A stretch of DNA of 64,000 bases, taken from the NCBI GenBank assembly GCA_963677975.1, contig OY782677.1, forward strand, positions 643,178 through 707,177. Direction: 5' to 3'. Below the pieces are notes generated by a model, which was not told the DNA's origin, searched no databases, and saw nothing but the letters and a program-made list of their open reading frames with translations. A program made the translations under genes and the position numbers. The stretch is from Bacteroidales bacterium. GTDB lineage: Bacteria; Bacteroidota; Bacteroidia; Bacteroidales; UBA4417. Below, piece by piece: positions 1 to 64,000 of the stretch. Within the stretch, counting starts at the first letter, position 1. Each line of letters begins with the position of its first letter.

Positions 1-1126
1 GGTGGTTTTCCCCTCAAAAACGTAATTCTGATCATCGATGCGTGTGTAAAACGTATTATCTGCCTCAATATCAAATTCGTCGTTGATTTCACCCACGATT
101 TCTTCGATAATATCCTCAAGAGTTATTATTCCAGAAGTTCCTCCATATTCGTCGACAACAACAGCCATATGTATTTTTTTCTCCTGGAACTCCTGCAACA
201 GGTCGTTAATGGGTTTGTTTTCGGGAATAAAAAAAGGCGGCCTGACCAGTTTAGTCCATTCGAACGAATCACTTTCCGAAAGGTATGGCAACAGGTCTTT
301 GATATACAGAATCCCGGTAATGGTGTCCGGAGTATCGTCATATACAGGAATGCGCGAATAGCCGGATTCGACAATTATTTTTTGGACTTCTGCGTAAGCA
401 GCTGTATTCTCGATTGCCGTAATATCGACCCTGGGACTCATAATTTCACGGGCGTTGATAGCCCCGAAACGGGTGATGCTTTTCATGATCTTACGGTCGT
501 CGGCATCTACTTTTCCGTCGGCAGTAATATCAATGGCGTTCGAGATATCGTCGAGTGTTATATTATGGTTCTGAAAGGCCCGCCGTTTATCGATAAACCG
601 TGTAGAACTCAGAAGCAGGCGGCTGAACGGATATAATATCCTTTGCAAAACGGTGAGAGGGAGAGAAAGAAATGCCGCTATTTTCACCGGCTTTCGGGTG
701 GCAAATACTTTTGGCATGATTTCCCCGAACAAAAGGAGAAATGAAGTGATTATTACCACCTGGAAGAGAAACCCAAGAAGCGGGTTCATCGAAAAATCCA
801 GGTAATGGTTTACCAGAAAGGTCGTAATAATTACTACCCCCACATTTACCAGGTTGTTAGTAATTAATATAGTTGCCAGCAGGAGTTTCGAATTCTCGAG
901 TAGGTGAACAATGCGTTTGTGCGGGGTAGTTTTCGACGACCTGATCTCGTTCAGTTGCGATGGCGACAAGGAGAAAAATGCGGTTTCGGAGGCTGAAGCC
1001 CCGGCAGAGCATAGCAGGAGAACAATAATTGACAGTATCCCGGCAATAAGGCCGGCTGACGAAGCCAGGGCGGTTGAAGAGAGATTTAACAATATAAATG
1101 CGAAAAACGCATCGGGGAGTGGGTCG
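1..1126 (-). CDS. gldE: DUF21/CBS-pair/CorC_HlyC hemolysin-like membrane protein, GldE-like; the 3' end runs off the left edge
   Basis: It is absent from the ORF track because it is open at the window edge. My reverse-strand translation reads ...REIMSPRVDITAIENTAAYAEVQKIIVESGYSRIPVYDD...KIHMAVVVDEYGGTSGIITLEDIIEEIVGEINDEFDIEADNTFYTRIDDQNYVFEGKTT. The only in-frame start after an upstream TAA is GTG at 1126. It is adjacent to ssb and mutY. Confidence 0.8.
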
Positions 1127-1157
1127 GCCACGGTGTGAAGTAATTGATTTTAAGGTG

Positions 1158-1165
1158 CAAAGATA
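1158..1165 (-). promoter_or_regulatory. Bacteroidota -7 box (TATCTTTG) for the gldE-like gene
   Basis: Matches TAnnTTTG on the minus strand about 30 nt upstream of the GTG start, just downstream of the ssb terminator. Confidence 0.4.
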
Positions 1166-1176
1166 GTAAAAGCAAT

Positions 1177-1215
1177 AAAACAAGCGAGCGGACAAGGTCC
1201 GCTCGCTTGTTTTTA
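1177..1215 (-). terminator. Rho-independent terminator after ssb
   Basis: Near-perfect ~15-bp GC-rich stem (AACAAGCGAGCGGAC / GTCCGCTCGCTTGTT) flanked by A and T runs. Confidence 0.7.
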
Positions 1216-1228
1216 ACCATAAATGCAA

Positions 1229-1690
1229 TTAGAACGGCAGATCTTCATGATCGTTATGCTGTGCAGTTGGCTCAGAAATAGGAGGTACAACAGGCTGTGC
1301 CGGGTGCCCGTTCGAAGAAGAATTGTGCGACTGCGGATAGGTTTCGTTTCCGCCTTCCTTCCTCCCACCGAGCAGAACCAGATTGTCGGCCTGTATTTCA
1401 GTGATATATTTCTTCTGCCCGTCTTTGCCATCGAACGAACGTGTGCGGATTTTACCTTCTACATAAACCTGGCTTCCCTTGTGAAGGAACTGCTCGGCAA
1501 TTTCGGCAAGGCCACGCCACATTACAATATTGTGCCATTCGGTATGCTGAACTTCATTACCTTCCTTATCTCGCGAGAATTCGGTTGTAGCAAGCGAAAA
1601 GGCAGCTTTCTTATACGTGTCGAATGATTGGACTTCAGGATCTTTCCCCAGATTACCTACCAGGATTACTTTGTTAACGCCTCGTGCCAT
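1229..1690 (-). CDS. ssb: Single-stranded DNA-binding protein
   Basis: MARGVNKVILVGNLGKDPEV OB-fold N-terminus, a Gly/Pro/Gln-rich tail and a C-terminal acidic tip ending in DLPF. Confidence 0.95.
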   Translation of the reverse strand: MARGVNKVILVGNLGKDPEVQSFDTYKKAAFSLATTEFSRDKEGNEVQHTEWHNIVMWRGLAEIAEQFLHKGSQVYVEGKIRTRSFDGKDGQKKYITEIQADNLVLLGGRKEGGNETYPQSHNSSSNGHPAQPVVPPISEPTAQHNDHEDLPF

Positions 1691-1726
1691 AATACTTTGA
1701 TTCTAGATTAATATTTTAAAGTAATA

Positions 1727-1734
1727 CAAATGTA
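1727..1734 (-). promoter_or_regulatory. -7 box (TACATTTG) for ssb
   Basis: TAnnTTTG about 36 nt upstream of the ssb ATG. Confidence 0.35.
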
Positions 1735-1813
1735 CTCCATTTTAAAACCTTGCTGCTTCAGTGTTGATAAATATTAGCTGTGGGTGCCGCACCGGGCCGG
1801 TTACTGAAACCTT

Positions 1814-2881
1814 TCAGGACTGGCTGAACAGATCCGCGAAGTACCTGTCGATCAGCCTTGGCAGGGGTAGTCCGGCAATGAGGTTTCGATTGACAGGCAT
1901 AACATCACCGGTCGTTTCCGGCTTTCCCTGCAACTCAAGCTGTATAAACCTTACAAGCAGCCTGCGATGCGAAAGCTGGTGGATATATTCGCCCGATATT
2001 TTTTTGATTACAAATGGAAATCCAAATGTATAACCCTCTTTTTCAATTTGTTCAATAATCACTTCAGGGTCTGTTTGGATTGAAGTTTCCAAACACGGAA
2101 AATCGTACATATTTTTCCAGATATCGTTCCCTGTTCGTTTACGCATAAGGATGAAATCATCACTATGTTGATTAAAACTGATCACAAGGTAATTCATATA
2201 CCGGGCTGTAGGTGCTTTCTTTGGAGTTTTTACCGGGAAAAATCCGATTTTATTCCGGATTAGAGCTTTGCAGCCGAAAGCCAGCGGGCAGTCGTTGCAT
2301 GAAGGACTTTTTGGTGTACAAACCAGTGCCCCTATTTCCATCATTGCCTGGTTGAATGTGCCCGGATGATGTTTATCCATCATAGTATTAGCCAGCGCTG
2401 TAATTTCGTTACGCCCGCTGTTTGTATTTACCGCTTTTTCAAAAGCAAAGAGGCGCGAAACAAGGCGTGCTACGTTGCCATCGAGCACTGCAACCGGCTC
2501 ATCGAAACAAATGGATGCAATAGCGGCGGCAGTATAATCACCTATGCCTTTCAGTTGCTTTAGTCCGTCCGCAGTTTGAGGGAAAACCCCATTGTGCTTT
2601 TCAACTATCTGAATAGCGGTATGATGCATATTCCTTGCCCGGGAATAATAGCCCAGCCCCTGCCAGAGTTTCAGCACATCCTGTTCGGCTGCGGCTGCAA
2701 GACTGTGTACATCAGGAAAAGCCGAAAGAAAACGATGATAATAATCCGTTCCCTGGGCAATGCGGGTTTGTTGTAGAATAACCTCGGAAAGCCAGATTTT
2801 ATAGGGATCGAGTGTTTCGCGCCAGGGAAGGGGGCGTTTGTTCAGATCGTACCAGGCGAGAAGTGATTCGGATAAATTCAT
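1814..2881 (-). CDS. mutY: A/G-specific adenine DNA glycosylase
   Basis: LLAWYDLNKRPLPWR, WLSEVILQQTR and HhH-GPD motifs; a Cys cluster CTPKSPSCNDCPLAFGC (4Fe-4S); a NUDIX-like C-terminus. The ORF extends to 2980, but the MNLSESLL start at 2881 fits the family N-terminus and lies just after a -7 box. Confidence 0.9.
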   Translation of the reverse strand: MNLSESLLAWYDLNKRPLPWRETLDPYKIWLSEVILQQTRIAQGTDYYHRFLSAFPDVHSLAAAAEQDVLKLWQGLGYYSRARNMHHTAIQIVEKHNGVFPQTADGLKQLKGIGDYTAAAIASICFDEPVAVLDGNVARLVSRLFAFEKAVNTNSGRNEITALANTMMDKHHPGTFNQAMMEIGALVCTPKSPSCNDCPLAFGCKALIRNKIGFFPVKTPKKAPTARYMNYLVISFNQHSDDFILMRKRTGNDIWKNMYDFPCLETSIQTDPEVIIEQIEKEGYTFGFPFVIKKISGEYIHQLSHRRLLVRFIQLELQGKPETTGDVMPVNRNLIAGLPLPRLIDRYFADLFSQS

Positions 2882-2889
2882 AATTGGTA

Positions 2890-2897
2890 CAAAAGTA
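2890..2897 (-). promoter_or_regulatory. -7 box (TACTTTTG) for mutY
   Basis: TAnnTTTG 8 nt upstream of the ATG at 2881. It lies inside the longer ORF, which argues for the shorter start. Confidence 0.35.
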
Positions 2898-3156
2898 TTC
2901 ACAAGTATCGAATATTCCGGAAAAGACATGAGAAGCCTTTTGTTTTTTTTGAATACCTCCGGATTGCAAAACCGCATCAATGTTTTTTCAGGTATAGAGT
3001 CGGATTACTTTTGCTTTACAGGATTACTTTGTTTTTCGAAAAAGATTTGATTTCGTTGCATTTCCATCTTTTTGATCAATGAAATCGCATTCTATCCTTA
3101 TTACACAAAAGATATATCAGAGTTCAGGGTGCTTACGCGGATATTAAACGGATTTG

Positions 3157-3164
3157 TATATTTG
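3157..3164 (+). promoter_or_regulatory. -7 box (TATATTTG)
   Basis: TAnnTTTG 47 nt upstream of the ATG at 3212. Confidence 0.3.
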
Positions 3165-3211
3165 CTCATGATACTATGCTATCAATCAACTGATACGGCA
3201 AAATTTGATGT

Positions 3212-3982
3212 ATGACAATTACCTGTAAAAACTGCAATACCAGCTTCAAGGGACATTTTTGTTATAATTGCGGACAACCGGCCCATACCCACCGTCTTGA
3301 TCTGATTTCGGTGTGGCACGATATTCAGCACGGCCTCTTGCATATCGATAAAGGAATTCTTTATACCATTGCCCAGCTTTTTACGCGGCCGGGACATTCA
3401 ATCCGCGAATATCTTGAAGGGAAACGTGTTAAGCATTTTAAACCGGTTTCGCTGGTTATAATCCTTGCAACCGTATTTGCACTGGCTAATCACTTCCTGA
3501 GCCTGAATATTGTTAACGATAAAGGAAATACTGTTGAATCGAGTATATCGGGTATAAATTTCAGTATTACAGGGGCTGAAGCTGAATTGAGAGGAATCAA
3601 GGAATTTATCGAATCTCATTTCGCCCTGCTGCAACTGCTTCTGCTACCCTATTATTCCTTTGCCACATGGCTTGCATTCCGCAAAAGCGGGTTCAATTAT
3701 ATCGAACACCTGGTAATCAATGCCTTTTTCAGGGGACAGGTTATTATTATTTCTACTTTGCTGCTTCCGCTTGTTTACTGGGGTTTTATTACAAACGAAG
3801 TAAGCCGTTCCGTTGCTCTTTGGCTGGAGTTGGGGTGCTTTTTCTGGATTTTTCTTCAGCTTTTTCATAAGCGCCGGATCTTTTATGTTATTAAACGATT
3901 ATTGCTTTCTTTAATCATATTTTTTGTCGGGCAACTGGTTGTATTGAATATCATCCTTTACACGATGAAAATATTCAACTAA
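3212..3982 (+). CDS. DUF3667-like membrane protein with an N-terminal zinc-ribbon
   Basis: CKNCNTSFKGHFCYNCGQ zinc-ribbon start followed by several hydrophobic helices. Confidence 0.75.
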   Translation: MTITCKNCNTSFKGHFCYNCGQPAHTHRLDLISVWHDIQHGLLHIDKGILYTIAQLFTRPGHSIREYLEGKRVKHFKPVSLVIILATVFALANHFLSLNIVNDKGNTVESSISGINFSITGAEAELRGIKEFIESHFALLQLLLLPYYSFATWLAFRKSGFNYIEHLVINAFFRGQVIIISTLLLPLVYWGFITNEVSRSVALWLELGCFFWIFLQLFHKRRIFYVIKRLLLSLIIFFVGQLVVLNIILYTMKIFN

Positions 3983-4114
3983 ATTTTCCCGGATCCGCAT
4001 TTTTGAGTGTTAACCTGAAGTGAACGGCTGAAAAGCCGGTTTGGTCGATTGGCTTATCGGAGTTTTAAAAATTACTTTATCTTGCGCCCTCATTTTGCCG
4101 AAAAACGTCGTATT

Positions 4115-7000
4115 ATGATTAAAAAAATGCTTCCGTTGCTTTGCCTTGCCTTATTGCAGGGAATTAATTGTTTTGCTCAACCCACTGCAAAAAAACCACT
4201 TACCCATGATGTGTACGATGGATGGAAGAAACTCGACAAACCACTGATTTCCGATAACGGCAAATATGCTGCCTTCGAGATAAATCCACAGAAGGGCGAC
4301 GGATGGCTTCACGTGCAAAACCTTGCTGGGGGCAGCCGCGATTCACTGTTTAGGGGGCAAAGTGTCTTATTTGCGTCAACATCCGATATCATTGCATTCA
4401 GGATTGTACAACCGGCTGATACATTGCGCAAACTTAAGCTGGCCAAGAAGAAAAAAGAAGATATGCCCAAAGATTCACTGGGGATCTGGCTCTTAGAAAA
4501 AGATTCAATCATCAGGTACGCCGGGTTGAAATCGTTCCAGATGCCTAAAGAAGGAGGGGCCTGGGTTGCCTGGCTTTATGATAAACCAAAAGCCAAAGAA
4601 AAAGAAAAGAAAGAAATTAAGGATACACTCCAGGGATCAAAACCTGATACGCTTGCGGCAAAACCTAAAGAACAAGTAACAAAGGAAAAAGACAAAAAGA
4701 AGAAAAAGGGCACGTTTGCCGAAACCGAAACTTTCAGCATGGGGATTTCGAATCCTGTTTCAAATCAGAACTTCACTTACGAAAATGTGACAGAATCCGC
4801 GTTTTCAAAAAACGGCAACCTGCTTGCATTCATCACTTTGAAAAAAGATAGTATTGATTCGGTTTCTGTTTCTGTTTTCGATACCCGTACATTAAAAATG
4901 ACCCGGATTTTCGAAAAGCCGGGTTTTGCAAAAAAAGTAACTGCTGATAATGCCGGCAGGTCGGTGGCTTTTCTGTACACTGCGGATACCGCAAAAGTGA
5001 AGCGTTACGGGCTTTATCTCTGGGATGAGAAGTTAAAAAATGCTTCGCTTGTTGCCGATACTGCTGCTTCGGGCATCCCGGCCGGATGGGAAGTATCGGA
5101 AAACGGCAACCTTAGTTTTGCCGACGATGGCAGCAAATTGTATTTTGCAACCGCACCGAAAAAAATGCCGGAGTCGAAGGATACACTTCTGGATGAAGAA
5201 AAGGTAAAAGTTGATATCTGGTCGTGGAACGATGCCCGCCTGCAGTCGCAGCAGTTAAAAAATCTCGATGAGGACCTTAAAAAATCCTACCTGTCGGTGT
5301 ATCGTGTTGCCGAAAAACGTATTGTTCAGCTTGCGGATACCCTGCTCGAACAGGTGCGCACTTTCAGGAAAGGGAATGCTGATTTCGCTCTTGGCACAAC
5401 TAACAAACCCTACGAAATGCTGAGTTCGTGGGAAGGTACATCATACAGGGATATTTACCTCCTCGATCTGAAAACCGGAGGTCGCCGGCTTTTACTGAAG
5501 AGGCATCCGGCCAGTGCCGAATTATCCCCTTCAGGGAAATACCTTCTGTATTACGAAATTGCCGACAGCAGCTGGAATACAATTCAAATTGCTACGGGCA
5601 GGAAATTCTGCCTTACAGCATCAATTCCCGTACCGCTCAGCGATGAGGAAAACGATCAGCCCGATTTGCCAAATCCTTACGGAATTGGAGGGTGGACGAC
5701 AGATGATGCTTCTGTGCTGATCTACGACCGGTACGATATCTGGCTTCTTAATCCCGAAAACCTGGCCGCACCCGTTTCTCTCACAGCCAAAGGCCGCGAA
5801 AGCAAAACAGTTTACCGCTATGTGAAAACCGATCCCGAGGCACTGGACATTAATCCCAAAGAACCATTGCTGCTAAAACAAACCGAAGATATAAGCTGCA
5901 AACAGGGTTTTGGTAGTGTTTTGATAAACGAACCGGGCAAAATCCGGCCGCTTATACTTTCGGACCACGTTTACACAAATCCCCTGAAAGCTAAAAATGC
6001 CGCACAATTCCTTTGGCAGCGTTCGAGTTATACCGAGTATCCCGATTTATGGACAAGTTCAGCTACATTCAATGGTTTTAAAAAGCTCTCGGTAACCAAT
6101 CCTCAGCAAAACCAGTACCTGTGGGGCACTGTTGAACATGTTTCGTGGAAATCGTTTGACGGGGGCGAACTTCGCGGACTTCTTTATAAACCTGAGAATT
6201 TCGATGCAACCAAAAAGTACCCTATGATCGTGTATTTTTATGAAAAGTATTCGCAGGATATCAATGTTCATTATGTGCCGCAGCCAACACGTTCCACTGT
6301 GAACTTTACCTATTACAACAGCAACGGGTATATTGTTTTCGTTCCGGATATCAACTACCGGACCGGCGAACCGGGCCGGTCGGCCTATGATGATATCATC
6401 AGTGGAACACTTGCCATGACAAAGTTTCCTTACATCGATGCGGATAAAATGGGCATACAGGGTCAGAGTTGGGGCGGGTACCAGGTAGCCTATCTTGTAA
6501 CGCAGACCGGTATGTTCAAAGCCGCAATGGCCGGTGCGCCGGTTAGTAATATGACTTCTGCATACGGAGGTATCCGCGGGGAAAGCGGTATTGTACGACA
6601 GTCGCAATACGAGCACGGACAAAGCCGTTTAGGGGCAACCCCCTGGCAAAATCGTGAACTCTATATCGAAAATTCACCGATTTTTTATGCCGACCGCATC
6701 ACCACCCCATTGCTTATTATGAGCAACGACAACGATGGTGCAGTGCCTTATTACCAGGGAATTGAACTCATAACCGCCATGCGTCGCCTGGGAAAACCGG
6801 CCTGGCTGCTTTGCTACAACGGCGACGAACACAACCTTACAAAACGCCCGAACCGACAGGACCTGAGTATACGTATGAGTCAATTTTTCGATCATTACCT
6901 CAAGGATGCTCCCGAACCAATCTGGATGGATAAAGGACTGCCGGCAGTAGTAAAAGGGAAAGAGTTACGTTACAACAGTAGCGATGAGGGGAACGAATAA
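4115..7000 (+). CDS. S9 family (prolyl oligopeptidase/acylaminoacyl peptidase type) serine peptidase, secreted
   Basis: MIKKMLPLLCLALLQGINCFAQ signal peptide; a long beta-propeller-like N-terminal half; C-terminal GQSWGGY nucleophile elbow, DNDGAVP and GDEHNL (Ser/Asp/His). The ORF track starts at a TTG at 4049; the ATG at 4115 gives the signal peptide. Confidence 0.9.
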   Translation: MIKKMLPLLCLALLQGINCFAQPTAKKPLTHDVYDGWKKLDKPLISDNGKYAAFEINPQKGDGWLHVQNLAGGSRDSLFRGQSVLFASTSDIIAFRIVQPADTLRKLKLAKKKKEDMPKDSLGIWLLEKDSIIRYAGLKSFQMPKEGGAWVAWLYDKPKAKEKEKKEIKDTLQGSKPDTLAAKPKEQVTKEKDKKKKKGTFAETETFSMGISNPVSNQNFTYENVTESAFSKNGNLLAFITLKKDSIDSVSVSVFDTRTLKMTRIFEKPGFAKKVTADNAGRSVAFLYTADTAKVKRYGLYLWDEKLKNASLVADTAASGIPAGWEVSENGNLSFADDGSKLYFATAPKKMPESKDTLLDEEKVKVDIWSWNDARLQSQQLKNLDEDLKKSYLSVYRVAEKRIVQLADTLLEQVRTFRKGNADFALGTTNKPYEMLSSWEGTSYRDIYLLDLKTGGRRLLLKRHPASAELSPSGKYLLYYEIADSSWNTIQIATGRKFCLTASIPVPLSDEENDQPDLPNPYGIGGWTTDDASVLIYDRYDIWLLNPENLAAPVSLTAKGRESKTVYRYVKTDPEALDINPKEPLLLKQTEDISCKQGFGSVLINEPGKIRPLILSDHVYTNPLKAKNAAQFLWQRSSYTEYPDLWTSSATFNGFKKLSVTNPQQNQYLWGTVEHVSWKSFDGGELRGLLYKPENFDATKKYPMIVYFYEKYSQDINVHYVPQPTRSTVNFTYYNSNGYIVFVPDINYRTGEPGRSAYDDIISGTLAMTKFPYIDADKMGIQGQSWGGYQVAYLVTQTGMFKAAMAGAPVSNMTSAYGGIRGESGIVRQSQYEHGQSRLGATPWQNRELYIENSPIFYADRITTPLLIMSNDNDGAVPYYQGIELITAMRRLGKPAWLLCYNGDEHNLTKRPNRQDLSIRMSQFFDHYLKDAPEPIWMDKGLPAVVKGKELRYNSSDEGNE

Positions 7001-7143
7001 ATTAACACGTTTGGAAATCGCGAAAGGAATTTGCCCAAAACTAATTCCGTCAGAAGACAGGCCATTGATAAGGTCCTGAAAAAGGCTAGATCCTATTTTT
7101 TGAAACAATACCCTGGCCGGTTTTATCAAATCAATTTTTGCAT

Positions 7144-7151
7144 TACTTTTG
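7144..7151 (+). promoter_or_regulatory. -7 box (TACTTTTG) for the OPT transporter
   Basis: TAnnTTTG 23 nt upstream of the ATG at 7175. Confidence 0.35.
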
Positions 7152-7174
7152 AAACGCACTTAACCTGAAAATCT

Positions 7175-9157
7175 ATGTCAGAACACGAACACGGCCCCAT
7201 CAAAGGCCTTCCCGAAAACGCCTACACCGAACTTAAACCAGGCGAAACCTACGAACCCATCATGTCGCCGCAAAAGGTGTATCCCGAAGTAAACACATGG
7301 AGTGTAATCTGGGGAATAATAATGGCAGCTGTATTTTCGGCCGCCGCTGCTTACCTGGGCCTTAAAATCGGCCAGGTTTTCGAAGCTGCTATCCCTATTG
7401 CTATCATAGCCGTAGGACTTTCAACTGTGTTTAAACGTAAGGGTGCACTGGGCGAAAATGTAATTATCCAGTCCATTGGTGCCAGTTCAGGAGTAATTGT
7501 TGCAGGAGCCATTTTTACTTTACCCGCTCTATATATTTTAAACCTGCAGGTGCAGTTCTACCAGATTTTCATGTCGTCGCTGCTTGGCGGTTTTCTGGGC
7601 ATTTTGTTCCTGATCCCTTTCCGTAAATATTTCGTTGCCGAAATGCACGGCAAATACCCATTCCCTGAGGCAACGGCAACAACCGAAGTCCTGGTATCGG
7701 GAGCCAAAGGCGGCAACCAGGCGCGTCTGCTTCTCGTAGCAGGTTTAATAGGCGGTATTTATGATTTTATTATTGCCACTTTCGGTTTATGGGCCGAAGT
7801 ATTCACAACCCGTGTTATCCCGATCGGGCAGGCGCTGGCTGATAAAGCCAAAATCGTTTTCAAACTCAATGTAGGTGCTGCCGTTGTAGGTCTTGGTTAT
7901 ATTATCGGGTTGAAATATGCAGCTATTATATGTGCCGGTTCATTTGTCGGCTGGTATGTTGTAATCCCTATTATTAATTTCTTTGCCGACGGGCAAACTA
8001 TCGCCGTTGGAACCAACATTACCGCCCTTATCGGGAATATGTCGGCCGAACAGATTTTCACGGCTTATGTCCGGCCGATTGGTATAGGCGGAATTGCAAT
8101 GGCGGGTATCATTGGTATTATCCGTTCGAGCGGTATTATAAAATCGGCTATCAGTTTAGCGGGTAAAGAAATTTTCGGAAAGCACGAAGGTGCTAAAACC
8201 AACCTGCGCACCCAACGCGATCTTCCAATGGCAATTATTGCCGGAGGTATACTGCTTACAGCGATTGTTATCCTGGTGTTCTTCTACTTCGGGGTGGTTC
8301 ATAATATTACCCATGCATTGGTTGGCCTAGGAATTGTTATGCTAATTGCATTCCTTTTCACAACTGTGGCAGCAAACGCAATTGCTATTGTTGGAACAAA
8401 CCCTGTAAGCGGAATGACGCTGATGACACTTATCATTTCGTCGCTTGTTCTTGTTTCGGTAGGCTTAAAGGGCGAATCGGGTATGATTGCCGCTCTTATT
8501 ATCGGGGGAGTTGTATGTACGGCGCTTTCGATGGCGGGAGGTTTTATTACCGACCTCAAGATCGGTTACTGGCTGGGTTCATCACCCTATAAGCAGCAAT
8601 CGTGGAAATTCCTCGGAACTTTTGTTTCGGCAATCACCGTTGGAGGAGTAATTATGGTTTTGAACAAAACCTACGGGTTTACAGGCGAAAACGCAATGGT
8701 GGCCCCACAGGCCAATGCCATGGCTGCTGTAATCCAGCCTATGATGAGCGGGCAGCCGGCACCATGGATGTTATACGCAGCAGGGGCATTCTTATCGCTT
8801 ATACTAACCATGATCGGCGTTCCGGCTTTGGCCTTCTCGCTTGGAATGTTTATTCCTTTACAACTTAACACCCCTCTATTATTGGGAGGTATTATTGCTC
8901 ATATCGTCGGTAGCCGCAGCAAGGACGAAAAGCTTAACCAGGCGCGTCGCGAAAGGGGTACTCTTATTGCATCAGGGTTTATTGCCGGCGGGGCTTTAAT
9001 GGGAGTGGTAAGTGCAGTGCTGGCTAACTTCGGGGTAAACTTTGTAAACAAGGAATGGTTTGAATCGCATAGCGCCGAAGCTCTTGCTTTGCTTATGCTT
9101 GCCGTGCTTTGTGCTTACTTTATCTGGGAAACGCTTAGAGCTAAAAAAGAAGAATAG
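7175..9157 (+). CDS. OPT family oligopeptide transporter
   Basis: 660-aa polytopic membrane protein. N-terminal LPENAYTELKPGETYEPIM and many Gly-rich TM helices are typical of bacterial OPT proteins. Confidence 0.88.
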   Translation: MSEHEHGPIKGLPENAYTELKPGETYEPIMSPQKVYPEVNTWSVIWGIIMAAVFSAAAAYLGLKIGQVFEAAIPIAIIAVGLSTVFKRKGALGENVIIQSIGASSGVIVAGAIFTLPALYILNLQVQFYQIFMSSLLGGFLGILFLIPFRKYFVAEMHGKYPFPEATATTEVLVSGAKGGNQARLLLVAGLIGGIYDFIIATFGLWAEVFTTRVIPIGQALADKAKIVFKLNVGAAVVGLGYIIGLKYAAIICAGSFVGWYVVIPIINFFADGQTIAVGTNITALIGNMSAEQIFTAYVRPIGIGGIAMAGIIGIIRSSGIIKSAISLAGKEIFGKHEGAKTNLRTQRDLPMAIIAGGILLTAIVILVFFYFGVVHNITHALVGLGIVMLIAFLFTTVAANAIAIVGTNPVSGMTLMTLIISSLVLVSVGLKGESGMIAALIIGGVVCTALSMAGGFITDLKIGYWLGSSPYKQQSWKFLGTFVSAITVGGVIMVLNKTYGFTGENAMVAPQANAMAAVIQPMMSGQPAPWMLYAAGAFLSLILTMIGVPALAFSLGMFIPLQLNTPLLLGGIIAHIVGSRSKDEKLNQARRERGTLIASGFIAGGALMGVVSAVLANFGVNFVNKEWFESHSAEALALLMLAVLCAYFIWETLRAKKEE

Positions 9158-9294
9158 GAATCACAGGTTGACGAGCTACCCGTGTGAAGGGGCGAGAGGC
9201 GATGTGGCGATTAGCAGGAAGGAGACTTATTCATCCTGACCTGTCACCAGGCTCCTTCATTTTGCTTCAATATTAATAATCTAAAATCAGAATC

Positions 9295-10539
9295 ATGTCA
9301 TTGAATAAACAACAAATACTCGATCGCTTCCTGAAATATGTTAGCATCGACACGCAAAGCGACGATACTTCAACCACATTTCCAAGTACGACAAAGCAGT
9401 TCGAAATGCTAAACCTGCTTCACGACCAGTTGAAGGCTTTCGGACTTGCCGATGTCAGCATCGATTCGAACGGTTATGTTATGGGAACTTTGCCATCGAA
9501 TACATCGAAAAAAGTTCCGGTAATCGGGTTTGTTTCGCACGTGGATACCAGCCCTGATATGAGCGGTGCCAACATAAAACCAAGATTAATTGAGAATTAC
9601 GATGGAAAGGATATCGTTCTCAACCCGGAAAAGAATATTGTGATGACGCCGGTCGATTTTCCGGAACTTCATGATTATGTCGGTCTTACGCTGATTGTTA
9701 CCGATGGAACAACCCTGCTTGGTGCTGACGATAAAGCCGGTGTAACCGAAATTATGGCAGCCATCGAGTACCTTGTAAATCACCCTGAAATTGAACATGG
9801 AACCCTCAAAGTAGGATTTACACCCGATGAGGAAGTAGGCCGTGGCGTCGACTTTTTTGATGTGAAAAAATTCGGGGCCGATTTTGCTTATACCATGGAT
9901 GGCGGAGGTGTCGGCGAACTGGAATACGAAAATTTCAATGCTGCCGGGGCAAAGGTTATCATACAGGGCAGGAATATTCACCCCGGATATGCCAAAAACA
10001 AGATGAAAAATGCCATACTTATGGCCACCGAGTTTAACGCGCTTCTGCCTGTAAACGAAAGGCCTGAGTTTACGCAGGATTATGAAGGCTTTTACCACCT
10101 TATCAAACTCGAAGGGTCAGTCGAGAATTCGTTTATCCAATACATTATTCGCGATCACGACCGGCCAAAGTTTGAACTGAAAAAACAACTCTTCAGGGAA
10201 TGTGTCGAATTTATGAACAAGCGGTATGGTGAAGGTTGTTTTACACTCGAAATGAAAGACCAGTATTACAATATGCGCGAAATGGTGGAACCGGTTTACC
10301 ATGTGGTTGCCACCGCCCAGGAAGCTATGGAACAGCTCGGAATTGTACCCAAGGTAGTACCTATCCGCGGAGGAACCGATGGGGCCCGCCTTTCGTATAT
10401 GGGACTTCCCTGCCCTAATATTTTTGCCGGCGGCCATAATTTTCATGGTAAAATGGAATATGTACCACTCGAATCGATAGTGAAAGCTACCGAAGTAATC
10501 CTTAAAATTGTCGATCTTTATACCTCCCGAAGCAAGTAG
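9295..10539 (+). CDS. pepT: Peptidase T (tripeptide aminopeptidase, M20B)
   Basis: ILDRFLKYVSIDTQSDD, GFVSHVDTSPD, LLGADDKAG and FTPDEEVG motifs over a 414-aa length. Confidence 0.92.
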   Translation: MSLNKQQILDRFLKYVSIDTQSDDTSTTFPSTTKQFEMLNLLHDQLKAFGLADVSIDSNGYVMGTLPSNTSKKVPVIGFVSHVDTSPDMSGANIKPRLIENYDGKDIVLNPEKNIVMTPVDFPELHDYVGLTLIVTDGTTLLGADDKAGVTEIMAAIEYLVNHPEIEHGTLKVGFTPDEEVGRGVDFFDVKKFGADFAYTMDGGGVGELEYENFNAAGAKVIIQGRNIHPGYAKNKMKNAILMATEFNALLPVNERPEFTQDYEGFYHLIKLEGSVENSFIQYIIRDHDRPKFELKKQLFRECVEFMNKRYGEGCFTLEMKDQYYNMREMVEPVYHVVATAQEAMEQLGIVPKVVPIRGGTDGARLSYMGLPCPNIFAGGHNFHGKMEYVPLESIVKATEVILKIVDLYTSRSK

Positions 10540-10566
10540 AAGTAAAACCAAATTTATTTTATCATC

Positions 10567-10612
10567 AAAAAGAATTTCCGGGAACCCTATAATGTTGCCG
10601 GAAATTCTTTTT
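10567..10612 (+). terminator. Rho-independent terminator after pepT
   Basis: Perfect 12-bp stem AAGAATTTCCGG / CCGGAAATTCTT followed by a T run. Confidence 0.75.
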
Positions 10613-10660
10613 CGTTTACAAGCAACTATTTCGGAAAGCGGTGTCTGATAGTTATAACAC

Positions 10661-11200
10661 ATGTATCAGGAGGAAAAACTCATAGCAGAATGCCTGGCGG
10701 GTAAGCGGAAGGCTCAGAATGAGCTATATTCACGCTTTTCCCCGGTTCTCTATGGCATATGCCTCCGGTATGCATCAACCCGTTCGGAAGCCCAGGATAT
10801 GCTGCAGGAAGGTTTCATCAGGGTTTTCACCTCACTTTCATCATTCGAAAGCAAAGGCTCATTCGAAGGATGGATAAAGCGGGTCATTGTAAATACGGCA
10901 CTCAATTCAATACGCAGTAAAGCCAAACAACAGCTCATTTCGGATTATTCCGGATTCGGGGAGATTCCTGACGAGGTTGAAACCGATGAATCCTCACCTC
11001 CGCCCGATCCGGGTACTTTGCTGAAATTAATCCAGGAATTACCCGAAGGCTACAGGATGGTGTTCAACCTTTATGTTTTCGAAGATTATACTCACAGGGA
11101 AATTGCCGAAACAGCCGGAATAAGCGAAAACACATCAAAAACACAACTAATGAGGGCCCGAAACCTGCTTCAGAAAAAAATAAGCGAATTGCATCGATAA
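10661..11200 (+). CDS. ECF-type RNA polymerase sigma-70 factor
   Basis: 179 aa with region 2 (LQEGFIRVF, WIKRVIVNTALN) and a region 4 HTH (YTHREIAETAGISENTSKTQLMRAR). Confidence 0.9.
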   Translation: MYQEEKLIAECLAGKRKAQNELYSRFSPVLYGICLRYASTRSEAQDMLQEGFIRVFTSLSSFESKGSFEGWIKRVIVNTALNSIRSKAKQQLISDYSGFGEIPDEVETDESSPPPDPGTLLKLIQELPEGYRMVFNLYVFEDYTHREIAETAGISENTSKTQLMRARNLLQKKISELHR

Positions 11201-12811
11201 ATGAAAGACGAAAAGGACATACACCCAATTGACAAAATATTCAGGCAATCGCTTGAAGGAGCCGCCCCTGCGCCTCCCTTTTCGGTGTGGAAAGGGATCA
11301 GGTCGCGTATCCCAAAACCGAAATTGTCGTTCGGAAAATTTCTATCCGGACCCGGTGGACTGTCGGCAGTATCTTTCGTTTTAATAGTAGCAGCCTCGTG
11401 GTTAATTTATAAATCGTTTGCACCCTCAGCTAGCACAGCTACAAAAAGCGCATCTCATCAGGTGCTGACTTCTGATACAATAGTTGAAAAGCAAGTAACT
11501 ACAGGAAAAATAATTTCATCAAATGAAACTAAAAAGGAAACACGGGCAGATTCTGGTATAGATTTAGAGAAGAACAGCATTACAGTGGATAAAAACGAAA
11601 ACACGGCTTCATATCAAAATATGCAGAAGCAGCAAACTGAGAAACCACCTGTTAAACAAAAGGGCACTAAAACGGCCGGAATAAAAAACAATTCTACTCA
11701 AGCCCAACAAAAACCCGGTTTACAGGAAGCCAATTCAGCTAGCGCCCGCCAGGCTGGGGAAAAGGGTAATACAGCAGTTCAAAATTCTCCTGTTACAATA
11801 CAACCAAAAGCAGAGATAAACGAACAGGATAAAACAACTGCTATTGATACAACCTCGAAATCTGTGGCAATTAACACAAATAACCCGGTGGATGTCCCCG
11901 GTCCGGATTCAAAACAACCGGATTTGGTAAATATTCCGGTCGAAAACAAAGAACCAACAAAGCCCTTGATTCAAGCGAACGAGGTTGCAGGTCAGGATAG
12001 TATTGCGAAGAATGAAAAAACAAATCCCGGAAATGTAGCCGCCAAAAAACCCGAGAATACGCCTGCTGCAGACCCGGATATAAAGGCAGCAAGTCCAGCG
12101 TTGCCGGCCAATATAAAACTGCGGAATTTTATCTACCAAGCCGGGGCTTTTGGCACTATCGGGCAAGTGTATCAAAAGGACCGTAGTGCGAATATGTTTT
12201 ATGGCGGATCAATTACCGGCGGAGTGTGGAACACGAAATGGAAAGCCGGCGTTGAAACCGGTGTCGGGCTGAATAAGTCCAAGGATTATGGTACTGTTGA
12301 AAACACATGGCTTAAAACAGATTCAATAATAAAACACGATACCATCTGGCATCAGCAGGATTCTATAATTATTCCTGTTATTGTTGATACAGTACTATAT
12401 TTTCAAACAACAAGTTTTGATGTATTAAATTACAGTTATACCTATACATATCTGCAAATCCCGCTTTTTATCACTAAACAGCTTGCCAACTCCGGTAAGT
12501 TTTCACTCGATCTGAAGGCAGGCCCTTTGGTGGGTTTTATGATTTCGAAAAACGAATCGGTCACACATTCCAATAATTCTGCAACGGGCGAACTTACCGG
12601 AAGTGTCATCAAAAATTACACCCGGCTCGATATGAGCTGGCAACTGCATTTTGCCCCACAGCTTCGCTGGGATATCGCCGATAATCTTTCATTGGGAATT
12701 TCGCCAACAGCAGTGTTATTTCTGAACAACCTCTATGATAAGAAAAACAAACCGTCATCAAAACCTTATGGGATAAGTATTTATGGCGGAGTTATTTATA
12801 AAATTAAATAA
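11201..12811 (+). CDS. Membrane-anchored protein coupled to the ECF sigma (possible anti-sigma factor) with a long low-complexity linker and a C-terminal OM beta-barrel-like (PorT/OMP_b-brl_2-like) domain
   Basis: Its ATG directly abuts the sigma factor's TAA. About 55 aa of N-terminus is followed by one TM helix (AVSFVLIVAASWLIY), then about 250 aa rich in Q/K/T/N/P, then alternating-hydrophobic beta-strand sequence (YLQIPLFITKQL ... GISIYGGVIYKIK). Confidence 0.6.
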   Translation: MKDEKDIHPIDKIFRQSLEGAAPAPPFSVWKGIRSRIPKPKLSFGKFLSGPGGLSAVSFVLIVAASWLIYKSFAPSASTATKSASHQVLTSDTIVEKQVTTGKIISSNETKKETRADSGIDLEKNSITVDKNENTASYQNMQKQQTEKPPVKQKGTKTAGIKNNSTQAQQKPGLQEANSASARQAGEKGNTAVQNSPVTIQPKAEINEQDKTTAIDTTSKSVAINTNNPVDVPGPDSKQPDLVNIPVENKEPTKPLIQANEVAGQDSIAKNEKTNPGNVAAKKPENTPAADPDIKAASPALPANIKLRNFIYQAGAFGTIGQVYQKDRSANMFYGGSITGGVWNTKWKAGVETGVGLNKSKDYGTVENTWLKTDSIIKHDTIWHQQDSIIIPVIVDTVLYFQTTSFDVLNYSYTYTYLQIPLFITKQLANSGKFSLDLKAGPLVGFMISKNESVTHSNNSATGELTGSVIKNYTRLDMSWQLHFAPQLRWDIADNLSLGISPTAVLFLNNLYDKKNKPSSKPYGISIYGGVIYKIK

Positions 12812-12815
12812 TTTG

Positions 12816-12823
12816 TATCTTTG
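12816..12823 (+). promoter_or_regulatory. -7 box (TATCTTTG)
   Basis: TAnnTTTG 69 nt upstream of the ATG at 12893. It overlaps the TTG start used in the ORF track. Confidence 0.25.
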
Positions 12824-12892
12824 TGCAAGCAACCCTTCCGGATGATGTGTGTCTTAAAAGAAAACATTATTCTGCACATAAAAATTTACACC

Positions 12893-14656
12893 ATGAAATC
12901 CATCAGATTACTTTTCACCTTCGCGATGATTCTAGCTGGTTTAGCCGGTTTCCCGCAAACCGCAACCCTGCAGGTAAGCGGCCATGTTACTGAGATGCAG
13001 ACCGGGCTTCCTGTGGGCAGCCATTTAGTTTCAGTTACAGTTTTCGGCGACAGCATTAACATCCCTGTGCCATTTACCGACTCAACTTTGACTGATCCTA
13101 CAGGGTTGTATTCACTCACTTTCACGATACCTTACATGCCGGGAACTGCAGCGTTTTTAACCGCCGGCACTTATGATTGTACCATGAACTGGTTGCTGCA
13201 ATCCTTTGTGTATACCAATAACCAATCCTCGTTTACAGCTGATTTTTCCATCTGTACCGATACCATTATTCCCCCCTTGCCATGCGAAAATTACATCAGC
13301 CTGGTTGGTCTCCAGGGGCTAACAGCTTCGTTTCAAGGCAATGTGATAAACGGACTTGCTGCATCTTATTTCTGGCAAATGGGTGACGGAACTACCAGCA
13401 CTATTCAAAGTCCCACACATACCTATGCCCAGCAGGGAATTTACAATGTTACGCTTCAAACCCTGACATCTGGTGGCTGCAGCGATACTTCTGATTTTAT
13501 GCTTGTGCTGATGGATTCCGTTCCGGGAGGATGTGCGAGTTGGTTTATTGCTACACCAACCGGAAATCCCCGCGAGATTGCTTTTACCGCAATCACCCAA
13601 AGCCAGTTCCCGACTGATTTTACCTGGGACCTGGGTGACGGGACCACTGCTACCGGTCAAAACCTCCTGCACACCTATTGCTGTGAAGGTACCTATATGG
13701 TTGTTTTAACTGCGACCGATACCACAGGTTGTTCCTCCACCTTTGCAGCCCCGATAGTGGTTGTGGATGATTCAACCGGCAATCTGACACTTAGCGGACA
13801 AGTCCTGGCAGGAAACGTCCCTGTCAACTTCGGGATGGTGTCATTATACGGGGTAGGACCGGCTGGTGCTTATTACCCGGTTCAAACTACATTTATCGAT
13901 TCGGTTGGATTGTATAACTTCTGGAATGTCGGCAACGGGACTTATCTTATTCTTGCTTATCCGCCCCCCGACTCACTATCAGGCGGCGGCCAATTCCTGC
14001 CTACCTACTACGGTGATGTTGTTTTCTGGGAGCAGGCAACTCCTGTTATGCTCGGAGTACCTTTAAACCCATATATTATCCACCTGGTTAGTTTCGACAG
14101 TATTGGCGGAGGTGGCGGAAGCGTTGGCGGGCAACTGCTAGGCGGAGGCAAATCGATGTCTGCCGGCGGACAGGAAGTCCTCCTGCTCGATGCATTCGGG
14201 AACCCTGTCCGAATTACCTATACCGACCCTGAAGGACACTTCAGTTTTACTTCACTGCCTTTCGGTCAATATAGAGTTCATCCTGTAATTACAGGCACTA
14301 CGGTTCAGACGGCTCCATTTGTATTGTCGGCTACAAATCCTTCGGCGGTTGTTTTGCTCACAATCAACGGGAATATAATTACCGGGCTTAACAAAAGTAA
14401 GGAATCGGGTTTGATCACCTGTGTTTATCCTAACCCGGCTGCTGACCAGGTTTTATTAACACTGAATGCAATTGGTAATGTTGAAATTAAAATCAGCAAT
14501 GCATCCGGTCAGCTGGTAATTTCCGAAACAAGAAATCTTAGCGGTTCCGGATCAAAGGTTACAATACCTGTAAAAGACCTGAAGCCGGGACTTTATTTCC
14601 TCCAGGTTCGGGATAAGGAAGGGATTATTTCATCCTCAAAGTTCATAAAGAAATAA
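12893..14656 (+). CDS. T9SS type A cargo protein with two PKD domains
   Basis: MKSIRLLFTFAMILAGLAGFPQ signal; PKD signatures WQMGDGTTSTIQSPTHTYAQQGIYNVTL and WDLGDGTTATGQNLLHTY; C-terminal VYPNPAADQV...LKPGLYFLQV sorting domain. Confidence 0.85.
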   Translation: MKSIRLLFTFAMILAGLAGFPQTATLQVSGHVTEMQTGLPVGSHLVSVTVFGDSINIPVPFTDSTLTDPTGLYSLTFTIPYMPGTAAFLTAGTYDCTMNWLLQSFVYTNNQSSFTADFSICTDTIIPPLPCENYISLVGLQGLTASFQGNVINGLAASYFWQMGDGTTSTIQSPTHTYAQQGIYNVTLQTLTSGGCSDTSDFMLVLMDSVPGGCASWFIATPTGNPREIAFTAITQSQFPTDFTWDLGDGTTATGQNLLHTYCCEGTYMVVLTATDTTGCSSTFAAPIVVVDDSTGNLTLSGQVLAGNVPVNFGMVSLYGVGPAGAYYPVQTTFIDSVGLYNFWNVGNGTYLILAYPPPDSLSGGGQFLPTYYGDVVFWEQATPVMLGVPLNPYIIHLVSFDSIGGGGGSVGGQLLGGGKSMSAGGQEVLLLDAFGNPVRITYTDPEGHFSFTSLPFGQYRVHPVITGTTVQTAPFVLSATNPSAVVLLTINGNIITGLNKSKESGLITCVYPNPAADQVLLTLNAIGNVEIKISNASGQLVISETRNLSGSGSKVTIPVKDLKPGLYFLQVRDKEGIISSSKFIKK

Positions 14657-14681
14657 TATTAATATCGTACACTGATTTTAC

Positions 14682-14716
14682 AAAAGGTTGTTCCGAAAGA
14701 GCAACCTTTTGTTTTT
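14682..14716 (+). terminator. Rho-independent terminator
   Basis: AAAAGGTTGTTC-CGAAA-GAGCAACCTTTT stem-loop followed by GTTTTT. Confidence 0.6.
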
Positions 14717-14822
14717 CAATACTTTAAACTTTATTATTTTCAAAACCTCATGCGGATAGTTACAAAGGCGAAGATATACGATGTGTTGTAAGATCGGGGA
14801 TTTTTGAGTGTACATTTGTACC

Positions 14823-15215
14823 GTGATCAGCCGCAGAGGAAATATTGAGAATTTTATCGGACGGGCAGTTTTTGTATCGCTGTTTTTCCTGTTGCTTTTC
14901 GCATATTCTGAAAACTCCGAAACTACTACAGCTACAACTTCCCCTTATAAATTTGCATCCGAATTACAATCGAATGCTGCCGCCACGGCAGAGGTTCATT
15001 CGTATACGTTTCTGAAAAGCCTCCTGCCTTTAATCGACAATTTGCATCCGAAGCAATTTAATGAAGGACTCCGGATAATAGCTGTCAATAGCTCGATTCA
15101 TCAACGGATAATCAGCCTGCAAAAAGCCGGGCTTATTATAAAACCTTTTGTATTCCAGGGGCTTTACACCTGTTTCCATTTTATCGATACCGACGACTTG
15201 CCTCTCTTAAGTTAA
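14823..15215 (+). CDS. Hypothetical small membrane-anchored protein (weak call)
   Basis: An open frame with one hydrophobic segment (AVFVSLFFLLLFAY) and no recognisable motif. A TACATTTG box at 14811..14818 lies just upstream, so I moved the start from the GTG at 14808 to the in-frame GTG at 14823. Confidence 0.3.
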   Translation: MISRRGNIENFIGRAVFVSLFFLLLFAYSENSETTTATTSPYKFASELQSNAAATAEVHSYTFLKSLLPLIDNLHPKQFNEGLRIIAVNSSIHQRIISLQKAGLIIKPFVFQGLYTCFHFIDTDDLPLLS

Positions 15216-15290
15216 ATCCATTCAGATCGTAAATTTACATTTTGCCCTTTCCATGGAAAGAGGCATGGTTTAACTTAAAAATCAATCACA

Positions 15291-16151
15291 GTGAAAACAA
15301 TTATAAATTCAATACTTGCAATTTGCATGTTTGGCATATTTGCAACGGGCTTTTCGCAAAAGCCGCAAAATACAAGCCGGATACTAGTGCAGTCAACTGA
15401 TGGTAGGATATCGGAGCAAACACTTAATCAGTCAGTTGCTATAATAAGCAACAGGTTAAAAAATTTCGGAAGCGGAACGTTCGAGGTTTCCAAAGGTCCA
15501 GGGAAAAACCAGATCCAGATCGTACTGGGTGAAACATGGGACCTCAAATTTGCTGAAAAACTTGTTACGCAAAAAGGCGAAATCGGTTTTTATGAGACTT
15601 ACTATTATAAAAGTGTGAATGAGATTTTGAAAGGCAACACGACCTTGTTCTCTCTACTGCATACAAAACTGCCGGGTGATTCAACAGCAACAATTGTTTG
15701 TACAACAGAAGCCGGGAAAAAGGTGGCAGATCAATACCTGAATTCAGCTAAAAAAGGTGCCGGGTGCAAGTTTGTCTGGAATAATTTGTTTGAGAACCCG
15801 GATATTTGCCTTTATGCACTTAAGACCGAAAAGGGCAGTGGGGTAATAATGAAGGGAACCGATATTGAAAGTTTTCAGTTTGGAAATGATTCAGTCTGGC
15901 ACCTCAATTACATTAATTTCAACTGCAAACAACCGGCCATCAGGTTATGGTCTGATATCACAAAACGCAATATCAACAAGGCAATTGCTATCGTAATGGA
16001 CAACAATGTTATTTACGCACCGGTTGTGAGATGCGAAATTCCAGGTGGGAAAAACACGATCACAGGTGATTTCACCCCTGCCCAACTTAAGTTTATTGCT
16101 GCGGTGGGTAATTCCGGCGAACTACCTGTAAGTTTAAAGGTTGTAAAATAA
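15291..16151 (+). CDS. Secreted stand-alone SecD periplasmic (P1 head)-like domain protein
   Basis: Signal peptide from a GTG start. SVAIISNRLKNFGSGTFEVSKGPGKNQIQIVLGETWDLKFAEKLVTQKGEIGFYE and AIAIVMDNNVIYAPVVRCEIPGGKNTITGDFTPAQLKFIAAVGNSGELPVSLKVV resemble the two conserved SecD P1 segments. There are no TM helices after the signal. Confidence 0.65.
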   Translation: MKTIINSILAICMFGIFATGFSQKPQNTSRILVQSTDGRISEQTLNQSVAIISNRLKNFGSGTFEVSKGPGKNQIQIVLGETWDLKFAEKLVTQKGEIGFYETYYYKSVNEILKGNTTLFSLLHTKLPGDSTATIVCTTEAGKKVADQYLNSAKKGAGCKFVWNNLFENPDICLYALKTEKGSGVIMKGTDIESFQFGNDSVWHLNYINFNCKQPAIRLWSDITKRNINKAIAIVMDNNVIYAPVVRCEIPGGKNTITGDFTPAQLKFIAAVGNSGELPVSLKVVK

Positions 16152-16160
16152 GCGGAATAA

Positions 16161-16197
16161 AAACGGGCTGTTGCATGGCAGCAGCCCGTTTGGTTTT
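16161..16197. terminator. Bidirectional terminator between convergent genes
   Basis: AAACGGGCTG ... CAGCCCGTTT 10-bp stem flanked by an A run and a T run. Confidence 0.7.
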
Positions 16198-16260
16198 AAT
16201 TTTTCAGGCGTAAGCTTTTATTAAAGCTAAGGCCGGGGGCAATGAATTAAACCGTAATGC

Positions 16261-17493
16261 CTAATGAAAGAACAAATAGGCGACAAAAATAGCGGCAATT
16301 GCTCCTGCAAGGTCGGCAATAAGTCCGGCCGTAATAGCATAACGGGTCTTTTTTATACCAACTGAACCAAAGTACACTGCCACTATATACAGAGTCGTGT
16401 CGGTTGTTCCCTGGAAAATACATGATAGCCTCCCGGCAAAAGAGTCGGCACCAAACTGTTTCATGGTATCCACCATCATTCCGCGTGCACCTCCGCCACT
16501 GAGGGGTTTCATAAAGGCAGTTGGCAAGGCATCGACAAAATCAGTATTCATCCCCATAGAGGCAAAAATCTGGCCGATTCCTTTCACCAGGAAACCCATA
16601 GCTCCACAGGTACGGAAAACACCAACAGCCACAAGTATAGCCACCAGGTAGGGTATAATGCGGACCGCAATACTGAAACCCTCTTTGGCGCCTTCAATAA
16701 AAGCATCGTAAACGTTAATTTTCTTTATCAGGCCCAATACGATAAACGAAAAAATAATGCTGAAGAGTACAAGGTTCCCCGTTACCGACGAAATAACAGT
16801 GATCTGTTCCTGCGATATTGTGCTGAAATACCAGATAATCGAGCCAACCAAAAGTGAGAAACCTCCAAGATACAGAAGCACTACCTTGTTGAACAGGTTG
16901 ATGCGCTGAATCAACGAAACCGTTATAATTCCTGTAAGTGCAGCACAGAATGTAGCCAGCAGGATAGGGATGAAAACATCCGATGGATCGGCAGCCCCTA
17001 GCTGTTTGCGGTATACCATGATGCTGATTGGAATTATGGTAAGTCCGGACGCGTTCAACACAAGGAACATAATCATTGAGTTTGAAGCAGTGTCCTTGTC
17101 TTTATTGAGTTCCTGCAGCTGTGTCATGGCTTTAAGCCCAAGCGGAGTTGCAGCATTATCGAGCCCGAGCATATTGGCGGCAATATTCATCATAATGGAG
17201 CCATTGGCAGGGTGATCCTTGGGGATATCGGGGAAAAGCCTGCGGAACAAAGGTCCAACAGCCTTTGACATATAGGCAACTATGCCTCCCGTTTCGCCGA
17301 CTTTCATGAGGCCCATCCACAGTGTCATAACACCGGTAAGCCCAAGTGAAATCTCGAAACCGGTCTTGGCCATATCAAATGCCCCGTTCATCATTTCCGG
17401 GAAAATGCCGGTATCGCCGAAGAATATCAGCCGTATAAGCCCTACGATAAATGCAATGATAAAAAATGCAACCCAGATATAGTTCAGAACCAT
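16261..17493 (-). CDS. Nucleoside-recognition (Gate) domain membrane protein, fused SpmA/SpmB-like
   Basis: 410-aa polytopic protein. MVLNYIWVAFFIIAFIVGLIRL...AKTGFEISLGLTGVMTLWMGLMKVGE is typical of this family. Confidence 0.8.
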   Translation of the reverse strand: MVLNYIWVAFFIIAFIVGLIRLIFFGDTGIFPEMMNGAFDMAKTGFEISLGLTGVMTLWMGLMKVGETGGIVAYMSKAVGPLFRRLFPDIPKDHPANGSIMMNIAANMLGLDNAATPLGLKAMTQLQELNKDKDTASNSMIMFLVLNASGLTIIPISIMVYRKQLGAADPSDVFIPILLATFCAALTGIITVSLIQRINLFNKVVLLYLGGFSLLVGSIIWYFSTISQEQITVISSVTGNLVLFSIIFSFIVLGLIKKINVYDAFIEGAKEGFSIAVRIIPYLVAILVAVGVFRTCGAMGFLVKGIGQIFASMGMNTDFVDALPTAFMKPLSGGGARGMMVDTMKQFGADSFAGRLSCIFQGTTDTTLYIVAVYFGSVGIKKTRYAITAGLIADLAGAIAAIFVAYLFFH

Positions 17494-17518
17494 GGCAGGC
17501 GGATTTGAAATTATTTTT

Positions 17519-17526
17519 CAAATGTA
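17519..17526 (-). promoter_or_regulatory. -7 box (TACATTTG)
   Basis: TAnnTTTG 25 nt upstream of the ATG at 17493. Confidence 0.35.
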
Positions 17527-17735
17527 CCAATTATTCGCGGGTATACATAAGAGCTGCGTGATATTTTGGAGCGGACTATTCGGGCTAATCCCAATTCAAT
17601 CATGCAGTATTAGGTTCTAGAGATTATTATGAGAGAAAACTTTAAGATAATATATTTCACAGGCCTAAATGGTATTGAAAATGGGTACATTTGATGTGAT
17701 AAAGAAGTTCTTCTTTAACGTAATAAAATCTGAAT

Positions 17736-19136
17736 ATGAAAATCAAATTTATAGGCGCCGCACGCGAAGTTACCGGAAGTAAACACCTGATAACCACTAA
17801 CAGCGGAAAGAAAATCCTGCTCGACTGCGGAATGTTCCAGGGCAAGGGGTTGGAGACAGATTCGCTGAACCGCAACCTGATGTTTAATCCGTCGGAAATT
17901 GATCATGTAATTCTTACCCACGCCCATATCGACCATTCCGGTTTAATCCCATATATCTACAGGCTCGGTTTTCGTGGTTCGGTTATCTGCACAAGCGCCA
18001 CCCGCGATCTGTGTGCAATCATGCTAGCCGACAGCGGCCATATACAGGAAGGTGACGTAAAATGGTTCAATAAACGCAGGGAAGCGAAAGGGCTTACCCC
18101 GGTTGAACCGATTTATAAGGAGGTGGATGCACGCGCATGTATGGAATTGTTTATCGGGATTGCTTACGACCGCAAATTCCGTATCGACGATAACATAAAA
18201 GTTAATTTTACCAATACCGGCCATATGCTCGGCAGTGGAACAGCTACACTGGAGATTACCGAGAACGGGAAAACCACCCGGATTGCCTATACAGGTGATA
18301 TCGGTCGCAAGGTGAGCCGGATTCTGAGATCACCGGAACCCTTTCCCCAGTGCGATTATCTGATAACAGAAGCGACTTACGGCAACAGGCTCCATCCGCC
18401 CCTGCAGGAAGCAGAAACCGAACTTTTAAGGGTCATCCGCGAGACGTGTGTCGAAAGAGGAGGAAAGGTCATTATTCCTTCTTTTGCAATTGGCCGGACC
18501 CAGGAAGTAGTTTATACGCTGAATAATTTTTTCAACCAGGGACTGCTGCCCAGGGTAAATATTTATGTTGACAGCCCACTTGCCGTTAATGCAACCGATA
18601 TTTTCCGCCTGCATACCGATATCCTGAATGCAGATGTTGCTCATGTAATGCTCACCGACCCTGATCCATTCGGATTTAATTCACTTTACTATATCAAAAG
18701 CCCAGAGGATTCAAAAAGGCTCAATCAGGTTAAAAAACCCTGTGTGATCATTTCAGCATCAGGTATGATGGAAGCCGGGCGGATCAAGCATCACCTGGCC
18801 AATAATATCGAAAATCCCAATAATACCATACTTGCAGTTGGCTATTGCGGACCAAGGACACTTGGCGCACGCATCCTTGGAGGCGATGACGAAGTTTCCA
18901 TTTTTGGTATCCGGCATCCGGTAAAGGCAAATATCGAACAGATCGAAGCATTCTCAGGGCATGGTGATTATAACGAAATGGCTGATTTCGTTGGTTGCCA
19001 GGATGCCTCGCAGATTAAAAAAGTTTTCCTGGTGCATGGTGAATACGATGCACAAACAGCCTATAAAGCAACACTCGAAAAGAGAAATTTTCGAAATATT
19101 GAAATCCCGGTTGCCGGTGAAGAGTTTGAACTTTAG
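17736..19136 (+). CDS. MBL-fold metallo-hydrolase of the beta-CASP / RNA-metabolising type
   Basis: HVILTHAHIDHSG (HxHxDH), with later D/H motifs and a C-terminal FLVHGE. Confidence 0.88.
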   Translation: MKIKFIGAAREVTGSKHLITTNSGKKILLDCGMFQGKGLETDSLNRNLMFNPSEIDHVILTHAHIDHSGLIPYIYRLGFRGSVICTSATRDLCAIMLADSGHIQEGDVKWFNKRREAKGLTPVEPIYKEVDARACMELFIGIAYDRKFRIDDNIKVNFTNTGHMLGSGTATLEITENGKTTRIAYTGDIGRKVSRILRSPEPFPQCDYLITEATYGNRLHPPLQEAETELLRVIRETCVERGGKVIIPSFAIGRTQEVVYTLNNFFNQGLLPRVNIYVDSPLAVNATDIFRLHTDILNADVAHVMLTDPDPFGFNSLYYIKSPEDSKRLNQVKKPCVIISASGMMEAGRIKHHLANNIENPNNTILAVGYCGPRTLGARILGGDDEVSIFGIRHPVKANIEQIEAFSGHGDYNEMADFVGCQDASQIKKVFLVHGEYDAQTAYKATLEKRNFRNIEIPVAGEEFEL

Positions 19137-19240
19137 ACTTAGTGGATTTTAGGGAATTGTAATTCGTATAATTTTACCCGTGTGTAATCCAATAGGCTTT
19201 ATACCTCAGGATAATAGTCTGGTTGCTTTAAACTATAGGT

Positions 19241-19861
19241 TTAATCGTATACGGTTATCCTTGTTCCCGGCAATTCGCCGCTTATTTTTTTCAGTTTTCC
19301 AATAAGGTTCCTATCCATGCTCATCATATCATAATATTCAAAACGGACTTTATTATCGTCACTGGAAATTGATTTAATTTTTCCCTCAATCGTATTATCC
19401 ATAAAATCGTAATAAGCGAAAGTAATTTTATAGGAACCTAAGCTAATACTTTTCAATTTCCCGATGCTCTTGGTATCGATAATAAACGAATCATAGTAAA
19501 TGAATTTGATTATATCCGATCCAACTAAGAGTGATTTGATTTTCCCTTCGAGTGCCTTGTCCAGATCGGTATAGTCGTAATAATTTATTTCATTCAACTG
19601 CAGGCCATTGTATAGTATCCTCCCATCAGCAAAATCGAGGTAGGAGCCAGCAAGTGAAAACTCAATCCGGGCAATGTTAAGCGAATCAAAATAGATGTTG
19701 GTTATCGCAAGCTTATCCTGAATGTTCTCATTATCAGCATATCGCCATGTGTAATTATTGTAGAGAATTACTTTTTCGCCATTCTGGGTCAATGCACTGA
19801 TTTGAGAAAATGATGCTAATTGAAGTAGCGTAAATACTGTGAGTAATATAAATGGTTTCAT
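19241..19861 (-). CDS. Secreted protein built from ~25-28-aa repeats (G-K-[IL]-K-S-I ... Y-Y-D)
   Basis: MKPFILLTVFTLLQLASFSQ signal and four to five degenerate repeats. The ATG at 19861 is preferred because a -7 box overlaps the longer start. Confidence 0.65.
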   Translation of the reverse strand: MKPFILLTVFTLLQLASFSQISALTQNGEKVILYNNYTWRYADNENIQDKLAITNIYFDSLNIARIEFSLAGSYLDFADGRILYNGLQLNEINYYDYTDLDKALEGKIKSLLVGSDIIKFIYYDSFIIDTKSIGKLKSISLGSYKITFAYYDFMDNTIEGKIKSISSDDNKVRFEYYDMMSMDRNLIGKLKKISGELPGTRITVYD

Positions 19862-19879
19862 AATGGCGGAATTATTATA

Positions 19880-19887
19880 CAAACATA
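19880..19887 (-). promoter_or_regulatory. -7 box (TATGTTTG)
   Basis: TAnnTTTG 18 nt upstream of the ATG at 19861. Confidence 0.35.
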
Positions 19888-20061
19888 CAGGAAATTAGTA
19901 TTCTTGAAAAACCGTAATGAGAATTCATAAAATTGAAATTTATTTCCGGACTTGCGCATGAGAACGGAGCTTCAGCAGGAAGATATCCCAAACATAAAGA
20001 AGTTTCTAACTATAAAGCACTCTTAATCCGAAAACACATAAAGATAAACGGTTTCAATTCT

Positions 20062-20069
20062 TAACTTTG
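20062..20069 (+). promoter_or_regulatory. -7 box (TAACTTTG)
   Basis: TAnnTTTG 33 nt upstream of the ATG at 20103. It overlaps the TTG start used in the ORF track. Confidence 0.35.
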
Positions 20070-20102
20070 ACAAATATAAACCCAGACGCAACATACATTT
20101 CC

Positions 20103-21152
20103 ATGAATTCGTCCACATCAATTCAAACTGGTATTGTCGGCTTCGGTCTTTCGGGACAAGTTTTTCATGCTCCGTTCATTGATAAAAATCCCAACTTCAA
20201 CCTGCGTAAAATAGTTACTTCGCAGTCACTGGCGGCACGCAAATACCCCAAAGCAAAAATTGCAGCTTCCATTGACGATCTGCTTGCTGATCCTGCGATC
20301 GACCTGGTTGTTATCTGTACACCGAACGCTTTGCATTATACTCAGGCAAAAACTGCCCTGCTGGCGGGAAAACATGTAATAGTTGAGAAGCCTTTTTCGG
20401 CAACTTCATTGCAAGCCCAAAGCCTGATAGAATTAGCCGGCGAAACAGGGAAATTCATTTTCCCTTACCATAACCGCCGCTGGGACAGCGATTTCCTTAC
20501 CCTGAAACAGATTATCGCACATGGCAGTCTTGGCAGAATTGTGGATTACGAATCGCGCTTCGACAGGTATACACCAGAGATTATGCGGGCTCCATGGAAG
20601 TATCAGCAAGCTGAAGGCGGAGGTACTTTGTTCGACCTTGGGACCCACTTGATCGACCAGGCCTTAGACCTTTTCGGGAAACCGGAAGGTGTTTTCTGCC
20701 AGCTGTTCAACCAGCGCGAAGGTAGCGTGACCGACGACAGTTTCGACCTGAGACTCATTTATCCCGGTCTTAATGTTACTATTAAAGCTAGCGTTTTCGT
20801 GAAGGAGGCAGGACCTCGTTTCCAGGTGCATGGCACCACAGGTTCATTTGTAAAATATGGACTCGATCCGCAGGAAGCTGCACTTAAAAAAGGTAAAAAA
20901 CCCGGCAGCAGGAGATTTGGGTTAGAAGCCGTTTCAACCTATGGAATTCTGAACACAATAGCTTCAGGAAAGGAATTACGGGCGCGCTGTATTGCTTTGC
21001 CAGGCAATTACATGGCTTTTTACGATAATGTATATTCGGTTATCTTAAGCGCTGCCGAAACTATTGTAAAACCTGAAGATGCGTTACTCAATATCCGGAT
21101 TATTGAAGCTGCCCTCGGCAGCCAGGCCGAACAAAGGATAATACAACTATAG
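20103..21152 (+). CDS. Gfo/Idh/MocA family NAD(P)-dependent oxidoreductase
   Basis: IQTGIVGFGLSGQVFHAPFI Rossmann start and a VIVEKPF motif. Confidence 0.85.
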   Translation: MNSSTSIQTGIVGFGLSGQVFHAPFIDKNPNFNLRKIVTSQSLAARKYPKAKIAASIDDLLADPAIDLVVICTPNALHYTQAKTALLAGKHVIVEKPFSATSLQAQSLIELAGETGKFIFPYHNRRWDSDFLTLKQIIAHGSLGRIVDYESRFDRYTPEIMRAPWKYQQAEGGGTLFDLGTHLIDQALDLFGKPEGVFCQLFNQREGSVTDDSFDLRLIYPGLNVTIKASVFVKEAGPRFQVHGTTGSFVKYGLDPQEAALKKGKKPGSRRFGLEAVSTYGILNTIASGKELRARCIALPGNYMAFYDNVYSVILSAAETIVKPEDALLNIRIIEAALGSQAEQRIIQL

Positions 21153-21240
21153 CCTTGTTAACCTAAAAAGACTGATGCCCTACTTGGTATTTCATCGTTA
21201 TATTAAGCCGGATTTTTTCCTGCTATTAAAAAGCTTCGTT

Positions 21241-21248
21241 TATTTTTG
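21241..21248 (+). promoter_or_regulatory. -7 box (TATTTTTG) for cstA
   Basis: TAnnTTTG 15 nt upstream of the ATG at 21264. It overlaps the TTG start at 21246. Confidence 0.35.
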
Positions 21249-21263
21249 CACAAAACAATTCTT

Positions 21264-22733
21264 ATGATCACCTTCCTCCTCTCGATCGTTGCGCTTGTTA
21301 TTGGCTACCTGCTCTATGGCTCCTTTGTTGAAAAAGTTTTTGGAATTGACACCACCAGACCAACACCGGCAGCAACGTTGACTGATGGTGTTGATTATGT
21401 CCCGATGAAATGGAGTAAGATATTCTTGATCCAGTTTCTGAATATTGCCGGTTTAGGGCCGATATTCGGTGCCATCGCAGGTGCTGTGTGGGGGCCGGTA
21501 GCTTTTGTGTGGATCGTTTTCGGGGCCATTTTTGCCGGTGCTGTTCACGATTTTATGTCGGGGATGATGTCGCTGCGCATGAACGGGTTGAGCATACACG
21601 CCATCGTTGGTAAATATATGGGCGAGGGTGTAAAGCAGTTTATGAGCCTGTTTACCGTTGCTATGATGATTCTGGTAGGAGCTGTATTTATCATGGGGCC
21701 TGCCAAAATCCTTTCGGGTCTTACCCCAGGGTATGTTACTGTAACTGCCTGGGCTACAATTATCTTTATCTATTACGTGTTGGCCACCATGTTGCCGATT
21801 GATAAGCTGATCGGTAGGATTTACCCTTTTTTCGGGTTTGCAATGCTTTTTATGGCTGTCGGAATAGGCGGAACCATGATCATAAACGGCTTGCCTATTC
21901 CTGAACTGGTTCCCGCCAATTTTGCGAATATGAATGCCAACCCGGGCAAGTTCCCGATATTCCCAATGCTTTTTGTGACTATTGCCTGCGGAGCAATTTC
22001 GGGATTCCATTCTACTCAATCCCCTTTAATGGCCCGATGTATCACAACTGAAAAATATGGCCGTCGTGTATTTTACGGAGCTATGATTACCGAAGGACTG
22101 GTTGCATTGATCTGGGCTGCCGTGGCTATGAGTTTCTTTGGCGGTGTTAGGGAGCTGAATGATGTTTTGGCTTTGCAGAAAGGAAATGCTGCCTGGATTG
22201 TAAATGAAATTTCGAATACCCTGCTGGGCCGTTTTGGAGCCATACTTGCCATACTGGGTGTTGTTGCAGCTCCTATTACCTCAGGCGATACTGCTTTCCG
22301 CAGCGCAAGGCTGATTGTCGCCGATTTTTTTAAATTTGAACAAAAAAGTATTAAAAACCGGCTTATACTCACAACCCCGCTTTTTATAATCGGGTTTCTG
22401 CTTACCCAAATCGACTTTGCCATTATATGGCGTTATATGGCCTGGTCGAACCAAACACTGGCAACCATTGTACTCTGGGCCATCACAATTTACCTGGCAA
22501 CAGAACGAAAACTTTTCTGGATCACATTAATACCTGCCGTATTTATGTCGGCCGTGGTATCAACATACATACTTGTGGCTCCCGAAGGATTTGAAATTAC
22601 TACTTACTACGGGCAGGTTGCCGGGGTATGCATTGGCTTGGCTCTCATGGTGTGGTTCCTGTTATGGAATCATTCAACTAAACAGCTTGTTCCTGTTGAA
22701 GTAAGTGCTAGAAACCCACATATAGACGTTTAG
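21264..22733 (+). CDS. cstA: Carbon starvation protein CstA family transporter (short form)
   Basis: Polytopic protein with FLNIAGLGPIFGAIAGAVWGP and ACGAISGFHSTQSP, which are conserved CstA motifs. Confidence 0.85.
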   Translation: MITFLLSIVALVIGYLLYGSFVEKVFGIDTTRPTPAATLTDGVDYVPMKWSKIFLIQFLNIAGLGPIFGAIAGAVWGPVAFVWIVFGAIFAGAVHDFMSGMMSLRMNGLSIHAIVGKYMGEGVKQFMSLFTVAMMILVGAVFIMGPAKILSGLTPGYVTVTAWATIIFIYYVLATMLPIDKLIGRIYPFFGFAMLFMAVGIGGTMIINGLPIPELVPANFANMNANPGKFPIFPMLFVTIACGAISGFHSTQSPLMARCITTEKYGRRVFYGAMITEGLVALIWAAVAMSFFGGVRELNDVLALQKGNAAWIVNEISNTLLGRFGAILAILGVVAAPITSGDTAFRSARLIVADFFKFEQKSIKNRLILTTPLFIIGFLLTQIDFAIIWRYMAWSNQTLATIVLWAITIYLATERKLFWITLIPAVFMSAVVSTYILVAPEGFEITTYYGQVAGVCIGLALMVWFLLWNHSTKQLVPVEVSARNPHIDV

Positions 22734-22776
22734 ATCTTGCTAACACTACCATTTTATTTTACTTCCCTAATTTCTC

Positions 22777-22784
22777 TACCTTTG
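22777..22784 (+). promoter_or_regulatory. -7 box (TACCTTTG) for cysS
   Basis: TAnnTTTG 20 nt upstream of the ATG at 22805. Confidence 0.4.
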
Positions 22785-22804
22785 CACCTTGCTAAAATTG
22801 AAGC

Positions 22805-24274
22805 ATGGAAAATAACCTATACGTTCACAATACATTAACGCGTCAAAAGGAACTTTTCGTTCCTATCAATACTCCTCATGTCGGTATGTATGTTTGCGGA
22901 CCGACTGTTTATGGTGACGCACATCTCGGGCATGCACGGCCGGCTATTACTTTTGACCTGGTGTTCCGTTATCTGAAGCATTTGGGCTACAAAGTCCGTT
23001 ATGTGCGTAATATCACCGACGTAGGTCACCTCGAAAACGATGCCGACGAAGGCGAAGATAAAGTTGCCAAAAAAGCGCGCCTCGAACAGCTCGAACCCAT
23101 GGAAGTGGTGCAGTATTTTACTGATCGCTACCATGCTGCCATGGATAAACTCAATGTGCTGAAACCGAGCATCGAGCCCCGCGCTTCGGGACATATTATC
23201 GAACAGATTGCTATGGTGAAAACTATCCTGAAAGAAGGAATGGGATACATCAGCCAGGGGTCTGTTTATTTTGACGTTGAAAAATACAGCAAGGAACATA
23301 AATATGGAATCCTGTCGGGCCGGGTGCTTGAGGATCTTTTGTCGAATACACGTGAACTGGAAGGACAGGATGAAAAACGCCACAGCTTCGATTTCGCTCT
23401 TTGGAAAAAGGCTCAGCCCGAACATATTATGCGCTGGCCTTCCGATTGGAGCGACGGTTTCCCTGGCTGGCATCTTGAATGCTCGGCCATGAGTGCCCGA
23501 TATCTTGGCGAGCAGTTCGATATTCACGGCGGAGGCATGGACCTGCTTTTCCCGCATCACGAGAGCGAAATAGCACAAAGCACCATTGCCAACCATAAAA
23601 CACCTGCCAAATACTGGCTTCATAACAATATGATCACCATCAACGGGCAAAAGATGGGTAAGTCGTTGGGCAATTTCATTCAACTGGATGAGTTCTTCGA
23701 AGGCCGTCATGCCTCTCTCGAAAAGGCCTATAGCCCAATGACGGTGCGTTTCTTTATCCTCCAGGCGCATTACCGCAGTCCGCTCGATTTCAGCAACGAA
23801 GCCTTACAGGCATCCGAAAAAGGATTCCAGCGGCTGATGAAAAGCATTGTAACCCTCGAAAAACTGGTTCCGGCAAACAAATCCACGGTCGATATTCCTG
23901 CTGTACAGGCTAAGTGCTACGAGGCCATGAACGACGACCTTAACAGCCCTATACTTATTGCTCATCTTTTCGATGCTGCACGAATAATAAATTCGGTGGC
24001 TGATAAAAAGGAGAATCTTACAGGCGAAGATATCAGCCTGCTTCGGACTATTATGCATACATTTGTTTTCGACATACTTGGTTTACTTCCCGAAAACGAT
24101 CCGCAGGCAGGCAACGCCGTTATAAGCAACCTGGTGCAGATCATTCTTGATTTACGGATCGAAGCCCGTACCAACAAGGACTGGGCCGGCAGCGACCGAC
24201 TGCGCGATGCCCTGGCAAAAGCAGGGGTAATTATTAAGGACACCAAAGATGGGGCAACCTGGGAGCTGGAATAA
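22805..24274 (+). CDS. cysS: Cysteine--tRNA ligase
   Basis: [19 protein letters not shown] (HIGH), GWHLECSAM and KMGKSLGN (KMSKS). Confidence 0.95.
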
Positions 24275-24396
24275 TGTCGGATGTTAGATGTCGGATGTTT
24301 GTTGATTATGAGAAGGGGATGGACTGATGGGATTGAGGAGATTGATGGGTCTGAGAAACGTCGTTTTAAATCTGAAATCCTGAAGCAATTGAAATA

Positions 24397-24466
24397 CGCG
24401 GAGCGCATTGAATCTTGTATGCCGAAGGCTTTGAACCCTTGAACACGCGAAGCGCATTGGACTTTT
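24397..24466 (+). repeat. Two ~20-nt imperfect direct repeats (CGCGGAGCGCATTGAATCTT / CGCGAAGCGCATTGGACTTT) 49 nt apart
   Basis: About 16 of 20 positions are identical by eye, inside the cysS-M2 spacer. TTGAAC recurs four times nearby (24431, 24439, 24465, 24497). Confidence 0.6.
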
Positions 24467-24522
24467 GAACAAATGAATAAACAAATAACAGGACAGTTGA
24501 ACTAACTAATCCCTTTTATACT

Positions 24523-26211
24523 ATGAAAATCTTTAACCGAATTATCCTGTTAATGGCATTACTTTCGGTAATTGCTTTCGACGGATGTAAAAACAACAAA
24601 TCAAAAATGCAAAAAGAACTGCTTACTTTCATTAAAAAATTCGATTCGGTGGTTCAGCCACTAACCAAAGAATCGGCCATAGCATACTGGAACGCTTCAA
24701 TCAGCGGTAATGACGAAGACTGGAAAAAATCAGAAGACCTTAACATTGAACTCACCAAAGTTTATTCAAACAAGGAGGATTTCGCTGTCCTGAAAAGAAT
24801 AAAGGAATCGGGGGCCATTACCGACGAATTGCTTAAAAGGCAACTCGAAGTAATGTATAACTCATACCTGGGCAACCAGGTCGACACGGCTTTGCTCAAC
24901 AGCGCTATAAAAATGCAGACCGAAGTCGAAAAGAAATATTCGAACTTCCGTGCCGATGTAAATGGCAAAAAGCTCAGCGACAATGAGGTGGAAGAGGTGT
25001 TGAAAACCTCCGCCAATTCGAAGGAACTGCAGCAGGCATGGGAGGGCCACAAAGCCATAGGACCTGTTGTTGCACAAGATATCATAAACCTTGTGAAAAA
25101 ACGCAACGAAATAGCCAAACAACTGGGCTTCAACAACTATCACGAGATGAGCCTTAAGCTCAGTGAGCAGGATCCGGAAGAAATCAGTTCGCTTTTTGAT
25201 GAACTCGATAACCTTACCCGCGACTCATTTGCAGGTTTAAAGGGCGAAATCGACACTTATCTTTCGAAACGCGACAACCTGAAACCAGAAGAACTGATGC
25301 CATGGCATTACCAGAACAGGTTTTTCCAGGAAGCACCTGCCATTTACAGCGTCGATCTGGATAAATATTACAAAACGAAAAATATCGAGACACTCACAAC
25401 CGAATATTATGCCAGCATAGGCCTCGATATTAAGGATATGCTTGCAAAAAGCGACCTGTATGAGAAACCCGGCAAAAATCAGCATGCCTATTGTATTGAT
25501 ATTGATAACATTAGCGACATCAGGGTACTTTGTAATATTAAGCCAAATGCCAGCTGGATGGGCACCATGCTCCACGAGTTCGGCCATGCCAATTACGATA
25601 AATATATTGATCCGCAGTTGCCGTTTGTGCTTCGCAACCCGGCTCATACTTTCACCACCGAGGCAATTGCCATGTTTTTCGGCCGCATGTCGTCGAATGC
25701 TCAGTTCCTGGTTGATATGAAACTCACCGATACGGCCGATGCACATAAAGTTGCTGCCGAAGGATTCAAGGTGCTTAGGCTCGAACAGCTTGTATTCAGC
25801 CGCTGGGCGCAGGTAATGTACCGCTTCGAAAAAGCGCTGTATGCCGATCCCGACCAGGATCTGAATAAACTGTGGTGGGACCTCGTCGAAAAATACCAGA
25901 TGATAAAACGCCCTGCAGGTCGCAACCAGCCCGATTGGGCCAGCAAGATTCATATTGCCACTTCGCCCTGTTATTATCACAATTACCTGCTTGGCGAGTT
26001 ACTCGCATCGCAGTTCAACCATTATATTGCTGCCAATGTGCTTAAGTCGGACAATTTCGGGCAGTGTTATTACGGGAAAACCGAAGTTGGCGATTACTTT
26101 AAAGAAAATGTATTTAAACCCGGTGCCCGTTACAGTTGGAACGAAATGATCGAAAAAGCAACAGGCGAAAAACTTACGGCCAAATATTATGCCGAGCAGT
26201 TTGTGAAATAA
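24523..26211 (+). CDS. M2 family (angiotensin-converting-enzyme-like) zinc metallopeptidase, lipoprotein
   Basis: Lipobox AFDGC. The motif LHEFGHANYDKYIDPQLPFVLRNPAHTFTTEAIAMF parallels ACE HEMGH...NPGFHEAIGD. The N-terminal AYWNASISG resembles ACE. Confidence 0.75.
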   Translation: MKIFNRIILLMALLSVIAFDGCKNNKSKMQKELLTFIKKFDSVVQPLTKESAIAYWNASISGNDEDWKKSEDLNIELTKVYSNKEDFAVLKRIKESGAITDELLKRQLEVMYNSYLGNQVDTALLNSAIKMQTEVEKKYSNFRADVNGKKLSDNEVEEVLKTSANSKELQQAWEGHKAIGPVVAQDIINLVKKRNEIAKQLGFNNYHEMSLKLSEQDPEEISSLFDELDNLTRDSFAGLKGEIDTYLSKRDNLKPEELMPWHYQNRFFQEAPAIYSVDLDKYYKTKNIETLTTEYYASIGLDIKDMLAKSDLYEKPGKNQHAYCIDIDNISDIRVLCNIKPNASWMGTMLHEFGHANYDKYIDPQLPFVLRNPAHTFTTEAIAMFFGRMSSNAQFLVDMKLTDTADAHKVAAEGFKVLRLEQLVFSRWAQVMYRFEKALYADPDQDLNKLWWDLVEKYQMIKRPAGRNQPDWASKIHIATSPCYYHNYLLGELLASQFNHYIAANVLKSDNFGQCYYGKTEVGDYFKENVFKPGARYSWNEMIEKATGEKLTAKYYAEQFVK

Positions 26212-26238
26212 TCTCATCAGTCCTTTTAAATCCCAACC

Positions 26239-26269
26239 AGCCCTTTCATCCCCGATGGAAGGGCTTTTT
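26239..26269 (+). terminator. Rho-independent terminator after the M2 peptidase gene
   Basis: AGCCCTTTCA-TCCCCGA-TGGAAGGGCT followed by TTTT. Confidence 0.7.
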
Positions 26270-26436
26270 GATTTCAGGAAGTCAGGTTGAAGTTTTTTTT
26301 ACCGGATATTATTTTAAATCGGAACTCTTCCGGGTTAAAATATGAAATCAATACTCGTTAGTCGGTAAAATACCGCTATCTGTCCATAAACAAGCCATCT
26401 ATATATATCAGGTTATGAATGGCTTTTTTGTGGATA

Positions 26437-26444
26437 TAATTTTG
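26437..26444 (+). promoter_or_regulatory. -7 box (TAATTTTG) for the efflux operon
   Basis: TAnnTTTG 13 nt upstream of the ATG at 26458 and 28 nt upstream of the alternative ATG at 26473. Confidence 0.35.
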
Positions 26445-26457
26445 TTCCGTTCAATCA

Positions 26458-27798
26458 ATGATCGGAAACGCGATGAAACACAATAAATTCAAATTTTATC
26501 TTTTATTCATTATCTCCAGTTTTTTTGCTGCCCAGGCCAACGGCCAGGAAAAATCTAAGGAATGGGATTTGCGGACTTGTATAAATTATGCCCTGCAGAA
26601 CAATATCCAGATTAAAAAACAACAGCAAGCGGTCGAAATCAACAAAGTCGACTTTGAGCAAAGCAAAGCTGAGCGCCTTCCCAACCTGAATGGCGGTATA
26701 AACCAGTCCTTCACCAACCAGATGGCGGCTTCAGGAAGCAAACAGGAACAATCCTACACGGGTAACTATTCCCTGCAGTCGGATATGGTTTTGTATAATG
26801 GCAATAAACTCAATAACACGATATCACAAAATGAATTGCTGGTTAAATCGGGCGAACTATCAGTAAAGGAAGCTGAAAATAATATGGAACTCACCATTAC
26901 AACAGCTTACCTGAAAATACTATATGCTAAGGAATCGGTGGTAAATGCCAAAAACACATTAATTTCATCTGAAACCCAGAACAAACGGGCAAAAGTGTTA
27001 TTTGAGGCAGGTTATATAGCCGAAAGCAATTACGCCCAGGTGCAATCGCAATACAGCAGCGATAAATATGCTCTTGTGGTAGCGAATAATACGATGAATT
27101 TGCTCATCCTTCAGTTAAAGCAGCTATTGCAGTTGGGGATTAACGATACACTTGTTGTAAAGTTCCCGGTATTGGACGATAATCAGGTATTGAAACCACT
27201 TCCTGCAAAACAGGATGTATACAACACCGTCATCCGCACAAAGCCGGAAGTTGAAAACAGCAAAGTAAATATGGATGTAGCCGCAATTGATCTGGATATT
27301 GCAAAGGCCGGTTTGCTCCCAAGTCTTTCGCTCAGTGCCGGTCTTGCATCGGGCCATAATTCCCTTGTTTCGGAAAATTATGCAACTCAGCTGGGAAAGA
27401 ATTTTTACCAGAATGCGGGCCTCAGCCTTAATATCCCGATCTTCAATAAAAAACAGGTAAAATCATCCATATCGAAAGCCCAGATTGGGATTGAAACAGC
27501 GAAACTTTCGTATGCCGAAACCCAGACAACCCTGCTCACCGAAGTTGAAACAGCTTACCTCGATGCGGTTTCGGCACAGGGTCGGTTCCAGGCAGCAACA
27601 GAACAGCTTAAATACATTCAGGTAAGTTATTCACTTATCGAAGAGCAATTTAACCTGGGGATGAAAAATACGGTGGAATTGCTCACCGAGAAAACCAATT
27701 TCTTAACCGCACAGCAGGAATACCTGCAGGCTAAGTATACGGCCATTCTCAACTACAAAATCCTTGATTTTTATCAGAACAAACCGATAGATCTTTGA
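26458..27798 (+). CDS. TolC family outer membrane efflux protein
   Basis: Signal peptide; WDLRTCINYALQNNIQIK start; two OEP repeats. Confidence 0.9.
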   Translation: MIGNAMKHNKFKFYLLFIISSFFAAQANGQEKSKEWDLRTCINYALQNNIQIKKQQQAVEINKVDFEQSKAERLPNLNGGINQSFTNQMAASGSKQEQSYTGNYSLQSDMVLYNGNKLNNTISQNELLVKSGELSVKEAENNMELTITTAYLKILYAKESVVNAKNTLISSETQNKRAKVLFEAGYIAESNYAQVQSQYSSDKYALVVANNTMNLLILQLKQLLQLGINDTLVVKFPVLDDNQVLKPLPAKQDVYNTVIRTKPEVENSKVNMDVAAIDLDIAKAGLLPSLSLSAGLASGHNSLVSENYATQLGKNFYQNAGLSLNIPIFNKKQVKSSISKAQIGIETAKLSYAETQTTLLTEVETAYLDAVSAQGRFQAATEQLKYIQVSYSLIEEQFNLGMKNTVELLTEKTNFLTAQQEYLQAKYTAILNYKILDFYQNKPIDL

Positions 27799-27808
27799 GG
27801 AGGAAGAG

Positions 27809-27920
27809 GCTGGGAGTCGGATGCAGGAAGTCCGAAGCGAAAAACGAGAATTATTTGATTCCACCTCCCACAAACAAATTTAATCTTCTGACTTCCAACT
27901 TCCGACTCCTGTCATCCAGC
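27809..27920. repeat. Long imperfect inverted repeat in the tolC-macA spacer
   Basis: Left arm GCTGGGAGTCGGATGCAGGAAGTCCGAAG versus the reverse complement of the right arm, GCTGGATGACAGGAGTCGGAAGTTGGAAGTCAGAAG. Perfectly paired blocks measure 8, 7, 4 and 5 bp, with a loop of about 47 nt. Confidence 0.6.
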
Positions 27921-27983
27921 CCAATAAACCTATCAAACAGGAACACACGAATACCCACAGAAAATCCGTAAAATCCAAAAATA

Positions 27984-29261
27984 ATGAAAAAACATAGAAT
28001 TTTAATTTTCTCAATAATTGGTTTACTTGCCGTAGCCGCAGTTTACTGGTTCTTCATCAGGGGGAACAACAAAACGGTTACTACTTATACAACAGCAGTT
28101 GTTACCCGTGCTTCAATCAGCAATACAGTCACTGCAACTGGTACAGTCGAACCGGTTAAGCAGGTTAGTGTCGGTACGCAGGTTTCGGGAGTTATCCAGA
28201 AAATATATGTGGATTTCAACTCAATCGTCAGAAAAGGGCAGCTTCTGGCCGAACTTGATAAAACCCCTTTACTTGCGCAACTGGCTTCATCAAAAGCTGA
28301 TCTCGAATCATCAGAAAGTGCTCTTACATATCAGGAAGCCAACTATAACCGGATCAAAGAGCTTTTCGATAAGAAAGCATTAAGCGAAACCGACTACGAA
28401 ACCGCCCTTTACCAATTCAGCAACGCGAAAGCCAATTATTCGAGGTCGATGTCGGAAGTGGACCGGGCAAAAACCAACCTGGGTTACGCGCTTATTTATT
28501 CACCTATTGACGGGGTTGTACTGAACCGTGCCGTCGACGAAGGCCAGACCGTTGCTGCCAGTTTCAATACTCCTACATTATTTACTATAGCCCAGGACCT
28601 GACCAAAATGCAGGTTGTGGCTAATGTGGACGAAGCCGATATAGGACAGGTAAAAGAAGGGCAAAAAGTTACATTTACCGTTGATGCCTATCCTGATGAT
28701 AATTTCACAGGAACCATCAAACAGATCAGGTTACTGGCAATCACTACTTCGAATGTTGTTACGTACAGTGTAGTTGTCGATGCTCCCAATCCCGATCTGA
28801 AACTTAAGCCCGGACTTACCGCAAGTATTATCGCCTATACGCAGGAAGTTGAAAATGTTTTATCTATTCCCGCAAAGGCTTTGCGATTCAAGCCCGACAG
28901 CACTTTGATAGCTAAAACAGCACCTGCTTTACAAATCGCAGTTCAGCCAAAGGTTGGAGGCGCACAGGCCGCCCCGGCATCAGCGGTTCTAAAACCATCG
29001 AAAACCAGCCTTAACGGCAGGGCTAATACCGTCGAATGCGTTGCATTTAAAACCGTTTGGGTAAAAGATGGCGATTCTATCTTCCCGGTCCAGGTAAAAA
29101 CCGGTATGACTGACGAAACCAACGTCGAAATTATTTCGGGGCTTAACGAAGGACAAGTGGTGATTGTTTCGATGGAACAGGTTAATACTTCTGAAGCAAA
29201 AGTGCAGGCAGCCAGCAGCCCTTTTATGCCTAAACGGCCATCAAGTTCAACCAAAAAATAA
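27984..29261 (+). CDS. Efflux transporter periplasmic adaptor subunit (MacA/HlyD_D23 type)
   Basis: N-terminal TM helix, a TGTVEPVKQVSVGTQVSGVI barrel-sandwich motif, a coiled-coil hairpin and IYSPIDGVV. Confidence 0.9.
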   Translation: MKKHRILIFSIIGLLAVAAVYWFFIRGNNKTVTTYTTAVVTRASISNTVTATGTVEPVKQVSVGTQVSGVIQKIYVDFNSIVRKGQLLAELDKTPLLAQLASSKADLESSESALTYQEANYNRIKELFDKKALSETDYETALYQFSNAKANYSRSMSEVDRAKTNLGYALIYSPIDGVVLNRAVDEGQTVAASFNTPTLFTIAQDLTKMQVVANVDEADIGQVKEGQKVTFTVDAYPDDNFTGTIKQIRLLAITTSNVVTYSVVVDAPNPDLKLKPGLTASIIAYTQEVENVLSIPAKALRFKPDSTLIAKTAPALQIAVQPKVGGAQAAPASAVLKPSKTSLNGRANTVECVAFKTVWVKDGDSIFPVQVKTGMTDETNVEIISGLNEGQVVIVSMEQVNTSEAKVQAASSPFMPKRPSSSTKK

Positions 29262-29413
29262 TACGGCGGAAGGCAACCAGGAAAAAGAGCAGCCCGAAAT
29301 AAAGTTAAGGATCTGAAATGACGCATGCCAAAACCTGTGTTTTAAGAAAATAGTTTAAAAAAGAATAACGAAAAGTTTCAAAAAACCCGGAATAAGACCC
29401 GGCATACACTATC

Positions 29414-30160
29414 ATGAATGACATAATAAAAGTGGATCACCTTAAGCGTGAGTTTATTGTTGGCGACCAGAAAGTACTTGCGCTCAGGGGAATTTCGTTT
29501 ACCGTGCGCGAAGGAGAATTTGTTACCATAATGGGAACAAGCGGTTCGGGCAAATCGACCCTGCTCAATATTCTTGGATGCCTCGATACACCGACGGAAG
29601 GAGAATACCTGCTCGATGGAATTCCGGTGCGGACCATGTCGAAAAATGAAAGGGCTAAACTCAGGAATATGAAAATTGGCTTCGTTTTCCAGACCTATAA
29701 CCTGCTTCCCAGGACAACTGCGCTCGAAAATGTGGAGTTGCCACTGATGTATAATTCGGCCGTTACAGCCAAAGAACGCCGGGAAAAATCAATGCATGTG
29801 CTCGAATCTGTAGGTCTGGCTGACCGAATGCACCATATGCCAAACCAGATGTCGGGTGGACAGCAGCAGCGTGTTGCCATTGCCCGTGCTTTGGTAAACA
29901 ATCCGGTTATTATCCTTGCCGACGAAGCCACAGGGAATCTCGATACACGAACATCCTACGGAATCATGTCGCTTTTCCAGCAACTTAATTCCGAAGGCAA
30001 AACGATAGCTTTTGTAACACACGAACCTGATATAGCAAATTTTAGCCAGAGAAGTATTATGCTGCGCGATGGCAGGATTACAAAGGACGAAAAGAGAACC
30101 AGGACAAGTTCTGCCGCTGATTCTCTGGCATTGCTGCCAGTTGAGGTTGAGGCGGATTAA
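29414..30160 (+). CDS. ABC transporter ATP-binding protein (MacB/LolD type)
   Basis: Walker [10 protein letters not shown], signature [15 protein letters not shown] and Walker [12 protein letters not shown]. Confidence 0.93.
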
Positions 30161-30167
30161 GGAGGAC

Positions 30168-30234
30168 GGGGTGAAGGGGCGAGAATGCGAAGGGGCGGCA
30201 AGGGGATAAGGTGAGGGGTGACAAAAGCGAGGGG
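30168..30234 (+). other. Cluster of six GGGG tracts (G-quadruplex candidate) between the ATPase and permease cistrons
   Basis: GGGG occurs at 30168, 30176, 30192, 30202, 30215 and 30231, with loops of 4 to 12 nt. The surrounding 80 nt is about 80 percent purine by hand count. Confidence 0.6.
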
Positions 30235-30342
30235 CGACCCTAAGTTAACTTTTCTTTAAAACAGAATACCTGAGTAATAAACATTCAATCGACCTACATA
30301 GAAAATATAGAAGTCCCTGTCACTTCTCCTTCAGGAAAAGGT

Positions 30343-30359
30343 GCCCGCCCCAGGCGGGC
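30343..30359 (+). other. GC-only hairpin 24 nt upstream of the permease ATG
   Basis: GCCCGCC-CCA-GGCGGGC is a perfect 7-bp stem. No T run follows it on the plus strand. Confidence 0.55.
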
Positions 30360-30382
30360 GGATGAGGTAAAAAAACATAATC

Positions 30383-31606
30383 ATGAACATAACAAATCTT
30401 TTCCGTATATCAATCAAGGCGCTGGTTAGCAATAAGTTCCGGGCATTGCTTACCATGCTGGGAATTATTATAGGCGTGGCTGCTGTTATAGCGATGCTAG
30501 CTATTGGGCAAGGCTCAAAAAAGAGCATACAGGATGAAATCTCCAAAATGGGTTCCAATATGATCATGGTGCAACCTGGAGCGGATATGTTCCAGGGTGG
30601 AGCCAGGATGTCAGCAACCGCTAATCAATCGCTGGTGCTTGGCGATTATGATGCTATAAAAGATCAAAGCAACTACCTCTCAGGTGTTTCGCCCATGGTG
30701 AATGCCAGTGGACAGTCGATTTACGGTGCAAATAACTGGCCGGTAGGTATGCAGGGCGTAAACCAGGAGTACCTGTCGATCCGTAAATACGGCGTCGCAA
30801 ATGGCAGGATTTTTACCGAAAGAGAGATTGCCACTGCGGCTAAAGTATGCCTGATCGGGCAAACCGTGGTAACAAACTTATTCGGCGAAGGTGCTGATCC
30901 TGTCGGCAAATCAATACGGTATAACAAAATACCATTCGAAGTAATCGGTGTGCTGACCGAAAAAGGGGAGAACGGCATGGGCCAGGACCAGGATGATGTT
31001 CTGCTGGCTCCGTATACAACGGTACAAAAAAGGGTTGTGGCAATTACATACCTGAATGGAATTTATTGTTCAGCATCCAGTGAAGATGTGAGCGATAAAG
31101 CGAAAACAGAACTTGAAAACATTATTCGTTCGCGGCACCATATAAAAGCCGGCGATGATGACGATTTCCATGTGCGTTCGCAAAAGGAAATGCTTACCAT
31201 GTTCAGCAGCACAAGTTCGGTAATGACAATATTGCTGGCTGTTATTGCAGGAATTTCGCTTATAGTCGGAGGTATTGGAATTATGAATATCATGTTCGTT
31301 TCGGTTACGGAACGCACTCGCGAAATTGGTCTGCGGATGGCAGTAGGTGCTCGTGGTATAGATATCTTAACCCAGTTCTTAATTGAGGCAGTACTTATCA
31401 GCATAGTCGGAGGTATTATAGGGGTTGCAATCGGGGTTGGAAGCTCGTTTATTATCAAAAGCATGCTTAACTGGCCAATAGTAATTACAGGCACATCTAT
31501 TGTTTTGTCGTTTGCTGTTTGTACATTTACAGGAGTGTTTTTCGGCTGGTACCCGGCAAAAAAAGCAGCCAATCTCGACCCGATTGATGCTATCAGGTAT
31601 GAATAG
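30383..31606 (+). CDS. ABC transporter permease (MacB periplasmic core domain + FtsX)
   Basis: ALVSNKFRALLTMLGIIIGVAAVIAM start, a large periplasmic loop and a C-terminal FtsX 3-TM bundle with TREIGLRMAVGA. Confidence 0.9.
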   Translation: MNITNLFRISIKALVSNKFRALLTMLGIIIGVAAVIAMLAIGQGSKKSIQDEISKMGSNMIMVQPGADMFQGGARMSATANQSLVLGDYDAIKDQSNYLSGVSPMVNASGQSIYGANNWPVGMQGVNQEYLSIRKYGVANGRIFTEREIATAAKVCLIGQTVVTNLFGEGADPVGKSIRYNKIPFEVIGVLTEKGENGMGQDQDDVLLAPYTTVQKRVVAITYLNGIYCSASSEDVSDKAKTELENIIRSRHHIKAGDDDDFHVRSQKEMLTMFSSTSSVMTILLAVIAGISLIVGGIGIMNIMFVSVTERTREIGLRMAVGARGIDILTQFLIEAVLISIVGGIIGVAIGVGSSFIIKSMLNWPIVITGTSIVLSFAVCTFTGVFFGWYPAKKAANLDPIDAIRYE

Positions 31607-31715
31607 TTAATGTCGGATGAAGGATTTACAGGCTGGATATCATGAATTAAAATTCAAAACTCTTAAATCACTTCGGTTTGTTAATTGATAAATAGAATTA
31701 AGTCAATACACAGCA

Positions 31716-32768
31716 ATGATAGAAAATCAAAAAAAACAGCCTGTTCAGTTTTTAATTCACTTTATCATTTGGGGGATAATTGCGCTGTTCCCGTTAATAT
31801 CGATGTACAGCGAAGGTGAGCGTAATTTTATACGCTTCCTCGATTTTTCATTGCCCATCGTTTTTCTGATGGTAGTGTTTTACTCCAATTATTTCTGGAT
31901 TATAAGCCGGTACCTTTTCAATAAAAAGATATGGCAGTTTTTTGTGGTGAACCTGCTGCTTTTTGCTGCATGCATTTACGTTCTCGATTTTATCAAACAA
32001 TTGTATTTTGTTGAGTATTTTGCAAAACTGGAGTTACAGAAACACTTTCCACCACGCGAAAAAATGAAGGAAATTATATTTTTCCGCGATATTTTTTCCA
32101 TGACAATGACGGTAGGATTGGCAACAGCGATAAAAATGACTTCCCAATGGTATCATTCGCAGGCAGAGCAAAAGGAACTTGAAAAACTTCATATCGAATC
32201 GGAACTTACCAACCTGAAGAATCAGCTTAATCCTCATTTCCTTTTCAATACGTTGAACAATATTTACTCGCTGATTTCGATCAACCAGGGAAATGCACAA
32301 ATTGCTGTACATCAGCTTAGTAACCTTATCCGCTATGTGCTTTACGACAGCGATCATCCCCGGGTTCCGCTCAGCAAGGACCTTAGTTTCACCGAAAACT
32401 ATATTAAACTCATGAGCCTGCGCCTGCCTGAACATATTAAACTCGAAACCGATATTACAACTGCAACCGAAGGGGTTACGATTGCACCTTTATTGTTTAT
32501 TTCACTTGTTGAAAATGCCTTTAAACATGGAGTTAGTCCGACTGAGCTTTCTCACATTTCGATAAGGATCCAGATGCCTCAGTCAAATACAGTGGAATGC
32601 CGGGTCGAAAACAGCAATTTTCCCAAAACGGAATCCGACAAAAGCGGTTCCGGCATAGGAATAACTAATCTGGAGAAGCGTCTTGATCTGCTTTACCCTG
32701 GGGCTTTTTCGTTAATAAACGAAGAGGTTGGTGACAAGTATATTTCATTTCTAAAAATCAGGTTATGA
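31716..32768 (+). CDS. LytS/YehU-type sensor histidine kinase
   Basis: Four to five N-terminal TM helices, an LKNQLNPHFLFNTLNNI H-box (His_kinase PF06580 type) and a C-terminal ATPase domain with GSGIGITN. Confidence 0.88.
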   Translation: MIENQKKQPVQFLIHFIIWGIIALFPLISMYSEGERNFIRFLDFSLPIVFLMVVFYSNYFWIISRYLFNKKIWQFFVVNLLLFAACIYVLDFIKQLYFVEYFAKLELQKHFPPREKMKEIIFFRDIFSMTMTVGLATAIKMTSQWYHSQAEQKELEKLHIESELTNLKNQLNPHFLFNTLNNIYSLISINQGNAQIAVHQLSNLIRYVLYDSDHPRVPLSKDLSFTENYIKLMSLRLPEHIKLETDITTATEGVTIAPLLFISLVENAFKHGVSPTELSHISIRIQMPQSNTVECRVENSNFPKTESDKSGSGIGITNLEKRLDLLYPGAFSLINEEVGDKYISFLKIRL

Positions 32769-33475
32769 CAATCCGTTGCCTGTTGGTTGATGACGAACCC
32801 CTGGCACTCGACCTGCTTGAAGGGTATGTTGGCAAAACCCCATCACTCATACTTGCCGGGAGGTGCAGCAGCGCTTTCCAGGCTTTGGAACTACTCGAAA
32901 CAACCGAAGTTGACCTGATGTTCCTCGATATTCAGATGCCCGGCTTATCAGGAATGGAGTTTATGCGGAGCCTGCAAAACGCGCCAAAGGTTATATTTAC
33001 TACCGCTTTTGAGCAATATGCCCTCGAAGGGTTTAAGGTTGATGCGCTGGATTACCTTCTGAAACCCATCAGCTATCCCGAATTCCTGAATTCGGCAAAC
33101 AAAGCCCGGCGCTGGTTCGAACTCAGCGATAAACCCGCCACCAAGGAAGTACGCAACTCCATTTTTGTTAAAGCCGACTATAAACTCGTACAGATCGAAT
33201 TTAATTACATTTTATATATCGAAGGATTAAAGGATTATGTAAAATTTTACCTTGATGGAACTGATAAACCGGTCCTTTCGCTTATGAGTATGAAATCGCT
33301 CGAGGAAAACCTGCCCGGCGACAGGTTTATGCGGGTACACCGTTCGTTTATTGTTAACCTTGATAAGATCAAAACAATAGAGCGTAACCGGATTATATTC
33401 GGCAAGGAGTATATACCGGTTTCGGATAACTATAAAGACAAATTCCAGCAGTTTGTTAATGAACGGTTTTTCTGA
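32765..33475 (+). CDS. LytTR family response regulator
   Basis: Receiver domain (LLVDDEPLAL, DLMFLDIQMPG, KP) plus a LytTR DNA-binding domain (FMRVHRSFIVNLDKI). Its ATGA overlaps the kinase stop. Confidence 0.92.
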   Translation: MTIRCLLVDDEPLALDLLEGYVGKTPSLILAGRCSSAFQALELLETTEVDLMFLDIQMPGLSGMEFMRSLQNAPKVIFTTAFEQYALEGFKVDALDYLLKPISYPEFLNSANKARRWFELSDKPATKEVRNSIFVKADYKLVQIEFNYILYIEGLKDYVKFYLDGTDKPVLSLMSMKSLEENLPGDRFMRVHRSFIVNLDKIKTIERNRIIFGKEYIPVSDNYKDKFQQFVNERFF

Positions 33476-33826
33476 GAGCGTTTCCTGAAGAGGCATCAGC
33501 AGGATTTATTTTATTGATTTCAAAATAAAATTTCTGACCAGTATAGGCAGAAATCTCCCCTTCATAAACAGCTCTTAACTTCAGTAAATACGAGTGTTTT
33601 GTCTGAGGAATAAGGCCCTTTATCTAATTCATTTCCTGTCTCCTGTTGCACTAAATAGTTTTGCAGCCAATATGGCATGGAAATACCGTTTTGTCCCCAC
33701 CCTTTTTCAATAATAACGTATTATTTAGAGTAGGTATTAGATGCAGTATATACACGGGCATGTAATACTCTTTTATGTGCCGGGTTGAATTGCCCCGACA
33801 TTTTTTAATCAACAGGAAAACGGATA

Positions 33827-34201
33827 ATGAAAAAATCGCTCTTTTACTTCACTTTTTGTATTGTGTTCATAGTCACCTCCTGCAGTGTGGATTCGTCCGA
33901 TGGAGGCCGTAGCTCCGGAAGCATTCATAATACAGGAAATTACTGCCTGGGATGCCACTCTTTTAAAGTTGTTGGTTCGGTTTATAATTCTGCCTTATCA
34001 GCAGCGTATGCAGGTGCAGTAATAAAAATAACCACATCGGCCAATGGTGGCGGAACTCTGCTGGCTACGCTTACATCCGATATGTCCGGAAATTTTTACA
34101 CCAATGGGTCTGTAAGTTTTGGAAGCGGGGTTTATGTGAGCATAACCGGTTCAGGAGGTGCCGTGAAGTATATGGGAACAGCCATTACCAGCGGGGCGTG
34201 A
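33827..34201 (+). CDS. Small lipoprotein with a CXXCH motif and a beta-sandwich-like core; the stop is a TGA at a would-be second CXXCH
   Basis: Lipobox VTSC; CLGCH at about residue 40; GNFYT-type carboxypeptidase-regulatory-like segment. The in-frame continuation after the TGA reads NSCHNGSSTSRIWAQ and ends at the TAG at 34247..34249. Confidence 0.55.
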   Translation: MKKSLFYFTFCIVFIVTSCSVDSSDGGRSSGSIHNTGNYCLGCHSFKVVGSVYNSALSAAYAGAVIKITTSANGGGTLLATLTSDMSGNFYTNGSVSFGSGVYVSITGSGGAVKYMGTAITSGA

Positions 34202-34746
34202 AATTCGTGCCACAACGGATCATCAACCTCACGGATATGGGCTCAATAGGAGTTCCTCGTTAAATGTTTATGAAGCTAAAGGATAGCCACAACCGGGAAA
34301 CGAAAATGAAGACAGAACGGCCTTTCAAAAACAATTCTCAGCAAAGGCATGGCCGCCTTACCAACCCGGTATTAATCCTGTTCCCGTTGAGATGCATTTT
34401 GAATCGTATAAAAGATATCGGCAAAAAACGCACTTCTGTCAGCAGAATCGGGGAGTATATCTATATAATTTGTTAGGGTGATATTGGTGAAGGAATTTTG
34501 CATCAAGGTATTGGTTTGGTTCTAGAGCGGAGGAATGTAATGATAATCGGCAAATGAGTTTTACGGGTGTACTAGTCCTTTTTTTGATAGTTATTGCTCT
34601 GGTCTTCATGGTGAAACTCAAAATTTCACGACCCCTTATCAGATTCTTTCGCTCTTTTTTATTTAACTGTAAACCGCTTTCATTCCGAGCATGCTTTAAA
34701 TCAAGACTCCCGTATCTGAACCAGGCTTAATGTACATTGGAATCAT

Positions 34747-37482
34747 ATGAAAAAAAATCTCTATTTCGCTCAAATACTGCTTCTTAGCAGTTTGCTATTA
34801 ACATTGTTTCTTGGATTCAATACTTCATTATCAGGCCAGGACCTTGACCAAACAAGGATAAACGAATACTATTGGGGAACCCCTTTGAACAGGGTGCTTT
34901 ACGATTTGAAGAATAAGTACAAAATCCCTATAAACTACGACTCTGTAATGGTTGACGGATTTAAAATCGACTACCTGTTCAGCAATACGGTGGCGCGGAG
35001 AGCACTCGACATCATTTTCCGTGACAACACGAACCTCTTTTTTACTATCGATTCGAACAATGTAGTTCAGGTAATGCCCCGCGAACTATCAACAGGGAAT
35101 ATGCTCACCAGCGAAAACCTGAAATACCAGGGTAATCCGCGGAGGTTCGATTTTACTGCCAATGGTATGGTGAAAGACAAGTTAAGCGGAGAACCTCTGC
35201 CATTTGCATCAGTACTCATACGGTCGAACGGCGATGGTGCAATAACCAATGTAGATGGCTATTTTGCGCTGCAACACGTGCCTTCCGATACTTCAGCCAT
35301 TGTGGTATTCTATCTGGGCTATTACAAGCAGGTATTTTACCTTAGTCCGCAATCGGATATAAACAAACTTGTAGTAAGTCTCGACCCTATGGCTACTCAG
35401 CTGAAAGCCATCGAAATTACAGGACATCGCGAAGAACTGATGAAGGCTTCGTCGGGCGGGAATATGGTTAAAATGGCTCCCGCCAAAATAGCCGAATTAC
35501 CGAGTTTGGGCGAAAAGGATATTTTCAGGACGTTTCAGCTTATGCCCGGCATTGGCGGAAGTAACGAGTCATCGTCGGGGCTGTATGTCCGTGGCGGCAC
35601 TCCCGACCAGAACCTGATACTTTACGACGGGTTCACAGTATATCACCAGGAACACCTTTTCGGGATGTTCAGCGCGTTTAATCCAAATGCTATTAAGGAG
35701 GTACAGCTTTATAAAGGCGGTTTCGAATCGAAATACGGAGGAAGGCTTTCGAGCGTGATGGAAATCATCGGAAAAACCGGAAACGAAAAAAAATTCAATG
35801 CCGGTGTCGACGCCAGTTTTCTTGGTATAAACGGGTATGTGGAAATCCCGGTAAACAAAAAAGGATCTGTTTTTTTTGCTGCCCGGCGGTCGTATAAAAC
35901 ATTCCTGTATGAAAAACTCTTCGATTCGTTTACACAGAACACAAGCACCGTTCCTACCCCATCAGAAGTTCCAACCGGAGGCCCGCCGGGGATGGGCAGG
36001 TCGCAGGAACAGCAATCGCCTACGTCATACTTTTATGATTTGAATTTTAAAGCCACATACCCTGTTACCAGGAAAGACATTATTTCGTACAGCTACTTCA
36101 GTGGCCAGGATGTGTATGATAACTCGAGGGACTTGAGCCGTTCGCGCGGCGGTATGGACATGTTGGGCAGTGTTACCGATATGACGAAATGGGGCAACTG
36201 GGGAACCAGCCTTAAATGGTCGCGGAAATGGAACGACAAAATCTATTCGAATAACCTGCTTTCGTTTTCCAACTATTTCAGTTCCAAAGACCGTTCATCC
36301 AAACGATCATTTACCGATTCCACAGGAGTAACCACAACTTCAAATTCAGGAACTGTCGAAGATAATAAACTGAAAGATCTTTGTTTCAAAACAGATAATG
36401 AACTCAAAACAGGTCTGCATAACCAACTGGAATTTGGTGCACAATTCAACCAGTACAATATTAAATACGATTTCGTCGAGAACGATACTTTATCGATTCT
36501 CAACATGAAGGAAAACGGATCGCTGGTGGCTCTGTACTTCCAGGACCGGTGGAAACCGTATGATAAATTTAATTTTCTGCCCGGTATAAGAACCTCTTTT
36601 TACAGCAATACATCTAAAATTTATTTCGAACCACGGCTCCAGGCATCGTACGACCTCACTTCAAAACTAAAACTTAAAGGGTCAACCGGAGTGTTTTACC
36701 AGTTTGCCAACCGTATAATCCGTGAGGATATTCAATCAGGCAGCCGCGATGTGTGGGTGCTTTCTGATGGCGAAAAAATCCCTGTTAGCCGTGCCCTTCA
36801 TTTCATTGCAGGTGCCAGTTACGAGACCAAAGATTACCTGTTCGATGCTGAAGCCTATTATAAAAAGCTTACCGGCCTCACCGAGTACACCCTGAGGTTT
36901 ACGCAGCAGTTTGGGCATAGCATCGATTATTCATCACTTTTTTATAACGGCAACGGCTATACCCGCGGTTGTGACCTTCTGGTTCAGAAAAAATACGGAA
37001 GTTATACCGGATGGGTCGGTTATACGCTCTCCGAAACCCGTTACCATTTCCCTGTTTATGGTTCGGAATATTTCAGTGCCACCCAGGATGTTACTCATGA
37101 ACTCAAAATAGTTAATACCTATAAAGTACAGAAGTGGACCTTTTCGGCAACCTGGATATTTGGAACAGGGATGTCGTACACCCGTCCTATAGGAGGATTT
37201 GTGCTTACCATGCCCGACAGCACTACCGTAACGGCTATTATCCCGGGAACAAAAAATGCATCACGCCTTCCGAACTATCACAGGTTGGATATTTCAGCCA
37301 AATACGACTTTAATCTATTTGAATCGGGCAAGGGAAGTATAAGTTTTTCGGTCTTCAATGTGTATAACCGCAGAAATGTGTGGTATAAGGAATTTGAAAT
37401 CGACGATACCGGTCTCACCGAAACCAACATAACCCTTCTGGGAATTACCCCCAATGTCTCACTTTCAATACAACTCAGGTAG
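34747..37482 (+). CDS. TonB-dependent receptor with an STN-like N-terminal extension, CarboxypepD_reg and Plug domains
   Basis: Signal peptide; an STN-like segment (NRVLYDLKNKYKIPINYDS...ARRALDIIF...VVQVMP); GMVKDKLSGEPLPFASVLI...TNVDGYFAL; a Plug; a long barrel ending in SLSIQLR. Confidence 0.88.
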   Translation: MKKNLYFAQILLLSSLLLTLFLGFNTSLSGQDLDQTRINEYYWGTPLNRVLYDLKNKYKIPINYDSVMVDGFKIDYLFSNTVARRALDIIFRDNTNLFFTIDSNNVVQVMPRELSTGNMLTSENLKYQGNPRRFDFTANGMVKDKLSGEPLPFASVLIRSNGDGAITNVDGYFALQHVPSDTSAIVVFYLGYYKQVFYLSPQSDINKLVVSLDPMATQLKAIEITGHREELMKASSGGNMVKMAPAKIAELPSLGEKDIFRTFQLMPGIGGSNESSSGLYVRGGTPDQNLILYDGFTVYHQEHLFGMFSAFNPNAIKEVQLYKGGFESKYGGRLSSVMEIIGKTGNEKKFNAGVDASFLGINGYVEIPVNKKGSVFFAARRSYKTFLYEKLFDSFTQNTSTVPTPSEVPTGGPPGMGRSQEQQSPTSYFYDLNFKATYPVTRKDIISYSYFSGQDVYDNSRDLSRSRGGMDMLGSVTDMTKWGNWGTSLKWSRKWNDKIYSNNLLSFSNYFSSKDRSSKRSFTDSTGVTTTSNSGTVEDNKLKDLCFKTDNELKTGLHNQLEFGAQFNQYNIKYDFVENDTLSILNMKENGSLVALYFQDRWKPYDKFNFLPGIRTSFYSNTSKIYFEPRLQASYDLTSKLKLKGSTGVFYQFANRIIREDIQSGSRDVWVLSDGEKIPVSRALHFIAGASYETKDYLFDAEAYYKKLTGLTEYTLRFTQQFGHSIDYSSLFYNGNGYTRGCDLLVQKKYGSYTGWVGYTLSETRYHFPVYGSEYFSATQDVTHELKIVNTYKVQKWTFSATWIFGTGMSYTRPIGGFVLTMPDSTTVTAIIPGTKNASRLPNYHRLDISAKYDFNLFESGKGSISFSVFNVYNRRNVWYKEFEIDDTGLTETNITLLGITPNVSLSIQLR

Positions 37483-37484
37483 CT

Positions 37485-38294
37485 ATGAAAAAATATTCAT
37501 CAATAATTGTGGCAGTCATTTGCCTGGTTGGTCTTGCTTCGTGCAGCAAAGAATTAATGACACCTATAACCGGTGATAATACCGCCATTGTTGAATCCTA
37601 CCTGAAAGCGGGCGATTCGGCGATACTGGTTTATATTTCCAAAATGCTACCTTATTCTGACGATACCTCGGATATAAAAGAAATGATTCCGGGGATTGAT
37701 GTTTTCATCAATGGCAATAAGCTAAACGAAATTGAGAATGGTATTTACCAGTTGCAAATGGGTAACGAAAGAGTTTCGGGAGGAACAACCTACAATCTCG
37801 AATTCGAATATAGTGGAAACACGGTTTCGTCGCAAACCACCATCCCTGGATCGCCCGTTGATTTTGCATCATCAGCATCCTATATTTATGCTGACCGTAT
37901 TGTAGCGGGTTCACCTTCACATCCCGGAATGATGGACCCCGTTGAACTTACCTGGACCAATACTGATAATTCATACTATTACCTGATTGTAAAGTACCTT
38001 GAAGCAACACCCGATTACATTAATGCCAATTTTACAAACAGCGATTTTCAATTTATCCAGAGTTCCAGCCCGACCCGGGAAAGTTTCTACCGGCTCGATC
38101 AGCGGAATATCCGATGTTTCGGTACCTACCGCATCCTATTGTACAAAGTAACTAATGAGTTCAATGATGTTTTCACGAAAAACGGGACCAACTCGAATAA
38201 CTTAGTGAACCCGAGTACCAATATTATCAATGGTTTTGGCGTTTTTACAGGTATGAATGCAGATACTTTGTACCTGGAGGTCATTCCTAATTAA
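37485..38294 (+). CDS. DUF4249-like lipoprotein (usual partner of this TBDT class)
   Basis: Lipobox LASC. It starts 2 nt after the TBDT stop. Size and position are typical, and the C-terminus has GFGVFTG. Confidence 0.7.
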   Translation: MKKYSSIIVAVICLVGLASCSKELMTPITGDNTAIVESYLKAGDSAILVYISKMLPYSDDTSDIKEMIPGIDVFINGNKLNEIENGIYQLQMGNERVSGGTTYNLEFEYSGNTVSSQTTIPGSPVDFASSASYIYADRIVAGSPSHPGMMDPVELTWTNTDNSYYYLIVKYLEATPDYINANFTNSDFQFIQSSSPTRESFYRLDQRNIRCFGTYRILLYKVTNEFNDVFTKNGTNSNNLVNPSTNIINGFGVFTGMNADTLYLEVIPN

Positions 38295-38455
38295 CAGTTT
38301 GTTTATCTAAACTCCTGTTGCCCGGTGCAACAAGTAGTATCTTGTTTCGGGGTCTCATTACCTCCTGAATGATCTATTCCCCGGAGTGATCAACTCCAAT
38401 CCAATATGACGGAAACAGCAGTTTAAAATATATCTGGAATTAAGAAGGAAATCCG

Positions 38456-40600
38456 TCATCGCAGAAGCAATACCATGCCTCTTTCGGTGTTTATTTCATC
38501 GCCCCTGAGCGATGTCCTGTAAGTGGATTTAAACGAATACTCCCCTGCCGGGCAATCCTTCCCGTTGAAGGTTCCATCCCATCCTTCGGCGGCATTGTCC
38601 GATGTAAATATAAGCTGTCCCCAGCGGTTATAAATCAGTATACTGGCATTATATACATTATGCATTACAGGCCTGAAGCGGTCATTTTTCGAATCCCCGT
38701 TTGGTGAAAACACGTTCGGGAAAAAGATAGTCCCTTTGCAGCCGGGATCATCCTTTAGAATAAGGGATGCGGTATCGGAATTATTACATCCGGAAACTGA
38801 GGTGAAGTCGTAAATAATGGTATGCAGCCCGGCAGGTTCCAGGTAGGGATAAAGGCTATCAGCTAGAGTGCCGTTCACATAATAAGTTCCACCGGCGGGT
38901 TGCCCCCCGGTAAGAGCGAAACCGGGCTCGGTAAAGCACATGTCGGGGTAATCGGCCAGGGAAACAACCGGAAGAGGTTCGATACTGATATTTATCGAAG
39001 TGGTGGGGCCATTACCGCAGGTAATATTATGCCCGGTAGCCGATAACTGGCCCGCGGTAGCATCAACCCTGAAACTTAATGTTGCCGTATTGCCCGAAGT
39101 TGTTATACTAACCCCGGTTCCGGAATAGGACCAGATGTAGCTTGTCGAATTCGGGTCGGCCGATACTGTATACGACTCATTGCCAATGCCTTTACAGTGA
39201 TTACCAATGCCAGTGATCACAGGTAATGCGGGAATTTTTTTTGAAATAAAAACAGTACCAGGGATTTCGGACCAGGAAACAAACCACCAGGAATTTATAG
39301 TATTATTATTGCCAAAGTCGTTACTCCAGGTATGACATCCACCTGGATTGATGCATCCGGTTGTGGTGTTCGATGAACCACCCGCTATTTGCGAATCGTC
39401 CCAGTAAATCCTCATTTGTCCGCCTTTAGGCCGCACCTGGCTGACAATATAGCCATCGTAGTTGTTTTCGATATCATGGATCGGCAGGTGGGTCATCCCA
39501 CTGAGGTTGGCAATTGTATATGATAGTGTGGTGCCGTTGGGAACTGCCTTCCCGAAGTTATCGTTTCCGTCCCAGGTAAGGATATTATACCCATTTCCGC
39601 CGGGGTTGGCTTTCACGTTGGCAATAATCTGAACATCTTCGGCATCGGCGCCGGGTGAAGGATTAATCTCGATTACGAGTTTTATCGCCCCGTCTTTTAC
39701 TACTTTAATGCCAAATTCAGCGCCGCCGGTTACACAATTTGTTGTAACAACAATAGGCAGGATAATTGCCGATGTGATTTTCTGGGTGGGAAATACAAGG
39801 CTGTCGGGATCGTTAAGGAATACCTTGTATTGAGGGTAAGTATGAAACCCGGGCCTCGACATGCGGTCATTCACTATGTTCCCCGTTGTTGAACATCCCG
39901 TTATATTACTCGAAAACGAAAAAGTCCCGCCCATATAACCGTTACAATCAACCTGTGTTACAATGCTGTCGTCCGACAGGATCATCATTTTACCATAATA
40001 CCTTTCGCTGGTCGATGTGGGGTCGCCACTCCAGAATTGCCACGCTTTCGACCACACCCTCCCGTTTTTGGCATTGCCTGCTGCATCCACTACCGTGATA
40101 TCAAAATAAGTGAGCAAGTGCCGGTTGTTTTCATCGTAAATGCCCGAAGGGGTGGCCGGGTAGAAAAATTCAAGGTAAAAATCACCCGTTGTTATGGGTT
40201 TATATTCAAGGTAATTGTAGCCCCCGGCAAATGGCCCTGCAATTGCCTCAGCGTAAGTATTAATATACCCTGAGCCTGAGGATGGTACCGGGAATGGGCC
40301 ATAAACAGTATTCCCGCCGGGATCTTTAATACGATAAACCAAATCCGTTGTGTATGTTCCCAGCACCTGGCCGAATCCAAATCTGACCGTTTCAGATGAT
40401 TTCGAGACAGTAAAATTTAACCTGAACTCCTGCGAAGCGTTATAAAAAGCAAAATCGTTCCGAGCTTTATTGATGCATAGCTGCCCTTTTGCGTTTGTAA
40501 CCAGCGGTATTACCTGCTTTGTGCCTTCGGAATACGCAATTATTCCCGGAAATACAACCAGAAACAGTATTATACGTAAGCTTTTACGAATTCCTGCCAT
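38456..40600 (-). CDS. T9SS type B (gliding-motility-associated CHU_C) C-terminal domain protein with a PKD-like domain
   Basis: C-terminal FFPNVFSPNGDSKNDRFRPV...IYNRWGQLIF...GWDGTFNGKDCPAGEY. The ATG at 40600 is preferred because a -7 box at 40618..40625 overlaps the longer start. Confidence 0.85.
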   Translation of the reverse strand: MAGIRKSLRIILFLVVFPGIIAYSEGTKQVIPLVTNAKGQLCINKARNDFAFYNASQEFRLNFTVSKSSETVRFGFGQVLGTYTTDLVYRIKDPGGNTVYGPFPVPSSGSGYINTYAEAIAGPFAGGYNYLEYKPITTGDFYLEFFYPATPSGIYDENNRHLLTYFDITVVDAAGNAKNGRVWSKAWQFWSGDPTSTSERYYGKMMILSDDSIVTQVDCNGYMGGTFSFSSNITGCSTTGNIVNDRMSRPGFHTYPQYKVFLNDPDSLVFPTQKITSAIILPIVVTTNCVTGGAEFGIKVVKDGAIKLVIEINPSPGADAEDVQIIANVKANPGGNGYNILTWDGNDNFGKAVPNGTTLSYTIANLSGMTHLPIHDIENNYDGYIVSQVRPKGGQMRIYWDDSQIAGGSSNTTTGCINPGGCHTWSNDFGNNNTINSWWFVSWSEIPGTVFISKKIPALPVITGIGNHCKGIGNESYTVSADPNSTSYIWSYSGTGVSITTSGNTATLSFRVDATAGQLSATGHNITCGNGPTTSINISIEPLPVVSLADYPDMCFTEPGFALTGGQPAGGTYYVNGTLADSLYPYLEPAGLHTIIYDFTSVSGCNNSDTASLILKDDPGCKGTIFFPNVFSPNGDSKNDRFRPVMHNVYNASILIYNRWGQLIFTSDNAAEGWDGTFNGKDCPAGEYSFKSTYRTSLRGDEINTERGMVLLLR

Positions 40601-40617
40601 AACACTATAAAGCATAG

Positions 40618-40625
40618 CAAAGATA
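40618..40625 (-). promoter_or_regulatory. -7 box (TATCTTTG)
   Basis: TAnnTTTG 17 nt upstream of the ATG at 40600. Confidence 0.35.
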
Positions 40626-40812
40626 CTTTTGTTATGCAGACATTGCGAGTAATATCCATTAACTGTTACGTAAAATATCGCAAAACAGTAGGGTAAGCCT
40701 GAATGTTTCTTTTAGGTTGTTGTCCGGAAACATTTAATAACAAAATTGCAATTTCAATTTGCTTCCTGATTTTGCCAACATGAATGCACTTAAAGGGCTG
40801 ATTAGTATTAAT

Positions 40813-42480
40813 CTATTTATACCCTTCGTTATGCACACTTTTTACGGCCCGTCCCGAAGGATCATTCTGGTTACTGAACGATGCATCCCATGCTAATGCT
40901 TCAGGAGTGCTGCATGCCACCGAAGGAACTGAGGGCACGCATTGTGCAGCAGTATCCGAAGGAAAATGGTCGGCAAAAATCGTACGGTAATAATACTCCT
41001 CTTTTACCCTGGGTGGATTTACCGGGAAGCGGTATTTTGCATTTGCCAGCTGTTCGTCAGTTACCTGTGATGAGGTAAGTTCTTTAAGTGTATCGATCCA
41101 GCTATATCCTACTCCATCCGAGAACTGTTCTTTCTGGCGCCAGGCAATGCTTGCAGGCAGATAGTCCTCAAACGCTTTCCGCAATATCCATTTTTCCATT
41201 TTCCCGTCTTTTGCCATTTTATCCTCCGGGTTCAGCCTCATGGCAACATCCATAAATTCTTTGTCGAGGAACGGGACACGTCCTTCTACACCCCATGCGG
41301 CCAGCGACTTATTCGCTCTCAGGCAGTCGTAAAGATGGAGTTTTGATAATTTCCTCACGGTTTCCTCGTGAAAAGCCTGGGCATTAGGTGCTTTATGGAA
41401 GTACAGGTAACCGCCGAATATTTCGTCGGCACCTTCGCCCGAAAGCACCATTTTTATCCCCATTGATTTTATTACCCTGGCCATCAGGTACATGGGTGTC
41501 GAAGCGCGTATGGTGGTTACATCGTAGGTTTCGAGATGGTAAACCACATCGCGCAAGGCATCTAATGCTTCCTGAATGGTAAATTCAATTTCGTGGTGCA
41601 CCGAACCTATATGATCAGCTACCACTTTTGCCGCTGCCAGGTCGGGCGAGCCTTTCAGCCCTACAGCGAAAGAATGAAGCTGCGGCCACCAGGCTTCCTG
41701 CAGGTCGTGCGATTCGATGCGGCGGGCAGCATATTTTTTGGCTATTGCTGAAATAACCGACGAATCAAGTCCACCCGAAAGTAAAACCCCGTAAGGCACA
41801 TCCGACATCATCTGCCGGTGAACGGCCTCTTCAAGAGCTGTTTGCAGTTCATGGATTCTGGATTTGTTATCTTTCACATTCGCATAATCCGACCAGTCGC
41901 GTGTGTACCATTTGCGTATTTCACCTTCCTTGCTGTAGAGGTAATGGCCGGGCAAAAACTCCTCGATACGGTTGCAGGTTCCTTCGAGTGCCTTCAGTTC
42001 GGATGAAACATAAAAATTACCGAATTTGTCCCAGCCCATATAAAGAGGGATAACGCCAATATGGTCGCGGGCAATCAGGTAGCAATCGTTTTCGGAATCA
42101 TACAGGGCAAAAGCGAATATCCCACTGAGGTCTTCGATGAAACTGATGCCTTTCTCCCTGTAAAGCGCAAGTATTACTTCACAGTCGGAATGGGTAAGAA
42201 ACTCATAGTTCTGAGCCAGGTTTTTGCGGATATCCATATGGTTGTAGATCTCGCCGTTTATTGAAAGGATCAGTTTCCCGTCTTTACTTTTCAGCGGCTG
42301 TCCTCCCGATTGGGGATCGACAATCGAAAGCCGCTCATGAGCCAGGATGGCTTTTTCGCCGCAGTAAATGCCTGACCAGTCCGGCCCGCGGTGCCGTATC
42401 TTTTTCGACATCTCGAGTACCTGCACCCGCAGATCCTGCGATGCCGTTTTCAATTCAAAAACTCCTACAATTCCACACAT
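40813..42480 (-). CDS. asnB: Asparagine synthase B (glutamine-hydrolysing)
   Basis: MCGIVGVF Ntn-Cys start, SGGLDSS PP-loop and a 555-aa length. Confidence 0.95.
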   Translation of the reverse strand: MCGIVGVFELKTASQDLRVQVLEMSKKIRHRGPDWSGIYCGEKAILAHERLSIVDPQSGGQPLKSKDGKLILSINGEIYNHMDIRKNLAQNYEFLTHSDCEVILALYREKGISFIEDLSGIFAFALYDSENDCYLIARDHIGVIPLYMGWDKFGNFYVSSELKALEGTCNRIEEFLPGHYLYSKEGEIRKWYTRDWSDYANVKDNKSRIHELQTALEEAVHRQMMSDVPYGVLLSGGLDSSVISAIAKKYAARRIESHDLQEAWWPQLHSFAVGLKGSPDLAAAKVVADHIGSVHHEIEFTIQEALDALRDVVYHLETYDVTTIRASTPMYLMARVIKSMGIKMVLSGEGADEIFGGYLYFHKAPNAQAFHEETVRKLSKLHLYDCLRANKSLAAWGVEGRVPFLDKEFMDVAMRLNPEDKMAKDGKMEKWILRKAFEDYLPASIAWRQKEQFSDGVGYSWIDTLKELTSSQVTDEQLANAKYRFPVNPPRVKEEYYYRTIFADHFPSDTAAQCVPSVPSVACSTPEALAWDASFSNQNDPSGRAVKSVHNEGYK

Positions 42481-42528
42481 AACATTTCATTTTTAAGTTA
42501 AACACAATCCCGGAACTGACTAACGGGG

Positions 42529-42560
42529 AATAAAAAAGGCCTCCCTGATCGGAAAGCCTT
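42529..42560 (-). terminator. Terminator-like hairpin inside the asnB 5' leader (putative attenuator)
   Basis: The minus strand reads AAGGCTTTCC-GATCA-GGGAGGCCTT (10 bp with 2 G-U pairs) followed by TTTTATT, about 47 nt before the asnB ATG. No upstream gene on this strand needs a terminator here. Confidence 0.45.
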
Positions 42561-42592
42561 ACCTATGATTTTTCAAACACAATACAGCTTTC

Positions 42593-42643
42593 CTAATCCG
42601 ACAGGGGATTATAATTAAAAACCGAATTATTGGTTGTGAACAT
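42593..42643 (-). CDS. Putative 16-codon Asn-rich leader peptide MFTTNNSVFNYNPLSD
   Basis: ATG TTC ACA ACC AAT AAT TCG GTT TTT AAT TAT AAT CCC CTG TCG GAT TAG. Four of the 16 codons are AAT. The stop overlaps GGAAAGC, which is complementary to part of the terminator's 5' arm. Confidence 0.35.
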   Translation of the reverse strand: MFTTNNSVFNYNPLSD

Positions 42644-42667
42644 TTCGTTGATATGTATTGATTACGG

Positions 42668-42675
42668 CAAAGGTA
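42668..42675 (-). promoter_or_regulatory. -7 box (TACCTTTG) for the asnB leader
   Basis: TAnnTTTG 24 nt upstream of the leader ORF ATG. Confidence 0.35.
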
Positions 42676-42774
42676 GTTAAAATATATTCAGGTATTTGGA
42701 TGTGTTGCATTTTTTGATAATTAAAATCTGCCATCCTGCATATCTTTATATCTTCGCATTTCAAAAAATGAACT

Positions 42775-44163
42775 ATGCATAAAATTTTCAGTCTATTAGT
42801 ATTACTATTTCTGGTCCTTGTTTTTAAGCTTCAGGCACAAGTTCAGTCCGCGGAAACAGCATTTGCAATTCCTGATCAAACAGCAGCCGTCGATAAAACA
42901 GAAATGGCTAAAAAAGTTAAAGCCGAATTCCTTCATGCCTGGAACGGGTATAAAAAATATGCCTGGGGATACGATGCCCTGCAACCCCTGAGCTTAAAAC
43001 CCCATAATTGGCACAAAACATCACTCCTGATGACACCCGTCGATGCATTCGACACAATGATACTTATGGGCCTTACCAAAGAAGCTGATGATGCTAAAAA
43101 ACTCATTTTCGAAAAACTTGATTTTAATCTGGATATGGAGGTTCAGAATTTTGAAGTCTCCATCCGTATCTTTGGCGGGCTGCTATCAGCCTACGAACTC
43201 GATGGCGACCGCCGGTTCCTTTCCCTGGCTGAGGATCTTGGGATAAGGTTGATGAAGGCTTTTAAATCGCCTACCGGCATGCCTTACCGTTTTGTAAACC
43301 TGAAAACCGGTGCTACCTCCGGGCCCGTTTCGAATCCTGCCGAAATAGGCACATACCTGGTTGAATATGGCACACTCAGCAAACATACCGGAAACCCGGT
43401 ATATTACGAAACTGCTATGAAAGCCATGATAGCGCTTTATAAACTCCGGTCTCCTCTAGACCTTACAGCCGAAGGGATCAATGTGGAAACACGCGTGGTT
43501 ACCAACCCGGAAAGTCATATTTCGGGTTGTATCGATTCGTACCTCGAATATATGCTCAAAGGCTCTATCCTGTTCAACGATACACAACTTGCTGAGATGT
43601 GGGCACCAACTATTACTGCGGTTAATAGTTATCTTGCCGATACAGTTAACGGAAGTTTGTGGTACGGACACTCTGATATGTATACAGGCAAACGGAGTGC
43701 AACGGATTATGGTTCACTCGATGCTTTTTTTGCAGGTACCCTTGCCATGAACAACGACCTGGAGCATGCTGCAGCCCTTCAGAAATCGAATTACCGCATG
43801 TGGATGCTCAATGGTATTGAACCGGAATCTATGAACTACAAAACCATGACAGTCGAAAACGGGCAATATATCCTCAGGCCGGAGAATTTCGAAGGAGCAT
43901 ATTACCTCTACCAGTATACCAACGATCCCCAATACCTCGAAATGGGCAAAGCCATGTTCGATAACCTTGTGAAATACTGCCGCACTGACGAAGCGTATGC
44001 TGCTATCAAAGATGTGCGCACGATGGAAAAAAAGGATTATATGGAAAGTTTTTTCTTCGCCGAAACGCTTAAATATGCCTATTTGCTTTTCGACGAATCA
44101 GGTAAGCTCAATTTCCATAAAGTCATATTCAATACCGAGGCGCATCCGTACACGAGGAATTAG
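42775..44163 (+). CDS. Glycoside hydrolase family 47 (class I alpha-1,2-mannosidase-like), secreted
   Basis: Signal peptide; EVSIRIFGGLLSAYEL and ESFFFAETLKYAYLLF match hallmark GH47 segments. Confidence 0.8.
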   Translation: MHKIFSLLVLLFLVLVFKLQAQVQSAETAFAIPDQTAAVDKTEMAKKVKAEFLHAWNGYKKYAWGYDALQPLSLKPHNWHKTSLLMTPVDAFDTMILMGLTKEADDAKKLIFEKLDFNLDMEVQNFEVSIRIFGGLLSAYELDGDRRFLSLAEDLGIRLMKAFKSPTGMPYRFVNLKTGATSGPVSNPAEIGTYLVEYGTLSKHTGNPVYYETAMKAMIALYKLRSPLDLTAEGINVETRVVTNPESHISGCIDSYLEYMLKGSILFNDTQLAEMWAPTITAVNSYLADTVNGSLWYGHSDMYTGKRSATDYGSLDAFFAGTLAMNNDLEHAAALQKSNYRMWMLNGIEPESMNYKTMTVENGQYILRPENFEGAYYLYQYTNDPQYLEMGKAMFDNLVKYCRTDEAYAAIKDVRTMEKKDYMESFFFAETLKYAYLLFDESGKLNFHKVIFNTEAHPYTRN

Positions 44164-44169
44164 TTTTTT

Positions 44170-44196
44170 GTAGAAAAAGATAAATAATTTTTCTAC
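44170..44196. terminator. Bidirectional terminator between convergent genes
   Basis: GTAGAAAAA-GATAAATAA-TTTTTCTAC is a perfect 9-bp stem, preceded by a T run. Confidence 0.6.
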
Positions 44197-44210
44197 CCTG
44201 GTACTTTTCA

Positions 44211-47200
44211 TTAATCAAGTGAATAAATTATTTTTACCTGTTTCATTTCATTATTTCCATACATAAGTGGCAGGTACATCGGCTCGGCTTTGGCGGGGTT
44301 TAGATGAAAAATGCCTACATATCTTGGTAGCAAATCAAATTTAAAGGTGTATTTCCCGATAAAAAGGTGGTCAAGATAAATATTAACCTGGTTTTTGTAA
44401 TATTCACGATGGGCCTCGCTGTAAGAAGCCTTGGTTTTTTCATTATAAGAACAGCCGGCAGGAATCGGCACCTGTAACATTATGTAGTCAGCATCTTTCT
44501 TAACATGCACGGTAATCGAGCAGGTTACTTTTTTACCCGCAACCAGAATACCCGGTTTTTGATCAGTAGTGAAAGAGGTGGAGATTTCAAAAAAATCAGT
44601 TTTTGCTTTCGGATTCTCGTCCCTCAGGGTTTGATATGTGCTTATATAAACCGGCCCCGTTCCTGTTTTTCGAATGGTAAACCGCGCCGAAGGAGAAATT
44701 TTCAACTTAGTGGGAAATGTGCTGATTGTTTGGTTGATATCACCGGCTAACTGTATTTTGGGTTTGTTATACTCATTCATGGTTATATCTGGCAATAATG
44801 TCTCGATAGTATTTGTCGACTCATAAGTATTGCGCCACGATCCGGTATGCCTGATTTCGAAAAAATAGTTGCGGATACGCCACAACATATCCTTGTATAA
44901 TCCTGAACTCCTGATGATCCGATAAGCAGAAAGCGTTGCCGCTGTTGAATTGCTGCAGATATGATAATAGCTATCCCTGACCGGTATAAACGTATTTCCA
45001 TAGAGTGTTGTATCAAATGATCTTACCAGGCTATCAATATTAACTGGTATTCCCATCTTCTGTCGTAGTTCGAGAATCATCATTTTTTCCGTTATAGTAT
45101 GGCTTTTCTTCCGTTCAAGATTTTGAATTACTTCGGCCAGGCCTACATAATCTGGAATAGCTGATAACAATTGGGCTATAATAAATGAATCATAGTGTAA
45201 AGTATCCGTTGAATTATAGACTAAATACTGTGAAAATTTTAGCTTGTCGAATTCTACTTTGTATCCTGCCTTTTCAGCCGAGCTGAAGGCTTCAATCACG
45301 TGTTTCGACATCCAGAGTGATGTTGGCCCTTTTCCCCACCAGCCCCACATACCATCCTCGTTCTGGTTTTGCCTGAGCAGGTAAATAAGTTTATTGATTT
45401 CCTTATCATTATCGAAGATTTCGCCTTTATATTCCAGCAAGTACTTCCTGAACAGAAGAGCCTTTAGTTTTGAGGCCATTTGCTCATTGCAGTTATAAAT
45501 ATAGGTTACAACTTTTTCTGTTTCATCGAGAAGCACATCTAATTCGCTTATATCGAAGCTGATTGTAACACTGTCAGTTCCTGATTCGAAAACAGGTGCA
45601 GCAACCATTGTGTCGGATTGAAGATAGAAGAACTGCCCTTTATTCACTTCAGACCCCTTGGGAATGATTTCGAGATTGCGTGATTCACCATCGAAATACC
45701 CGTCATCGGAGAGAAAGGAATAGGTGATATTTACTGAATCATGGTCTTGTGCAACAAAGGGTAATGTGTCGATAACAACGTCGGTAAAAGATTGTGTATG
45801 TGTGAACAACGTATCGCTGTTAACTTTTAGCTGCGACCTGCCTTTAACAGTTCCGGTATTATAATTGATAACTTTTCCGAGTGCCTTAACACTGTCGCCG
45901 GCAACCAGAAACCGAGGCATGGCGATCTGTGCCGAAAGGGGCTTAAAAGCTTTCACGGAACCGTTCGTCTGGCCTGTTTTTCGCTTGTCGGTAATTGCGA
46001 TAACCGAAGTTTGCCAGTTTGTAATATCATCGGGGAACCGGACTTTAAAACTGACCTTACCCAGTTTATCAGTTCGTAACTGCGGTTGCCAGAAAGCGTA
46101 ATCGGAGAAATTACTACGGAGCGAAGTTGCATTTTTTGCCGCTTCCATAAACTCATCGGTGATTTCGATTCCTTTTGAAGATTTGGCAAAACCTGTATTG
46201 GTTGTTACCAGTATAGCGCCATTAGAAGCTTTTTCGCCAAACCGGGCTACTGCCATCTCGCCCGATATTTCTTCAGTATGATGAATCGATGATTTATCGA
46301 AATCACTCCAGTTACCATAAAACACAATTCCATCTACTATAATAAGCTTCTGATTGGCCTTTACGGTAGCTCCGGGTTCATTGGTTGTAACCTGTATGCC
46401 CGCAACTCTGGCAGTCATGCCTGACATCATATTGTCCTGAGCATACTCCATTTCCTGGCTGGATACCGTTGCTGACGAAACACCATGTTCCCGAGCTTGT
46501 CGGGTGATCCCATAAGCAGTTACCACAACTCCTTCTATTGAAACTGCACTTGGGCTCAGATAAAAATCGATATTGTCATATTCACCAACTTCCACTTCTT
46601 GCATTTTCATACCTACGAAACTGACCTGAAGAACAGGTTTTATTAATGAGATTTTCAATCGAAACTTACCATCTATATCGGTTAAAGTGCCATTTGAAGT
46701 ACCTTTCAATAATACAGTTGCACCAGGTATGGGTCCTTTGTCTTCTGAATCGCGAACAATTCCTGTGATGTACCTTCCGTCACCTTCGAATTCCATGAAA
46801 GCACTATAAGAGCGCTGTAATGCAACATAATCTTTTTGTGTAACCGAATTAAAGAACACATTGACAAATTTGTCGCGGTAAATTATTTCACATAACTTCT
46901 GGCTTAAGGAATCCCGCGGATGGATTTGTGCGGTTTGTATTGAGTTCAGCACCTTCGTTTGTCCTTCCCGGACCTCAACAGAGTCTGATTTAATATATTG
47001 GCATCCAGGAAATATAGTGATAATATCATAGTAGCCTTTTTCAAGATTGATGTACGTTGATGCCCTGCATATTATTGAAAATCTGGGTTCTCCTCTTCGG
47101 AAAACAATGTGAAAAAGAGGGGTGAGATTAGAGCCAGATCCAATCGGCGATTTTAATAAGATAACCTTACCGGTACTCCCCCATGAAGCATAGGGTTCAG

Positions 47201-50123
47201 CTAGTCCCGGGGAGTTATCAGCAATCTTTTTCAGTTTGAGTGTCTCCCATATGTCAAAGATGACTTTCTCAGTAAGCACACTATCAGCGAGTGTGATATC
47301 TCTTGTGGTTGAGAAGTCGAGATGGGGTTGAGCTTTTTTCTCCTGAGTCCGCATTTTTATCAAGCCGGGTGCGAAATCATACTCAAACCCGGGCTCAAAT
47401 ACCGTTTTTGTTCCCCAGGAACCCGTTTGTTTAAATTCAAATTCTTCAGCACGCAACGGACCGGCAAAATCGGATTTTACGAATCGCCCCTGGATGAAAT
47501 TATTCTGCAGGAAAACATTATCGTGTTGTTTAATATATGCGAAGCCATCGGAGAAATTATTCCTTACCGGCATAATATAACTCATCAGGTATTTTTCCTC
47601 GTCTTCGGAATATTTGCCTTTTTCCGCTCCTTTGATGTATACATTGGAGAGTTGTGCGTCGTCACTCACACTGAATACCGTTTTATATCCCGATTTGAAG
47701 GTAACATTACGGATCATTATTTTTTTTGTTGATGTCCGAATCATGATTGTATGCAGGCCCGGACTTACTGCAAAAGAATATGGTGAAAATCCCGGTTTGG
47801 AATTAGCAATATAAACTGGCCTTTGGTCGACATATACTGCCTGGATAGGTTCAAAATAACCGTCATGGGTTATAAAAGGGGAAAACTGAGTAATGCCTTC
47901 CACCGTTGGAATGGTGTAACTGAAAATGCTGTCGGGTGGATAAGCAAGGCGATAAAATCGGGTAGTATCAAGTTTAAGTGGCTTTATCCAGTTGTTGAAT
48001 AGCTCCGGATGGTTGGAATAGATTCCTTTGAATTCAACATTGTTTAGGGTAAAAGTGTTTATCAGCCGACGAGCATGCTTCTTTTCACGTATGAAATCTC
48101 CAATATCTGGTAATGGTTTGTTAAATTTTGCTGTATAGGCTAGTGCAGTTACATCTGCATCAGGAACCGGTTTTCCCCTGGCATCCTCAACCGAAATTTG
48201 TATTTGGGTTTCCTGTCCTGGAATTACAATACCGGGTTGTTCCACCTTAACCAGGAGGTGATTCTTCCTGTAAGGGATACTGTATTCAGCATTCTGCACC
48301 TTACCGGCCCAAATGTATTGTAATGAGAGGTAGTAATTTTTTTTATCCTTATACCGCTGTTTGTAATCAAACTCCCTGTCGTATCCCCGCTGAATCTGTT
48401 TGTTGTTTCTGTAAAGGTAGTAGGTAAACGGAAGGTATTGTGGGTTAAAAACACGTAAAGAGATTTTCCCCTTTTCACGGCTCGAAGAACAGAAAATCTC
48501 AGCATCCTCATCTTCCATATCGATTACTTTCTCTATCTGGCCCACCTCAACTGCTATCGAATTTATTAAAGGGTCGATATGCATCGTTACCGGTAATACT
48601 ACTCTCCGGTTATAAACCAGGTTGCCAAAACCATCTATCCCTTTTATTACGCCACTTGCCCACTCCAGTCGCCCATCGATCATATAGGCAAGTGTAATGG
48701 AATCGTCTTGAGTAGTCGAGGTAATTTCTGTAACGCGATGTTTAAAAGGAACTAAGATGACTTTTTCTTTTGTGTCGAAATCAGCGGTCTGCATTATCAT
48801 TTTAACGGAGTAACTCATGCTTTCGGCACTGAAAATGGAATCCGGGATTTCGATTTCTGTTTCACCTGATGCTAAAAGGGGGATTTTTTTATTGAGTAAG
48901 GTATCCGGAATAAAAACCCAATCTCCGCGAATTTCATTAAAGCTTTTTGGCGTTATAATTAGCCGTAAGGAGGCATCGGGAAGGTTGAGCCCATTTTCAT
49001 CGGTTCCTTTTACAAACAACCTGAAAGGAACACCCGCAATATGGTTTGCAGATGGTTGCCTCACTTCGAGATTCGATTTCCTTAACTCATAATCTTCTAG
49101 TTTGAAACTCCCTGAAATAATAGGGTAACGATTTTCCGCAAAACTGAGCCTGTACTCTTTATCAATTTTCAGATTCAGTGATTTATTGAGAATTAACTCA
49201 TAGCTATACCCTCCGGGTCGGTACGGACTGACTGTTCCTAATAATTTCTCTTCGTTATCATGCCAGTTTCCGATACGTACAATCAAAGGTTTATCAATCA
49301 GTTTTGTATCTTCACCCGTGATGAATGCTTTACATCGAACCGTATCGCCGGGCCTGTAAACAGGTTTGTTAAAAACCATTAACCCGTCTTCTTCATATCT
49401 GTTACGATTAATAGAATTAAATATCCTGCTGAAGCAATACCTGAAATAGTTATATGATTTGTTGTAACTGTAAGGGACAATAAGCTGTTTTACTCCGTCA
49501 AAAGGTAGCCGGATAACATTGTACAAGGGGAGGATCACATACCTCAGAGGAGTTCCGTAAACCAATGTTCGACGCCCTCTTTTAAAGGTTGAATTATCCC
49601 GGCCTCTTGTGAGTTCGACATATTGAGTGTGTCCAAGCCAGCTTACTGTGAGCATTCCCTTTTTGTTTGCCTTCGGGATACGGTATAACCGGGCTTTTGT
49701 ATCGAAACCGATGATTCTGTTATTGATTCTTACCGATGCGTCAGATACTGTATTCCCGCATAAATCAACCACTTCAATACATAAATCGGCACTGTTATTT
49801 TTAATGTTAACTATACAGTTATTCACCGTATAAGGTTCTATTACCAGATCGGTTTCCTTAAGATAAACTTTCAGATAATGTCCGGCTTCTAATGAATTTG
49901 TATAATTGCCGTACGTCGGAAATGAATCGATAAGTGTGTGAAAATCAGTTTCCGCGAAGTTAATGTATTCAGTATTCTTGTGTTTCCAGTAACGGGATGC
50001 TTCCTTTTCACTTATCTTAAAAATATAAGTATAAGGCGAAATCTGTATTGGTTTAGCACTATTTTGTGATAGCGAATAAAACGGGAATGCCAGGAACAGA
50101 ATAACAGATAACAGATTCTTCAT
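44211..50123 (-). CDS. Giant alpha-2-macroglobulin family protein with an internal CarboxypepD_reg + TonB-Plug-like module
   Basis: MKNLLSVILFLAFPFYSLSQ signal at the ATG at 50123 (the ORF extends to 50174); GIVRDSEDKGPIPGATVLLKGTSNGTLTDIDGKF plus a Plug-like segment; the A2M signature FWQPQLRTDKLGKVSFKVRFPDDITNWQ...PRFLVAGD; a thioester-domain-like YNCNEQ (45480..45491) and QNEDGMWGWW. Confidence 0.85.
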   Translation of the reverse strand: MKNLLSVILFLAFPFYSLSQNSAKPIQISPYTYIFKISEKEASRYWKHKNTEYINFAETDFHTLIDSFPTYGNYTNSLEAGHYLKVYLKETDLVIEPYTVNNCIVNIKNNSADLCIEVVDLCGNTVSDASVRINNRIIGFDTKARLYRIPKANKKGMLTVSWLGHTQYVELTRGRDNSTFKRGRRTLVYGTPLRYVILPLYNVIRLPFDGVKQLIVPYSYNKSYNYFRYCFSRIFNSINRNRYEEDGLMVFNKPVYRPGDTVRCKAFITGEDTKLIDKPLIVRIGNWHDNEEKLLGTVSPYRPGGYSYELILNKSLNLKIDKEYRLSFAENRYPIISGSFKLEDYELRKSNLEVRQPSANHIAGVPFRLFVKGTDENGLNLPDASLRLIITPKSFNEIRGDWVFIPDTLLNKKIPLLASGETEIEIPDSIFSAESMSYSVKMIMQTADFDTKEKVILVPFKHRVTEITSTTQDDSITLAYMIDGRLEWASGVIKGIDGFGNLVYNRRVVLPVTMHIDPLINSIAVEVGQIEKVIDMEDEDAEIFCSSSREKGKISLRVFNPQYLPFTYYLYRNNKQIQRGYDREFDYKQRYKDKKNYYLSLQYIWAGKVQNAEYSIPYRKNHLLVKVEQPGIVIPGQETQIQISVEDARGKPVPDADVTALAYTAKFNKPLPDIGDFIREKKHARRLINTFTLNNVEFKGIYSNHPELFNNWIKPLKLDTTRFYRLAYPPDSIFSYTIPTVEGITQFSPFITHDGYFEPIQAVYVDQRPVYIANSKPGFSPYSFAVSPGLHTIMIRTSTKKIMIRNVTFKSGYKTVFSVSDDAQLSNVYIKGAEKGKYSEDEEKYLMSYIMPVRNNFSDGFAYIKQHDNVFLQNNFIQGRFVKSDFAGPLRAEEFEFKQTGSWGTKTVFEPGFEYDFAPGLIKMRTQEKKAQPHLDFSTTRDITLADSVLTEKVIFDIWETLKLKKIADNSPGLAEPYASWGSTGKVILLKSPIGSGSNLTPLFHIVFRRGEPRFSIICRASTYINLEKGYYDIITIFPGCQYIKSDSVEVREGQTKVLNSIQTAQIHPRDSLSQKLCEIIYRDKFVNVFFNSVTQKDYVALQRSYSAFMEFEGDGRYITGIVRDSEDKGPIPGATVLLKGTSNGTLTDIDGKFRLKISLIKPVLQVSFVGMKMQEVEVGEYDNIDFYLSPSAVSIEGVVVTAYGITRQAREHGVSSATVSSQEMEYAQDNMMSGMTARVAGIQVTTNEPGATVKANQKLIIVDGIVFYGNWSDFDKSSIHHTEEISGEMAVARFGEKASNGAILVTTNTGFAKSSKGIEITDEFMEAAKNATSLRSNFSDYAFWQPQLRTDKLGKVSFKVRFPDDITNWQTSVIAITDKRKTGQTNGSVKAFKPLSAQIAMPRFLVAGDSVKALGKVINYNTGTVKGRSQLKVNSDTLFTHTQSFTDVVIDTLPFVAQDHDSVNITYSFLSDDGYFDGESRNLEIIPKGSEVNKGQFFYLQSDTMVAAPVFESGTDSVTISFDISELDVLLDETEKVVTYIYNCNEQMASKLKALLFRKYLLEYKGEIFDNDKEINKLIYLLRQNQNEDGMWGWWGKGPTSLWMSKHVIEAFSSAEKAGYKVEFDKLKFSQYLVYNSTDTLHYDSFIIAQLLSAIPDYVGLAEVIQNLERKKSHTITEKMMILELRQKMGIPVNIDSLVRSFDTTLYGNTFIPVRDSYYHICSNSTAATLSAYRIIRSSGLYKDMLWRIRNYFFEIRHTGSWRNTYESTNTIETLLPDITMNEYNKPKIQLAGDINQTISTFPTKLKISPSARFTIRKTGTGPVYISTYQTLRDENPKAKTDFFEISTSFTTDQKPGILVAGKKVTCSITVHVKKDADYIMLQVPIPAGCSYNEKTKASYSEAHREYYKNQVNIYLDHLFIGKYTFKFDLLPRYVGIFHLNPAKAEPMYLPLMYGNNEMKQVKIIYSLD

Positions 50124-50255
50124 ATTCAAAGGAATATTGATGCAATATAGCAAAAAAGACAGCAAGAACGACAAAATCTTCTTGGGTATTCAATGTTGAA
50201 TGCTAAAGGAACATAAATCATTATGGGTAAAAATGTCTCTCAGCAATAAAATTGG

Positions 50256-52070
50256 TTACTTTTTCGAGGTCGAAAAATAGTACAACTTTTCGCTTCTTGG
50301 GTTAAATTTAACCGGGTTTGTTCCGGCGGCTATAAATCCTTTGAGCATAATCTTATTCCCCTCAGCGGCAACCTTTCCGTCGAATTTCCAGTAATAGGGA
50401 TTATGAACGAATTTGATGCATTTCGGATCATCCTTTACCCTTGGGAAATCACAACAATTCAACGAACCTTTGGGGTATGTAAAACCATATATTGAGCCAA
50501 CAACCATTATAACCCCGGTTGGATCGATGGTTCCCTGGAGGTTGGTTCCTTTTACATAGAATCCGTCCCTGGGATATTCCTTGTGAAATTCAAAATCGCA
50601 GGTGACATTTTTGCCTTTTATTTCAAACTTCAGGGTGGAAATTGTGATTGTATACCTGCTGTCAACTTTTTCAAGATTATCGGGGTTAAACTCAACCCGG
50701 CCTTCATAAATCCCATCGAACCCGGGGTATCTGACCAGTTGAATCCGGGCCGATGAGGCATTATGGGTCGAATAGCTCAATATTGCAATTTCGGTCCATT
50801 TACCGGGCTGGAAAACAATATTCAGGCTATCCTTTTTCGAATAGAGATCGAGCATACGGATCAGTTTCCGTTCGGTTTTGCAACATTCAAAAATCTGAAC
50901 CTTGCAATCGCCTTCCTGTGCCAGGTTCTTTATGGTATAAATCGAATCCTTACAATCGCCCTGCTTGAGGATTTTTAGCACACGCAGCGACATATAGGGA
51001 ACCTGAACGTCATATTCGGCCGTGTACTCGGTGTCTTTTTTCTTGAATATAATTGAATTTACATAGGCCGGACCCGCTTCCCCGATTTTCAGGAACATGG
51101 TTTTACCATCGCCATCTTTATGCTGTAGCAGGTACATCATGTAATCGTAATATTCCTGTCCCAGCCCTTTGGATCCAAGGTCGGCTTTCACATAATCATC
51201 GAGCGAACTCCTGACATATGAAAACGAATTCGACCACTTGGTCGGGTAGAAGAAGATTTGTTTGAACTCTGCCTTCTTCCCCGTACGGTAATACTGAAGG
51301 AAACTAAGAAAAGCGCTGCTGATATACCAGTTGGGCTGAACATTACAAACATCCCACGAGTCATGTATTATATTCTGAATGCCTGTTTTTGCATCCATGG
51401 CCGATTCTTCAGCCTCGTATGGAGTATTCGTCGGAAAAACAAGACGGTCGGCCTGGGTTGCAAGACTTTCCCACCACCAGAAATTAACACCCCTGGATAC
51501 ACCCAGGGCAAATACGCTGTATGATTTTGCGGTTACATAATGCAGAAGTTCGTGTGCGCACACCTTCTGCAGGGAAAGCGCCTGACTTGGGATTTCGGCT
51601 GATATGGAAACATTCTGGCTGATGTAAACCCAACCCGTGAGGGGATTGTTTTCGCCATCCGTACCGGGATCCAGACGACAGACATACACATCCACACTGG
51701 TTTTAATGGTATAAACAGCTACATGGTCAACCTCCCTGTCGGCCGCTACAAAACCCAATTCTACATATTTTGCAAGTGCTTTTTCGAAATTGGCACCCAT
51801 ATCGATGATGTAATATGGCACCGCACGCTTTGTTTTGCCCGGGTTTTCAGGATCATAAATCATGTCGGGATCACCGCTCACCGCTTTTTCCCCGATTGGT
51901 TTATTGACCGGAACATACGAGGCATCCTTGCGTTGGGGAACCGAGTCGGCATTGTAATGGATATAAAAATGTTCCGTTTTATAAAGGTCAGGATAAGTTT
52001 GCGAAGATCCGGTTTTTTGAAATCCAACGATGAGCAATAAACCAAAAGCGATAGCAGTAAAGAGTTTCAT
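50256..52070 (-). CDS. Secreted putative zinc metallopeptidase (HExxH, gluzincin-like) with C-terminal beta-rich domains
   Basis: Signal peptide; CAHELLHYV (HELLH at 51540..51554) followed 24 residues later by WWWESLA. No other recognisable domain by eye. Confidence 0.65.
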   Translation of the reverse strand: MKLFTAIAFGLLLIVGFQKTGSSQTYPDLYKTEHFYIHYNADSVPQRKDASYVPVNKPIGEKAVSGDPDMIYDPENPGKTKRAVPYYIIDMGANFEKALAKYVELGFVAADREVDHVAVYTIKTSVDVYVCRLDPGTDGENNPLTGWVYISQNVSISAEIPSQALSLQKVCAHELLHYVTAKSYSVFALGVSRGVNFWWWESLATQADRLVFPTNTPYEAEESAMDAKTGIQNIIHDSWDVCNVQPNWYISSAFLSFLQYYRTGKKAEFKQIFFYPTKWSNSFSYVRSSLDDYVKADLGSKGLGQEYYDYMMYLLQHKDGDGKTMFLKIGEAGPAYVNSIIFKKKDTEYTAEYDVQVPYMSLRVLKILKQGDCKDSIYTIKNLAQEGDCKVQIFECCKTERKLIRMLDLYSKKDSLNIVFQPGKWTEIAILSYSTHNASSARIQLVRYPGFDGIYEGRVEFNPDNLEKVDSRYTITISTLKFEIKGKNVTCDFEFHKEYPRDGFYVKGTNLQGTIDPTGVIMVVGSIYGFTYPKGSLNCCDFPRVKDDPKCIKFVHNPYYWKFDGKVAAEGNKIMLKGFIAAGTNPVKFNPRSEKLYYFSTSKK

Positions 52071-52093
52071 GACATGTGCATTTAGAGGGTTTC

Positions 52094-52101
52094 CAAAACT
52101 A
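52094..52101 (-). promoter_or_regulatory. -7 box (TAGTTTTG) for the HExxH gene
   Basis: TAnnTTTG 23 nt upstream of the ATG at 52070. Confidence 0.35.
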
Positions 52102-52329
52102 ATTCTTATCTGTGTTATAATACAAAATTAACTCGGCAACCAAACTTTTTCGATACTATCAAAGTTAAATTAATTTAGCAGAGAAGAAAAAATAATTATT
52201 GGTTCACAGGGACAGCACTTAGGCCCAATACAGGGTATTTGCAAAAGCAAATAAAAAATTCCGGAACAACATAAAGTGGACCGGGATTTGAATGCTTTAA
52301 AGGTCAGGTAACAGAGTCGTCACCAGTAT

Positions 52330-53607
52330 TTATACCACCTTCACCAGGAAATAATTCTTCTTTCCTTTTTGTGCAAGAATATACTTATTGTTGAGTAAAA
52401 AAGCAGATGTAACAATGGTTTCCTCCAGCGCTTTTTCTTTGTTTACCTGCACTCCTCCGTCCTTAAGCATTCGCCGGGCTTCGCCTTTTGACGGGAAAAT
52501 CCCTGTTTTCTCCGAAAGGAAATCCACCATGCCAATCCCGGCTTCAAGTTCCGTGCGGCTGATTTCGCTTTGCGGAACACCTTCGAAAACACCTAATAAG
52601 GTTTTTTCATCCAGCTGGCGGAGGGTTTCGGTAGTTCCTTTACCAAACAGTATTTCCGAAGCCTGCACAGCCTGGTCGTACTCGGCCTGCCCATGAACGC
52701 GCAGTGTAAGATCTTTGGCCAGCGCTTTCTGCAATGCCCGAAGGTGTGGCGCCAGTTCATGTTCAGCCTCAAGAGTTTCTATCTCATTATGGTTGAAAAG
52801 TGTAAAAATGCGGATGTGTTTTTTCGAATCGTCGTCGCTGCAGTTGAGCCAGAACTGGTAAAAAGCATAGGGCGAAGTCTTTTCGGGATCGAGCCAGATA
52901 TTGCCTTTTTCGGTTTTGCCGAATTTGCCGCCGTCCGATTTGGTAATAAGCGGGCAGGTAACGGCATAAGCCTCGCCTCCGGCTTTGCGGCGTATAAGTT
53001 CGGTGCCGGTAAGTATATTCCCCCACTGGTCGCTGCCGCCCATCTGTATTTTACAATTTTTATTTTCGTAGAGGTGCAGAAAATCGTACCCCTGTACCAG
53101 CTGGTAGGTGAACTCCGTGAACGAAAGGCCTGTTTCGAGGCGTTTTTGAACCGAATCCTTAGCCATCATATAATTCACTGTGAGGTGTTTGCCTACTTCG
53201 CGAAGGAACCGCAGGAAGGAAAATTCCTTCATCCAGTCGTAGTTGTTTACTATTTCGGCATGATTTGGTTTCGACGGATCAAAATCCAGGAACCGGAGCA
53301 ATTGCACTTTTATACAGTCCTGGTTGTGTCGAAGAAGTTCTTCGCTCAGCAGGTTGCGTTCCTCGCTCTTGCCCGAAGGGTCGCCTATCATTCCGGTTGC
53401 CCCGCCTACCAGCGCCAGCGGTTTATGGCCAGCCAGCTGCAGGTGTTTCAGCATCATGATCGAAACCAAGTGCCCGATATGAAGCGAATCGGCAGTAGGG
53501 TCGATGCCGACATATGCCGTGGTCATTTCTTTCTCAAGCTGCTCAGCCGTGCCGGGCGTAACATCGTGTATCATCCCGCGCCAGCGCAGTTCGTCGACAA
53601 AACTCAT
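52330..53607 (-). CDS. tyrS: Tyrosine--tRNA ligase
   Basis: DSLHIGHLV (HIGH), KFGKT (KMSKS) and a C-terminal S4-like domain. Confidence 0.95.
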
Positions 53608-53626
53608 AAAAATATATTTAGGGGTG

Positions 53627-53634
53627 CAAAGTTA
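53627..53634 (-). promoter_or_regulatory. -7 box (TAACTTTG) for tyrS
   Basis: TAnnTTTG 19 nt upstream of the ATG at 53607. Confidence 0.4.
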
Positions 53635-53757
53635 GGAAAAGTATTGATTTCCTTTGCCAGCTGAAAATGCCTTGTGAAAAGCAAGCAAATGTTTAAATCC
53701 GGATCGGTTTTTGTGATGAAATGTTTACCGTAGTTTGCACAAACAAATATTTTAAAC

Positions 53758-54198
53758 ATGAAAAAGCTGTTTCTGTTAATTGCATCAATTTTTGCCTTAA
53801 GTTTTTCAATTGCCCAGACGACAGTCCGCCTGGGGCAGGGATCATACGGCGATATTTTATACAACTGGGACGGACAATACCTCCGCATCGGGCCAAGCTC
53901 ATATGGTGATATACTAATCAATTGGGATGGGAAATACATCCGCAAAGGCTCCAGTTCGTATGGCGATGTTCTATGCAACTGGGACGGTGAAAATTACCGG
54001 CAGGGCTCAAGTGATTATGGCGACATCCTCTACAACCGCGATGGAGTGTTTATCCGCAAGGGCTCGTCATCCTATGGCGATGTCCTGTTTAACTATGATG
54101 GCAAATTTGTGAGGAAAGGCTCAGGTTCCTACGGAGATATACTCTACACTATTGATGGCAAACTTCCTGTACCAATATTGATTTACATTCTTGAATAA
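53758..54198 (+). CDS. Small secreted protein made of six tandem 19-aa repeats (SYGD[IV]L.N.DG...R.GSS)
   Basis: MKKLFLLIASIFALSFSIAQ signal, followed by a regular 19-aa period. Confidence 0.7.
   Translation: MKKLFLLIASIFALSFSIAQTTVRLGQGSYGDILYNWDGQYLRIGPSSYGDILINWDGKYIRKGSSSYGDVLCNWDGENYRQGSSDYGDILYNRDGVFIRKGSSSYGDVLFNYDGKFVRKGSGSYGDILYTIDGKLPVPILIYILE
53842..54162 (+). repeat. 57-nt period tandem coding repeat (5 full units plus 1 truncated)
   Basis: Units start at 53842, 53899, 53956, 54013, 54070 and 54127. The peptide is conserved while third positions diverge. Confidence 0.8.
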
Positions 54199-54293
54199 AT
54201 CCAGAACCCTCTTAAAGATCCTACTATAAATGACCGATTACGACAGAAGCTGCTTATAAATACTGATACCCCTTCAATAACAGATAAAATTCA

Positions 54294-54301
54294 TAGTTTT
54301 G
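54294..54301 (+). promoter_or_regulatory. -7 box (TAGTTTTG) only 4 nt before the ATG (possible leaderless mRNA)
   Basis: The TAnnTTTG ends at 54301 and the ATG is at 54306. Confidence 0.3.
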
Positions 54302-54305
54302 TATC

Positions 54306-55316
54306 ATGATACTTGTAACCGGCGGAACAGGACTTGTTGGTACCTACCTTTTGTATGAACTTACCCGTAAAGGCCATAAGGTCCGTGCATTGCTGCGCCC
54401 GGGCAAAAGACCATATCAAACTTGCCGGCTTTTCGCCTGCCTTTCGGCCGATTATGAAAAACTCAGCGACCTGGTTGAATGGGTCGAAGGTGATGTATTG
54501 GATCCGTTCTCACTTCACCAGGCTATGCAGGGTGTCGACCAGGTATACCATTGTGCGGCTATGGTATCATTTAATCCCCGCGACCTTAAGGCTATGCTTG
54601 CCGTAAATATTACCGGGACGGCCAATGTTGTAAATGCCTGCCTCGAAAATAATGTCAAAAAACTTCTCCATGTGAGTTCAATTGCTTCGCTGGGCCAGGC
54701 CGAGAAGGGCGAACTTATTGACGAAAATGCAAAGTGGAAAACTTCCCGCTATAACAGCGGCTATGCCATCAGCAAGTACGGAGGCGAACGCGAAGTATGG
54801 CGGGGAATAGAGGAGGGATTGAACGCGATTATTGTTAATCCGTCGGTGATCATAGGGGCCGGGTGCCATTCAAAGGCAACCAACCAGTTGTTTCACGGAA
54901 TTAATAAATTTCTACCGTTTTATACCGAAGGTATTAACGGGTATGTGGATGTTCGTGATGTTGTAAGTGCAATGATACTGTTAATGGATAGCCCGGCGAG
55001 CGGCGAACGCTTTGTATTGAACGCCGAAAACCTTTCATTCAGGGAGTTCTTTGGCAAAGCAGCAGGCATCCTTGGCAAACCCCCGCCTCGTGTAGCTTTG
55101 AATGGAGCACTTATGAAACTCATGGCCTTCGGCGACGAATTTCGTGGGCGCCTTACCCGTTCGCGTCCTTTATTAACACGCGAAAACGTCAGGGCCGCGT
55201 TATCCAAATCCATGTATTCATCTGAGAAGTTCGGAAGCCGTTTTCACTTCACTTTTATCCCGATAACAGACAGCCTGAGCGAAGCTTTCCGGATACTGGA
55301 AAGGCTAAAAAAATAA
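54306..55316 (+). CDS. NAD-dependent epimerase/dehydratase family (extended SDR) protein
   Basis: MILVTGGTGLVGTYL Rossmann motif and a YAISK catalytic YxxxK. Confidence 0.88.
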   Translation: MILVTGGTGLVGTYLLYELTRKGHKVRALLRPGKRPYQTCRLFACLSADYEKLSDLVEWVEGDVLDPFSLHQAMQGVDQVYHCAAMVSFNPRDLKAMLAVNITGTANVVNACLENNVKKLLHVSSIASLGQAEKGELIDENAKWKTSRYNSGYAISKYGGEREVWRGIEEGLNAIIVNPSVIIGAGCHSKATNQLFHGINKFLPFYTEGINGYVDVRDVVSAMILLMDSPASGERFVLNAENLSFREFFGKAAGILGKPPPRVALNGALMKLMAFGDEFRGRLTRSRPLLTRENVRAALSKSMYSSEKFGSRFHFTFIPITDSLSEAFRILERLKK

Positions 55317-55334
55317 TCTGTATCGTATAAATGA

Positions 55335-55368
55335 AAACTGCCGGATTTCTCCGGCAGTTTCTGCTTTT
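55335..55368 (+). terminator. Rho-independent terminator
   Basis: AAACTGCCGGA-TTTC-TCCGGCAGTTT followed by CTGCTTTT. Confidence 0.7.
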
Positions 55369-55487
55369 AGCAAAGGGAAGTAATCCAAGCATTGTTAGTA
55401 ATCTTCAAAACCAGAGTTCTATCTCAAGTCCAATGGTCTGAATCAGAGTTGGCCTTGTATTTCCGTGAAGTTATAAAAGGCCGCGTA

Positions 55488-55516
55488 AACCAAAAACCAA
55501 AGTTAACCAAAAACCA
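55488..55516 (+). repeat. Direct repeat AACCAAAAACCA x2 (17-nt period)
   Basis: Exact 12-mers at 55488 and 55505 in an ORF-free AT-rich spacer. Confidence 0.7.
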
Positions 55517-55553
55517 CTTTAATTACTTTGATACTAGTTTATAGCCATAGTTT

Positions 55554-55593
55554 AAAAAAGTAATAGACTGAAATGAAAAAAAATTACTTTTTT
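55554..55593. repeat. 11-bp perfect inverted repeat AAAAAAGTAAT / ATTACTTTTTT with an 18-nt spacer
   Basis: Read directly from the sequence. Confidence 0.7.
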
Positions 55594-55630
55594 ACTCAAA
55601 TAATTAACATGTGACTGTATGTCAACGAGA

Positions 55631-55656
55631 TAAAAAATAAAATATTTTATTTTTTA
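55631..55656. repeat. 26-bp perfect A/T-only palindrome TAAAAAATAAAATATTTTATTTTTTA
   Basis: Read directly from the sequence; it is self-complementary over its full length. Confidence 0.8.
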
Positions 55657-55702
55657 GGGGAATGGCGCAAAGGTAAAAGCCCTAAAGGCAATAAATTGAA
55701 TT

Positions 55703-55730
55703 CTGAAATTGCGTAAAAAGCAATTTTCAG
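55703..55730 (-). terminator. Hairpin overlapping the stop codon of the butyrate kinase homologue (possible terminator)
   Basis: The minus strand reads CTGAAAATTGC-TTTTTAC-GCAATTTCAG (10 bp with one bulge). The T-rich tail is weak. Confidence 0.4.
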
Positions 55731-56806
55731 ATATATTCAATTATTTCGGCTTCACCTCGGAGTATCATCATACCATTCATTGCGAGCGAATCGAGGTCGT
55801 TTACAATGGGGTAAACCGAAACAGGAGCGATTTTCTCGATACGGCGAATAAGTTTTTCTGTAAAAAACTTATTATTTAGGATGGATCCCATTATTAAGGT
55901 TGCATCCACGTTAAATTCAAGTACAGCGGCCATGCTGCCTATTTCTTTTGCAATCTGGTAAGCCATGGCATCCACTATGAATCTGGCTTTCTCGTCGCCC
56001 GAATCGACCATTGACGAAACTTCCGAAATGGATTTCGTGCCCAGGTAGGCTTTTATTCCACCCTGTTCGGTAATGAGTTTCCTCATTTCTTTATGTGAAT
56101 ATTTTCCGCTGTAGCACAAATCGATGAGTTGCCCGACAGGCAGGCTGCCTGAACGCGTCATCGAAAAAGGTCCGTCACCGTCGAAAGCCTGGTTAACATC
56201 CACCACCTGTCCGTTGCGGTGTGCACCTACCGAAACGCCGCCATTACCTATGTAGGCAACAACCAGTTTTAAATCCCTGTAATTGCGGTTGATGCTTTTG
56301 GCGTACTCGCGCGATATATTGAAATGATTAAGTGCATGAAATACCGAATTCCGTTCGATAAGGGGTAAACCCGAAACTTTGGCAATAGGCTCCATTTCGT
56401 CGACCACCACAGGATCTGCAAGGTAAGCCCTGGCATCCGGAAGCATGGCTGCTATTTTATCGGCAATAAGCCCGCCCAGGTTGGTTGCATGCATTCCCAT
56501 AACACCCACCCTCAGGTCGCGTTTCATCGCCTCGTTAACCTGGTAAACACCTGATTTCAATGGTTTTATCAGGCCCCCGCGGGCCATTACGATGGCAATG
56601 TCAGCAGGATCAATCTGGTTGTTTTTCAGTTCCTCCAGGATAAGACCGGTCCGGTAATCAAGTTCATCGATCACGTTGGTGAAAGCAGCAAGAGCTTCGG
56701 CCTTATGGCGGATCGACTTCAGGAAAATCAGGCTGACATTGCGGTATACTGCAATTTTGGTGATATCAACCTCGGGATATATGACCAGGATATGTTTTGC
56801 CGACAT
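55727..56806 (-). CDS. Butyrate kinase homologue (ASKHA fold) with divergent nucleotide-binding motifs
   Basis: Aligns by eye along its whole length to clostridial Buk (GGLIKPLKSGVYQVN, MHATNLGG, DPVVVDEM, FHALN, DGDGPFS). However, NPGSTSTK is YPEVDITK, HMGGGTS is YIGNGGVS and LTGGIA is IMGSIL. The ATG at 56806 is preferred because a -7 box lies inside the longer ORF. Confidence 0.8.
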   Translation of the reverse strand: MSAKHILVIYPEVDITKIAVYRNVSLIFLKSIRHKAEALAAFTNVIDELDYRTGLILEELKNNQIDPADIAIVMARGGLIKPLKSGVYQVNEAMKRDLRVGVMGMHATNLGGLIADKIAAMLPDARAYLADPVVVDEMEPIAKVSGLPLIERNSVFHALNHFNISREYAKSINRNYRDLKLVVAYIGNGGVSVGAHRNGQVVDVNQAFDGDGPFSMTRSGSLPVGQLIDLCYSGKYSHKEMRKLITEQGGIKAYLGTKSISEVSSMVDSGDEKARFIVDAMAYQIAKEIGSMAAVLEFNVDATLIMGSILNNKFFTEKLIRRIEKIAPVSVYPIVNDLDSLAMNGMMILRGEAEIIEYI

Positions 56807-56830
56807 GGTAATGGATTTATTTTGAACGCT

Positions 56831-56838
56831 CAAATTTA
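56831..56838 (-). promoter_or_regulatory. -7 box (TAAATTTG)
   Basis: TAnnTTTG 24 nt upstream of the ATG at 56806. Confidence 0.35.
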
Positions 56839-56930
56839 TTAATATTTCCGGTATGTTTCTCCGTAATAACGGCAAAGGAACAAATCAGGCTGAATAATGA
56901 TGCAGGGACTCCAAAGCCGAAAAGGAAGAT

Positions 56931-57140
56931 TTAATCGAAATCGTCCTTATTCTCCTGGTCTTCCGCGTGTTTCCCGATCACGTACCAGGTTACAGCACGT
57001 CCCACGAAGTACATAAAAAGGAGAAAGAAAAACAGGTAATCCGATATAATCCCTATATTCCCGGTGTAGGTAAGCAAAGCCCATAAAAGACCCAGCACGG
57101 CAATAACGACTAAATCCGGAATTCGTTGTTTACTGAGCAT
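56931..57140 (-). CDS. Small two-TM membrane protein with an acidic tail
   Basis: 69 aa with two clear hydrophobic helices. It has its own -7 box 16 nt upstream. Confidence 0.5.
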   Translation of the reverse strand: MLSKQRIPDLVVIAVLGLLWALLTYTGNIGIISDYLFFFLLFMYFVGRAVTWYVIGKHAEDQENKDDFD

Positions 57141-57156
57141 ACAGCAATTTTTTCAG

Positions 57157-57164
57157 CAAACTTA
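57157..57164 (-). promoter_or_regulatory. -7 box (TAAGTTTG)
   Basis: TAnnTTTG 16 nt upstream of the ATG at 57140. Confidence 0.35.
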
Positions 57165-57364
57165 ACGATTAATTTTTAATACTCATGCATACGTTTATCA
57201 GGCTATAATTAATGGATATAAAACGGAAAGCACCTGTTTTAACCATGTACATAATCATCCGACATAAATTATTGCTATCTTTATGACACGAAAACATAGA
57301 TTTATTAAACAGATTATAAGAGCAATAAAAAATGCCGGTTTTTTGAACGATTTATTACTTTGTC

Positions 57365-59275
57365 ATGAGATTTACAGGTTTTCAAATTGGTAAAGGTTTA
57401 ATAATATTATCCCTGATTGTTCCCTTCCGGGCAACAGGCTTTGCCCAAACCATTGTAAGGCATCCTGCCGAAATTCTTTTACCGGTGGCCTACGATGTAA
57501 CACCTCCCCTGGCTGCGATGCCGATCATACAGGAGGATGACCGGAATCTTCATGGGGAAAGAGAAGTCCCGAACCAGGGATTTTCGTATCTGTTTAACCC
57601 AAACCAGGATTTTGCAAAATCATTACCGGAACCGGATCCTGTTTTACAAGCAGCCCCCGGCCCGTACCAAACTAATTCAACACTGGTAAACAGGGACGGA
57701 ATCGGCAATTATTTGGGGTATATCCCCCCGGATGCAGTTGGCGATATAGGGACAAATCATTATATACAGGCTGTAAATGCCGCCTTTGCTGTTTATTCGA
57801 AATCAGGAGCGGTGCTTTATGGACCCGTTTCACTGGCTACTCTCTGGCAGGGATTCCCGTTACCGCATACCAGCGACGGCGACCCTGTAGTTTTATACGA
57901 TCACCTGGCCGACCGCTGGCTGATCACCCAGTTTTCGCTGCCCAACTTCCCATTCGGCCCTTTTTATGAACTTATTGCGGTTTCAACAACCTCAAATCCG
58001 CTTGGCTCCTGGTACCGGTATTCCTATAAGTTCAATACCTTCCCTGATTATCCGAAATTAGGCGTGTGGACAAACGGCTATTACATGAGTGTGAATATGT
58101 ATGCAACGGCAGGTGATGGAGGTATCTGGATGGGCCCTGCTGCCATTGAACTTGAACGCGATTCGCTGTTAAACGGGAAAGCAGGCCGGATGGTGATTTT
58201 CCAGCTCGGGGTAAATGACAACCATATGCTGCCTGCCGATCTCGATGGACCTCCTCCAGGTGCCCAGACACCGGGCCTGTTTCTTGGTGCCGACGACCAG
58301 CCTGGTACTAATGACCGCCTCGTTTTGTACAAATTAACCAATAACTGGCTGACACCCCAGAATGCGAAATTTACCGGGCCGGCCTATATAAATGTTGCTC
58401 CTTTCGATGGTAATTTATGCAACGACGCCCAGGCTTGCATTCCCCAAGCGGGGACAAGTGGCAAACTCGATCCGCTTTCGCGCCGGATGATGAACAGGCT
58501 GCAATACAGGAATTTTGGTTCGTATAAAGTGCTGATGGCCAATCATACAGTGGATGTTGATGGCAGCGACCATGCAGGGGTCAGGTGGTATGAATTGCGA
58601 GCATCGGATACTACTTTCAGCGTTTACCAGCAGGGTACATATGCCATTGATGCAAACCACCGCTGGCTGGGAAGCATAGCAATGGATGGTAACGGCAACA
58701 TTGCACTTGGATATTCAGTTTCGGGCAGCACTATGTTCCCTGCTATAAGGGCAACCGGACGGAGGGCCGGCGATCCTCCCGGGCAGATGAGTTTTATGGA
58801 GGAACAAATTATAGCGGGTGGTGGTGTTCAAACAAGCACAATCAACCGCTGGGGCGATTATTCCTGTTTAACGGTCGACCCGGTTGACGACCGCACATTC
58901 TGGTATACAAATGAATATTATGCTTCGTCCGGCTTTGATACCTGGAAAACCCGGATTGCCTCGTTTACAATCGATAACCTGCCGGTAAGCAATAAAAAAT
59001 ACACGGAAACAGGATATGCTTTTAACCTGAAATGCTATCCCAACCCAGTGACAAAACTTGCAACGATTAACTGGAATTTGAAAACTGAAGGATTTGTTGA
59101 ATTAAATATTTATGATTTTACCGGCCGCAAAACCGAAACTCTGGTTCACTCAGATATGGTGCCGGGAATAAACCAGGTTGTTTACGATGCGTCAGATTTA
59201 CCGGCTGGGATGTATTTTTGCCAACTCAGGGTAAATGGGGTGGCTGAGTCCATCGAAATTATAATAGCCAGGTAG
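57365..59275 (+). CDS. T9SS type A cargo protein, N-terminal domain of unknown function
   Basis: Signal peptide; C-terminal CYPNPVTKLATINWNL...LPAGMYFCQLRV sorting domain. Confidence 0.8.
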   Translation: MRFTGFQIGKGLIILSLIVPFRATGFAQTIVRHPAEILLPVAYDVTPPLAAMPIIQEDDRNLHGEREVPNQGFSYLFNPNQDFAKSLPEPDPVLQAAPGPYQTNSTLVNRDGIGNYLGYIPPDAVGDIGTNHYIQAVNAAFAVYSKSGAVLYGPVSLATLWQGFPLPHTSDGDPVVLYDHLADRWLITQFSLPNFPFGPFYELIAVSTTSNPLGSWYRYSYKFNTFPDYPKLGVWTNGYYMSVNMYATAGDGGIWMGPAAIELERDSLLNGKAGRMVIFQLGVNDNHMLPADLDGPPPGAQTPGLFLGADDQPGTNDRLVLYKLTNNWLTPQNAKFTGPAYINVAPFDGNLCNDAQACIPQAGTSGKLDPLSRRMMNRLQYRNFGSYKVLMANHTVDVDGSDHAGVRWYELRASDTTFSVYQQGTYAIDANHRWLGSIAMDGNGNIALGYSVSGSTMFPAIRATGRRAGDPPGQMSFMEEQIIAGGGVQTSTINRWGDYSCLTVDPVDDRTFWYTNEYYASSGFDTWKTRIASFTIDNLPVSNKKYTETGYAFNLKCYPNPVTKLATINWNLKTEGFVELNIYDFTGRKTETLVHSDMVPGINQVVYDASDLPAGMYFCQLRVNGVAESIEIIIAR

Positions 59276-59387
59276 AGGTGCAGATCATGGATATTGAAAA
59301 GGTATTAGGCAAAATAGAAATCCGATAGTTAAGAAAAGTGTACTGTGGTTATTTGCAATACATTAAGTATCATTATTTTATTACAGC

Positions 59388-61226
59388 ATGAAAGACCACA
59401 TTTTATTTTTTTGTCTTTTTACGAGTTTGTTCTCATACAGTCAGGTAACTTTCGAAAAAAAATATAATGACGGTTATTATGATGGAGCAAGCGTTATCAG
59501 GCAATGCTCTGACAAAGGATATATTATTCTCGGAACTTCTACCCGTGTATCAGCTACCCAATATGCTTGTATTACTAAAACTGATTCCCTGGGGAATATT
59601 GTCTGGTCAAAGTATTTGTACTCATGGAACCGAGGCAATAGTATCGAAGAAACGTATGATGGAGGCTTTATCGTTGTGGGACATAATCAATATTCTACTA
59701 ATAAAGTATCCGTTCTTAATTTGAATTCGGCGGGCAACATTAATTGGGCAAAGGAATATAGCTACAACTATTCATTCATTGAAGGGAACAATATTGTCCA
59801 ATCTGCTGACAGCAATTATACAATAGCCGGCACTTGCGAAGTTGGGTCAGGGAACAGAGACATTTTTTTGCTCAGATTAGATATGAATGGAGATAGCTTA
59901 TGGACGAAAAAATACGGAGATGCTGGATTTGACGAGGTTTATGATATGAAGGAAACAAATGATGGCGATTATATTATAGCCGGCACTTCGCAGCTTGGTT
60001 ATCATGGCGAATATCAGTTATATATTCTGAAAGTAAATTCTGAAGGAACTAATATTTGGGGAAGAAAGTATCTCGAAGGTCTCTCGGCAAAGTCAATTGA
60101 TCTTACTTTTGATGATGGTTATATTGTTTTAGGTTATATGTATGGCATGATTATGATCAAAGTTGATAACGCTGGAAATGTAAAATGGACTAAAATGCTT
60201 AATGGTTTTCAAGGTAGTTGTATTATTGAAACAACGGATAAGGGATTTTATGCGACAGGTGATGATTTTTATCAGGTTAAAACAGATTCTGCCGGAAATA
60301 TAATCTGGGAAAAAAATCCGGAACAGTATGCGGGAGGGTACTCAAAAAACTGCATTCAGGCAACCGATACTGGAATCGCTACTGTTGGTCACTTTTATGA
60401 TGTTGATTATCAGAGAGAAACAATATTATTTATAAAATCAGATATCAATGGTTGTATTTGTCCTAATATTCAAAATATTTCCGGGCCAACCAATAATACG
60501 GTTAATCAACCATCTGAATTTACTGCCCTAATGAATTATGGAACAAATACACTTAACTACAACTGGTGCTCAAATTATGGTCAGATTGTCTCTGGTCAGA
60601 ATTCATCCTCGGCAAGGGTTATTTGGAGCCTAACAGGGATTGATACCCTTAGGGTCCATATTTCAAATGATTGCGGGACTGACAGTTTGATATTCCCTGT
60701 CAACATTTTAACTTGTGTAACTCCTTTGACCGATTCGATTTTTGGGAATTCAATTTCCTGGAATAATACAGAAAGTTATTTTGTAAACAAACTTGAAGGT
60801 TCTGAGCCAATTTTTTATAATTGGACATCCAATATAGCTAACATTACAGGAGGAAATGGTACAGATTCAGTAACTGTGAAATGGATGCATGATGGTACAG
60901 GATATCTGAAAATGATTGCACAAAATTTGTGCGGTCAGGATAGTTTAGTGAAATCAGTCACTGTTATATTAACATCAGTCGAAAAAACAGATAATGCCCA
61001 AATTGTTATCTATCCGAATCCGACTCCTGATGGTAACATAAGTTTGGAATCAACAACGACAATCGAAAAACTATCAGTTCTTTCTGTAAATGGTGAATTG
61101 CTTTATGAAAATAAGTTTAACGGGAATTCAGGGCATGTTGACTTATCTGCTTTACCTAAAGGTATTTACATTTTGAAATTGTTTTTATCCAATTACTATC
61201 TGATCAGAAAACTCATCATTCTTTAG
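59388..61226 (+). CDS. T9SS type A cargo protein with beta-propeller-like repeats and two PKD-like domains
   Basis: Signal peptide; recurring D-G-[GDY]-[FY]-I-[IV]-x-G repeats; two ...CG.DSL... PKD-like modules; C-terminal IYPNPTPDGNI...LPKGIYILKL. Confidence 0.8.
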   Translation: MKDHILFFCLFTSLFSYSQVTFEKKYNDGYYDGASVIRQCSDKGYIILGTSTRVSATQYACITKTDSLGNIVWSKYLYSWNRGNSIEETYDGGFIVVGHNQYSTNKVSVLNLNSAGNINWAKEYSYNYSFIEGNNIVQSADSNYTIAGTCEVGSGNRDIFLLRLDMNGDSLWTKKYGDAGFDEVYDMKETNDGDYIIAGTSQLGYHGEYQLYILKVNSEGTNIWGRKYLEGLSAKSIDLTFDDGYIVLGYMYGMIMIKVDNAGNVKWTKMLNGFQGSCIIETTDKGFYATGDDFYQVKTDSAGNIIWEKNPEQYAGGYSKNCIQATDTGIATVGHFYDVDYQRETILFIKSDINGCICPNIQNISGPTNNTVNQPSEFTALMNYGTNTLNYNWCSNYGQIVSGQNSSSARVIWSLTGIDTLRVHISNDCGTDSLIFPVNILTCVTPLTDSIFGNSISWNNTESYFVNKLEGSEPIFYNWTSNIANITGGNGTDSVTVKWMHDGTGYLKMIAQNLCGQDSLVKSVTVILTSVEKTDNAQIVIYPNPTPDGNISLESTTTIEKLSVLSVNGELLYENKFNGNSGHVDLSALPKGIYILKLFLSNYYLIRKLIIL

Positions 61227-61315
61227 CCAGAATCTATCTGTAATCTCCAGTTCAATCTGCAGGCAAAAATCAAATTGCAAGTACGAAACTCCAACAAAAA
61301 GGTTGCCGGAAAGGG

Positions 61316-62608
61316 TTAACTCCAGAATTTAACCAAATCCTCCGGCCTTTCCCTCTCCTTCAACACTTCAAAATCGTCATCTCCTGAATAATAGCCTATT
61401 ACTTTGGGCACCTGCCTGCTGTTATACCTTGACCACATGCTCAGTGTATACGCTCCGGCATCGTGAATCAGAAGGTAATCGCCTTCATTAACTAGCGGCA
61501 GCTCAATATCCCTTGCCAGTATATCGCCGGCAAAACATAACGGCCCGGCAACGGTATATTTGTTTTTATCAATTCCTGATTTAAGTTTTCCGTGCTTATC
61601 CACAACGGAAATTTGGTGATACCAGTCAGCGGGGTTGTAGCATTTGCGAAGAAAAAGGTCGGCACCAGTGTGAGTCATTATGATGTTGTAATCCTTTTCC
61701 TGCTTCACGTATTCCACCCTTGAAGCCACCCAGCCGGCATTGGCATGGATATACCTTCCAAACTCAGTAAAAAGCCTGAACCGATTGGTAAAAAGATCGC
61801 CGCAATTCTCTTTCAGCATTGCCGCATACCTTTCCATTGATACCGCTTCCTGTCCCGGGTGATACAAAACCGGCAAACCGCCTCCAATGTCAAATACTTC
61901 AACCCGGTTTGGCTTTGATGCATTTTTGAGGCATGTATTTACTTCAAGCGCAAGATCCAGCACCTTCCTGATCCCGCTCACCAGCAGCGGAACCGGGCAG
62001 CCCTGTGATCCGATATGGACATGAATACCTTTTAGCCATTCGTAGTTCCGGAAATAACCGATTATTCGTTCTTTGTTATCGTTTAACGGGATACCGAATT
62101 TCGAAATTTCACCTGCAACACTGGTTGAGGCAATGCTTCCGGCACCAACCTGCGGATTGATACGCAACCCGATGCCGCTTTCCGATTTTATATTCTCCCG
62201 TATTCCGGCAATACGACTAAGTTCATCGAACGAATCGGCATTGATATAAACTCCTGACCGCAAGGCATATTCAATTTCCTCTTTTGTTTTGCAGGGAGAG
62301 TCGAACACTATATTCACAGGGGCAAAACCTACCTTTTCGGCTATGAAAAGTTCGGGCAAACTTGCCACTTCAGCCCCGGCGCCCATTGCCAGCAACTTTT
62401 CCAACATCCTTGTAAGAGGATTGGCTTTTACGGCAACAGTATGTAATGATCCCGAGGGGAAAATATGCTTCAGACCGGAAATCCTCCTCTCAATAAAATC
62501 AAGATCATAAAAAACGGCTGAGGTATCATCGGGGCCAAGTATGTTTTTGTTTTTCAGAGCACTACTGAATACCTTGCTTATTTCGTCAATCTGTAAACGG
62601 GATTGCAT
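61316..62608 (-). CDS. Type III PLP-dependent decarboxylase (diaminopimelate/ornithine/carboxynorspermidine decarboxylase family)
   Basis: AVKANP (PLP Lys), DIGGGLP, EFGRYIHANAG, GPLCFAGD and AGAYTLSMWSRYNS. The substrate cannot be assigned by eye. Confidence 0.85.
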   Translation of the reverse strand: MQSRLQIDEISKVFSSALKNKNILGPDDTSAVFYDLDFIERRISGLKHIFPSGSLHTVAVKANPLTRMLEKLLAMGAGAEVASLPELFIAEKVGFAPVNIVFDSPCKTKEEIEYALRSGVYINADSFDELSRIAGIRENIKSESGIGLRINPQVGAGSIASTSVAGEISKFGIPLNDNKERIIGYFRNYEWLKGIHVHIGSQGCPVPLLVSGIRKVLDLALEVNTCLKNASKPNRVEVFDIGGGLPVLYHPGQEAVSMERYAAMLKENCGDLFTNRFRLFTEFGRYIHANAGWVASRVEYVKQEKDYNIIMTHTGADLFLRKCYNPADWYHQISVVDKHGKLKSGIDKNKYTVAGPLCFAGDILARDIELPLVNEGDYLLIHDAGAYTLSMWSRYNSRQVPKVIGYYSGDDDFEVLKERERPEDLVKFWS

Positions 62609-62770
62609 GAAATGGAAATTTGTTTTTGAAAAAGGTTCGGATTGCAGCTTCCAGCCTTAATCCGGCAGCTTTAATTGTTTTTTACATTGTCGTAACTTCT
62701 GCTGTTTTCAACACCTTGTTAAAGCTATTGTTACTCTTGTTAAAAGTACAGATTTGTGCTGAATGATTAA

Positions 62771-62778
62771 TATATTTG
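62771..62778 (+). promoter_or_regulatory. -7 box (TATATTTG)
   Basis: TAnnTTTG 32 nt upstream of the ATG at 62811. Confidence 0.35.
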
Positions 62779-62810
62779 TCGCCTTTTATCATCGGTTTTA
62801 AAACAAATTT

Positions 62811-64000
62811 ATGAAAACAAAAATCTTCACCTTTCTGCTCAGCATACTGGGTATGTATTGTTTCGCCCAGCCTATGGGTGGCGGCAGCCCGAACTGGATG
62901 CCCGACGGCAATAGTTTCACCACACTCGATAAGTATTCGATTGTTAAAACAGAGCTGCCTTCGCTGGCAAAATCGGTAATGTACGACCTGGATAAACTGA
63001 TTCCGCGTGACGAGGCAAATCCGCGTACTATTTCGTCCTATTCGCTTTCGAAGGATCTGAAACAGGTTTTGCTGAAAATTAATACCACCACCCTGTATCA
63101 TAAAACATCCGGCGAAGTATGGATTTACAATTCCGCGGAGGGGAAAATAAAGCAACTGGGCAAAGGCCTTCGGGCTGACGGCCTTATGTACCCGAAATTT
63201 TCGCCCGACGGAAGCCAGGTTGCTTATGTGTACCAGGATAATTCGAACCAAAAAGTGGTTTACAACCTTTATGTTGAAGACCTTAAAACCGGCAAAATAA
63301 GGCAGCTCACTTTCGATACCCGCGACCGTAGTATTAACGGAACTTTCGACTGGGTTTACTCCGAAGAGTTGTTTTGTACCGACGGTTTCCGCTGGAGTGC
63401 TGATGGAACACGCATTGCTTACTGGAATGTGGATGCATCGAGAGTTCGCAATTACCTCATGCTCAATACAACCGATTCCATTTACCCTTTTACGGTAAGT
63501 GTTGAATATCCCGTTGCCGGAGAAGACCCTTCACCTGCCAAAATCGGTATTGTCGATCTTGCAACGGCCAAAACAAAATGGATAGATATCGAAGGCGATC
63601 CCAGCCAGAATTACCTGACCAAAATGGAATGGTCGTCAGCCAACGAAGTCATTATCCAGCAGTTGAACCGGAAACAGAATGTTTCGAAGCTCTGGCTATC
63701 GAACACTGTTACCGGAAAATCCAAAGTGCTATGGAGCGACAGCGATAAGGCCTGGGTTGATATTGAAGCAACATGGAATACCAATGACAATGCCGGCTGG
63801 AACTGGATCGACGGAGGAAAAGCTTTCATATGGGCCAGCGAAAAGGACGGCTGGAGGCACCTGTACCGTATTGGTATGGATGGCAAAGAAAAAATTATAA
63901 CCACAGGCGATTTTGATGTTATTAAAATATACCTGATTGACGAAGCTGACAACCTGCTATATTTTGCAGCAACCCCCGAAAATGCCACACAGCGCTACCT
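62811..64000 (+). CDS. Dipeptidyl-peptidase IV (S9B) family protein, N-terminal beta-propeller part; the 3' end runs off the right edge
   Basis: It is absent from the ORF track because it is open at the edge. My translation reads MKTKIFTFLLSILGMYCFAQP...PKFSPDGSQVAYV...INGTFDWVYSEELF...FRWSADGTRIAYW...VEYPVAGE..., which is typical of the DPP IV N-terminal domain. Confidence 0.85.
   Translation, partial: MKTKIFTFLLSILGMYCFAQPMGGGSPNWMPDGNSFTTLDKYSIVKTELPSLAKSVMYDLDKLIPRDEANPRTISSYSLSKDLKQVLLKINTTTLYHKTSGEVWIYNSAEGKIKQLGKGLRADGLMYPKFSPDGSQVAYVYQDNSNQKVVYNLYVEDLKTGKIRQLTFDTRDRSINGTFDWVYSEELFCTDGFRWSADGTRIAYWNVDASRVRNYLMLNTTDSIYPFTVSVEYPVAGEDPSPAKIGIVDLATAKTKWIDIEGDPSQNYLTKMEWSSANEVIIQQLNRKQNVSKLWLSNTVTGKSKVLWSDSDKAWVDIEATWNTNDNAGWNWIDGGKAFIWASEKDGWRHLYRIGMDGKEKIITTGDFDVIKIYLIDEADNLLYFAATPENATQRY

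Follow-up and report, generated by a model that had tools for sequence, protein, structure and literature searches.

A candidate leader-peptide attenuator of asnB, rich in Asn codons, in a narrow and uncultured Bacteroidota lineage

The asnB locus described here raises the question of whether the expression of a gene that makes asparagine may be set by a short leader peptide, whose translation would report how much asparagine is available to the cell. An earlier note on the locus, which lies within a window of 64,000 nucleotides (the whole stretch of DNA that was analysed), had read the region in front of asnB as a ribosome-mediated attenuator. Comparison with related loci and the folding of their leaders point in the same direction, and the leader probably attenuates the transcription of asnB in a ribosome-mediated manner, by way of a leader peptide whose translation reads the supply of charged tRNA-Asn. 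The mutually exclusive helices, the bias toward Asn codons and their conservation are properties of the sequences themselves, while the behaviour of ribosome and polymerase on them is predicted.

The asnB leader and its elements

The leader is carried by the minus strand of the 294 nt gap between asnB and its divergent neighbour, and its features are collected in Table 1. The protein encoded downstream scores 937.5 bits against its NCBIfam equivalog, for which the cut-off is 499, and is thus asparagine synthase B. A promoter box of the form TAnnTTTG is found 16–24 nt 5' of the leader ATG in all ten complete leaders that have been collected (see below), with the spacer between box and ATG only 33–50% identical to that of the window. 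Between the terminator and asnB, a second box of this form is matched once in the leader L055 and not at all in the others. A conserved -33 TTTG element was also sought in the leaders and none was seen. No Shine-Dalgarno sequence is evident at the leader ORF. Its ATG is preceded by A-rich bases, a common feature of translation starts in Bacteroidota, where translation is started without Shine-Dalgarno pairing.

Table 1. Position of the leader elements and flanking genes in the window
Feature	Coordinates	Strand	Remarks
Upstream neighbour, divergent gene	42775..44163	+	
-7 promoter box of the Bacteroidota type, TACCTTTG	42668..42675	-	Consensus TAnnTTTG; 24 nt 5' of leader ATG
Leader ORF, 16 codons and TAG, MFTTNNSVFNYNPLSD	42593..42643	-	ATG at 42643, TAG at 42595..42593
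Asn codons (AAT) in leader ORF, n = 4	42631-29, 42628-26, 42616-14, 42610-08	-	
Segment 1, CGGUUUUU, codons 7-9	42617..42624	-	Predicted by minimum-free-energy folds to pair with segment 2 in ribosome-free RNA (anti-antiterminator)
Inner hairpin, UAAUCC-CCUGUC-GGAUUA	42594..42611	-	Stacked under the 1:2 helix in folds; 93.8% of cells paired in eight leaders
Segment 2, GGAAAGCUG	42585..42593	-	Starts with the G of TAG; pairs with segment 1 or segment 3 (sequence and folds)
Segment 3, AAGGCUUUCC	42551..42560	-	5' arm of terminator and 3' arm of antiterminator; GGCUUUC invariant in all leaders
Segment 4, GGGAGGCCUU	42536..42545	-	3' arm of terminator; varies solely by A/G opposite U
U-tract of terminator, TTTTATT	42529..42535	-	48 nt 5' of asnB ATG
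asnB, asparagine synthase B (glutamine-hydrolysing, 555 aa), proposed regulated gene	40813..42480	-	NCBIfam NF006949; ATG at 42480

The terminator hairpin (AAGGCTTTCC-GATCA-GGGAGGCCTT, 42560..42536) is composed of 10 pairs, two of them G-U, and the same hairpin was picked independently by a terminator scan as one of just two terminator-like sites in 4 kb. Within the leader, GGAAAGC (42593..42587, minus strand) is the exact complement of GCTTTCC (42557..42551), and this complementarity underlies an antiterminator helix between segments 2 and 3 of 8 bp (GGAAAGCU:GGCUUUCC), which can be extended by GAUU:GAUC into the terminator loop. When the stretch of the window that extends from the stop codon through segment 3 is folded, the antiterminator is formed at -17.9 kcal/mol, a value to be compared with -8.7 ± 2.5 kcal/mol for dinucleotide shuffles of the same stretch, of which 1 in 1000 was as good. 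The last base of the TAG stop codon is also the first base of segment 2, and the last Asn codon has its start 17 nt before that base. Described in the earlier note were the box TACCTTTG, the divergent upstream neighbour and the asnB ATG, the 16-codon ORF with its four AAT codons, the TAG overlapping GGAAAGC and its complement GCTTTCC, and the 10-bp hairpin with TTTTATT before asnB. Each is present on the minus strand where it had been placed, the complementarity being exact in sequence and the hairpin being the one found by the independent scan.

The 8-bp antiterminator with its possible extension refines that description, and two further elements extend it, namely a partner with which segment 2 forms a 1:2 helix and an inner hairpin. 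In the window, the anti-antiterminator comprises the helix CGGUUUUU:GAAAGCUG together with the inner hairpin, which includes the final Asn codon and the Pro codon along with two stop-codon bases and which, judging from the folds, could possibly serve as a pause hairpin.

Distribution and conservation among relatives

A scan for AsnB in one genome per species, over 185,579 species genomes, yielded 80 loci across Bacteroidota, and among these a homologous leader is found only in L001 (AsnB 93% identical) and L055 (83%). In a metagenome scan, the AsnB relatives among the matches listed were all at most 82% identical and none of them has the leader. A protein search gave about 29 AsnB proteins with at least 86% identity, and the contigs of twelve listed AsnB proteins were examined, ten of them at 87–92% identity and two at 83%. 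The collection thus comprises ten distinct complete leaders, including that of the window, and one that is truncated, with asnB 83–93% identical in protein. The truncated one (L162) is on a contig that begins inside the leader, with segment 2 and the terminator present. The -7 box, the terminator and the Asn-rich ORF, with its stop codon next to segment 2, are kept in all of the complete leaders.

The leaders fall into two subfamilies. In subfamily 1 the leader peptides are MFTTNNSVFNYNPLSD (window), MFNHNTLFNNYNPLAD (L001), MLNINTLFNNYNPVTG (L163), MIHNSNTAINNNPFMD (L166), MAIKTNNIAFNNNPLPD (L167), MMLTGNTAFNGNNNPFTD (L169) and MTNYSNSVFNNNPVAD (L170), and in subfamily 2 they are MYLLNNNNLFNYNPFQW (L055), MFIPNNNNLLFNNNPSMR (L171/L172) and MFIHINNNLLFNNNPSMN (L173). 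An equivalent of the pyrimidine-rich segment 1 is found inside the ORF of every relative, as GCUUUC, CUUUUC or UCUUCU. When the subfamilies are compared, segment 1 reads GCUUUY or GGUUUUU in the first and UCUUCU in the second, and segment 2 reads GGAAAGC and GGGAAGA, respectively, with the three pairings kept in both. Since the registers differ between the subfamilies, this agreement is one at the level of helices and does not amount to base-pair covariation. The genes upstream also vary: some are divergent, encoding GH47 or a transglutaminase-like protein, and others are on the same strand, which indicates that the element belongs to asnB and not to the 3' end of a neighbour.

Several close relatives are devoid of the element. 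In L161, whose AsnB is 92% identical, a 14-nt tandem repeat array takes the place of the leader, and the element is also absent in L002 and L168 (88%) and in L081 (82%), as well as in all of the 150-odd other Bacteroidota asnB loci that were examined. Searched by nhmmer with a profile of the leader, neither the window nor 170 loci yielded a further or degenerate copy, and the window proved to contain the element only once. A scan for a terminator combined with an ORF in 160 asnB upstream regions gave no analogous Asn leader in other Bacteroidota. The element is dispensable and narrowly distributed, and its patchy presence among near-identical asnB genes suggests a rapid gain and loss of such elements.

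The leader ORF is where the case for asparagine can be made. In the window, 4 Asn residues occur in 15 codons where 0.73 would be expected from shuffles (P = 0.002). Pooled over the eight leaders tested, 40 of 124 codons encode Asn, with 4–6 in each ORF, about one in each shuffled ORF and P values of 0.0002–0.0024 per leader. These values are to be read with the relatedness of the sequences in mind, since ten related leaders in only two subfamilies are not independent and per-sequence P values overstate their independence. The AsnB protein itself contains 3% Asn. All ten leaders have an in-frame ORF of 16–18 codons with 4–7 Asn, seven being reached in subfamily 2, and in all ten the stop codon adjoins segment 2. 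Both AAT and AAC are used, with exchanges between the two among leaders. The motif N-x-N-P, in which two Asn residues flank Y or N before Pro, is invariant, and the remaining 2–4 Asn residues occur at shifting positions. With third-position identity in identical asnB codons serving as a neutral yardstick (0.40–0.59 relative to the window), the -7 box (75–100%) and the terminator (79–86%) are conserved above the neutral proxy, as is the stretch from N-x-N-P to segment 2 within subfamily 1 (74–97%). The spacer between box and ATG (33–50%) is free of constraint at the nucleotide level, as is the 5' half of the ORF, which is only 26–67% identical to the window, a value approximating that of asnB synonymous sites (40–59%), and yet 2–3 Asn codons are retained in this half of the ORF. 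The persistence of Asn codons where the nucleotides have diverged to a synonymous level suggests that selection acts on the identity of these codons, beyond the RNA sequence alone. The leaders thus present what is characteristic of leader-peptide attenuators, a cluster of cognate codons ahead of a gene that makes the corresponding amino acid.

The helices and the ORF would fit equally well a translation-coupled attenuator that has no specificity for asparagine, where the ORF would report the pace of the ribosome relative to RNA polymerase (and with it the general capacity for translation or the supply of nucleotides, in the manner of pyrBI-type coupling) and the Asn codons would be incidental to an AAU-rich structure. 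The leader is A+T-rich, and in subfamily 2 a run of AAC-AAU-AAU-AAU pairs with the downstream AUUUUGUUGUU stretch; as the AAU runs of this subfamily join the 1:2 pairing, part of the richness in Asn codons could serve structure. This explanation is nevertheless considered unlikely, given that the enrichment is confined to the frame of the ORF (0–1 Asn codons in either of the other two frames in the eight leaders), that the Asn codons outlast the divergence described above by shifting position and by exchanging AAT for AAC, and that the regulated gene makes asparagine, as the rule for amino-acid attenuators would have it. A sensor of charged tRNA-Asn is therefore the preferred reading of the ORF.

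Conservation of the helices has been assessed in a structural alignment of eight leaders. Default MAFFT misaligned the GGCTTTCC arm, and an N-padded block alignment, which MAFFT returned free of gaps, was used instead. In this alignment 95% of the cells are paired in the terminator and inner hairpin and 91% in the antiterminator. Counting of pairs detected no base pair changed on both sides in any of these three structures; the variation within helices consists of U-A to U-G changes or lost pairs and nothing else. The alignment of relatives that the earlier note had suggested thus bears out the conservation of ORF and helices, and the compensatory changes that it had hoped for were not found. 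The structures are therefore backed by conservation and shuffle statistics and not by covariation, whose absence from few and closely related sequences is absence of evidence and not evidence against them. Across the ten leaders, 1000 dinucleotide shuffles of the stretch from stop codon to segment 3 matched the antiterminator 0–4 times in eight, with L170 moderately better than its shuffles (30/1000) and L167 not clearly so (107/1000). The outer 1:2 helix has no fixed alignment register between leaders and was judged solely by folding each sequence.

The lack of covariation, the existence of close relatives without the element and the lack of an Rfam family would all be expected if the ORF were untranslated and the hairpin were a constitutive or factor-controlled terminator, or a structured 5' UTR, under the control of a protein or small RNA or of no factor at all, with the alternative helices left unused. 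Such a leader would have little reason to keep an in-frame ATG and a stop codon abutting segment 2, as is the case in ten of ten, or to restrict its changes in length to multiples of three, and yet the AATCC anchor lies 33, 36 or 39 nt from the ATG, with all indels of this kind. The A-rich bases 5' of the ATG and an antiterminator far better than its shuffles also speak against an untranslated leader, as does a comparison with Rfam 15, in which nothing along the whole length of the window reached a gathering threshold, be it a T-box, a riboswitch or another known motif. Taken together, these observations make an untranslated leader improbable, and a translated ORF that controls the choice between helices is the reading carried forward here.

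Alternative helices and a proposed mechanism

Predicted helix energies in the ten leaders range from -11 to -20 kcal/mol for 1:2, from -10.6 to -17.9 kcal/mol for 2:3 and from -13.4 to -18.2 kcal/mol for 3:4. The effect of a ribosome was modelled by constrained folding of the ten leaders, with a mask that extends from -15 to +12 around the codon in the A site. When the transcript ends just 5' of segment 4 and the ribosome is placed at any one of the last Asn codons, the 2:3 helix is part of the minimum-energy structure in ten of ten leaders. With the ribosome moved on to the stop codon, the mask falls over segment 2 and leaves segment 3 single-stranded, again in all ten. In ribosome-free RNA of full length, the terminator forms in all ten, with segment 2 engaged in a pairing of the 1:2 type in each case; in L166, the partner of segment 2 in this pairing lies wholly or partly in the 5' UTR rather than in the ORF. 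The leaders thus combine an intrinsic terminator, a mutually exclusive 2:3 antiterminator, a 1:2 pairing whose segment 1 is mostly within the ORF, and a ribosome geometry that suits attenuation. These folds agree with the geometry put forward in the earlier note, according to which segment 2 would be left free by a stall at the Asn codons and masked once the ribosome has reached the stop codon. In the window and three relatives, ribosome-free RNA that ends before segment 4 already favours 2:3 over the outer 1:2 helix. At equilibrium, the terminator often prevails in full-length RNA even with a stalled ribosome, and the switch would consequently have to be kinetic, as it is in the trp attenuator.

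In the mechanism proposed, transcription would start a few bases 3' of the -7 box, and the 16-codon ORF would be translated while RNA polymerase is transcribing the leader. With Asn-tRNA in plentiful supply, the ribosome would reach the TAG codon and, since the last base of this codon is the first of segment 2, would cover GGAAAGCU; following its release, segment 2 would pair again with segment 1. With segment 2 either covered or re-paired, segment 3 would be left to pair with segment 4, and the resulting terminator would stop transcription ahead of asnB. When Asn-tRNA is scarce, the ribosome would stall with an Asn codon in its A site; its footprint would take in segment 1 together with the inner hairpin's 5' arm, and segment 2 would be exposed. 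Segment 2 would then capture the newly made segment 3, the terminator would be blocked and the polymerase would enter asnB. The attenuation originally suggested for this leader therefore gains support, at the level of sequence comparison and modelled folds, from the conservation of an Asn-rich ORF and its helices in relatives and from the behaviour of the constrained structures.

The invariance of N-x-N-P invites another view of the peptide, in which the stretch that runs from this motif to the stop codon would be a nascent arrest peptide sensing free asparagine, in the manner of TnaC, or in which the terminated leader RNA would act in trans as a small RNA like rnTrpL. Attenuator-derived small RNAs are known, and the ORF of subfamily 1 ends in D before the stop codon in six of seven leaders (in G in L163). 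The ORFs of subfamily 2 end in W, R or N and not in D. AAUCC and GGAUUAG, in turn, face each other as the arms of the inner hairpin, and the conserved residues of the peptide are thereby explained by the RNA. An intrinsic terminator and three-helix logic, moreover, need no arrest peptide, and both variants are regarded as very unlikely.

Relation to known systems and implications

The leader shares its design with those of Proteobacteria (trpL, hisL, leuL, thrL, pheL and ilv), where a short ORF is enriched in codons for the end product of the pathway. As in the classical leaders, there are four segments that form 1:2, 2:3 and 3:4 helices of similar energies, with 3:4 being an intrinsic terminator, the stop codon is placed just before segment 2, and the regulatory codons are located about 17 nt before that segment. 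It differs from them in the amino acid and gene (Asn and asnB), in its TAnnTTTG promoter, in its restriction to a narrow uncultured clade and in having no sequence homology to them. In a permissive Infernal search of Rfam over 42000..43200, the Phe_leader family (RF01859) was matched at 28.2 bits (E = 0.028), below its gathering score of 55, a weak match that can be attributed to the shared architecture. Trp_leader, His_leader, Leu_leader and Thr_leader gave no match at E ≤ 10 in this interval. In the same search the PyrR family reached 21.9 bits, which is also below threshold, and a T-box leader had no covariance-model match at E ≤ 10; no riboswitch family scored in the window.

Other systems resemble the asnB leader in part. 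The Bacteroid-trp motif precedes trp genes and includes Trp codons, and it would share both its mechanism and its phylum with the asnB leader. The two differ in amino acid and operon and have no sequence relationship, the motif giving no score in 42000..43200 at E ≤ 10. In the Asn-specific T-box leaders of Firmicutes, uncharged tRNA-Asn brings about read-through of a leader terminator ahead of asparagine-related genes, a physiological logic held in common with the asnB leader. The T-box binds the uncharged tRNA directly and without translation, whereas the proposed sensor in the asnB leader is the ORF. Repression of an asparagine synthetase gene by asparagine is also the outcome in Escherichia coli, where AsnC acts at the asnA promoter; AsnC is a protein transcription factor, and its action is unlike a mechanism of RNA and ribosome. 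Weinberg et al. (2010; PMC2864571) list the Bacteroid-trp motif (RF01692) among candidate cis-regulatory leaders of Bacteroidetes.

The literature has also been considered. No Asn-specific leader peptide or asnB attenuator was found in a full-text search, in line with the earlier note, whose author knew of no Asn-sensing leader peptide for asnB in Bacteroidota, and an earlier prediction is possible outside the texts searched. In the premature-terminator survey of Naville and Gautheret, the word asparagine is absent and the stem 'asn' is matched a single time.

With these comparisons in mind, the leader is a probable addition, for Asn and asnB and from Bacteroidota, to the known class of ribosome-mediated attenuators. 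To our knowledge, classical attenuation has been documented only for Trp, His, Leu, Thr, Phe and Ile/Val, mostly in Proteobacteria. We lean, with somewhat less assurance than for the attenuator itself, toward the view that this is the first Asn-specific leader-peptide attenuator, constituting a new family outside Rfam 15 and the literature searched, and that it arose in one uncultured Bacteroidota lineage in which it has been repeatedly lost or displaced. Specialists would find little that is surprising in the mechanism itself, and the claim is a computational one that concerns a narrow clade of uncultured organisms. If the view is true, asnB genes that are 88–93% identical, with and without the element, would constitute a natural series in which the birth of an attenuator, its divergence into two subfamilies and its death can be followed. 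Confirmation of the mechanism would bring asparagine into the short list of amino acids under attenuation and would indicate that Bacteroidota make use of coupled transcription and translation for the control of genes. It would also make the leader available to Bacteroidota genetics as a sensor of asparagine that is compact, at about 150 nt, and portable.

Codon usage of the leaders and sub-threshold family matches in the window

In eight of the leaders, the predicted Asn-rich reading frames located 5' of asnB, asparagine is encoded by AAT 35 times as against five occurrences of AAC, while the asnB gene of the window uses seven AAT and 10 AAC codons. This AAT excess could serve to tune the sensitivity of ribosome stalling, or it could merely follow from the A+T-rich composition of the leader and its pairing needs. 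A search with Infernal produced a match to the Rfam family Phe_leader below the gathering score; over the same region, the PyrR binding site gave a lower-scoring match (see table). These sub-threshold scores mirror a generic leader-plus-terminator shape and are no sign of membership of either family. Among the surrounding genes, the one that follows asnB has a product carrying a T9SS type B C-terminal sorting domain, which is consistent with a Bacteroidota origin.

Features in the window and in the asnB loci of relatives
Feature	Location	Strand	Details
T9SS type B sorting domain protein	window 38456..40615	-	719 aa; 62 bits, cut-off 35
Phe_leader match	window 42530..42638	-	28.2 bits, E=0.028; gathering score 55
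PyrR binding site match	window 42530..42638	-	21.9 bits
ORF beyond the divergent GH47-like gene	window 44211..50174	-	1987 aa
Tandem array before asnB	L161:591-651		14-nt unit, ~4 copies
Insertion	L167:501-647		~220 nt

Upstream regions of relatives without the Asn leader

The Asn leader is absent from locus L161, the AsnB of which is 92% identical to that of the window. A tandem array of the unit TTCGGTCTTCCGAC, with a period that can also be read as 7 or 21 nt, precedes asnB there and is itself preceded by a RhuM-family gene. L002 and L168 (AsnB 88% identical) also have no Asn leader, sharing a different upstream sequence ~60-100 nt before the asnB ATG. This sequence contains no Asn-rich ORF and has a long T-run at its end, which in L168 follows a weak hairpin (GGTTTATTCCCTGTTGGAAAACC TTTTTTT). 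Two Marinifilum genomes (L004 and L005) have a common hairpin and T-run, GTCGTCAAATCCCCATTTGGCGAC TTTT, between 52 and 28 nt upstream of the ATG of asnB. No leader ORF accompanies this hairpin, which may subject asnB to another type of leader control.

Variation between the terminator and asnB

In L167, where the Asn leader is complete, an insertion separates the leader terminator from asnB, so that the attenuator lies ~260 nt from the gene, compared with ~50 nt otherwise. The ends of the insertion form a perfect 22-nt inverted repeat (AGGCCCGTCCTTTAGGGCGGGT / ACCCGCCCTAAAGGACGGGCCT) and a second inverted repeat of 21 nt is internal to it, an arrangement that looks like a miniature mobile element. 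In L055, another locus with a complete leader, the -7 box promoter consensus is matched a second time, by TAGGTTTG, between the terminator and asnB, 5 nt after the start of the extracted post-terminator sequence. Among the relatives, only L055 has such a box after the terminator and, if active, it would bypass the attenuator.

Follow-up and report, generated by a model that had tools for sequence, protein, structure and literature searches.

A Bacteroidota alpha-2-macroglobulin with a SusC-type NTE-TonB box-plug cassette at the bait-region position, and a predicted gluzincin-like HExxH protein as its probable chance neighbour

YfhM (ECAM) of E. coli and SaA2M of Salmonella, both type I and thioester-containing, are the described alpha-2-macroglobulins (A2Ms) with which the larger of the two proteins treated here can be compared. 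In known A2Ms, the PF00207 domain is the one that follows the bait region, and in complement C3, C4 and C5 a folded anaphylatoxin domain lies at the place equivalent to that region. These complement proteins, of which C3 is activated by convertase cleavage, are a precedent within the thioester-protein superfamily for a structured insert at the bait site, although they are eukaryotic and the inserted fold is unrelated to the cassette described below. The bait of ECAM is Arg923-Leu942, and a thioester-pocket role has been assigned to the EXMY motif (PMC4498604). SusC/RagA transporters, such as Bt1763, BT2263/4 and RagA, carry at their N-terminus, contiguously and in this order, an NTE domain (Pfam 13715), a TonB box of the DEVVVxGYG type and a plug, together with a 22-strand barrel and a SusD partner. 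It has been reported that the Ton box of Bt1763, VDEVVV, is experimentally required (PMC7782687). For the smaller protein, the comparison is with the clan MA(E) gluzincins, namely lugdulysin and hyicolysin (MEROPS M30) and the M4 thermolysin-like enzymes, in which HExxH lies on a long helix and the Glu on the next helix, and an N-terminal beta-sheet is combined with a C-terminal helical subdomain.

In the window, that is, the whole 64,000-nt stretch of DNA that was analysed, two neighbouring ORFs encode a 604-aa exported HExxH protein (50256..52070), a putative gluzincin-like metallopeptidase of a family without a name, and a 1970-aa thioester-type A2M-like protein with a SusC-type NTE-TonB box-plug cassette (44211..50123); these and all features below lie on the minus strand. 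The ORF list places both genes where the first-pass annotation had put them, and the translations confirm the signal peptides, giving hydrophobic Sec-type leaders without Cys on both proteins. The A2M-type ORF starts at 50123 or, in a longer version, at a TTG at 50174; the intergenic gap (50124..50255) is 132 nt, as had been given, and measures 81 nt from the TTG, where a recount corrects the earlier figure of 82 nt. The A2M-type protein is identical to P0019 of public assemblies.

It had been proposed that the two genes belong together as a protease and its cognate trap, as a processing pair or as a self-protection pair, but the comparison of neighbourhoods in relatives, chosen beforehand as the refuting test, found the two families not co-located. 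Orthologues of the HExxH protein with 77% and 70% identity lie in the order tyrS-HExxH-GH47-asnB, the A2M gene being absent; two A2M orthologues with 63% identity lie in the order tyrS-...-BNR_2-A2M-...-GH47, the HExxH gene being absent. No HExxH homologue was found near the A2M-type gene at 80 further loci (0/80, flanks up to 10 kb), no A2M-type protein at the HExxH-type loci examined as DNA (0/29), and no A2M-type partner in the gene tables of both P0003 contigs and of P0006, which represent the HExxH family; for the P0017 HExxH homologue, the gene table gives a next downstream ORF of more than 2054 aa. The family sizes are also far apart, the A2M type being known from at least 558 species genomes, of which almost all carry a Bacteroidota label, and the full-length HExxH type from about 18 clusters. 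Since each gene lies without its partner at the loci of relatives, the pair inference fails, and the best explanation appears to be that the two genes are functionally independent and became adjacent by chance in a variable tyrS-GH47 interval.

A functional pair restricted to this genome, with the two genes co-transcribed and the proteins working together, the trap guarding the periplasm against the peptidase, or being processed or activated by it, is very improbable. It would fit the common strand, the distance of 132 nt, the export signals on both proteins and the arrangement, which is identical in two assemblies of one organism; moreover, a scan of the gap found neither TAnnTTTG nor a terminator-like hairpin, and the reported lack of a -7 box between the genes thus holds for the perfect pattern. 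However, the closest relatives have either gene alone at this very locus, the co-location counts and the very unequal family sizes point the other way, and the A2M-type gene has a conserved 5' region of its own. The roughly 45 nt of the gap proximal to this gene contain a degenerate -7 box, CTTTTTTG, and can be aligned with the sequence upstream of the orthologous genes at loci L010 and L091, the latter of which has TAATTTTG, a perfect -7 box, at the matching site; in this alignment, the region is kept irrespective of the upstream gene. The HExxH gene had also been credited with its own box, and TAGTTTTG, which may be a -7 promoter box of the Bacteroidota type, is indeed present as a pattern match (52094..52101) that precedes the ATG by 24 nt, but as promoter evidence it is weak because TAnnTTTG occurs in the window at the chance rate (62 observed against 63.3 expected).

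The 604-aa protein begins with a Sec-type signal peptide, MKLFTAIAFGLLLIVGFQKTGSS, followed by Gln (52002..52070, cleavage site inferred), which appears as a low-confidence N-terminal helix in the AF2 model (pLDDT 84 for the protein). Since the protein is Sec-exported, with no lipobox Cys in its signal peptide and no T9SS C-terminal domain, it is probably periplasmic. Its zincin-like N-terminal domain (aa 24-330; 51081..52001; domain model pLDDT 82, pTM 0.85) is modelled as a beta-sheet subdomain, an active-site helix and a helical subdomain in this order. Translation confirmed both HELLH at 51540..51554 (H173, E174 and H177 in full-length numbering) and the Glu of WWWESLA, E201, 24 residues past H177 on the following helix (WWWE, 51468..51479). 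Zinc is predicted to be bound by H173 and H177 and, as the third ligand, by E201, with E174 as the general base. The H, E and H of the motif are invariant in 97/97 aligned homologues and the Glu of WWxE in 99/99, and an Ala stands three residues further on in 99/100.

In Foldseek searches, the best match of the N-domain model was 7bb8_A, the M30 enzyme lugdulysin (E 2.7e-3, probability 1.0), a modest match with a TM of 0.54 over 320 columns; 3nqx, 9fqd and 4k89 came next, and the matches after lugdulysin comprise M4 enzymes, minigluzincins, selecase, Wss1 and LTA4H (M1). A predicted fold closest to family M30 thus supports the gluzincin-like reading of the first-pass annotation, as do HExxH and the Glu after it, which do not vary among about 100 representative homologues; the Foldseek check it had suggested returned a peptidase fold as best match, with His and Glu conserved. 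Unlike the M30 and M4 enzymes, the 604-aa protein has the signature C-A-H-E-L-L-H ... W-W-x-E-x-x-A-x-Q-x-D, and its sequence gave no match to Pfam (E <= 10, including Peptidase_M30), NCBIfam or PDB chains. With 18 full-length homologues, in about 18 clusters among 5.8 billion proteins, the family is small and, judged by these searches, outside every described sequence family. A further difference from M30 and M4 lies in the two C-terminal beta-sandwich domains (aa 337-604; 50259..51062), all-beta in the AF2 model and with CC and C invariant in the homologue alignment; their Foldseek matches are the C. perfringens enterotoxin C-terminal domain, PliG and the ColG collagen-binding domains, and they probably bind substrate or ligand.

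By its predicted domains, the 1970-aa protein is a thioester-type bacterial alpha-2-macroglobulin, Sec-exported and non-lipidated. Its signal peptide, MKNLLSVILFLAFPFYSLSQ (50064..50123), has no lipobox, so that it would lack the lipid anchor of YfhM, which is a lipoprotein; across the family, the N-termini close with a Gln-containing signal peptidase I-type site. The following ~1100 aa (46770..50063) form an MG/Ig-like domain array about 200 residues longer than that of YfhM and SaA2M, with 144 positions conserved at 95% or more; Pfam MG2 is matched in 23/23 members, weakly in the window's own protein, and DUF7382, Big_1, BatD and MG4 in some of the 23. The A2M domain PF00207 (aa 1343-1430; 45834..46097; Pfam E 5e-18) comes directly after the cassette, and here the family profile matches human A2M residues 701-803. 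The thioester domain region (about aa 1531-1800; 44724..45533) is aligned by hhalign with YfhM 1140-1400, is matched by YfhM 1140-1238 in the PDB search and by Pfam TED_complement in 4/23 members, and contains the CNEQ motif (C1545/Q1548, aa 1545-1548; 45480..45491). The C-terminal MG domain bMG10 (Pfam; aa 1859-1952; 44268..44549) contains EPMY at 44274..44285, an instance of EXMY, with family frequencies of 0.95 for E, 0.99 for M and 0.99 for Y.

The A2M signatures and thioester motif read earlier are therefore borne out by the Pfam A2M and bMG10 matches, and CNEQ, whose conservation in orthologues had been put up for checking, is present in 119/120 homologues among the matches listed, with CSEQ in the remaining one. 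The alignment of the family with YfhM (hhalign probability 95.5%, 539 columns) pairs CNEQ with CLEQ and EPMY with ESMY, and the 1970-aa protein shares with YfhM and SaA2M the MG array, PF00207, CxEQ and bMG10 with EXMY, as well as a comparable spacing of ~220-250 aa from bait position to thioester. Unlike these two, it has no pbpC neighbour, nor any conserved neighbour at all, even the most frequent neighbour family being present at 7 of the 80 loci at most. The family is widespread in Bacteroidota and apparently unstudied; from its sequence we infer a periplasmic location, thioester formation and protease trapping.

The main difference from YfhM and SaA2M, which have a short disordered bait, is a folded cassette of ~200 aa, internal to the protein (~1100 aa precede it and ~650 aa follow), with its parts contiguous and in the same order as at the N-terminus of SusC/RagA. 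The NTE domain is CarbopepD_reg_2 (aa 1119-1201; 46521..46769; Pfam E 2.5e-17), also matched by the NTE structures 9hfj and 6ytc in the PDB; the TonB-box-like segment IEGVVVTAYG (46509..46538) corresponds in the alignment to DEVVVTGY, the TonB-box region of SusC chains; and the plug-like domain (aa 1206-1312; 46188..46508) is recognized by the NCBIfam SusC model and the family profile. The carboxypeptidase-regulatory and plug-like segments noted previously are thus recovered, the NCBIfam SusC/RagA model matching at aa 1118-1324, only with its positions 2-218 of 981 (score 128.5, cutoff 368); this limited match indicates no beta-barrel in the soluble multidomain protein, which, unlike SusC/RagA, also has no SusD partner. 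PDB chains of SusC and RagA match aa 1113-1313, and the family profile matches SusC 5t3r_D residues 26-237 with E 1e-47; Pfam Plug is below threshold in the 1970-aa protein and found in 15/23 members. The end of the cassette coincides with the ECAM bait position, as mapped by an extrapolated hhalign offset, and on this mapping a SusC-type NTE-TonB box-plug cassette occupies the bait-region position of the A2M-type protein.

The 1970-aa protein would most likely act as an ECAM-like periplasmic covalent trap. Through the TonB box, its cassette would bind a TonB protein at the C-terminal domain and so hold the trap on the bridge that TonB forms between the membranes, as a substitute for ECAM's lipid anchor, or, alternatively, bring it under TonB control. 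It is plausible that the cassette docks TonB or that TonB triggers the trap, and the docking to TonB or a transporter suggested by the first-pass annotation is supported to some degree by how strongly the TonB-box sequence is conserved. The family consensus, L-[DE]-E-V-V-V-x-G-Y-G with residue frequencies of 0.84-0.97, is the best-conserved stretch of the cassette, exceeding the NTE and plug on either side of it, a sign of selection on the short peptide itself, and LxEVVVxGYG matches the required Ton box of Bt1763 (PMC7782687). Taken as a whole, the reading of chance-adjacent independent genes, an exported gluzincin-type peptidase and a periplasmic covalent trap with a TonB-binding cassette is rather probable.

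The same position in the protein also suggests a decoy, a structured bait resembling the N-terminal, periplasmic part of SusC-type transporters, in which a protease or toxin would cut the TonB-box linker or the plug and the thioester trap would spring, TonB binding being unnecessary. In SusC, the Ton box is an exposed, flexible segment (PMC7782687), and cleavage at the bait site triggers known A2Ms (PMC4498604); nevertheless, classical baits are variable and disordered, whereas conservation here extends over the cassette and the linker behind it (mean top-residue frequency 0.53-0.79), no plug-targeting protease has been identified, and the idea, which is purely inferential, is rather unlikely. 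It is distinctly unlikely that the cassette is a relic of domain shuffling, a mere spacer or structural module without TonB-related function: Pfam Plug is undetectable in 8/23 members, and the window clade has lost IxIRGxS and has an altered TonB box, but the cassette is retained in 120/120 homologues among the matches listed, and the TonB-box residues exceed their flanks in conservation. Insertion of the plug from the periplasm into a separate plugless outer-membrane beta-barrel, anchoring the macroglobulin body beneath the outer membrane or gating the barrel, would make use of the near-complete SusC-homologous plug of most members (IRGxS, PLYIINGV, YGxRGANGVVII) and of the missing cis barrel; it is quite improbable, as no gene, whether for a barrel or for anything else, is conserved in the neighbourhood, the internal cassette is sterically awkward for insertion, and the plug motifs are eroded in the window clade.

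As for a TonB-binding cassette, the form in the window clade may be decaying, since IxIRGxS is deleted in the alignment and IEGVVVTAYG is off the consensus. The A2M-type gene is, as had been observed, AT-richer than its neighbours, with a GC of 0.405 and a GC3 of 0.401 against means of 0.446 +/- 0.033 and 0.466 +/- 0.047 for the window's 36 large ORFs, a deviation of only ~1.2-1.4 SD.

The 1970-aa protein encoded intact at 44211..50123 (-), here called the A2M-plug protein, contains, as sequence comparison establishes, a complete thioester-type macroglobulin scaffold. Pfam places CarbopepD_reg_2 at aa 1119–1201, A2M (PF00207) at aa 1343–1430 (E 5e-18) and bMG10 at aa 1859–1952 (E 2e-13), and MG2 matches weakly; in the family, A2M, bMG10 and MG2 all recur in each of 23 members. 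The motif CNEQ lies at aa 1545–1548 of the translation and recurs in 119 of the 120 listed homologues, which all share one set of domains and have lengths of 1900–2027 aa. In the family, the C, E and Q of this motif are invariant and N has a frequency of 0.99, while the E, M and Y of an EPMY motif in the C-terminal MG domain reach 0.95–0.99. It has been reported that the thioester of ECAM, the E. coli YfhM protein, is Cys1187-Gln1190 and is shielded by the EXMY motif of the C-terminal MG domain (PMC4498604). When the family profile was aligned with YfhM by hhalign (95.5% probability, 539 columns), YIYNCNEQMASK of the window protein was paired with YPYGCLEQTASG of YfhM, CNEQ with CLEQ, and EPMYLP with ESMYVP. 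Judged by its motifs, the conserved CNEQ and EXMY pair, the family has the signature expected where the thioester works, and the assignment of this gene to the thioester-type macroglobulins in the first-pass annotation is upheld by the Pfam, homologue and YfhM matches.

Public assemblies of the source organism contain an identical copy of the protein, and when one genome per GTDB species was scanned by pattern, relatives turned up in at least 558 genomes. Among the matches listed, nearly all carriers are labelled Bacteroidota and include Bacteroidales, Marinilabiliales, Cytophagales, Saprospiraceae, Chitinophagaceae, Sphingobacteriaceae and Flavobacteriia, with Marivirga, Flammeovirga, Chitinophaga, Mucilaginibacter, Pontibacter and Aequorivita among the cultured genera. 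Their public labels go no further than "carboxypeptidase-like regulatory domain-containing protein", "SusC/RagA receptor" or "alpha-2-macroglobulin". No study describing the architecture of the family was found in the literature searched, coverage of which was incomplete; the family is a real, widespread and testable oddity.

By its domain content, the A2M-plug protein would work like, and largely is, a type I bacterial A2M of the ECAM/YfhM kind, since the MG array, PF00207, bMG10 and CxEQ plus EXMY are all present. Three features usual in this type are missing from it: a disordered bait, a lipid anchor and linkage to pbpC. Type I A2Ms have a short, disordered, protease-accessible bait, whereas the A2M-plug protein has a conserved folded cassette (aa 1119–1312). 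YfhM is a lipoprotein, whereas the A2M-plug protein has no lipid anchor: its signal peptide contains no Cys, and the family N-termini listed show signal peptidase I-type sites followed by Gln and are not of the lipoprotein type. Finally, pbpC (PBP1c) abuts yfhM in E. coli, while the neighbours in the window are the HExxH gene, which encodes a putative metallopeptidase, and GH47, with no pbpC.

The cassette corresponds to the TonB-interacting end of SusC-type transporters. Positions 2–218 of the 981 positions of NCBIfam SusC/RagA TIGR04056 match aa 1118–1324 (E 3e-37); the model is unmatched beyond position 218 and scores 128.5, short of its cutoff of 368.25. SusC and RagA chains in the PDB match the same stretch, and with the family profile aa 1119–1312 align with residues 26–237 of SusC 5t3r_D at E 1e-47, so that the cassette covers the N-terminal extension (NTE), TonB box and plug contiguously and in native order. 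The CarboxypepD_reg/Plug module recognized in the first-pass annotation is therefore real. The sequence following the cassette is not barrel-like and instead carries the A2M, thioester and MG domains; the NTE, TonB box and plug are shared with SusC/RagA transporters (the plug being partly eroded in the window clade), whereas their 22-strand outer-membrane beta-barrel is absent. A role as a TonB-dependent transporter was rejected because of the missing barrel.

The cassette ends just ahead of the PF00207 domain, which matches residues 701–803 of human A2M. It has been reported that the bait of ECAM spans Arg923-Leu942 (PMC4498604); by an extrapolated hhalign offset, this region maps to about aa 1298–1317, the C-terminal edge of the cassette. 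These two positions together indicate that the cassette occupies the bait position, and the linker behind it is conserved. In the A2M-plug family, a complete thioester macroglobulin is fused, exactly at its trigger site, with the part of a SusC transporter that interacts with TonB. One rival reading of this placement is that the cassette serves as a structured decoy bait. Within the cassette, the portion conserved most strongly is the TonB box. This stretch, L-x-E-V-V-V-x-G-Y-G, has residue frequencies of 0.84–0.97. In Bt1763, deletion or mutation of the Ton box VDEVVV/DEVVVTG abolishes transport (PMC7782687), and the LxEVVVxGYG of the family is a sequence of that kind. Residue conservation shows that the thioester and the TonB box are both under strong purifying selection.

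A second rival, that the cassette is a structural relic, has to be set beside this conservation and beside the state of the plug in the window clade, whose TonB box reads IEGVVVTAYG and whose plug motif IxIRGxS is gone. Because of this loss, Pfam Plug fails on the window protein yet matches 15 of 23 family members. When the plug segment (46188-46508, (-)) was compared with the family alignment A2, the IxIRGxS motif was found to be deleted and YGxRGANGVVII diverged in the window clade (P0019, the identical copy, and homologues P0020 and P0022), while the rest of the family retains both.

The arrangement is therefore that of a cassette with a TonB box at the trigger position of a macroglobulin scaffold, and no partner gene accompanies it. 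In a search for a shared partner (pbpC, barrel, protease or TonB) among the neighbours of 80 A2M-type loci, nothing common to more than 7 loci was found, which tells against a third rival, in which the plug would act in trans on another barrel. As the best reading of these features, the A2M-plug protein would be an ECAM-type covalent trap in the periplasm, the TonB box of its cassette would bind the C-terminal domain of TonB, and this binding may either anchor the protein in place of the lipid tail or act as a control input. A bolder version of TonB coupling, which we consider improbable, is that a pull by TonB/ExbBD, or TonB binding itself, replaces or supplements bait proteolysis, with the unfolded or retracted cassette freeing the thioester domain. 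The data agree with such mechanical triggering where the bait should be, long shot though it is. If this reading were true, the Ton system would have a non-transporter client, and the protein would be the first member of the A2M superfamily triggered mechanically and not by cleavage. If the TonB box is functional, the role of the Ton system widens, and the family would offer a tractable model of A2M-type triggering.

The neighbouring HExxH gene is also intact (50256..52070 (-), 604 aa). Translation reproduced both reading frames, the HELLH motif at 51540..51554 (-) and the downstream WWWESLA reported previously; in full-length numbering the motif residues are H173, E174 and H177, and the Glu of WWWESLA is E201, 24 residues past the second His (numbering in the family alignment A1 is one lower, since the query lacks the initiator Met). 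The protein has no match in Pfam, NCBIfam or PDB sequences. Searches of the PDB at E <= 10 with the single sequence and the family profile gave nothing relevant, and ten family members searched against Pfam at E <= 10 matched no peptidase family. Among 1.84 billion representative proteins searched exhaustively with a profile, 96 relatives were found, most of which share just the N-terminal domain of about 330 aa inside proteins of 700–1800 aa with TIG or PKD repeats; in a few, Peptidase_C10 and LRR modules take the place of TIG/PKD. In public databases they are named hypothetical protein or PKD domain-containing. Across the superfamily alignment, H, E and H are invariant (97/97), the Glu of WWxE is present in 99/99 and an Ala three residues on in 99/100, so the conservation check proposed earlier for HELLH and Glu came out positive. 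In three remote homologues (P0206, P0207 and P0216), the HExxH domain lies at the C-terminal end of proteins of 1760–1850 aa; P0206 and P0207 begin with a Spi inhibitor I69, a Peptidase_C10 cysteine protease and LRR repeats, an order of domains that suggests dual-protease architectures.

The AlphaFold2 model of the full protein (pLDDT 84) consists of a mixed beta/alpha N-domain followed by two beta-sandwich domains, with HELLH on a long helix and E201 on the following helix. Whole-protein Foldseek returned sandwich matches only (C. perfringens enterotoxin C-terminal domain, PliG and ColG collagen-binding domains); for this reason, residues 24–330 were modelled alone to test for a peptidase fold (pLDDT 82, pTM 0.85). 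The top PDB match of this model was lugdulysin, an M30 zinc metallopeptidase (probability 1.0, TM 0.54, 320 columns, E 2.7e-3), followed by M4 vibriolysin and pseudolysin, selecase-type minigluzincins, Wss1 and M1 enzymes. With HExxH, the downstream Glu and a predicted zincin fold all present, motif and model give moderate support for a gluzincin of clan MA(E), and the gluzincin-like character first proposed is retained at that strength. The N-domain resembles lugdulysin in shape and not in sequence. Membership of M30 or of any named family is not supported, there being neither a Pfam Peptidase_M30 match nor a sequence match to lugdulysin; by sequence the protein represents a new family, within a fold class that is known, and about 100 representative clusters of predicted zinc peptidases make up the superfamily defined by its HExxH domain. 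The signal peptide lacks a lipobox, and a T9SS C-terminal domain was not detected, which makes a periplasmic location the default assumption.

The first-pass annotation had also proposed that the two genes form a cognate protease/trap pair, for which a conserved neighbourhood was set as the test beforehand. On the HExxH side, the full-length family is small, with 18 clusters in a set of 5.8 billion proteins. Its orthologues with 77% and 70% identity share the syntenic block of the window (epimerase, tyrS, HExxH, GH47 on the opposite strand, asnB and PKD/CHU_C), and in both GH47 follows directly, 49–72 nt away, with no A2M gene between. Remoter homologues adjoin unrelated genes, among them ftsZ/yqeY, PEP carboxylase, GMC oxidoreductases, a GntR regulator and a beta-eliminating lyase. 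A scan of JGI metagenomes added 20 HExxH loci; with the A2M family profile, an A2M-type protein was found in 0 of the 29 HExxH-type loci examined as DNA, where just the NTE-plug regions of ordinary transporters matched. On the A2M side, the two closest orthologues outside the source organism (63% identity) sit in the tyrS...GH47 interval too, preceded by a BNR_2 protein and with the HExxH gene absent. The HExxH profile found a homologue in 0 of 80 A2M-type loci (species-level genomes, flanks of up to 10 kb), and clustering of all neighbours gave no family common to more than 7 of these loci. Since no neighbourhood is conserved from either side, functional pairing is not supported; each gene occurs without its partner in the relatives' interval, so the adjacency in the window is specific to the source organism. 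A functional link confined to that organism is unlikely, with nothing in its support, and with the failure of the protease/trap pairing there is no new two-gene system in the window.

The tyrS-GH47 interval is a variable slot in this lineage. About 45 nt proximal to the A2M start codon align across the window and two A2M-type relatives (L010 and L091), with a perfect TAATTTTG in L091 and a degenerate form in the window; the A2M gene thus brings its own 5' region, whatever lies upstream. In L010, which carries a 63% A2M orthologue, a tyrS 3'-end copy of about 70 nt lies just downstream of the A2M gene (L010:16016-16085, and L010:7580-7654). It is 80% identical to the end of the window tyrS and, when translated, gives 28 aa at 75% identity. 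Given this copy, the L010 block of a 279-aa ORF, BNR_2 and A2M seems to have been inserted into the 3' end of tyrS long ago.

Two further HExxH-type loci may be mentioned. Downstream of P0017, a 40%-identical HExxH homologue (ENA ERZ1426841), an ORF of more than 2054 aa begins after 357 nt on the same strand and runs off the contig end; this length, compared with a maximum of 2027 aa in the A2M-plug family, argues against an A2M-plug protein. Near the homologue P0014, locus L095 carries an Inhibitor_I42 gene (chagasin-type cysteine protease inhibitor; L095:199-618 (-)) and a T9SS cellulase, which are probably unrelated.

Upstream of the HExxH gene, the previously noted -7-type box is present as TAGTTTTG at 52094..52101 (-), matching the pattern TAnnTTTG; since the window has 62 occurrences of this pattern for an expectation of 63.3, the box by itself counts for little. 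The 132-nt gap between the genes contains neither TAnnTTTG, as stated earlier, nor a terminator-like hairpin (pattern and terminator scans), and a sigma-70-type promoter scan is uninformative for Bacteroidota. The alternative TTG start of the A2M gene at 50174 only places extra residues before an obvious signal peptide. The A2M gene has a GC of 0.405 and a GC3 of 0.401, compared with means of 0.446 ± 0.033 and 0.466 ± 0.047 for 36 large ORFs of the window. The AT-richness suspected at first sight is real in that the value lies below the mean, but at 1.2–1.4 SD the gene is no outlier and other genes are lower still. Since the deviation is small and related genomes have orthologues in the same interval, composition alone lends no support to recent horizontal transfer or a recent insertion of the gene. 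By far the most AT-rich large ORF is one of 612 aa at 59388-61226 (+) (GC 0.355, GC3 0.304), which carries a T9SS Por_Secre_tail domain according to the public-assembly annotation and may be a recent acquisition. At 34747-38294 (+), ORFs of 911 and 269 aa correspond to a TonB-dependent receptor (CarboxypepD_reg, Plug and barrel) and a DUF4249 gene of the public assembly, respectively; the N-terminal region of this receptor is the sole other match to the A2M-plug protein in the window.
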